In this document: piece by piece, positions 1 through 20,000 of the stretch
Layout of the letters: each line of letters starts with the position of its first letter
Numbering within the stretch: the stretch's first letter is position 1
IMG/VR virus record: IMGVR_UViG_3300042392_001228
Coordinates: 55,215 to 75,214 of that record
DNA from: an uncultured virus (IMG/VR IMGVR_UViG_3300042392_001228)
Taxonomy: Duplodnaviria; Heunggongvirae; Uroviricota; Caudoviricetes
Strand: one strand, 5' to 3'
DNA length: 20,000 bases
Position numbers and translations under genes: made by a program
The notes under the pieces: model-generated
Told to the model about the DNA's origin: nothing
Database searches by the model: none
What the model saw: the letters and a program-made list of their open reading frames with translations, nothing else

Positions 1-1162
1 CTTCTGTAACACCGTAGGCTTTAGCGGCTAGAGAAACAATTACGCCAACAGTCTCCAAGTTCCAATTCGCCTGGTACGCGTCGAGAACGTACACACAGTC
101 CTTTTCCTTCGTGGATCCAGCCACACAAATCCCAGTCATATCCGCGTTGCCTGGCGAGCAAGAGGGGTCAATAGAGATAATGACCTTATCTAGAGGGGGT
201 ACCTCGGAGCAGACTCCGAACCCAGTGGAGAGCACCCCTTTGTACAACCACGAGAACTTTACATCCCCCATTGTTTTCCGCAAGTCCTGTAGATTCTTTG
301 GGCTAAATGTGGTGTTAGCATCATTGATGCTCTGTCCAGGTTTCCTGCCGAGGATGTCAGCCTTGGCTTCTTCTTCGCTCTCAATGATGGCGGACAAGTT
401 AATGTGAACGGCTCCTTTCGGATTTGAGACTGGGTCAAAGACTCCGTACTTTTCCAGAAAGTAGCTGAAAATGTCTCCCTCGCCTAATCGAGACCCGAGA
501 ACGACTGTGGCACTCTTGCCTACGCAATGGTCTTCTATTTCGCGTATCTGTTTCTTGTTGACACTTCCGTCCGACACGCCGTTGTGGCAGTCATCGATTA
601 GCCATACGCCTGGCGTTTCGTATAAGCTACCGTAATAGCCCCGCAACACATACCCCCCAAAGGAGACTGGTAAAACATGAAACGATGCAAGCGGGGGAAC
701 CACAGAGGAGTACGTCCGGAACGGGGAGGACTGAACCATATGCTTAGTCTTGTGAACTACCGACGCGGCAAGATCCTGTGTGTACGAGGTTACAAAGTGG
801 CTAGCCATGGGGTCTTTGCTAAGCAGCCAGGACAGCAAGTGAACCCCTAGAGTGGTTTTCCCTGTGCGCGGTGGCATCGACACGAGGAGAACCGGGTACC
901 TTCCCTCGGCAATATCCTCAAATGCGGAACCCACCACTTCGTACGCCTTTGCGTCGAGCGGCGCACTTTCGAGTGAGAAGCCTCCTGCATCGGAAACAAG
1001 ATCGCAGAAAGCAAGAAAGCTACTTTTCGCACTTTCCTTGGCGAACGCTTCTCGAGGTAACCCTTCAAGTTTCAGCTCAAGGAGTTTTCTTTGGTAGCTC
1101 CTCCAGCTTGAGTGCTCCGCTAATTGGGAAGCGTGCGTTAATTTTTGGTGTTTAAGTGACAT
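1..1162 (-). CDS. Second terminase large subunit-like protein (diverged paralog of 1196..2986), 3'-truncated by the window edge
   Basis: Absent from the ORF track. Hand translation from ATG at 1162 is open for 387 codons to the window edge: MSLKHQKLTHASQLAEHSSWRSYQRKLLEL...SFLAFCDL...SAFEDIAEGRYPVLLVSMPPRTGKT (Walker A)...WLIDD (Walker B)...VLGSR...KFSWLYKGV...PPLDKVIISIDPS...ADMTGICVAG. It is colinear with the upstream TerL. Confidence 0.88.
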   Translation of the reverse strand, partial: MSLKHQKLTHASQLAEHSSWRSYQRKLLELKLEGLPREAFAKESAKSSFLAFCDLVSDAGGFSLESAPLDAKAYEVVGSAFEDIAEGRYPVLLVSMPPRTGKTTLGVHLLSWLLSKDPMASHFVTSYTQDLAASVVHKTKHMVQSSPFRTYSSVVPPLASFHVLPVSFGGYVLRGYYGSLYETPGVWLIDDCHNGVSDGSVNKKQIREIEDHCVGKSATVVLGSRLGEGDIFSYFLEKYGVFDPVSNPKGAVHINLSAIIESEEEAKADILGRKPGQSINDANTTFSPKNLQDLRKTMGDVKFSWLYKGVLSTGFGVCSEVPPLDKVIISIDPSCSPGNADMTGICVAGSTKEKDCVYVLDAYQANWNLETVGVIVSLAAKAYGVTE

Positions 1163-1195
1163 CCTGTGGTTGTGTTTGTGTTGTCTTGTATAGAG

Positions 1196-2986
1196 TTAAT
1201 TAAAAAGGTCGTAGCCGGATCCACTTCGAAGACCCCGGCTGCGGCCACCTCGGAAAATACCCCTATCAGGTACCTCGGCAGACTGAGGATCAGGGTCGTT
1301 GAAGCCCATACTGCGGGGAGCTCTTCGGCCCCCGACCGAAACACTTCGCTCTTCGAAAAGCCCACCGTAAGAGTGACCATCCCGAAACATTGGTCTGCGT
1401 AGGGCACCAGCCCATTTTCGACTCTGAATGATCGAGTCTTGTATACCCCGGTCAACGGAGTCAATTTTGAGCGAGTAATAAGTTAGCGCCCATACCATGG
1501 CGTCAGTACTATCGTCGTGTCGAACGTACGGGAAAGACGTTAGTTCTTTTATGAAAGCATCGGTCCATAGGCCCCGCACCAGTATAACGCGGTGGTTTTC
1601 GAGTAAAGGGCAGACTGCCTGGAGGCGAGTCGTTTTTGACTTCAGCGGCCTCATTTCCTCGATAGGTATCTTAGCCTCTCGCTTCAGCATTTGAATGAGG
1701 GAGTGCCCTGATGCAGCTTTCTCAATGCATAGAACTTTTGCGCTGTACAAAGCGTAATGCTGCTTTACCGATTCAATTAAGTCGGGAAAACCCCACTTTC
1801 CTTTAACAATCTCACGAATGTATACAACGTCGGGGTTACGTGTGTTTACACCAGCGACGCATATTGCGCTCTCATCAGCTTTCTCTCGCTCGGAGAAAGC
1901 GCAGTCAACTCCAAACCATACAACGTCCAAGGGGGGGCAGTCTTTCTCCTCTATAACCTTAACCCAGCTACTCTTTACAATCTGCCCCTCAGCCGATACA
2001 GGAACCCCTTGGTAAAGAGCTGCGAACTTAAAGCTACCCATTATCTTTTTCTGGGACTCAAGCATCGGAACAGAGAAAGCGGGGTTGTCGGGCCAGTGGC
2101 TCTCTCCCATCTCTCTCCCCAAGGGGTCATTATCGGGGTCCTCACAGAGCCCTGCAATGTTTATCCACCTCCATCCGAAATCCCCGTCATCAGCTACCCA
2201 GTCTACTCCGTTCCCGTCTAGGTCTAGAAAACCGTCCCCGTCCATTAAGACCCCGTGAAGGTCTTTTTCGTGGAAGCGAGTCGCGATCACCATTTGGCAA
2301 AAGTGGTTGGTTCTTCGGGTAGACGCCTGCTCCTGCCACCATGACTCAAGGTTGTCTAGCGCCTGCTTCGAGTCCGATGATTTTAAAGGGTCGTCTATCA
2401 CCATTGCCCCCACGCCAGGGCTCTCCATGTCCGTTGTACCCGCTGTAAAGCCAGTTAGGACTCCACCCACAGACGTTGCAAGGATGTACCCCCCGCCAAT
2501 CATATCGTATTTCGAGTCCGGGCTGAACCCCATCCACTCGGGGAATATTCTTTTAAACTCCTTTGACTTCAGCATCTGGACAGTTTCCCTGTGGAACTTG
2601 AAAGACAGCGAAGCTCCGTAAGAAGCTATAACATGCTGTGTCTTTTGGTCCCTGCCCAGCAACCATGCCAAGAACATAGTCGCCAGCATCGACTTCCCTG
2701 AGCGAGGGGGGCAAGAAACGATTAGTCTCTTGTACCTCCTATTTGCCAGGTCCTCAAAGCCAGATCCTATAATCTCGTGAAACTCGGACACGTTAAGGTC
2801 GCCTGCCTTCATTATATCGCAGAAGGCAAGAAAGCATTCTCGAGCAGCCTGATAGCGGTACTCAGAAACCACCGAGCGCGGTGCCTCAAGAAGGACGAGC
2901 TCCCTTAAGCCCCTTTGGTAGTCTCGCCAAGACGAGTACTCGTCAAGTTGAGACACGTGCGTTATTACGGGTCGGTTATAGCTCAT
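1196..2986 (-). CDS. terL: Terminase large subunit (ATPase + RNase H-like nuclease) with an R/G-rich C-terminal extension
   Basis: 596 aa. Walker A PPRSGKS, Walker B MVIDDP, coupling motif ATR(F)H, LYQG, nuclease motifs GVDCA, IEKAASG and FP..HDDSTDA. Confidence 0.95.
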   Translation of the reverse strand: MSYNRPVITHVSQLDEYSSWRDYQRGLRELVLLEAPRSVVSEYRYQAARECFLAFCDIMKAGDLNVSEFHEIIGSGFEDLANRRYKRLIVSCPPRSGKSMLATMFLAWLLGRDQKTQHVIASYGASLSFKFHRETVQMLKSKEFKRIFPEWMGFSPDSKYDMIGGGYILATSVGGVLTGFTAGTTDMESPGVGAMVIDDPLKSSDSKQALDNLESWWQEQASTRRTNHFCQMVIATRFHEKDLHGVLMDGDGFLDLDGNGVDWVADDGDFGWRWINIAGLCEDPDNDPLGREMGESHWPDNPAFSVPMLESQKKIMGSFKFAALYQGVPVSAEGQIVKSSWVKVIEEKDCPPLDVVWFGVDCAFSEREKADESAICVAGVNTRNPDVVYIREIVKGKWGFPDLIESVKQHYALYSAKVLCIEKAASGHSLIQMLKREAKIPIEEMRPLKSKTTRLQAVCPLLENHRVILVRGLWTDAFIKELTSFPYVRHDDSTDAMVWALTYYSLKIDSVDRGIQDSIIQSRKWAGALRRPMFRDGHSYGGLFEERSVSVGGRRAPRSMGFNDPDPQSAEVPDRGIFRGGRSRGLRSGSGYDLFN

Positions 2987-3276
2987 TCTTTTTGACTTTT
3001 AGGCTTTAGCTTGTTTAGTAACTTTTCAACGGTCGGTCCGTACTCTTTGGCTAGATCTTGTTCCCCCTTACTCTCTGTTTCGGTCAAACTCACAATATCC
3101 GACACAATCTCGCGGTGCGCTTTCACAGCCGAGTTAAACACAGTCACAAGATCTCGAGTGCTGCACTCCTCCAAGTGGTCTTGAAGTAGCTCAAGAGCGT
3201 CTTCAGCAACCTGCAATGCTGCTGCGGCAAGGGTCTCTTTCTGCCTCAGGATTTTGTCGTTCGAAGTTGTTGTCAT
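2983..3276 (-). CDS. Small helical protein, possible terminase small subunit
   Basis: ATG at 3276 overlaps the upstream stop (ATGA), and its own stop overlaps the terL ATG (ATGA). 97 aa, helical/coiled-coil-like with a basic C-terminus. TerS call is positional only. Confidence 0.5.
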   Translation of the reverse strand: MTTTSNDKILRQKETLAAAALQVAEDALELLQDHLEECSTRDLVTVFNSAVKAHREIVSDIVSLTETESKGEQDLAKEYGPTVEKLLNKLKPKSQKE

Positions 3277-3425
3277 AGTGTTTTTCTGCATCGTGAGCAC
3301 CCCGTATTTGAAGTGGGATAACTCCGGAAGTTTTGCAATTGTTTAAGGATGGCCTGCGCCAAGGCCGAATTGTTGGACTTAACAGCAACGTCATACTGTG
3401 CCCAGAGCTGTGCGGGAGTTGCCAT
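3273..3425 (-). CDS. Small hypothetical protein (50 aa, C-terminal CxxC)
   Basis: ATG at 3425 lies 2 nt after the stop of 3428..4651, and its stop is coupled to the next gene. Sequence MATPAQLWAQY...GCSRCRKTL. Confidence 0.6.
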   Translation of the reverse strand: MATPAQLWAQYDVAVKSNNSALAQAILKQLQNFRSYPTSNTGCSRCRKTL

Positions 3426-3427
3426 AC

Positions 3428-4651
3428 TTAACAGAGACTCGGAGGAGTTGGTCCGCCTTCGCAAGGAATGCAGCCGAGCTTCCACAAGGAATTAATCGAC
3501 GCAAGCTCGAAGGAATCTTGTATCAACCAACCTTTACCCTGCGGAGACTGGGCTACAAAGTAGAACCGTCCCTGCGGTGTTTGAATAAACGTGTCGGGTT
3601 TCACCCCGACGAGTGTTCCGCCCATCAAAGTTTGCGTCTTGCCGTTCGGATCTAGGGGGTCTGAGTACAGGGTTCGGTTCGCCCCTCTCACAATTGCGAA
3701 CTCCCCGTAGGTGAGTCCCGACGACCACGACGCATCCTTCACACTTAGCGGGTCTATTCCCCCCTTGGCTGCGCCAGAAACCGTATTCCTCCAAAGATCC
3801 ACAGCGTAACGAGCAAGCTTTTTCCCGGAGTTAACGTAGAAAACTTCCTTTATGGGCTGCTTTGTTGTGGCGTTCCAAATTGTTACAACCAAGCGACCGT
3901 CCGCCGTGAAATTCTTATTACTTAGCAAGTAGATCGGCTGACTTAAAGGATCTTCGAGGAATACTTCACTCGGGCTGCGAACATAGACCCAATCCCCTGA
4001 CTGCGTGAGTTCTTCACTCCACTGCACTCCGAGTGCATCTGTGAGTGCGGCATCTAGGGGGTTCGTCTCAGGGTACCATGGCACATAAATACACCCCGTT
4101 GCTTCATCGAGAACACCGGCTAAGGGTAAAGAAGTCAGGACATTTCGAGTGGGGAAAATTTGGCGGCAGTCACCACGTTGAACACAGGGGTCGAGTGCGA
4201 TATACGGCAGGGTTTCCTCGATAGTTACGGACCAGTTTTGAGTGTAGGTGTACTGGGACTCCGGGCTTAAGCCTGTGAACTGGGACGTAGAGCATCGAAA
4301 AGGTTCCAAAACTTGCACGTAAGCACCCGAAGGGGCACTCCCCGACAGTGTGATTTTTGCGCCCATGAGGAGTTGCGTGGCAAAGTCGTGTCCGGAACTC
4401 GTCAGGTAGTTTTGGCACGAAAAGTTAAGCTCAAAATTGAGAGTGTCTTCGTATATGAAGGGTACTCGGTTCTTAACATTGCTTGTTGAACTTTCGTATC
4501 GGACAACGATGTTGTTGGTCTGAGTTACAACGCCTTCGTTCTCCACTGCGTCAGCCAAACGCAAAACATTAACTCCAATTGGTATGAGGGGGGATGCAAT
4601 AAGAGAGTCGCAGAGGAATTGCTCTATTTTCGTTATTGTATTCAGTTCCAT
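3428..4651 (-). CDS. Virion protein; N-terminal ~145 aa possibly Mu gp37-like tail terminator/completion domain, plus an extra C-terminal domain
   Basis: 407-aa ORF directly after the gp36-like gene. N-terminal pattern (ITKIEQFLCDSL...IVVRYESS...LNFELNF...ATQLLMGAKITLSG...YTQNWSVT) resembles tail-terminator proteins. Confidence 0.5.
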   Translation of the reverse strand: MELNTITKIEQFLCDSLIASPLIPIGVNVLRLADAVENEGVVTQTNNIVVRYESSTSNVKNRVPFIYEDTLNFELNFSCQNYLTSSGHDFATQLLMGAKITLSGSAPSGAYVQVLEPFRCSTSQFTGLSPESQYTYTQNWSVTIEETLPYIALDPCVQRGDCRQIFPTRNVLTSLPLAGVLDEATGCIYVPWYPETNPLDAALTDALGVQWSEELTQSGDWVYVRSPSEVFLEDPLSQPIYLLSNKNFTADGRLVVTIWNATTKQPIKEVFYVNSGKKLARYAVDLWRNTVSGAAKGGIDPLSVKDASWSSGLTYGEFAIVRGANRTLYSDPLDPNGKTQTLMGGTLVGVKPDTFIQTPQGRFYFVAQSPQGKGWLIQDSFELASINSLWKLGCIPCEGGPTPPSLC

Positions 4652-4663
4652 TTAGGTTAGGAC

Positions 4664-5743
4664 TTAAGGGTAGATCGTATCAGAGCCGTTAACGCGATAG
4701 CCGCCTGCGTCGTTCGGCTCTGTAATTTGTGGAGTCCCACCTAAGTCTTCGTAGTTTCGTGCTGAGATCCAGTTAGTTTCAGAGTTGTTTTGCCCCGTTG
4801 CCCCGAAACCAGCACGAAAGTCCGGAGCCTGATCCCCCGCCATGTCTGTATTCCACCCTCCGAAACCTTTTCCCGAAACCCCGTTGTACCGCTGCGGGAC
4901 ACGCCAGGAGCGCATGATTCCTGCCTTGGTGTCAATAGCTGAGTCACCGTGGCCCGCACGAACCGAAGTCATTTCTCGTTCAGCGTCGAGTTGTTTTAGT
5001 GCTTCGGTGTAATCCTTGAAAACATCCTCTCTTCGCCGAACATTATCCAGGTAGTATCGGGCTATGATAAGTGCTGTTCGGCGGCGGTTGCTCGTAATTA
5101 GGACCTTTCCCGCTTTCCCTGACTGCTCAATGTATGAGTCTATGAGAGCGTTTGCATCCTCGATTGCCATTCGCATCTTGGCAACATTCACCGAGTTTGC
5201 GCTCGCGTCGTCAATGTTTGTAAGTTGTATGGCTTCCTTGAGTCCGTACGCGATAATGAAGTCGTCGGGCGACGCACTTCGTGGGTCGGACCTGTTTGGC
5301 GTTAAAACACCTGAGCGATCTTGATGCGGATAGCCGTAACCGCCAATAGTCTGCCCAAGGTTGGAACCCTTGCGAGAGCTTTCCGTTTGTTCGCTCGGTG
5401 TGAGCGTGTTTCGGACCGAAACTCGGTAAAAGCCTCGTACTGCGTTTCTTTTCTTTACAACATCACTAGCTGTGGAGGGAACTGGCCCCCTCATGCAAGA
5501 GGCTAAGGCGACGGGGGGCTCATAGGAAACAAATACCTCGTCCCACGCAGACAAGCAGCTGTCTAGCCCAAGGGATACCATTGTGTCCGAGGAGTACACG
5601 AATGTCTCTACTCCGTACTGACCGTAGTTCACAGTGAAGGAGCTTATGGGAACACTGACCCGAGTGTCAAGTGGGCTATCGAAGTACAGAACAACTGTAC
5701 TCGGCGCTGAAAGTATGGCCTCCTTTATCTGCGGTACTGACAT
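4664..5743 (-). CDS. Head-tail adaptor (Mu gp36/DUF1320-like) fused to an N-terminal Ig-like (SwmB-like) domain
   Basis: Central segment ASPDDFIIAYGLKEAIQLTN...AIEDANALIDSYI...IARYYL...KDYTEALKQL matches the DUF1320 pattern. N-terminal VVLYFDSPLD...SSFTVN...VSLGLD...VFVSYEPP is Ig-like. AAGGA SD upstream. Confidence 0.75.
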   Translation of the reverse strand: MSVPQIKEAILSAPSTVVLYFDSPLDTRVSVPISSFTVNYGQYGVETFVYSSDTMVSLGLDSCLSAWDEVFVSYEPPVALASCMRGPVPSTASDVVKKRNAVRGFYRVSVRNTLTPSEQTESSRKGSNLGQTIGGYGYPHQDRSGVLTPNRSDPRSASPDDFIIAYGLKEAIQLTNIDDASANSVNVAKMRMAIEDANALIDSYIEQSGKAGKVLITSNRRRTALIIARYYLDNVRRREDVFKDYTEALKQLDAEREMTSVRAGHGDSAIDTKAGIMRSWRVPQRYNGVSGKGFGGWNTDMAGDQAPDFRAGFGATGQNNSETNWISARNYEDLGGTPQITEPNDAGGYRVNGSDTIYP

Positions 5744-5762
5744 TCGGCTCTTTCCTTGTACA

Positions 5763-5774
5763 AGGTTTTACCCT
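5763..5774 (-). promoter_or_regulatory. Intergenic GGGTAAAA motif, candidate late promoter
   Basis: AGGGTAAAACCT about 20 nt upstream of the ATG at 5743. The same core occurs in three other spacers. Confidence 0.5.
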
Positions 5775-5811
5775 GCTGCCTAAGGAAAGTCGGAGCCCCA
5801 CGAAAGCTACC

Positions 5812-6459
5812 TCACATCAGTTTGTCCCTACCCATTGACATTTTGTAAGGTTTGCTGCCATGCCTTGTATCTCCCCCCTCTAAGCGTATACTATTTCCGG
5901 ACCGTGTCGCCGACCAATGGGTGCCACTTTCGTCCTCAAATTTGAACCTTTCCCCCTCCTTTAACTTTCCAAGGGCAGTTTGGTGCTCGGGGTGTAGAAC
6001 AGCCTTGAACTCAGACCCCTTACTGACCACTACCCTGTCACCCTGCTTTCTTACGGAAGTTTCCGAACCTTCGGCTGCGAGTCTTTTGAGAGTGGCTTGG
6101 GCAGCCATGTCTCTTTCTACCTTGGTTCGCCTGGCGGGAGAAGTCGCCTTTACCGGTTTAGCTTCTTCAGTTCCTTTTCTGCACTGCCCCGCTGTTCCGT
6201 ACGCTTCACCGGACGGTTTTACGCAGCGTGTGAATTCGTACGAATTAATCAGGGTATTTACAGCCTCTTCAATGAATGGGTATTTGTTCCCGTAATTTTC
6301 AGAGAAGGAGAAACCTTCGGATGCTAACGCATCCGCTTCATTGCGGAGTTCTAAAGCCTCTCCAAGGTTACCTTTTAGTGCTTCAGAAAGGGCTTCGAGG
6401 TAACAGTGGTCGAGTTTATTCATGTCTGATGTTGTGAAAATTTCAGGGAGTGTTTTCAC
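5812..6459 (-). CDS. Hypothetical protein
   Basis: 215-aa ORF filling the gap in the minus-strand gene cluster and preceded by the GGGTAAAA motif. Contains CVKPSGEAYGTAGQCRKG. Confidence 0.75.
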   Translation of the reverse strand: MKTLPEIFTTSDMNKLDHCYLEALSEALKGNLGEALELRNEADALASEGFSFSENYGNKYPFIEEAVNTLINSYEFTRCVKPSGEAYGTAGQCRKGTEEAKPVKATSPARRTKVERDMAAQATLKRLAAEGSETSVRKQGDRVVVSKGSEFKAVLHPEHQTALGKLKEGERFKFEDESGTHWSATRSGNSIRLEGGDTRHGSKPYKMSMGRDKLM

Positions 6460-6470
6460 CCCGTCTTTTT

Positions 6471-6480
6471 ATTTTACCCT
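6471..6480 (-). promoter_or_regulatory. Intergenic GGGTAAAA motif, candidate late promoter
   Basis: AGGGTAAAAT upstream of the GTG at 6459. Confidence 0.45.
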
Positions 6481-6501
6481 TTGCGGACCAGGTCTAGGTA
6501 G

Positions 6502-6912
6502 TCAACGCAGCAGGAAATCTTTCGGATCGTTTGACACGGGAAAGAGATTCTCGGACACCCAGAACGAGTAGACATCCTTATGGACTCGTACCGAGTACCC
6601 TCGAGCTGCGGAGTACAGACAATTTGCAAGGAACTGAAAGGCCAGTCGAAGAGGCCACTCATCTCTCCAGTTGACTTCCCAACTGTCAATCGTGAGCAAC
6701 TTACCGCTCACTGTGTAGTCTATTCGGGATACTATGCTCCCTCCCCTTAAACCTGGTGCGGGGTAATCGAAAGTTTGAGCAACGGACTCGTAGGGCTCCC
6801 CATCATACTTTCCTAGGACATACCGCAGCTCACTTGCCCCGTCCTGAAAGTACAAGAAGTCCTGAAAGATAAATCCCCCTTGGCGATAGACAGAAGGACG
6901 ACGTACTGCCAT
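6502..6912 (-). CDS. Hypothetical protein (136 aa)
   Basis: Likely start is the ATG at 6912 (MAVRRPSVYRQ), in a TAATG overlap with the upstream stop. The track's longer start (7038) overlaps the upstream gene. Confidence 0.75.
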   Translation of the reverse strand: MAVRRPSVYRQGGFIFQDFLYFQDGASELRYVLGKYDGEPYESVAQTFDYPAPGLRGGSIVSRIDYTVSGKLLTIDSWEVNWRDEWPLRLAFQFLANCLYSAARGYSVRVHKDVYSFWVSENLFPVSNDPKDFLLR

Positions 6913-7283
6913 TAGACCCTCACCAATGCATGAAAAGTTCCATTTCTCCCCACAATTACCCGGTCTCGGTACTCCTTTCCGTCCACAATGAGTCGGTCCG
7001 TGTTGGTTATCGCCTCGACTCTCAGGTCCTGTTCGCAAGTTACCGGCTCAAGAAAAGTTGTGGGTACCGCAACAAAGAATCTTTCCTGACTCAGGAAGCT
7101 TTTCCCGATGGAGAAAGAAACGTGGGCACTTACAGAGTTGGCCGCGTAAATAGAGTCATACACGCAAAGGTTCTCAACGACTCCGAGGGATTTGTAGAAC
7201 ACTGGCGCTAAAGGGTTTGTAGCACTCTGGCCGAACCCTGGAGAGTTGACAAAGCCTGGGTCGTAATCCTCGGTGAAAGTCAT
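6912..7283 (-). CDS. Hypothetical protein, probably baseplate/spike associated
   Basis: 123 aa, ATGA-coupled to the spike gene and TAATG-coupled to the next gene. Confidence 0.7.
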   Translation of the reverse strand: MTFTEDYDPGFVNSPGFGQSATNPLAPVFYKSLGVVENLCVYDSIYAANSVSAHVSFSIGKSFLSQERFFVAVPTTFLEPVTCEQDLRVEAITNTDRLIVDGKEYRDRVIVGRNGTFHALVRV

Positions 7284-8476
7284 TTGAATGGGTTTGGTAA
7301 GGAGGGTAGCTTAGAGAAAACAGTTTTTATTGTTGCCGCAGGGTTCTGAAGCGTCGAGATGACAAACTTGGTTGCCCCAGGAACATAGGAAGGCAGCGAC
7401 TTCTCTGCTGCTTTTTTCACAAAGTCGGTGGGGTCTGCTATGACTTTTCTAAGAACTTCTGAGAAGTTTAGAACTTTTTGTGCTTGCTGAATCGCTGTCT
7501 TCGTAAAATTCGACCCTGGGACACTCTCGACTGCAGCAAGAATTTCAGGGTTGTAGGTGGTTATGAACGACCCGGTAATATTATCGATAAACCCAGAATT
7601 TCGTGCAAAGCTAAGGGCAGTGTCTTGGCTGAACAAAGGCCCTTCCACAAACTTGAACGCTTGTATCGTGCTCATCGGGGGCGGTGCCCACGCTGCAGCA
7701 GACCCCCAAGGATTACCGGCAGGGGCAGTAGAGTACCCGGTTCGCCCCTCTTTTTTCATTTCCTGATGACTTGTAACAAAGACGTGGTCGTATGTTGCAG
7801 CCATTTGTCCAGGGCTGAGACGATTTCCAGCAGAGTCAACCTGCGATGTAACATCGTTTCCGCCTGCGTGCCCGTGCGCCAAATCTGCGTGCCTTACCCA
7901 TATGTACTGTCCGTCTCTCTTCAGACAAATACACACCCAATCTGAGTTCATTGGACCATTTTCTTCAACAACAGTGCAGCCGTGGTTCTCCTTGCATGCC
8001 GGGGGCAGACCGCCAGCTTCGTATATCGGCAGCCGAGTCATTGTGCTGTTGCTCGGAATCTGTAGAGCTTGCTGAGAGCCGTCGGTTAAATTCTGAGGGT
8101 CGTACAGTACGTCTTGCAAAACTGCATAGTGGTACTCCCCGTTGCTCAGAGAAATATTCACTCTCTTTCCTTCGAGGGACTTCGGCTGCTTTCCCTTGAA
8201 AGCCGGGGAAACATCGAGCCAGTGTGACAAGTTGCTTGACTCTCCTGGCCTCGGTAGAGAAAACTCTCCAGCACCTTCGACTGACGGAATGTCCTGAGGG
8301 TTCATGGCGTCGAACAGAACCTTGACTCTCCCTAAGTCTTCAGGGTCTTCAACACTAATTATGGTCCCACGAACAGTTCCCCTGGGTGACCCGGTGTACC
8401 TCGCGTTGGCTTCGATGGCTTTCGCCATCTCGGCCTGTTGTCGAATCCATGGAATGTTTCTCAGGCTTTGGGCCAT
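7280..8476 (-). CDS. Baseplate central spike protein (GpV/gp5/VgrG-type OB-fold)
   Basis: N-terminal RGTIISVEDPEDLGRVKVLF is the typical OB-fold signature. Internal HADLAHGH resembles the HxH metal-binding apex motif. Confidence 0.75.
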   Translation of the reverse strand: MAQSLRNIPWIRQQAEMAKAIEANARYTGSPRGTVRGTIISVEDPEDLGRVKVLFDAMNPQDIPSVEGAGEFSLPRPGESSNLSHWLDVSPAFKGKQPKSLEGKRVNISLSNGEYHYAVLQDVLYDPQNLTDGSQQALQIPSNSTMTRLPIYEAGGLPPACKENHGCTVVEENGPMNSDWVCICLKRDGQYIWVRHADLAHGHAGGNDVTSQVDSAGNRLSPGQMAATYDHVFVTSHQEMKKEGRTGYSTAPAGNPWGSAAAWAPPPMSTIQAFKFVEGPLFSQDTALSFARNSGFIDNITGSFITTYNPEILAAVESVPGSNFTKTAIQQAQKVLNFSEVLRKVIADPTDFVKKAAEKSLPSYVPGATKFVISTLQNPAATIKTVFSKLPSLPNPFK

Positions 8477-8479
8477 AGT

Positions 8480-8755
8480 TTACCGTATCTTGAGGGAAAA
8501 CTTCGGAGTGTTTTTTGACGGTAGTCGCTTAGCGAGTGCGGGTGGTCGTAGTGCCGCCTCTGCTTCTTTCACAGGGGGCACCTCAGAGCTTGCTTCAGGG
8601 TGGCCCTCCTGAGGGATTTCCTGGTGAGGCTCCAGGTGAGACTCGCCTAGTTCCTCGATAGGGTGTTCAGGTGCAGATGTGGCGGTGGGTGTTTCCTCGG
8701 TGTGATCTAGGGGAACTGTTTCTGTGTCGGGTGCACTTTTTCTTCGTGTGGTCAT
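8480..8755 (-). CDS. Small acidic/Pro-rich, probably disordered hypothetical protein
   Basis: 91-aa ORF filling the intergenic gap and preceded by the GGGTAAAA motif. Confidence 0.7.
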   Translation of the reverse strand: MTTRRKSAPDTETVPLDHTEETPTATSAPEHPIEELGESHLEPHQEIPQEGHPEASSEVPPVKEAEAALRPPALAKRLPSKNTPKFSLKIR

Positions 8756-8774
8756 TTCGGTAAGGTGGCTAAGA

Positions 8775-8785
8775 GTTTTTACCCG
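8775..8785 (-). promoter_or_regulatory. Intergenic GGGTAAAA motif, candidate late promoter
   Basis: CGGGTAAAAAC immediately after the stop at 8786 and about 20 nt before the ATG at 8755. Confidence 0.45.
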
Positions 8786-10843
8786 TCAAGTCTCAAAGTC
8801 GAAAACGCCTTCTTCTGACGCAGACAGATCGGCTGCAAATAGTGAATATCCTACTTTGTAGTGATTCGCGTCAACAGTTGACGAGGCGCCATCATCTTTG
8901 CAAGTTGGGGGGTACTTATAGATGCTCGCGTCCCACACTGGTGCTGGAACGACTTCGAGTGTTTCTTCCTTGAGATCATTGACGAGGAATCCACGTAAGT
9001 TCTCAGAGGAAGGCGAGCGTAAGTACTCCCCATCCCAGTCACCGTAAGTCTCCCCAGGTAAGGAAGTGTTTGCTGTGCGACTGTGAAGAAGGTCGTAGCT
9101 CACAAGCTCGGCCTCATCAAAGTCGTCGTAGGGAGTGTCAAAACCAGGGGCAATATCCGAATTGTCGTAGTCGTCCGACGTCCCTTGGCCGTACAAAATG
9201 TCTGAGAATAGGTAAGGTTCCGAGTACAAAAACGGCAGCAATCCCTTTTCACCGCCGTACAAAACCACTTGTTCGTACACAAGTGGCTCCGACTGTTCCG
9301 GGGGGCATGACATCTTCTCAGGGTTGAGTGACGAGCCCCAGTACCCGAAGTTCTTGCACACAAGGTTTACCTTTTGCCATGCACTATCGTTTCTTCCATA
9401 CTCAGGTGGAAGGCGCACAAAGTACCGCTCCCAGTTCGGGTCACTAGGTCCGTGGTTTGTGTCGGCCCGAAGAGAGTTAGGGCTCCGAAGAAGCTCAAGT
9501 TCGCTTGGAGAGCTAATTACCTGCAAAGCTTCACTTTTCCATGGCCTTAAGAGGGTCCCGCTATCTTCCACATTCGGAGACATGTAGTGAGTGCGGCCAC
9601 TGAGTACGAGGTCGGATATTTTGCAGTTGAAGCTCGATGCTAGCGAGTCAGATATGCTTATTACGGGGCCCACCACAGAACCTGTGTAAACAAAGCGGAA
9701 AGTTTGAGATGGTGTGTCAATTTCATACAGAAACTGAAAGTTGTCGGAGACGTGAGAAACTCCTTCAAAAACTCTAGCCCCACCACAGTAAATTACAGCG
9801 GCACCAAAGTCCCCAAAGTCTGGAATTGGCCCCCCGCTCGCACTTTCTATGTAAGCCAAGACATCGGAAAAACTTACGTACTTGTCAACATCGCTCGTAT
9901 GGACAGAGACCCTTTCGTTAAACCCGTGGATACCTAGGGCATCAAAAACAAAGTTAAAGGGCAACCTTCCACCTTTGTTCGACCATACTCCGTAAAAGTT
10001 ATCGATCTTTTCTCGAGTGGTCCAGTCAGAAGGGTTTGACCAAGGGGATACCCTCACTCGCAAGGTGGAACTTTCGTACGTTAGCTCCCCTTCGAGACCG
10101 AACCCGTTAGAGGAAAGATCTGAGGGAATATCAAGGTACCAGCCCTCTCTCGAAAAGTCGTAAGTCGGATTAATTGATACTGAAGAGGTGGTGAAAGTTA
10201 CAGGGAGGCTGAAAAAGTACCGTGCACCCGCTAAAAATGTGTTAAACTTGTAAGGTATTGTCCTCGCTGTGTTGTACTTCGGGAACAGGACAAGGTCGGA
10301 CCCCTGGACTTCGCAGAGGAAGGAAGCGTCGGCGGTCGAACCTGGTTCGGGGCGAAAGAATGGGCTGGGCAGAGCGCCAGGAGCTATCACCTTAAGCTGC
10401 TTATTTTCCGAGAGATCAGTGAAGAACTGCTCTCCCAAACCTTCGAAGGTTAGGACATAGTTGGTGCCGTCTTGGGACACATCCGCCAAAAGGTACGAAA
10501 AGTCCCCTAAGTAAAAGGTCTGACCGACTTGTATCCTTGGGTCTGCTTTTACAATTACTGTGCCGTCCCAGTTGTGAACTTCGACAACTTCCGGGTGAAT
10601 GTACCCGTCGTACACACCAAAGGACCCCGTCAAAAGGTTTCGCTTTTGGGAGACTGTCGAGGCTAGGTTGGCCCAGTATTCAGGACCGCTCCAGCCCAAA
10701 AGCTGGGCGAGCCAGTCAAGCTGGTCGTTTACGCGGCTCTCGGTTAGAGCCACTGAGTTGAGTTGCTCGGCAGTTAGGTAAAGGTTTGTGGTACCGTAGT
10801 CCTCAAAGTCACTAATACTGAACGAGGGGTTTAAGTCGGTCAT
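8786..10843 (-). CDS. Large baseplate/tail protein with an N-terminal P2 gpI-like segment
   Basis: 685 aa. DQLDWLAQLLGW...YW...QKRNLL resembles the gpI/wedge 'LdwLA..lG' motif. Baseplate context. Confidence 0.6.
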   Translation of the reverse strand: MTDLNPSFSISDFEDYGTTNLYLTAEQLNSVALTESRVNDQLDWLAQLLGWSGPEYWANLASTVSQKRNLLTGSFGVYDGYIHPEVVEVHNWDGTVIVKADPRIQVGQTFYLGDFSYLLADVSQDGTNYVLTFEGLGEQFFTDLSENKQLKVIAPGALPSPFFRPEPGSTADASFLCEVQGSDLVLFPKYNTARTIPYKFNTFLAGARYFFSLPVTFTTSSVSINPTYDFSREGWYLDIPSDLSSNGFGLEGELTYESSTLRVRVSPWSNPSDWTTREKIDNFYGVWSNKGGRLPFNFVFDALGIHGFNERVSVHTSDVDKYVSFSDVLAYIESASGGPIPDFGDFGAAVIYCGGARVFEGVSHVSDNFQFLYEIDTPSQTFRFVYTGSVVGPVISISDSLASSFNCKISDLVLSGRTHYMSPNVEDSGTLLRPWKSEALQVISSPSELELLRSPNSLRADTNHGPSDPNWERYFVRLPPEYGRNDSAWQKVNLVCKNFGYWGSSLNPEKMSCPPEQSEPLVYEQVVLYGGEKGLLPFLYSEPYLFSDILYGQGTSDDYDNSDIAPGFDTPYDDFDEAELVSYDLLHSRTANTSLPGETYGDWDGEYLRSPSSENLRGFLVNDLKEETLEVVPAPVWDASIYKYPPTCKDDGASSTVDANHYKVGYSLFAADLSASEEGVFDFET

Positions 10844-10844
10844 T

Positions 10845-12116
10845 TCACTCCTTCACTGCTACAAGATTGTTCTGCAAAGCGGCGTATTCGTGTCTCATGC
10901 AGTTTTGCGGGCTCATCCACACAGAAGAGTACCCTTTTACCTGCGAGAATAGGTTGATAAGGTTTGTATCCAAGGCACGGGTAAGCCAATCAGCCAGAGG
11001 CTGGTGGTCTGTGTGAACCACCTCTCTCAGGTCTGTGATCTTTTCAACACGGTAAGCCCCGTCAATACTCACGTAGGCCAGTTTGCACAGAGTGACCGGT
11101 ACTTCCTTTCCTGCGCTGTTCCTAACGGTTTTCGGTACGCTGTTTTCAGGATAAGCAACTAGGTTGATGACGGAGGTTGCTGCTGCGGGCTTTCTAAGCA
11201 AGGGCAGGGTACCACTCACAAGCACACGATTGATCGCCACTTTGGTATCCGTCCATACTACTTTCCACCCACGGTTGTACGAGGGTTCAGGAATTGAAAA
11301 CTTGAAGTACTGCCCGTTAGCGTCGGACGCAACGTCGGAAGAACCTTGTAAGACCCAAACCGGGTTTGAGCAATAGAGGTCGTCGCTTTCGAGGAGGTTG
11401 GACGACACATAAAGCGACGCTGAGCCTGTTACCGAGGAGCCATCGGGGCACCGTAGTTCAACTTCGGTGTAAGCGGCGGGGTGCGGGCTTTGCCACGACA
11501 GGTAGGCTTGCCCCGCGTAAGACGGAAATACACCGTCAAAGTTTCTCCACGCTTGAGACTCAAGGTCTGTGAAAGCAAAAGCGGGACTGTACCTCCACCC
11601 TGGCACAGCATCTGTGCTACTTTCCACTCTTATGTCGTATCCAGATAAGGAAAATTTATTGACAGAGTACTCAGCGACAAAGGGTGAGTCGTCGTAATAA
11701 AGTTGGTAGGCCAGAAGATACTTCGTACTTACCATTTCCATTTCTTCCAAGCTTATAATCACAGGGTCAACCGTTAAGCTCCCATACTTCCAAACCACAA
11801 CTCCGGACTGAACTGTCAGGAACTTGTTCTCCCCGGAAGACTGAACCTGAAGCGACCCTGTTCCCGTGCGGCCATCGCCCACGGGAAGGTAAGTGTAGGC
11901 AAACTCGTCGTCGAGTCCGAAGTCCAGTTTGTAAAGCTGCGAAGCCGACGGTAAACGTGCGTAGATTGGCCTCCCGTTTTCAACCCACTCAGTGGGGTGC
12001 GGGTTGAGTTTAAGCGCATTCACGTACTGGGGGGAAAGGTTCACACCCTGCTCGAAAGTGGAAGATGTTTCAATTTGCGCAGTCCCCCCGTTCAATGCGA
12101 CCAGATTCTGACTCAT
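10845..12116 (-). CDS. Baseplate wedge/tail protein (gpI-like termini with an inserted beta-rich domain)
   Basis: 423 aa, ATGA-coupled to baseplate J. RPIYARLP near the N-terminus and PLADWLTRALD near the C-terminus. The middle (PAFAF...AW...YLSWQ...YFKF...GWKVVW) looks like a beta-sandwich/discoidin-type domain. Confidence 0.55.
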   Translation of the reverse strand: MSQNLVALNGGTAQIETSSTFEQGVNLSPQYVNALKLNPHPTEWVENGRPIYARLPSASQLYKLDFGLDDEFAYTYLPVGDGRTGTGSLQVQSSGENKFLTVQSGVVVWKYGSLTVDPVIISLEEMEMVSTKYLLAYQLYYDDSPFVAEYSVNKFSLSGYDIRVESSTDAVPGWRYSPAFAFTDLESQAWRNFDGVFPSYAGQAYLSWQSPHPAAYTEVELRCPDGSSVTGSASLYVSSNLLESDDLYCSNPVWVLQGSSDVASDANGQYFKFSIPEPSYNRGWKVVWTDTKVAINRVLVSGTLPLLRKPAAATSVINLVAYPENSVPKTVRNSAGKEVPVTLCKLAYVSIDGAYRVEKITDLREVVHTDHQPLADWLTRALDTNLINLFSQVKGYSSVWMSPQNCMRHEYAALQNNLVAVKE

Positions 12117-14938
12117 AGTGCTAACGTCCCCTCCCCGTAGTTCGGCGGGCTAAGCGCAAAAGTTGTTCCCGTGTACCAGGATAAGTCAGGAATTTGACTC
12201 AAGGTTGAGGTGTTTTCCCACACGTATGTTAAATTTGGTGACGAGCTAAAGTTCCTTCCGGAGTTCCGAGGAACAACAGTTATTTGGCAGGATCCAAGCT
12301 TAATCGAAGATGTTTCCACACCGTACTGGGATAGCACCGGTTCTTCACAGCGATAGGAAACTACATGTCGCAGCAAGTTACCCGCGTACTCTTCATACCG
12401 CGCAGTGTTGTCTGCGGGCAGGCCGGACCAGTTCGTCACTGTTTTCTGGGGTGTGAATGACTTCATGACTCTGTAATAGTTCCGACCGTCTTCACTCAAG
12501 ATCGTGTCTTCCGTGGCGTTTAAGTAAGCAGGGTTGAAGTAAGGAATGTAGTCGTCTACGGGGAGAAGGGATGGGCCGAATTCCTCGGACTTTACGAACA
12601 CGCCGTTATTCAGATATATGCTAAAGTCAAATAGGGGGGTGACTGCGGAGGTGGCGGTGTAGGATTGCACATCGGAACCTTCTCGAAAGAACGTGCGATC
12701 ACCCTGAAAAAAGGTGAACATTCTGTCAAATTTTCGCAGGAGCGGGTTGTTCGTTAGTTCTGAATCTAGCTGAGTTTGAAGCGCAGGGTTAGGAGCAAGG
12801 TTGTAAACCAAACCCTCGCTAAGCAAATCTTGTATGTTGGTGCTATTCGGTGTAAAGTGAGAAGACGCAACGTAGTAAGTGGTTGGCGAAGATGAAGTTT
12901 CCTTATACAGCAGGTACTGCCCTGGCTTGAATCGTGCTTTGTACTTGTACAAGGGTAAGCCCCCGTCACCGTTGAACACAAGAGTTTCCGATAAGATCCC
13001 CGTGTCAACAAGATTACTAAAGTACTCCTTAACAGATAGCTGGTTTGGACTATAGGTGAAACCAGCATTTACACGGGCGTACTTCACAATTGCGCCTTTT
13101 GTTAAGTCAACGTAGTTGTAGTAAGGGTCAACAACGGGATTGGGCCCTCCCCCTACTTGGGGAGTGGAAACCCACGTTCCTTGGGCATAGGACAACCCTT
13201 CAGTGAGCTGAGCAGGAACCACGGGAAGCCCGACTAAAAACTCTGCCTGAGCACCAGTAATATCGTTGGTGGACGGGTTGAGTGTAAAGTTTTTTGAAAC
13301 TAGCCAGGCAAATCCTCCTGCACGGCTATTTAAGGGTACTGCAGAGGGACTTTGAGGAACGAACTCCCCTGATGAGTAGTCATACTCCACAATTTCAGGG
13401 TCTAGTGTACCGCCAGAGGAATATGTGAAAGAGTTTCCAATTTCCCACGGCGAAAAGGTTTTCACTGCGGAGATCTTCCCGTTCAGAATGTATGAAGAAA
13501 CGGCGGAAGAAGAACCGATGCTTAAGTTTTCTAGGACGATGTGCAACCCTTGCTGGGCTAGATCCCCGGATCCATCATGATATACTATGTCACCAAGGGA
13601 GTAGGACCCGGATGTTAGCGGTCTTATCTGTTTGAGCGTAAGGTTGCCGTATATCGTCTGATCCTTCTTGTTTGAAGAGTAGGGTGTAAAGTTTGACTCT
13701 ACCGGGTAGAAAGTCGGTGCAGGGTTATTGATGAATATAAGGTTGCCCTCTTCCAGCAGGTTGTCAGACGCGGAAAAATCGTAGATGTTTGTGTATACCG
13801 ACGCGTCCTTATTGAGAGAGTTCGGAGTGTTGTAAGCGGTCGATACTTTTACAGATGGATCTTTGAATCTTGTGTTCGTGTCGAAAGTTGCGTAGAACGC
13901 TGCGTCGATGTCACTCACAGTCGGAGTCACGTTCGCAGGAAAAACCTGCCCAGGAGTCAAAACTGAGAAGAGACGGTCTCGAAAATTGAGTGCAGACTCC
14001 TTAAAGTTCGACCCGAAAGTCCCGTTGGAGTCCACTTCAACGGTTAAGTTGTACTGAACTTGGCTTAGCGTAATGGGGAATAGGTGCCCTTGATTCTCAA
14101 TCGGGACAGAGAAATTTACTGCGTTTTGGCCCAGCGACAGTTGCTGAGTTGTAAGTTCTTGACCGTTTGGCCCAAGCACGAAAAAAGACACCTGCCCATT
14201 GGGGCGAAGGTAGTCTTGTGTGTAGTTGTATCCGTAGAAGCTGGAGCGGTTCGGCTGGACAGATGTCAAAGTGCCTATGCCATACAAGTCAGTGAAAAAA
14301 TCTTGCCAGTCGGACCCACTGACGGGGTTTCTCCTGCGAATTAGAGTGAAGAATCTTTCCTGAACTTCCTGAAAAGTCTCGACGTCACTTCCGCCGACAG
14401 ACGGTTGAGGGTTTGTTGCGGATAAGTTGAGTGTCCCTGTGTTTGAAGTTCCGGTGATTGAGTTTGCGGGAACGTTATAGGCGGATCCTACAAACTTTGA
14501 GTAAACTGGGACTCTACCGGTGAGGTCCCCAGGCGGAATCACCAGGTCGGAGCTTGTAACAAACTCGTAGCTTTCTCCTGCTGTTAGCTGAGGGTTCGTA
14601 GAGAATAGGGACCCTGCGGGAATAACCGTGGAGCTCTTTGTTGGCGGGACCGAAATTACCAGCTCAGCTGTTGAGGTTGTCCCAAGCCTTCTCATGGCAC
14701 CTAAGAAGGGTCCGATCCACTCGATAAGGATTTTGTCAGGGAGCTGGTTGGCCCAGAACAAGAATTCTCCCTGCGCAAAAGCTTGCCCCTCAAGGAGGAC
14801 TGCTAGGGGGTTTCCCGCACTGAAGTCGTTAAGGGTTTTGTTGGACGCTTCGTAAACGGTTTGAGCCGCTGCTTGGACCAAGTCAGCTTCATTGCGCGGG
14901 TCAATGGAAACCGACGGTAGCGGTGAGTAACGTGGCAT
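12113..14938 (-). CDS. Baseplate J-like protein with a long C-terminal extension
   Basis: 941 aa. IDPRNEADLV, DFSAGNPLAVLLE, VIPAGSLF, GSAYNVPANSIT and ATNPQPSVGGSDVETFQEVQER...PVSGSDW are hallmark gpJ/gp47-type motifs. Confidence 0.9.
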   Translation of the reverse strand: MPRYSPLPSVSIDPRNEADLVQAAAQTVYEASNKTLNDFSAGNPLAVLLEGQAFAQGEFLFWANQLPDKILIEWIGPFLGAMRRLGTTSTAELVISVPPTKSSTVIPAGSLFSTNPQLTAGESYEFVTSSDLVIPPGDLTGRVPVYSKFVGSAYNVPANSITGTSNTGTLNLSATNPQPSVGGSDVETFQEVQERFFTLIRRRNPVSGSDWQDFFTDLYGIGTLTSVQPNRSSFYGYNYTQDYLRPNGQVSFFVLGPNGQELTTQQLSLGQNAVNFSVPIENQGHLFPITLSQVQYNLTVEVDSNGTFGSNFKESALNFRDRLFSVLTPGQVFPANVTPTVSDIDAAFYATFDTNTRFKDPSVKVSTAYNTPNSLNKDASVYTNIYDFSASDNLLEEGNLIFINNPAPTFYPVESNFTPYSSNKKDQTIYGNLTLKQIRPLTSGSYSLGDIVYHDGSGDLAQQGLHIVLENLSIGSSSAVSSYILNGKISAVKTFSPWEIGNSFTYSSGGTLDPEIVEYDYSSGEFVPQSPSAVPLNSRAGGFAWLVSKNFTLNPSTNDITGAQAEFLVGLPVVPAQLTEGLSYAQGTWVSTPQVGGGPNPVVDPYYNYVDLTKGAIVKYARVNAGFTYSPNQLSVKEYFSNLVDTGILSETLVFNGDGGLPLYKYKARFKPGQYLLYKETSSSPTTYYVASSHFTPNSTNIQDLLSEGLVYNLAPNPALQTQLDSELTNNPLLRKFDRMFTFFQGDRTFFREGSDVQSYTATSAVTPLFDFSIYLNNGVFVKSEEFGPSLLPVDDYIPYFNPAYLNATEDTILSEDGRNYYRVMKSFTPQKTVTNWSGLPADNTARYEEYAGNLLRHVVSYRCEEPVLSQYGVETSSIKLGSCQITVVPRNSGRNFSSSPNLTYVWENTSTLSQIPDLSWYTGTTFALSPPNYGEGTLAL

Positions 14939-14951
14939 TTAGATTCTCCGT

Positions 14952-15428
14952 TCAGTATGTACCGTTATCCACCACAAGAGCGTCGAGCTGGTCGGACAAT
15001 ACTTTTTTCGTTACCAAGTCTGCGTCTGCTAACGCTGCGAATTTCTGGCTAGCCGAGGAAGGGCTGATGCCGTTGGCGTTGCTATACTTAAGGTTTGTTA
15101 GAAAACTTCTCGGAGCTTTGTTATAGTTCTGAGTGAGTGTGGGGTTTGAAGCGGGGTCAAATCCGAAGCCCCAGTACCCTGTGACAACTTTTGAACCGGA
15201 AACCGGAATACCAGACAGAAGTTGACCGGTGCCCGACAAAGTGGGTTGCTCAGTGGTTAGTGTGACGTAGCGGCTGTCTAAGCCTGTAGGCCCTGTTTTT
15301 TCAAGGTCGTCGAGACCCAAGGGGTCGTAGTGCCAGTCAAGGTCTTGGCCGTCGAAAACAATGTTCCTTGCACCATTTAGCCACTCGCTTGTTACGACAA
15401 CGCCACTTGAAAACAGAGTTTTGGCCAT
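14952..15428 (-). CDS. Hypothetical virion (tail-associated) protein
   Basis: 158-aa ORF (MAKTLFSSGVVVTSEWLN...VVDNGTY) between the tube and baseplate J genes. Confidence 0.75.
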   Translation of the reverse strand: MAKTLFSSGVVVTSEWLNGARNIVFDGQDLDWHYDPLGLDDLEKTGPTGLDSRYVTLTTEQPTLSGTGQLLSGIPVSGSKVVTGYWGFGFDPASNPTLTQNYNKAPRSFLTNLKYSNANGISPSSASQKFAALADADLVTKKVLSDQLDALVVDNGTY

Positions 15429-15452
15429 TTCTTCTTAAGGTTCGTTCTTACA

Positions 15453-15466
15453 GAGGTTTTACCCTC
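15453..15466 (-). promoter_or_regulatory. GAGGGTAAAACCTC motif, candidate late promoter just downstream of a terminator
   Basis: GGGTAAAA core in a short inverted repeat (GAGG/CCTC), about 25 nt upstream of the ATG at 15428 and directly after the intrinsic terminator. Confidence 0.5.
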
Positions 15467-15476
15467 TTGTGGACAC

Positions 15477-15502
15477 AAAAAAGCCCCGGTTAGGGGGCTT
15501 TT
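15477..15502 (-). terminator. Rho-independent terminator ending the capsid-tube transcript
   Basis: Minus strand AAAAGCCCC-CTAACC-GGGGC-TTTTTT, 11 nt after the tube stop codon. Confidence 0.85.
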
Positions 15503-15513
15503 CGAGTTGAGAA

Positions 15514-15957
15514 TCAGGTTCGGTCCCAAGAATTCACGGTTAGCTGAATCTCAATTTCCTGAACATTGCCGCTTTCACGGTCAACATCGGCGGTATTAAG
15601 AGACATGAACTGACATCCGTAGCAAGTGTATTGGCCGCCAGCGGGTGCTGATCCGTTTCCAACACAGTCTTTCGGAGTGACTGTAACTGTGATTTCTCTG
15701 CAATTATACTGCAACCAGTAAATTTCCAACTGCTTGAAGATCGTGGGATCGTACGGAGCAGAAAGGGAGATGTTGTCTACCTTTTTGGGGCCTACAACTT
15801 TGTAAATACGGTTACCAGTACCATTGGCGTAGTCACTGCTACTTGAGGAATCCTTGATTCCGCTGAATTTTGTAAACGTGGCGATTAGTGTGGGTCCGTC
15901 AGGAGCTACGAAGCTAACTTCGTACTGAGACTTTGTAATCGGTCTGAGAATTGCCAT
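15514..15957 (-). CDS. Tail tube protein (contractile-tail/T4 gp19-like fold)
   Basis: 147 aa with a strong AGGAGG SD. Pattern FTKFSGI...VVGPKKVDNISLSAPYD...ITVTV...YTCYGC...ADVDRESGNVQEIEIQLTV is typical of tube proteins. Confidence 0.8.
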   Translation of the reverse strand: MAILRPITKSQYEVSFVAPDGPTLIATFTKFSGIKDSSSSSDYANGTGNRIYKVVGPKKVDNISLSAPYDPTIFKQLEIYWLQYNCREITVTVTPKDCVGNGSAPAGGQYTCYGCQFMSLNTADVDRESGNVQEIEIQLTVNSWDRT

Positions 15958-15985
15958 TGGGTCACCTCCTTAGTACCTTCCCTTA

Positions 15986-18900
15986 TCAGGATAGGATGTT
16001 GGTGATCATAGCGCCAGAACCGATAAGACCAGTTGCGCCGAGGCCAACTAGGTTAACCACACGTTCAATTGTGATTTCAGCACGAACAACGCGGCGTTCA
16101 CGAATGTAGTATTCGGGACGGACGGCGGGGGTGCCTGTGAGCTGATCATTTGTGTTATCATAAGGGCTCTTTATCCCTTATTTCTTCACATTTCTGTGAA
16201 GATCAGACTATATCTTCTTCCCTTTAACTTTGAGGGTTTAGGGAGTGGGGCACTCTTGTCAGCTTCATCACTGTTCTAGTGGTATGCTGTTAGTCGTTGA
16301 ACGTTCGTTTTCTCCCGAAAACGCTTCGCTGCTGATTACCATAGTTTCAAACTCTCGTTTGAAGCCGTAGGCTTCCCAGCAATTCACCCCATTGACTCGC
16401 GGATCAGGCGAGTAATTTGATGTTACCATCAAACCACGCATTCAGCTCGTTTAAAAGAAACGATGTTGTTAGCATACGTGTAAGAGAAGGCAGGAGTCGC
16501 AGCATTCGCACCACCAGCAGGCATGATGGAATCAGAAGGACCGTTAGGGCTGTAGAACAGAAGGATACCGTTAGCTGGGAATACCGGCTGTAGGGTTCCA
16601 TCTTGCGCTAAGTAACGACCTTCGGCAACACGTAGGCCACGCTCAAGACCGAAGTAGCGAGCAATGACGTCAGTGTCGACGCTGTCTGCAGATGTGTACT
16701 TGATACGATCAAGGATCTTCTCGTTGGTCAGCAAGAGGTCAAACACGGCAGTACCGACGACTGCGGAGTTTGGACGGATACCGATTTGGTTGGCGACTGC
16801 ACGCTTGAGGGTGAGGATGTCTTCAATTGGGTTAGAAGTAGCACCAGACCAGGCGGCGTCTCCAGCAACGGAGCCGTAAGCTGTCTTGAAGTTTGTCCAG
16901 GTTGTGAAACCGAGTCCGGTCTGGGAACCTGCGGTTCCGTTATAGGGCTCGTAAGGGTTGTAAGTCGCGGTGACGGAAACAGCTTGAGCAACGGTGTACT
17001 CGTAGCTGTTCATCAATCTGGACATTGCATTCCTGGTTTCGATTGCGCGAAGCAATTTGTTAACTCAGCGGCTCTTTATCCGCTGATTCATTACCTTGTT
17101 GTCGGCAATGTTCAGACTATATCATTGTTCTGTGAGGTGAACTTAGTGTTCACTTTACAAAACATCGGGCGCTCGTGTCAGCTTCATCACTGTTCTAGTG
17201 GTATGCTGTTAGTCGTTGAACCTTGCCCCTATCCCTAGGGGCCTTGGCTGCTGATTTCCCACACGGGGGTTCCAGCAATTCACCCAATTTATAGTGGACC
17301 TACGCTGCGATCGAAATTGCACGTAAAAAATAATCCACCTGCGCGGGCCCTTCCCCGGCATTTTCAATTACCTCTTCAGGCAATTCCCAGGCGACCACTT
17401 CCTGCTCTAGAGCATAAGGCTCAGAGTCGTAGCGGCTTTGGACGTATGGGATGTTAGTTCCGTAAGCACGACGGAAATCGTTTATAGCAAACTGCTCCTT
17501 CCCAAATCTGAGAATTCTCCCAGCGCGGGTAGGGGTGTCCACAACCGGTGCGATAAACACTTGTTACCGTGAAGGCTCTTTATCCTTCACTTCTTCGCAT
17601 TTCTGCAAAGATCAGACTATATCATCATCTTCCTTAAACTTTTTAACAACGGTTCGCAGAGACTGCCAAGTATTACCTAGACCGGTTAGCCGGAACAGCT
17701 TCCTGGCCCCACACTTCTCGTTAGAAACCCAAACTTCATGCAATAAACCTAAATTAGACCAAACTTCGACATTAGCCCGAGGGTTTTTAATGCCTGTTCG
17801 ATCCCGGTCGGGTCTATTAGCGGCTTGCAAGGCGAATTGTATAGTTGGTTTACTAAGTGCCTTATCTTTAAGTTTCTGTCTTGATTCTGCACTCCACACT
17901 CTGTTCTTGCATAATTCTGCACGAGCGGATCTTTCTTTATCAGACATTGGAACTTTCCTGGGTCTGGCCTTTCCTTTATTGGATTTGCCAATTTTAAACC
18001 TAGTTTCGTCCGAGTGTTTATGATGAGCTAAGGTTTCGTACACTCTGGAGTTTTTCGAAGACTCCTTGAAAGAGTTTATAGCTTTGCCTAACCTCTTTAT
18101 GGAAGAGAAAGCTAGAGCCAGCAGGCAGTGAGACAGGTAGTGCTCTCTGTAGGTGAGTTTGATTAGGTTACCATCTTCATTTCCACCCTTCATGCACTTG
18201 GGCACTATATGGTGAATGTGGTGTCCGGGTTCTCGTGTCAAACTCCTTGGGGGTCTGGAGAGGATAAACTTTATGTACCGTTGGTAGTGTAAGGGAGAGT
18301 CGGGCGCTCGTGGAAAGATTATTTCAGGGTTGATCACTTTCTAGTCGTTGAACCTTTTTACTTAACACTACTATAGTTAGTAGAGACCCTAAGTAAACTT
18401 GGCTGCTGATTGCCTGTTTTGCAAAAGCAAAACTAAGGTATCCCAGCAATTCACCCGATTTTCAATCAGAGTCACCTCTGAGTGGAACCCTATCGATTCG
18501 CAATGTTGGTGGACAATATGTTCTCTCTGCTTACACAGAGTGTCGGACTATCTTATCGTTTCTTTACAAAACGTTGGGCGCTCTAGCCTGTTATTAAGGG
18601 AACTAAATCCCCCAGGTAGTCTCTGAACCTTCTTCCGGTGTACCGGAAGCTTGGCTGCGGATTGACCCTTTTGCTAAGCAAAAGTAGGCTTTCCCGCAGT
18701 TCACCCAATTTCTTTTCCCCTACACCAAAGGGAGCATGAAGCCTTGTGCGAGTGTTGTGAGGATTGGCCAGTGTTATCGCAAAAGCTCTTTATCTTTTGC
18801 TTCTGTATGTTTCCATACAGGTCAGACTATATCATCATCTTTGCTTGAGCAAAGAGTCGGGCGCTCGTGGATTGTTCGCCTGTTCTAGGCTACTTAATCT

Positions 18901-19963
18901 AGTCGTTGAACCTTGCCCCTATCCCTAGGGGCCTTGGCTGCTGATTGCCTATTTTGCAAAAGCAAAACTAAGGTGTCCCAGCAATTCACCCGATTTTCAA
19001 CTTTGTTTGGAAGTTGGGACCCTAATTAATCCACACCTGCATAAGTCTGTTGTAGCAACTTGTTATCGTAAAGGCTCTTTATCCTTTACTTCTCTACATT
19101 TCTGTAAAGTTCAGACTATATCATCATCTCGGATTACGGCCCAGCTGCCACCCCTCGCCGGGGTGTTTTTCTGACCGAGTTCTAATCACTTCTGTACCTT
19201 CGATTTTCCAGTACCATCTTTGTTTTGATATCGCACAGGAAATTTTTCGCTTTGACTCATCGCTATGGGTAGAGTTTTTACGAGAGCACTTGTCAATCAT
19301 TGTGGGATTATTTTTCCACACTTCTTTCATAGTGCTACTTATCTTACCTCTGTGCTCCTTGTCTTTGGTTCTACCTTTTAGGGAGCTGGAAATTTTATGA
19401 CCCCAAGAAACTTCCCTTCTTCTGTTAGACTCAGCTATCCGTTTTGACTTTTCCTCGTTTTTCTGACAATACTCCAGAGACTTGTAGAACTTGGACCCTT
19501 TGGATCCGTTCATTAAGGAGGCGCATTCAGCGAGTTTTATATTAGTGGGGAAAGCTTTATGAAGTACTAAATGAAGAACTGTATGTTCTCTTCTTGTAGT
19601 TAAAACTACGTTTTCGGGGTTGTAAGTTCCACCCATACATTTAGGTAGAATTCTGTGCTTTTCTAAACCATCCCTCTTGCATTTTACGCGAGATAAGGAT
19701 CTTATGCTAAAGCACATTCTTAGGTATCTTCTTAAGAAGTGGTTGTTACGAGAGTCGGGCGCTCGTGGAAAGATTATTTCAGGGTTGATCACTTTCTAGT
19801 CGTTGAACCTTTTTACTTAACACTACTATAGTTAGTAGAGACCCTAAGTAAACTTGGCTGCTGATTGCCTTGCGCCTTGTAATACAAAGCCGTCAGGTGT
19901 CCCAGCAATTCACCCGATTTTCAATCAGAGTCACCTCTGAGTGGAACCTTTATGATTCATCAT
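15986..19963 (-). CDS. Major capsid protein (HK97-fold, phage capsid E-like), 351 aa, spliced from 7 exons: 19963-19955, 19055-19029, 18767-18729, 18513-18496, 17557-17333, 17052-16476, 16146-15986
   Basis: Joined exons total 1056 nt and give an open frame: MMN|LQQTYAGVD|PILTTLAQGFMLP|STNIAN|FIAPVVDTPTRAGRILRFGKEQF...GPAQVD|LRAIETRNAMSRL...PAFSYT(Y)|QLTGTPAVRPEYY...AMITNILS*. VDPILT.LA.G...IA....P.V......G.I..FGKE.F and WS...SNPIEDI...I...PN are typical capsid motifs. AAGGA SD at 19974-19978. Confidence 0.88.
16147..16475 (-). ncRNA. Group I intron 6 of the capsid gene (329 nt, ORF-less, phase 1)
   Basis: P GGTGAATTGCTGGGAA, Q AATCAGCAGC, R GTTCAACGACTA, S AAGATATAGTCT. P1 exon CACGU pairs with GCGUG (U.G). 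P10 GAGCUGAAU pairs with AUCAGCUC. Ends in G. Confidence 0.92.
17053..17332 (-). ncRNA. Group I intron 5 (280 nt, ORF-less, phase 0)
   Basis: P/Q/R/S elements present. P1 GUGGAU/GUCCAC, extended P10 to exon CUUCGCGCAAUCGAAA, terminal G. Confidence 0.92.
17612..18337 (-). CDS. Intron-encoded HNH homing endonuclease with NUMOD3-like motifs
   Basis: HHIHHIVPKCMKGGNEDGNLIKLTYREHYLSH (HNH); KHSDETRFKIG and WSAESRQKL (NUMOD3-like). GTG start is uncertain. Confidence 0.88.
   Translation of the reverse strand: MINPEIIFPRAPDSPLHYQRYIKFILSRPPRSLTREPGHHIHHIVPKCMKGGNEDGNLIKLTYREHYLSHCLLALAFSSIKRLGKAINSFKESSKNSRVYETLAHHKHSDETRFKIGKSNKGKARPRKVPMSDKERSARAELCKNRVWSAESRQKLKDKALSKPTIQFALQAANRPDRDRTGIKNPRANVEVWSNLGLLHEVWVSNEKCGARKLFRLTGLGNTWQSLRTVVKKFKEDDDIV
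18295..18415. repeat. 121-nt exact direct repeat (copy 2 at 19750..19870): shared ribozyme core of introns 4 and 1
   Basis: Base-by-base comparison at offset 1455. A further 49-nt identical block lies at 18441..18489 and 19900..19948. Confidence 0.93.
18514..18728 (-). ncRNA. Group I intron 3 (215 nt, ORF-less, divergent type)
   Basis: P GGTGAACTGCGGGAA, Q AATCCGCAGC, R GTTCAGAGACTA, S TAAGATAGTCC. P1 UCCCU/GGGGA, P10 UUGGUG with exon CACCAA, terminal G. Confidence 0.9.
18768..19028 (-). ncRNA. Group I intron 2 (261 nt, ORF-less)
   Basis: P/Q/R/S present. P1 GGAU/GUCC, short P8 hairpin TCTTTGCTCAAGCAAAGA, terminal G before CCAATC. Confidence 0.9.
19056..19954 (-). mobile_element. Group I intron 1 (899 nt) after codon 3 of the capsid gene, carrying an HNH homing endonuclease in L8
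   Basis: P/Q/R at ~19795-19915, S at ~19113-19125. P1 GAAU/GUUC. 3' end ...GATAACAAGTTG; an alternative G 3 nt earlier would add one Leu. Confidence 0.9.
19124..19792 (-). CDS. Intron-encoded HNH homing endonuclease with NUMOD3-like motifs
   Basis: EKHRILPKCMGGTYNPENVVLTTRREHTVLH (HNH); HSDESKRKIS (NUMOD3-like); C-terminal PGEGWQLGR. GTG start is uncertain. Confidence 0.85.
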   Translation of the reverse strand: MINPEIIFPRAPDSRNNHFLRRYLRMCFSIRSLSRVKCKRDGLEKHRILPKCMGGTYNPENVVLTTRREHTVLHLVLHKAFPTNIKLAECASLMNGSKGSKFYKSLEYCQKNEEKSKRIAESNRRREVSWGHKISSSLKGRTKDKEHRGKISSTMKEVWKNNPTMIDKCSRKNSTHSDESKRKISCAISKQRWYWKIEGTEVIRTRSEKHPGEGWQLGRNPR

Positions 19964-20000
19964 AATAGATGTTTCCTTGTGTGTAAAGTTGACTTCAAAG

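Follow-up and report, generated by a model that had tools for sequence, protein, structure and literature searches.

A capsid gene in seven exons

The window, i.e. the whole 20,000-nt stretch of DNA analysed here, carries on its minus strand a major capsid gene which consists of seven exons and six group I introns (Table 1). Joined according to their coordinates, the exons form 1056 nt (351 codons and a stop codon), and introns make up 2922 of the 3978 nt of the gene. The same exon and intron coordinates were regained by a spliced protein-against-DNA aligner that had no prior knowledge of them and followed custom rules (exon-final T, intron-final G, introns of at least 150 nt). The boundaries, the product length and the intron share given in the original prediction were exact, and the joints found in RNA (see below) lie at the same places. 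The contig ends close ahead of the gene, 37 nt before its start codon. Four of the ribozymes are crowded into 93 coding nucleotides, spaced by exons of 27, 39 and 18 nt, and neighbouring P1 and P10 helices must use the same exons.

Table 1. Parts of the interrupted capsid gene in the window, listed in the direction of transcription
Feature	Position	Strand	Size	Properties
Possible Shine-Dalgarno-like AAGGAA	19973..19978	-		9 nt upstream of ATG; noted by eye in the 37 nt upstream
Major capsid gene	19963..15986	-	3978 nt	seven exons, six group I introns
Exon 1	19955..19963	-	9 nt	codons 1-3, MMN; first three residues as in S-CBWM1 and P0002
Intron 1	19056..19954	-	899 nt	phase 0; group I; endonuclease ORF; RF00028 53.1 bits
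Intron 1 open frame	19124..19795	-	223 codons	putative HNH-type homing endonuclease; phrog_655 match
Exon 2	19029..19055	-	27 nt	codons 4-12; agrees with P0002 residues 4-12
Intron 2	18768..19028	-	261 nt	phase 0; group I; no ORF; RF00028 98.2 bits
Exon 3	18729..18767	-	39 nt	codons 13-25; tblastn, S-CBWM1 residues 13-25, 12/13 identical
Intron 3	18514..18728	-	215 nt	phase 0; group I; RF00028 66.0 bits
Exon 4	18496..18513	-	18 nt	codons 26-31; between exons 5 and 3 in an X1 RNA contig
Intron 4	17558..18495	-	938 nt	phase 0; group I; endonuclease ORF; RF00028 71.9 bits
Intron 4 open frame	17612..18340	-	242 codons	putative HNH-type homing endonuclease with NUMOD3 motif; phrog_655 match
Exon 5	17333..17557	-	225 nt	codons 32-106; 79% identity to S-CBWM1 residues 32-106
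Intron 5	17053..17332	-	280 nt	phase 0; group I; no ORF; RF00028 59.1 bits
Exon 6	16476..17052	-	577 nt	codon 107 to first base of codon 299; 58% identity to S-CBWM1
Intron 6	16147..16475	-	329 nt	phase 1; group I; no ORF; RF00028 81.2 bits
Exon 7	15986..16146	-	161 nt	rest of codon 299 to 351, including TGA; S-CBWM1 290-341, 79%

In a covariance search with Rfam RF00028, a general group I model that does not distinguish the subgroups IA, IB and IC, six matches exceeded the gathering score, which is 50 bits (53.1-98.2 bits, all on the minus strand), with no further match in the 20-kb window, confirming the six group I introns that had been proposed. Model positions 1-253 are covered in each of the six, indicating complete catalytic cores (P3-P8), and across the whole 75,214-nt contig all eight RF00028 matches fall inside the capsid gene. 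Every 5' exon ends with T and every intron with G (omega G). As had been noted from the letters, all six introns can form a P1 helix of 4-7 bp in which U.G marks the splice site (GAAT/GTTC in introns 1 and 4, GGAT/GTCC in intron 2; 5, 7 and 5 bp in introns 3, 5 and 6, respectively). The P10 pairing claimed for introns 3-6 can also be made out, being contiguous in introns 3, 4 and 6 (6, 7 and 7 bp) and, in intron 5, a 7-bp helix placed by eye 9 nt into the next exon; P10 is weak in introns 1 and 2, with just 2-3 contiguous base pairs.

The spliced product is identical in 351 of 351 residues to P0002, an uninterrupted database protein. However, the source of P0002 is short Logan contigs alone (longest 1560 nt), and P0002 may represent a transcript after splicing; the identity therefore provides no independent proof of an intron-free gene. 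The assignment as a capsid protein, made originally from the sequence alone, agrees with (i) the profile phrog_1005 (major head protein), matched in order by exon 5 (positions 33-109) and exon 6 (109-270; E 9.6e-25), (ii) the Pfam family Phage_cap_E (PF03864), matched by the exon 6 fragment at 41.7 bits (cut-off 22.9), and (iii) the AlphaFold model of P0002, and hence of the spliced product (pLDDT 86.9, pTM 0.84), for which Foldseek ranks 3bjq at the top (E 1.7e-23, TM 0.70/0.80) and lists many further HK97-fold capsids, including those of P23-45, YSD1, Chi and lambda. According to this model, the gene product is a protein of the HK97-type fold.

The source, an uncultured giant phage of freshwater (a lake) with roughly 280 kb of DNA, is probably a cyanophage, and its closest cultured relative is the Synechococcus phage S-CBWM1. 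The capsid gene of the latter is free of introns, and its product, annotated as a major head protein, maps in order onto exons 3, 5, 6 and 7, as expected for an intron-less homolog. In the complete relatives G002 (279,339 bp with terminal repeats) and G001 (98% complete) no second capsid gene was found, all capsid matches lying in one interrupted locus. The annotation of the homolog and the single locus support, if indirectly, the view that the gene encodes the protein of the virion shell.

The open frames of introns 1 and 4 share 39% identity and both match the homing endonuclease profile phrog_655 (E 9.9e-22 and 1.3e-22, respectively); that of intron 1 opens within the ribozyme core. NUMOD3 is detected in the intron 4 frame barely above its Pfam cut-off (21.3 versus 20.4 bits), and stretches rich in His/Asn/His are discernible by eye in both frames. 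No Pfam HNH family passed its cut-off in either frame, and a PDB sequence search with the two gave no match at E-values up to 1.

Joined exons among RNA contigs

Logan contigs from four metatranscriptome runs of lake water (X1-X4) display joined exons at all six predicted junctions. Joints skipping the 329 nt of intron 6 and the 280 nt of intron 5 are present in each of the four runs, and those skipping 261 nt (intron 2) and 899 nt (intron 1, joining exons 1 and 2) in three of the four; exons 5, 4 and 3 are joined in X1, and loose ends with the same exons are found in X2-X4. The junction peptide GPAQVDLR, named in advance, corresponds to the joint of exons 5 and 6, which falls between Asp and Leu. 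None of the listed RNA joints shows exon skipping. Unspliced contigs bridging exon/intron borders occur too, as do contigs in which introns 1-3 are retained; being contigs and not reads, these data do not allow splicing efficiency or retention to be measured, and an RNA library may contain DNA.

We give next to no credence to the notion that the arrangement arose in assembly from repeated intron sequences. The introns are alike, with about 195 nt at the 5' side of intron 4 sharing 93.5% identity with intron 1, and a contig end is close upstream of the gene. However, two independent DNA contigs (L010, of 64 kb, and L015) repeat the locus at 100% identity across all 4101 nt and extend 3 kb further upstream, into head-protease-like and other genes, which shows that it is not a mis-assembly; L026 agrees at 99.8% over 3927 nt, and RNA contigs bridge the exon/intron borders.

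It might also be argued that the six-intron allele is dead or not spliced, and that strains occurring alongside it, with no introns in their DNA, supplied the joined RNA contigs. Such alleles are indeed known (L030, L039 and others; 16 of 43 complete genes, with 75-86% nucleotide identity in the large exons), DNA may be present in RNA libraries, and the RNA contigs and the window disagree at five exon positions. Moreover, L022, a locus of 2756 nt, has the haplotype of the RNA, lacks introns 4-6 and keeps intron 3, so that some joined contigs could stem from alleles of this kind. We nevertheless hold this reading to be very improbable, for several findings stand against it: (i) all loci whose exons are 97% identical or more (L010-L027, L029 and L031) bear at least one intron, and none is fully intron-free; (ii) the contig joining exons 3, 4 and 5, in which exon 5 equals that of the window over 225 nt, cannot derive from L022 because L022 keeps intron 3; (iii) the haplotype of five SNPs that marks the spliced RNA contigs is located on L016, an 85-kb DNA contig that bears introns 5 and 6; (iv) the ribozyme cores are intact, with guides matched to the exons; and (v) a further capsid gene is absent from the complete relatives.

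We are highly confident that the locus is a single capsid gene of the HK97 fold and the Phage_cap_E type, with six spliced group I introns, in a lake phage related to S-CBWM1. Both the single capsid locus of the complete relatives and the six junctions in RNA contigs support the proposal that virion assembly hinges on six splicing events. In such a scheme, a pre-mRNA of about 4 kb would be transcribed, and each intron would fold its own ribozyme, the guide of which would pair with the last 4-7 exon bases, U being paired to G where the exon ends. Excision after the terminal G would then join the seven exons into the 1056-nt message for the 351-residue protein. In-frame stop codons, encountered 0-15 codons past the 5' splice site in every intron (after 7 codons in intron 1, and as the very first codon of intron 2), would free ribosomes ahead of the ribozyme core.

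Splicing of these introns may well proceed autocatalytically. That it should instead depend on a maturase or chaperone of phage or host, or on particular conditions, such that the supply of capsid protein would be regulated and not merely burdened, appears quite unlikely to us. Four ribozymes within 93 coding nucleotides, with P1 and P10 sharing short exons, and introns 1-3 left unspliced in some RNA-library contigs are what one might expect in that case. However, contig depth is no measure of intron retention, the covariance model finds complete cores in all six introns, and no maturase-type (LAGLIDADG) frame was seen among the intron ORFs, both of which are of HNH type.

Intron sets among relatives and routes of spread

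The relatives, phages of roughly 280 kb and probably cyanophages as well, have 0-13 introns in this capsid gene, distributed over about 16 sites. Where exons are 97-100% identical, the loci display at least eight distinct intron sets. Intron 6 is missing at exactly its site in near-identical relatives, e.g. in L029 (a 277-kb record), and its presence or absence varies on both exon haplotypes. The intron at one and the same site can be short, with about 260-330 nt, or, with about 850-1020 nt, endonuclease-sized. In the complete relatives, the capsid gene accommodates 14 of the 17 RF00028 matches of G002 and 7 of the 8 of G001.

Most likely, the HNH genes of introns 1 and 4 drive the copying of introns into intron-free alleles during co-infection. 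One may ask if this load benefits the phage, in that the endonucleases would cut intron-free capsid genes of co-infecting relatives (interference competition, marker exclusion). An intron endonuclease aiding competition between jumbo phages is on record (PMC11620839), many close strains with differing intron sets co-occur, and the introns gather in an essential gene. Purely selfish homing predicts the same pattern, however, and just two of the six introns have an endonuclease frame, so that we consider a benefit of this kind unlikely.

Introns at different sites are up to 87-93% identical over about 230-256 nt. Intron 3 represents a distinct lineage which, in the alignment, is devoid of the 3' extension common to the other five introns, and in its comparison with introns at other sites no HSP reached 150 nt. 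In the short-P1 class, the guide (intron nucleotides 7-12) and its own exon form 4 or more base pairs at 13 of 13 sites, versus 26 of 152 non-cognate pairs. It is conceivable, though on balance doubtful, that one small ribozyme chassis was repeatedly re-aimed, solely through changes in the short guide at its 5' end, at about 16 sites in 1 kb of coding sequence, at least some of the jumps having been guided by RNA pairing (reverse splicing into the highly abundant capsid mRNA) and not by an endonuclease. Related group I introns at two sites of rDNA constitute the classic circumstantial case for such spread (PMC3984707). There, as here, related introns occupy different sites of one gene; the present gene, however, is a protein-coding one of 1 kb, with about 16 sites and identities of 87-93%. 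If true, the lineage would represent the best natural system so far to test transposition of group I introns at the RNA level, with the cultured S-CBWM1 and its intron-free capsid gene as a possible recipient.

Other interrupted capsid and phage genes

The original prediction had regarded the intron load as exceptional. The six-intron gene is real and striking, yet it extends a known kind, since introns in capsid genes (LittleE, Tuc2009, crAss-like Zeta phages) and multi-intron phage capsid genes were already on record; nor are six introns the extreme of the lineage, since up to 13 occur in relatives. In Staphylococcus phage Twort, a single gene, orf142, reportedly bears three group I introns, compared with the six here and the up to 13 of relatives. 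Both genes are split by several small group I introns, and their short exons make exon skipping possible.

In a Zeta-group member of the crAss-like phages (cMAG OLRF01000054), the capsid gene is in five fragments, and in Delta-group crAss-like phages group I introns are typical of core genes, including that of the capsid (Yutin et al. 2021, PMC7886860). The Zeta-group gene and that of the lake phage are both capsid genes fragmented by group I introns, and both come from metagenome assemblies. For the former, however, intron-type protein domains served to recognise three of four spacers, whereas six ribozymes were identified by covariance model in the latter, along with seven exons, base-exact boundaries and joining in RNA. 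Zeta-group phages are moreover gut phages of Bacteroidetes, and the lake phage is cyanophage-like.

That the capsid gene of the Cluster J mycobacteriophage LittleE is interrupted by a group I intron was described by Pope et al. 2013 (PMC3706429), who also cite a capsid-gene intron of the lactococcal phage Tuc2009. LittleE resembles the lake phage in that the intron resides in the most highly expressed structural gene, follows an exon-final U, ends with G, contains an endonuclease ORF and is lacking in relatives. It differs in having one intron, the splicing of which was proven by RT-PCR and N-terminal sequencing, in place of the RNA contigs used here.

Jug jumbo phages of the gut have a mean of 18.5 group I introns per genome, located in essential genes, and metatranscriptomes support the splicing of 37 of 76 of them (PMC12880540). 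These introns are dispersed over many genes, with terL in 2-3 fragments, whereas in the lake lineage they are gathered in one gene, with 14 of the 17 RF00028 matches of G002. Finally, the capsid gene of Faustovirus E12 comprises 13 exons, some of them very short, and 12 introns, five of which are group I; endonuclease ORFs are present in two introns, and the junctions were derived from transcriptome data (PMC6247863). The likeness to the lake phage thus includes a capsid gene in many pieces and endonuclease ORFs in two introns. Faustovirus is, however, a giant virus of amoebae with a capsid of another fold class, and seven of its 12 introns fall outside group I, whereas in the tailed lake phage all six belong to it.

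Gene structure and product

The 75,214-nt source contig (33% complete according to CheckV), of which the window is the final 20 kb, contains eight matches to RF00028, the Rfam group I intron model, and all of them lie within the capsid-gene stretch. Six matches in the window, confined to the minus strand at 16184-19968, exceed the gathering score, in agreement with the original prediction of a major capsid protein gene interrupted by six group I introns. Open fragments between the introns match, in order, positions 33-109 and then 109-270 of phrog_1005 (a PHROG major head protein), and likewise Pfam Phage_cap_E, while the uninterrupted major head protein (341 aa) of the closest annotated phage, Synechococcus phage S-CBWM1, is colinear with four window segments (residues 13-25, 32-106, 107-289 and 290-341). 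Placement of exons and introns was guided by P0002, an uninterrupted database protein of 351 residues; uninterrupted homologues of this length were retrieved with exon 6 as the query. Concatenated by coordinate, the exons comprise 1056 nt and encode a protein equal to P0002 at 351/351 residues, which reproduces the numbers of the original prediction exactly. A custom spliced aligner supplied with P0002 and the DNA alone returned the same coordinates. The 5' exon ends in T and the intron in G at all six introns, five junctions are in phase 0 and one in phase 1, and the G+C content is 52.7% in the exons and 43.2% in the introns.

Exons and introns of the capsid gene in the window, with the corresponding joints in contigs of four lake-water metatranscriptome runs (X1-X4; E, exon)
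Feature	Position	Strand	Length	Joint in RNA contigs
Exon 1	19963-19955	-	9 nt	
Intron 1	19954-19056	-	899 nt	skips 899 nt; 3/4 runs
Exon 2	19055-19029	-	27 nt	
Intron 2	19028-18768	-	261 nt	skips 261 nt; 3/4 runs
Exon 3	18767-18729	-	39 nt	
Intron 3	18728-18514	-	215 nt	joint from E5 via exon 4 to E3 in X1; loose ends in X2-X4
Exon 4	18513-18496	-	18 nt	
Intron 4	18495-17558	-	938 nt	as for intron 3
Exon 5	17557-17333	-	225 nt	
Intron 5	17332-17053	-	280 nt	skips 280 nt; 4/4 runs
Exon 6	17052-16476	-	577 nt	
Intron 6	16475-16147	-	329 nt	skips 329 nt; 4/4 runs
Exon 7	16146-15986	-	161 nt incl. stop	

A fold prediction for P0002, identical to the spliced product, from an alignment of 100 sequences (pLDDT 86.9, pTM 0.84) gave as its top Foldseek match in the PDB the Phage_cap_E-type prophage protein 3bjq (E 1.7e-23, TM 0.70/0.80), followed by the capsids of P23-45, YSD1, Chi and lambda as well as encapsulins. 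Judged by profile search and by this model, which both lead to capsid families, the spliced product is a predicted capsid protein, as the original reading had it. Database homologues only 194-266 aa long, encoded on contigs as large as 280 kb, likewise bear out the expectation that automated annotation misses the gene: since gene callers detect only fragments, the central structural gene of an abundant lake phage group is missed or truncated.

Mis-assembly of the locus could be ruled out, because the same arrangement recurs with 100% identity over all 4101 nt in two related loci, L010 (from a 64-kb contig) and L015, and with 99.8% identity over 3927 nt in a third (L026). A second capsid gene might have relieved the phage of its dependence on splicing; yet in two relatives' genomes, G002 (279,339 bp with terminal repeats, 100% complete) and G001 (277,244 bp, 98% complete), matches to P0002 are confined to one interrupted locus, which supports the claim that capsid supply hangs on splicing. 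A phage needing hundreds of shell subunits per particle relies on six ribozymes, and its relatives on up to thirteen.

L010 extends 3 kb further upstream and carries there three ORFs, one of them head-maturation-protease-like. A promoter and terminator scan of its positions 2700-7400 was uninformative (10 promoter-like sites versus 4.9±2.3 expected, the best overlapping the start codon). Directly downstream of the capsid gene, window 15514-15957 (minus strand) encodes a tail-tube-like protein of 147 aa (phrog_35249, with a weak Pfam match to T4 gp19), and the gene order, in which the capsid is followed by a small structural protein and then by baseplate J, is the same in S-CBWM1. Elsewhere in the window, tandem ORFs resembling the terminase large subunit (1196-2986 and 2-1162, both minus strand; phrog_38, E 3.1e-82 and 5.9e-19) are 31% identical over ~400 residues, the second continuing past the window edge; they are a paralogous pair and not a single split gene.

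Exon joining in RNA libraries

Twenty lake-water metatranscriptome runs, coded as 20 studies from 2017-2018 but possibly one campaign, contain 56-73% of the sampled words of the capsid gene. When the Logan contigs of the best 4 of these 20 runs were aligned to window 15900-20000, all six predicted joints were found. Being contigs and not reads, they establish the existence of the joined form and not its efficiency, and RNA libraries may hold DNA. Contigs crossing exon/intron borders also occur in X1-X4, so that unspliced RNA, excised intron RNA or DNA must be present in the libraries too.

The rival source of joined exons would be DNA of an intron-free relative, and the joined contigs indeed differ from the window at 5 exon positions. 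This haplotype was found on L016, an 85-kb DNA contig in which introns 5 and 6 are present, and also on L022, a 2756-nt contig devoid of introns 4-6. L022 retains intron 3, however, so the RNA contig joining exons 3, 4 and 5 (its exon 5 identical to that of the window) does not derive from it. Since no wholly intron-free locus exists among those found at 97% exon identity or above, and the joints are seen in RNA libraries, splicing is by far the simplest reading of the exon joining.

Exon skipping between introns 1 and 4, which have the same guide, would yield links between exons 1 and 5 or exons 2 and 6, and neither is among the RNA joints listed. Contig depth (roughly 20-50 in exon bins, 0-17 in most intron bins) was discarded, as it cannot rank parts of the gene.

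Ribozymes and endonuclease frames

As first described, a U.G pair at the splice site and a final G characterize all six introns: in each, a guide sequence pairs with the final 4-7 exon bases to form P1. Pairing of the guide with the next exon (P10) amounts to 6-7 bp in introns 3, 4 and 6 and is weak in introns 1 and 2; for intron 5 a 7-bp helix beginning 9 nt into exon 6 was recognized by eye. Four of the six introns fall within the first 93 coding bases, separated by exons of 18-39 nt, and the start codon is 9 nt from the first ribozyme. In-frame stops follow the 5' splice sites of introns 1-6 after 7, 0, 2, 1, 10 and 15 codons, and translation of unspliced RNA from the start codon gives only a 10-residue peptide. 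The capsid gene is in this respect a natural test of intron tolerance in bacterial-type, translation-coupled expression.

By sequence comparison, the six introns are one mosaic family: introns 1 and 4 have ~195 nt in common at 93.5% identity, one hairpin is common to introns 2 and 5, an internal block to introns 5 and 6, and a 3' extension to all introns except intron 3. When the whole window was compared by megablast with 50,697 phage records, the sole match, of no use for identification, comprised 67 nt at 89.6% identity between the 3' end of intron 1 (window 19060-19126) and a stretch without annotation in Clostridium phage CPQ4 (MZ401006.1, 2108-2174), suggesting that an unrelated phage holds a related intron.

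Introns 1 and 4 contain long open frames of 223 and 242 codons, respectively, which both begin within the ribozyme core and have the same first 15 residues; overall identity between the two proteins is only 39%. Each matches phrog_655 (homing endonuclease; E ~1e-22) and the intron 4 ORF has a NUMOD3 motif, so that they are putative HNH-type homing endonucleases; the intron 4 ORF had no sequence match in the PDB at E up to 1. Contigs of 866-997 nt (window 19029-19948) that cover almost the entire intron 1 with its endonuclease ORF occur in each of the four RNA libraries, and these could stem from the excised intron, from an endonuclease mRNA, from unspliced precursor or from DNA.

Introns across the lineage

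The spliced aligner was applied to 68 related loci, 43 of which span the whole gene: 16 of the latter are intron-free and 27 carry at least one intron, namely one (6 loci), two (3), three (2), four (1), five (4), six (6), nine (1), eleven (1) or thirteen (3; L041, L042 and L070). In total 207 introns were placed, 127 of them unique, at ~16 firm sites (codon.phase in the capsid protein), i.e., 3.0, 12.0, 13.2, 25.0, 31.0, 50.0, 53.1, 64.0, 91.0, 93.2, 101.0, 106.0, 118.2, 296.1, 298.1 and 309.0. A cross-check in 13 loci gave 82 above-cut-off Rfam matches versus 91 aligner-placed introns. Sites 14.0, 28.0 (L021) and 102.0 (L052) appear to be spurious placements in truncated or divergent contigs. 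A further site, '28.2', left out of the count, was placed by the aligner in five loci (L038, L041 at 3011-3287, L042, L047 and L069) in keeping with the rule of T before and G at the end of the intron, a placement at which P1 is lost and two residues are altered; site 31.0 suits both P1 and P10, but the intron then ends in A. This intron may have an unusual 3' splice site or be decaying.

The capsid gene accounts for 14/17 RF00028 matches in G002 and 7/8 in G001, whose capsid exons are 97-99.6% identical to those of the window. The other three introns of G002 (83.2, 64.7 and 58 bits) interrupt a DNA primase gene (L082 1879-2955, i.e., G002:C1:20378-21454; phrog_25243, with two ORFs matching profile positions 12-273 and 342-585), and G002 has no further intron-bearing locus. 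A psbA-type photosystem II reaction-centre gene with an uninterrupted 359-aa frame (C1:272210-273082; PF00124, E 8.6e-86) was found in G001 and not in G002; together with the kinship to S-CBWM1, it points to probable cyanobacterial hosts.

While the first observation and its reading as a whole proved correct, the view that six capsid introns are exceptional holds only in that their density is unusual. Passages of published reports describe a single group I intron in the capsid gene of LittleE, with Tuc2009 cited as another case (PMC3706429), a capsid gene of the crAss-like Zeta group in five fragments with intron-type domains in 3/4 spacers (PMC7886860), 13 capsid exons and five group I introns in Faustovirus E12 (PMC6247863), and a mean of 18.5 introns per genome in Jug phages (PMC12880540); three introns in one bacterial gene were announced in 2007 as a first (PMC1995217). 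In a literature search mostly without subscription journals and supplements, we found neither a single phage gene with at least six group I introns nor capsid-gene introns in this cyanophage lineage, and supplementary lists of PMC7886860 and PMC12880540 may include capsid genes richer in introns than those in the main-text passages. It is well supported that the capsid gene is an unusually dense example, with RNA-level support, of an already documented phenomenon, and its greater interest lies in the occurrence across the lineage, not in this one gene.

Near-identical phages with differing introns document, densely and over recent time, how introns are gained and lost, how their endonucleases turn over and how they move to new sites. 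At least eight intron sets occur among loci with 97-100% identical exons, and intron 6 is both present and absent on each of two exon haplotypes. One and the same site can carry a short or an endonuclease-sized version (264-274 or 890-899 nt at 3.0; 262-280 or 938-964 nt at 31.0; 279-303 or 967-969 nt at 106.0; 327-369 or 910-950 nt at 298.1). Identity between introns of different sites reaches 87-93% over ~230-256 nt, nearly the whole ribozyme, and movement between sites has therefore happened.

The evidence on the route of spread is thin, and direct evidence for group I intron movement to new sites is still missing according to passages of a review (PMC3984707). Within the short-P1 class, pairing between the guide (nt 7-12) and the cognate exon occurs at 13/13 sites, versus 26/152 non-cognate pairs, in a position-restricted test that superseded a first, too permissive control admitting any position in the first 45 nt (122/266 non-cognate pairs reach 4 bp). 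This match shows selection for splicing at each site and not the route of arrival, on which it is uninformative because splicing requires it anyway. Where the introns of two sites are at least 90% identical, the final four exon bases agree in 2/10 pairs, versus 1/110 of the other pairs (Fisher p = 0.018, post hoc); since the target tetranucleotide differs in 8/10 closely related pairs, shared targets were rejected as proof of reverse splicing. A reverse transcriptase domain (PF00078) was found in 0/4 relatives' records.

Several loci (L041, L047, L067, L069, L070 and others) contain micro-exons between ribozymes, of 5 nt (12.0/13.2), 8 nt (91.0/93.2) and 6 nt (296.1/298.1), each of which must serve both as the 3' exon of one intron and as the entire P1 target of the next.

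Follow-up and report, generated by a model that had tools for sequence, protein, structure and literature searches.

The 20,000-nt window, meaning the whole stretch of DNA analyzed here, carries on its minus strand a 351-codon gene which extends from the ATG at position 19963 to the TGA at position 15986 and which contains six group I introns. Introns 1 to 4 all fall within the first 31 codons, leaving exons of 9, 27, 39, and 18 nt, and introns 5 and 6 interrupt the gene after coding sequence (CDS) nt 318 and 895, respectively. The individual features, in order of transcription, are listed below.

19974..19978 (-): Shine-Dalgarno (SD)-like AAGGA, 10 nt 5′ of the ATG, as read from the sequence
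19955..19963 (-): exon 1, 9 nt, ATGATGAAT, encoding MMN as at the start of the homolog; last 4 nt, GAAU, for P1 of intron 1
19056..19954 (-): intron 1, group I, 899 nt; RF00028, 53.1 bits; guide GUUC at nt 8 to 11; in-frame stop after HKGSTQR
19124..19792 (-): ORF in intron 1, 222 aa, predicted homing endonuclease (phrog_655)
19029..19055 (-): exon 2, 27 nt, LQQTYAGVD; last 4 nt, GGAU, for P1 of intron 2
18768..19028 (-): intron 2, group I, 261 nt; RF00028, 98.2 bits; opening in-frame codon TAA
18729..18767 (-): exon 3, 39 nt, PILTTLAQGFMLP, 12 of 13 residues identical to S-CBWM1; last 5 nt, UCCCU, for P1 of intron 3
18514..18728 (-): intron 3, group I, 215 nt; RF00028, 66.0 bits; nt 1 to 6, UUGGUG, form P10 with exon 4 nt 3 to 8
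18496..18513 (-): exon 4, 18 nt, STNIAN; nt 3 to 8, CACCAA, P10 partner of intron 3; nt 15 to 18, GAAU, for P1 of intron 4
17558..18495 (-): intron 4, group I, 938 nt; RF00028, 71.9 bits; nt 7 to 201 96% identical to intron 1; nt 1 to 5, CGAUA, form P10 with exon 5 nt 3 to 7
17612..18337 (-): ORF in intron 4, 241 aa, predicted homing endonuclease with NUMOD3 motif (phrog_655, phrog_12434, Pfam NUMOD3)
17333..17557 (-): exon 5, 225 nt; 78.7% identity to S-CBWM1 residues 32 to 106
17053..17332 (-): intron 5, group I, 280 nt; RF00028, 59.1 bits; border from the homolog and the U/G rule
16476..17052 (-): exon 6, 577 nt; Pfam Phage_cap_E match
16147..16475 (-): intron 6, group I, 329 nt, phase 1; RF00028, 81.2 bits; 7-bp P10
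15986..16146 (-): exon 7, 161 nt including the TGA; 78.8% identity to S-CBWM1 residues 290 to 341

When joined, the exons form a 1,056-nt ORF with a single terminal stop, whose product is colinear, from MMN to the final residue, with the uninterrupted major head protein of Synechococcus phage S-CBWM1 (end-to-end alignment of 351 aa with 341 aa). The first 31 residues align to this intron-less homolog, whose N terminus (MMNLNETFVGVEPILTTLAQGYMLPSNNISNFIAPVV) contains VEPILTTLAQG, with zero indels. Exon 6 matches the Phage major capsid protein E family (PF03864, Phage_cap_E; 41.8 bits versus a cut-off of 22.9; E value, 9.2e-11), and many intron-bearing loci encode an identical protein (100% conservation). 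Judged by these homologies, the gene is the major capsid gene of an uncultured phage from freshwater and belongs to the lambda gpE-type family.

The 75-kb contig represents an estimated 33% of one genome, the complete genomes of relatives being ~280 kb in size. Its five-prime end lies only 37 nt upstream of the ATG, and the leader is therefore known only from identical relatives. In one of these (L006), which has the same leader, a 157-aa ORF is followed by a spacer of ~170 nt and then by the ATG. Together with the MMN start of the intron-less homolog, this arrangement agrees with the start codon chosen in the first-pass annotation, and the N terminus which that annotation had read is retained in S-CBWM1.

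Ribozyme features and exon joining in environmental RNA

All six introns match RF00028 over the whole model (positions 1 to 253) with scores of 53.1 to 98.2 bits, the curated gathering score being 50 bits; for introns 1 to 4, E values in the window search range from 4e-11 to 1e-24. Eight RF00028 matches are present in the 75-kb contig, every one of them within the capsid gene. Each intron is preceded by a U at position −1, ends in a G (omega G), and contains in-frame stops. P1 is formed between exon and guide strands GAAU/GUUC in both intron 1 and intron 4, GGAU/GUCC in intron 2, and UCCCU/GGGGA in intron 3, with exon strands GGUGGAU (7 bp) and CACGU (5 bp) in introns 5 and 6, respectively; P1 of introns 1, 2, and 4 thus comprises just 4 exon base pairs each. 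The first six nucleotides of intron 3 are a perfect complement of exon 4 nt 3 to 8. As 6 bp were reached in 6% of 2,000 shuffled-exon controls, this P10, taken alone, is only suggestive, and for introns 1, 2, and 5 the shuffle comparison revealed no P10 beyond chance.

Among relatives, P1 covaries at site 281 (GAGGU/GCCUC versus GAAGU/GCUUC) and at site 303, where three versions occur, which argues for selection for splicing. When sequences of the site-93 intron were compared by eye, its 5′ leader and the start of the downstream exon were likewise found to change together (CGAUA/UAUCG and CAAUAA/UUAUUG). Between GGUUCAACGACUA and the P3′ strand, the Rfam alignment of each intron contains an insertion of 30 to 35 nt; extra P7.1/P7.2 helices between P7 and P3′ are a mark of subgroup IA2-type phage introns, to which the present introns may belong. 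The six interruptions are confirmed as group I introns of a type common in phages, and their splicing is likely to be protein independent and guanosine initiated.

String searches, frame checks, and RF00028 matches bear out the exon borders which the first-pass annotation had assigned to the four introns in the first 31 codons. Its assertion that the 18-nt exon supplies both CACCAA for P10 of intron 3 and GAAU for P1 of intron 4 holds, as both pairings were found, and it was correct in reading the unspliced RNA as MMN followed by HKGSTQR and a stop.

Exon joining was read from Logan contigs of lake metatranscriptomes, which are blind to rates and rare forms. In all three RNA runs, exon joints lie exactly at the predicted sites, versus zero joints in the single DNA run. 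Joints across intron 1 (19054>19954), intron 2 (18767>19029), intron 5 (17052>17333), and intron 6 (16144>16474, skipping 329 nt with a 2-nt ambiguity) were each detected in 3/3 RNA runs, and RNA contigs present exons 3, 4, and 5 (E3-E4-E5) as contiguous, the letters of exon 4 being situated between both sides of joint 17557>18728. Introns 2 and 3 are carried by all 11 of the loci covering them that are at least 98.5% identical to the window, and intron 1 by 8 of 9, so that intron-less DNA does not explain the corresponding RNA joints. The near-identical locus without intron 1, L069, has another base than the window at nt 3 of exon 2, a difference listed for none of the RNA contigs. Assembled contigs without introns 4 to 6 do exist (L010 lacks all three, and long contigs lack intron 5 or 6), and typing of the RNA runs indicates an L010-like strain; the joints at these three introns are consequently no proof of their splicing. 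The evidence for exon ligation in RNA is thus clean for introns 2 and 3 and nearly so for intron 1, while the joints at introns 4 to 6 are also explicable by DNA-like contigs without them.

Intron ORFs and polymorphism among relatives

The ORFs of introns 1 and 4 both match the homing endonuclease family phrog_655 (E values of 8.4e-22 and 1.3e-22, respectively) and share 39% identity over 127 aa. The intron 4 ORF additionally matches phrog_12434, annotated as HNH endonuclease (E value, 1.2e-6), and Pfam NUMOD3 (21.3 bits versus a cut-off of 20.4). At an E value of ≤0.01, no Pfam match was obtained for the intron 1 ORF and no Pfam HNH domain for either ORF, and a sequence search of the PDB returned zero relatives of them. 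On the strength of the profile matches, the two ORFs are predicted to be paralogous homing endonuclease genes of the HNH type, which may confer endonuclease activity and homing on their introns. The 5′ halves of introns 1 and 4 match at 190 of 199 nt, even though each intron is only 87 to 93% identical to the ORF-less intron that occupies its own site in the same exon lineage. Over the 75 nt at the 3′ end, the introns remain site specific (74/75).

Capsid genes of relatives harbor between 0 and 13 introns at ~16 sites, with shortest exons of 5 nt, and every intron of the window is present or absent among near-identical genomes. A full-length capsid gene without any intron was found at 16 of 72 related loci, and ORF-less and ORF-bearing intron versions occupy identical sites. 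A complete 279-kb relative, G001, possesses a 13-intron capsid gene; 14 of the 17 group I matches of a complete 279-kb genome are in one gene. This distribution shows the introns to be polymorphic and marks them as probable mobile elements.

Proposed colonization of the capsid gene by mobile introns

We propose, with a probability of roughly 85%, that mobile group I introns of one family have colonized this capsid gene; six reside here, four of them crowded into its first 31 codons. Each intron would represent its own ribozyme, in which a 4- to 7-nt guide close to the 5′ end binds the 3′-terminal bases of the preceding exon (P1, with a terminal U·G), the first bases of introns 3, 4, and 6 additionally pairing with the beginning of the exon that follows (P10), and joining of the micro-exons would restore the 351-codon frame. 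Because the 9- to 39-nt micro-exons hold short, non-overlapping pairing strands, each intron should be able to splice independently. The putative HNH-type endonucleases of introns 1 and 4 presumably copy the introns into intron-less alleles during coinfection, and ribozyme parts are swapped between intron copies, most conspicuously between the two sites with a GAAU target (after CDS nt 9 and 93).

A bolder extension of this proposal, offered tentatively and with the odds against it, is that one capsid gene serves as the breeding ground of a single group I intron family. Copies would seed new sites in that same gene wherever a stretch of 4 to 7 nt fits the guide or the guide can be made to fit it, a pattern that reverse splicing, and not homing by an endonuclease, would be expected to leave. 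As many as 13 introns would thereby accumulate within 1 kb, with exons as short as 5 nt, and the crowded 5′ array would splice more slowly than the 3′ introns, in effect delaying capsid production.

The first-pass annotation had also suggested that splicing order may be constrained and that intron 1, right behind the start codon, could act as an on/off gate for capsid translation. Recruitment of intron 1, or of the 5′ array as a whole, as a delay or switch for translation, with splicing in a fixed order, appears improbable. A 10-residue peptide is the sole product of the unspliced RNA, and P1 of intron 1, at mRNA nt +6 to +20, falls within the usual footprint of an initiating ribosome, so that a single RNA should have difficulty in forming P1 while translation is initiated on it; however, predicted accessibility is the same after splicing (0.49 in the unspliced versus 0.55 in the spliced leader for the SD, and 0.37 versus 0.34 for the AUG). 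The site-9 intron stands alone in four distant relatives (L036, L042, L045, and L049), but intron 1 is missing from L069, which is 99% identical, and from many other relatives, and this presence and absence, coupled with the 16 intron-free genes among 72, fits mobile elements rather than a built-in switch. Two short contigs, whose source may be DNA or RNA, retain introns 1 to 3 without intron 4 (L010 also lacks introns 5 and 6), and RNA contigs join exon 5 to exon 4 with intron 3 still present (loose ends at 18496). If RNA derived, contigs with the 5′ introns kept would point to slower splicing of the 5′ array, although those retaining introns 1 to 3 may equally represent a rare DNA genotype. 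As for a fixed order, exon 4 nt 3 to 8 (P10) and 15 to 18 (P1) do not overlap, and pairing therefore forces none.

A precedent for a splicing-controlled ribosome-binding site is the c-di-GMP-dependent group I ribozyme described in the available text of PMC3984707; here, however, no ligand-sensing element adjoins intron 1, and no other Rfam family was detected at an E value of ≤1 in positions 15500 to 20000. An allosteric or riboswitch-controlled ribozyme of the c-di-GMP type, in which an aptamer adjoins the intron and alternative 5′ splice sites create or abolish the ribosome-binding site, was considered and rejected, given that Rfam reveals no aptamer and that the SD lies upstream of exon 1, unaffected by splicing. 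Neither the gate nor the constrained order found supporting evidence, and we infer that the introns have no regulatory role, leaving room for a kinetic effect through slow splicing of the 5′ array.

It is scarcely credible that the gene is a decaying copy, with joined RNA from co-occurring intron-less strains and a functional capsid gene elsewhere: intron-less alleles are common across the wider clade, the contig covers only part of the genome, and in the L030 lineage, outside the window, the site-93 intron lacks the terminal G at its in-frame 3′ splice site, but the joined frame is intact and its protein conserved in many intron-bearing loci, the complete relative G001 has a 13-intron gene, P1 covariation reflects selection, RNA joints at ≥95% likeness span introns 2 and 3 despite their presence in 11/11 near-identical loci, and more distant, intron-poor lineages show differences at 4 of the 27 nt of exon 2 (manual count).

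Comparison with known intron-bearing genes

A capsid gene interrupted in this manner represents a new extreme of a known kind and is among the most intron-dense bacterial-virus genes seen, the nearest printed precedent found being a capsid gene in five pieces. Yutin et al. (2021; PMC7886860) describe, from metagenomic discovery, a capsid gene of crAss-like phages (Zeta group) in five fragments, interrupted by group I introns of which some contain endonuclease domains, and call the intron density unprecedented. The likeness resides in a major capsid gene broken by several group I introns. The Zeta gene is interrupted four times, and whole genomes contain as many as 14 introns, whereas here six are found in a 1,056-nt gene and 13 in relatives, with exons of 5 to 39 nt, exact splice sites, and RNA joints, in another lineage and habitat (lake water, a relative of a Synechococcus phage). 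The jumbo Jug phages of the gut are reported, in the available text of PMC12880540, to carry a mean of 18.5 group I introns per genome, in essential genes. According to the same text, many different genes harbor them, and terL is split into two or three parts, in contrast to the concentration of 14/17 in one gene of a complete genome examined here.

Group I introns are carried by td, nrdB, and sunY of T4, and orf142 of Staphylococcus phage Twort reportedly contains three. The present introns resemble these in the U·G at the 5′ splice site, the terminal G, the early in-frame stops, and the endonuclease ORFs in peripheral loops; Twort and T4 are not known to have more than three introns per gene, micro-exon arrays, or an intron that immediately follows the third codon. 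The cox1 genes of fungal mitochondria that hold at least a dozen group I introns, together with mini-exons, are comparable in intron density and in very short exons between such introns. Those introns are organellar and rely on maturases and nuclear factors, with no coupled transcription-translation on phage timescales, whereas the gene described here belongs to a lytic-type bacterial virus and needs very high expression. The Bacillus phage DNA polymerase introns (I-BasI-type HNH) are similar in sequence to intron 2 (~80% identity over ~60% of its length), and the present ORFs fall into the same PHROG homing endonuclease family as phage HNH enzymes, but host gene, number per gene, and endonuclease targets differ.

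The review PMC3984707 refers to the structure of the Twort ribozyme and to the coupling with translation in T4, and reports the view that group I introns are kept in check in the protein genes of bacteria because ribozyme folding suffers under coupled translation. Here, six such introns (13 in relatives), one of them three codons past the start, are tolerated in the late gene that a phage expresses most strongly, as are exons of just 5 to 9 nt, and environmental RNA shows that the product is made. The locus thereby provides a natural system in which to study how self-splicing and ribosomes share one RNA and whether group I introns reach new sites through guide-sequence recognition. ORF-based annotation is blind to such genes, and the capsid marker of a widespread lake phage lineage would be missed or called as fragments. 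Ribozyme cores are exchanged between two sites that have GAAU in common, and each of the ~16 sites has a matched guide.

Exon structure and start of the capsid gene

The exons of the major capsid gene were delineated by string searches combined with a frame check, and its six introns, I1 to I6, were matched to the Rfam family RF00028.

Exons (string search and frame check) and introns (RF00028 match in Rfam, intron length and P1, the helix between exon and guide at the 5′ splice site) of the capsid gene.
19963-19955, minus: exon 1, 9 nt
19968-19092, minus: match of I1, 53.1 bits; intron of 899 nt; P1 GAAU/GUUC
19055-19029, minus: exon 2, 27 nt
19052-18803, minus: match of I2, 98.2 bits; intron of 261 nt; P1 GGAU/GUCC
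18767-18729, minus: exon 3, 39 nt
18749-18524, minus: match of I3, 66.0 bits; intron of 215 nt; P1 UCCCU/GGGGA
18513-18496, minus: exon 4, 18 nt
18508-17593, minus: match of I4, 71.9 bits; intron of 938 nt; P1 GAAU/GUUC
17557-17333, minus: exon 5, 225 nt
17379-17089, minus: match of I5, 59.1 bits; intron of 280 nt; P1 a 7-bp helix on GGUGGAU
17052-16476, minus: exon 6, 577 nt
16468-16184, minus: match of I6, 81.2 bits; intron of 329 nt; P1 of 5 bp on CACGU
16146-15986, minus: exon 7, 161 nt including TGA

The joined coding sequence (CDS) comprises 1056 nt with one stop codon, which is terminal. All six introns are immediately preceded by U and end in G, and all six RF00028 matches span model positions 1 to 253 with scores above the 50-bit gathering score; the Rfam envelope of I5 begins 47 nt too early, its true border being set by a homolog. 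No family besides RF00028 was detected in a permissive Rfam scan of positions 15500 to 20000. The window forms the final 20 kb of its parent IMG/VR contig (75,214 nt, linear, estimated to be 33% complete), which contains eight RF00028 matches, all of which lie within the capsid gene. Exon 6 matches the Pfam family Phage_cap_E (E 9.2e-11), and Baseplate_J, Mu Gp36 and the large terminase are encoded downstream on the same strand, as is a T4 gp19-like tube protein, the latter being a weak match below the cut-off.

A megablast search against isolated phages returned no near-identical isolate and just one 67-nt intron match. The nearest isolate is Synechococcus phage S-CBWM1, whose major head protein (N terminus MMNLNETFVGVEPILTTLAQGYMLPSNNISNFIAPVV) is encoded by a single uninterrupted CDS of 341 codons and aligns end to end with the joined product (N terminus MMN-LQQTYAGVD-PILTTLAQGFMLP-STNIAN-FIAPVV, with hyphens at the exon borders), with zero indels in residues 1 to 31. 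In L006, a related locus in which the gene is 100% identical, a 157-amino-acid (aa) open reading frame (ORF) stops approximately 170 nt 5′ of the ATG, which is preceded at 10 nt by AAGGA. The start codon assigned in the first-pass annotation, upstream of an array of micro-exons, is therefore upheld, because the S-CBWM1 protein aligns from residue 1 and L006 possesses both a spacer and AAGGA; neither a start downstream of the 5′ introns nor a homolog devoid of this N terminus emerged from these two comparisons.

Splice junctions in lake metatranscriptomes

Sampled words of the gene were present at 89 to 97% in 14 lake or freshwater DNA runs and at 63 to 73% in six lake metatranscriptome runs. 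Exon joints were sought in the Logan contigs (assembled rather than raw reads) from one DNA and three RNA runs. Joints corresponding to I1 (19054>19954, 899 nt skipped), I2 (18767>19029, 261 nt), I5 (17052>17333, 280 nt) and I6 (16144>16474, 329 nt, with two ambiguous letters) were each recovered in all three RNA runs. A further joint, 17557>18728, was present in one RNA run with 17 intervening letters that correspond to exon 4, and the same junction of exons 5 and 4 occurred in the other two as a loose end of 29 letters (the start of exon 5 plus exon 4). No joint was found in the Logan contigs of the single DNA run, and none of the joints listed skips exons (exon 1 to exon 5). Unspliced pieces coexist in the RNA runs, such as a contig spanning 19029-19948 (exon 2 and I1), and two runs yielded contigs that cover exon 4, I3 and part of exon 3, with the beginning of exon 5 as their loose end.

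The weight of these joints depends on the intron content of the template. Eight positions distinguish the RNA contigs from the window and type the strain in the RNA runs as L010, a 2,756-nt contig in which introns 1 to 3 are present and sites 93, 318 and 895 (sites being numbered by the CDS nucleotide after which an intron is inserted) are empty. An exact 36-mer across the L010 junction of exons 4 and 5 retrieved just one other record, L074 (1,102 nt), which retains I2, I3 and the 3′ part of I1 and carries the same variants as the RNA runs; these two are the only records in which exon 4 directly abuts exon 5 in window-like sequence. Either L010 and L074 come from a rare genotype present as DNA, or they were assembled from transcripts spliced only in part. 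I5 or I6 is also absent from some long contigs. Occupancy counts are limited to loci that share at least 98.5% identity with the window and cover the site in question.

Occupancy of the window's intron sites in near-identical loci, and alternative intron forms at the same sites.
Site 9 (I1): intron in 8/9 loci (absent from L069); alternative form of 266 nt in L009 and L014
Site 36 (I2): intron in 11/11 loci
Site 75 (I3): intron in 11/11 loci
Site 93 (I4): intron in 10/11 loci; alternative form of 263 nt in L013 and L017
Site 318 (I5): intron in 12/14 loci; alternative form of 967 nt in L009, L013 and L014
Site 895 (I6): intron in 9/15 loci; alternative form of 914 nt in L008

Because sites 36 and 75 are occupied in every near-identical locus that covers them, the RNA joints at I2 and I3 are clean evidence that splicing occurs. 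That at I1 comes close, since L069 differs at nt 3 of exon 2 and no such difference is listed for the RNA contigs. The joints at I4 to I6 are compatible with splicing and do not amount to proof of it. The interior of I4 has almost no RNA contig cover in X16 and X17, and I5 has little; the strain there may harbor another (ORF-less) I4 or none, and contig-based cover permits no ranking of the introns by depth. Three further joints (17125>19795, 17611>18822 and 19126>16249) tie similar parts of different introns, some with 17 to 33 foreign letters, and probably stem from further intron variants within the population or from cross-linking of repeated intron segments during assembly.

Splice-site pairings and the proposed gate

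P10, the pairing of the intron leader with the next exon, was scored as a Watson-Crick complement against a control of 2000 exon shuffles. The 6-bp P10 of I3 (UUGGUG with CACCAA, nt 3 to 8 of exon 4) was equalled in 6.0% of the shuffles, the 5-bp P10 of I4 (CGAUA with nt 3 to 7 of exon 5) in 6.7% and the 7-bp P10 of I6 in 0.5%; the same search returned nothing beyond chance for I1, I2 and I5. The proposal that the 18-nt exon supplies both the P10 partner of I3 (nt 3 to 8) and P1 of I4 (nt 15 to 18) was thus borne out, and the two pairing strands do not overlap.

The first-pass annotation had also suggested that I1, located directly behind the start codon, might act as an on/off gate for capsid translation. 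A dedicated gate is not supported, as I1 is dispensable in near-identical genomes and a sensor element is absent; gating through occlusion of the Shine-Dalgarno sequence or AUG was rejected, the predicted accessibility of the start site being the same in unspliced and spliced RNA. A kinetic effect of the 5′ introns is possible. The only contigs with a mixed intron pattern retain introns 1 to 3, and P1 of I1, lying 6 to 20 nt from the AUG, would coincide with the position of an initiating ribosome. In-frame intron stops are described in one review (PMC3984707) as a way of halting ribosomes ahead of the ribozyme.

Mosaic introns and intron content of relatives

The intron copies are recombinant mosaics. 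I1 and I4 are identical at 187/194 nt across nt 7 to 205, and local blocks are shared by I2 and I4 (66/68 nt), I2 and I5 (82/89 nt) and I5 and I6 (126/151 nt). Sites 9 and 93, whose common target is GAAU, harbor two core types, each of which is found at both sites, and I1 of the window is nearer to I4 (190/199) than to the ORF-less site-9 intron (149/172) of a genome with identical exons, its last 75 nt being site specific (74/75). The GGAU target and GUCC guide are likewise common to sites 36 and 318. This sharing shows that exchange has taken place between sites presenting a common short target, through either copy recombination or guide-directed insertion.

The ORFs of I1 and I4 are paralogs (39% identity over 127 aa, with divergent C-terminal halves) that both match the homing endonuclease family phrog_655. 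As both start, at GTG codons at 19792 and 18337 (minus), within the ribozyme segment common to the two introns, their first 14 residues (MINPEIIFPRAPDS; 19792-19751 and 18337-18296, minus) are identical. A PDB sequence search with the I4 ORF returned no match. Similar to the ribozyme core are introns found in Bacillus, Enterococcus, Streptococcus and Staphylococcus phages, a number of them annotated with I-BasI. ORF-bearing and ORF-less forms of I1, I4, I5 and I6 both occur between exons at least 99% identical, a sequence pattern which indicates that the endonuclease genes were recently gained or lost.

An exon 6 search yielded 72 IMG/VR loci, to each of which the joined CDS was spliced-aligned with a mandatory donor U and acceptor G, a procedure that reproduced the six introns of the window exactly. 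Contig ends or a low intron cost account for artefactual calls in L002, L004, L005, L059 at site 9 and L062 at 883/895, and the unalignable L028 was left out of the catalogue. The full-length gene is intron-less in 16 of the 72 loci, and approximately 16 insertion sites were recognized (CDS nt 9, 36, 41, 75, 93, 150, 160, 192, 273, 281, 303, 318, 356, ~889, 895 and 927), with roughly 100 intron copies in these loci altogether. CDS nt 1 to 356 contain 13 of the 16 sites (binomial P 1.4e-4), and nt 357 to ~880 contain none in any locus. This clustering in the first third of the gene is real, and nucleotide conservation does not explain it: preference for the most conserved DNA was rejected, as identity was 0.787 in the 12 nt on either side of the 16 sites and 0.788 overall, with 51% of random site sets conserved just as well.

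Within the same 1056-nt gene, 11 to 13 introns are present in L032 (2117-7897), L030, L061 and L062. L030 harbors 11, with 11 Rfam matches obtained independently, a clean joined frame and exons of 9, 32, 52, 57, 10, 32, 81, 8, 22, 15, 38 and 700 nt. L032 harbors 13 by alignment, 12 of them above the Rfam threshold, and includes a 5-nt exon, CCCAT (read at 2691-2695 of L032), between two complete introns, across which D-P-I-L is read; further tiny exons in relatives are the 8-nt GAAGAGGT and the 6-nt ACACGT (L062). L032 forms part of G001, a complete genome of 279,339 nt with terminal repeats, which contains 17 RF00028 matches, 14 in the capsid gene and three in one other gene.

The individual elements are ordinary group I introns, and what is new is their extreme number in one phage gene; this is, therefore, an extreme of something known rather than a new kind. 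Among crAss-like phages, a capsid gene lies in five fragments and a genome may contain as many as 14 introns (PMC7886860), compared with six introns in the capsid gene here and up to thirteen in relatives. The Jug phages carry on average 18.5 introns per genome and a terL split into two to three pieces (PMC12880540). Within the literature searched, to which supplements and subscription journals did not belong, neither a phage gene in more than five pieces, let alone one with six to thirteen introns, nor micro-exons between phage group I introns were reported.

The other intron-bearing gene of G001 (G001:C1:20378-21454; L076 109-3056, minus) has its three RF00028 matches between ORF pieces of 310 and 327 aa, the first of which displays, by eye, a P-loop-like GKDPGLGKS; a Pfam search assigned neither piece to a family. 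The site-93 intron of L030 (3292-3568; likewise in L032, L061 and L039) pairs normally at P1 (GAAU/GUUC) and its P10 covaries, but A, not G, precedes its in-frame 3′ splice site (…gttttgtatatta / TTCATAGCA, with the slash at the splice site); the sole in-frame alternative that obeys the U/G rule is without P1.
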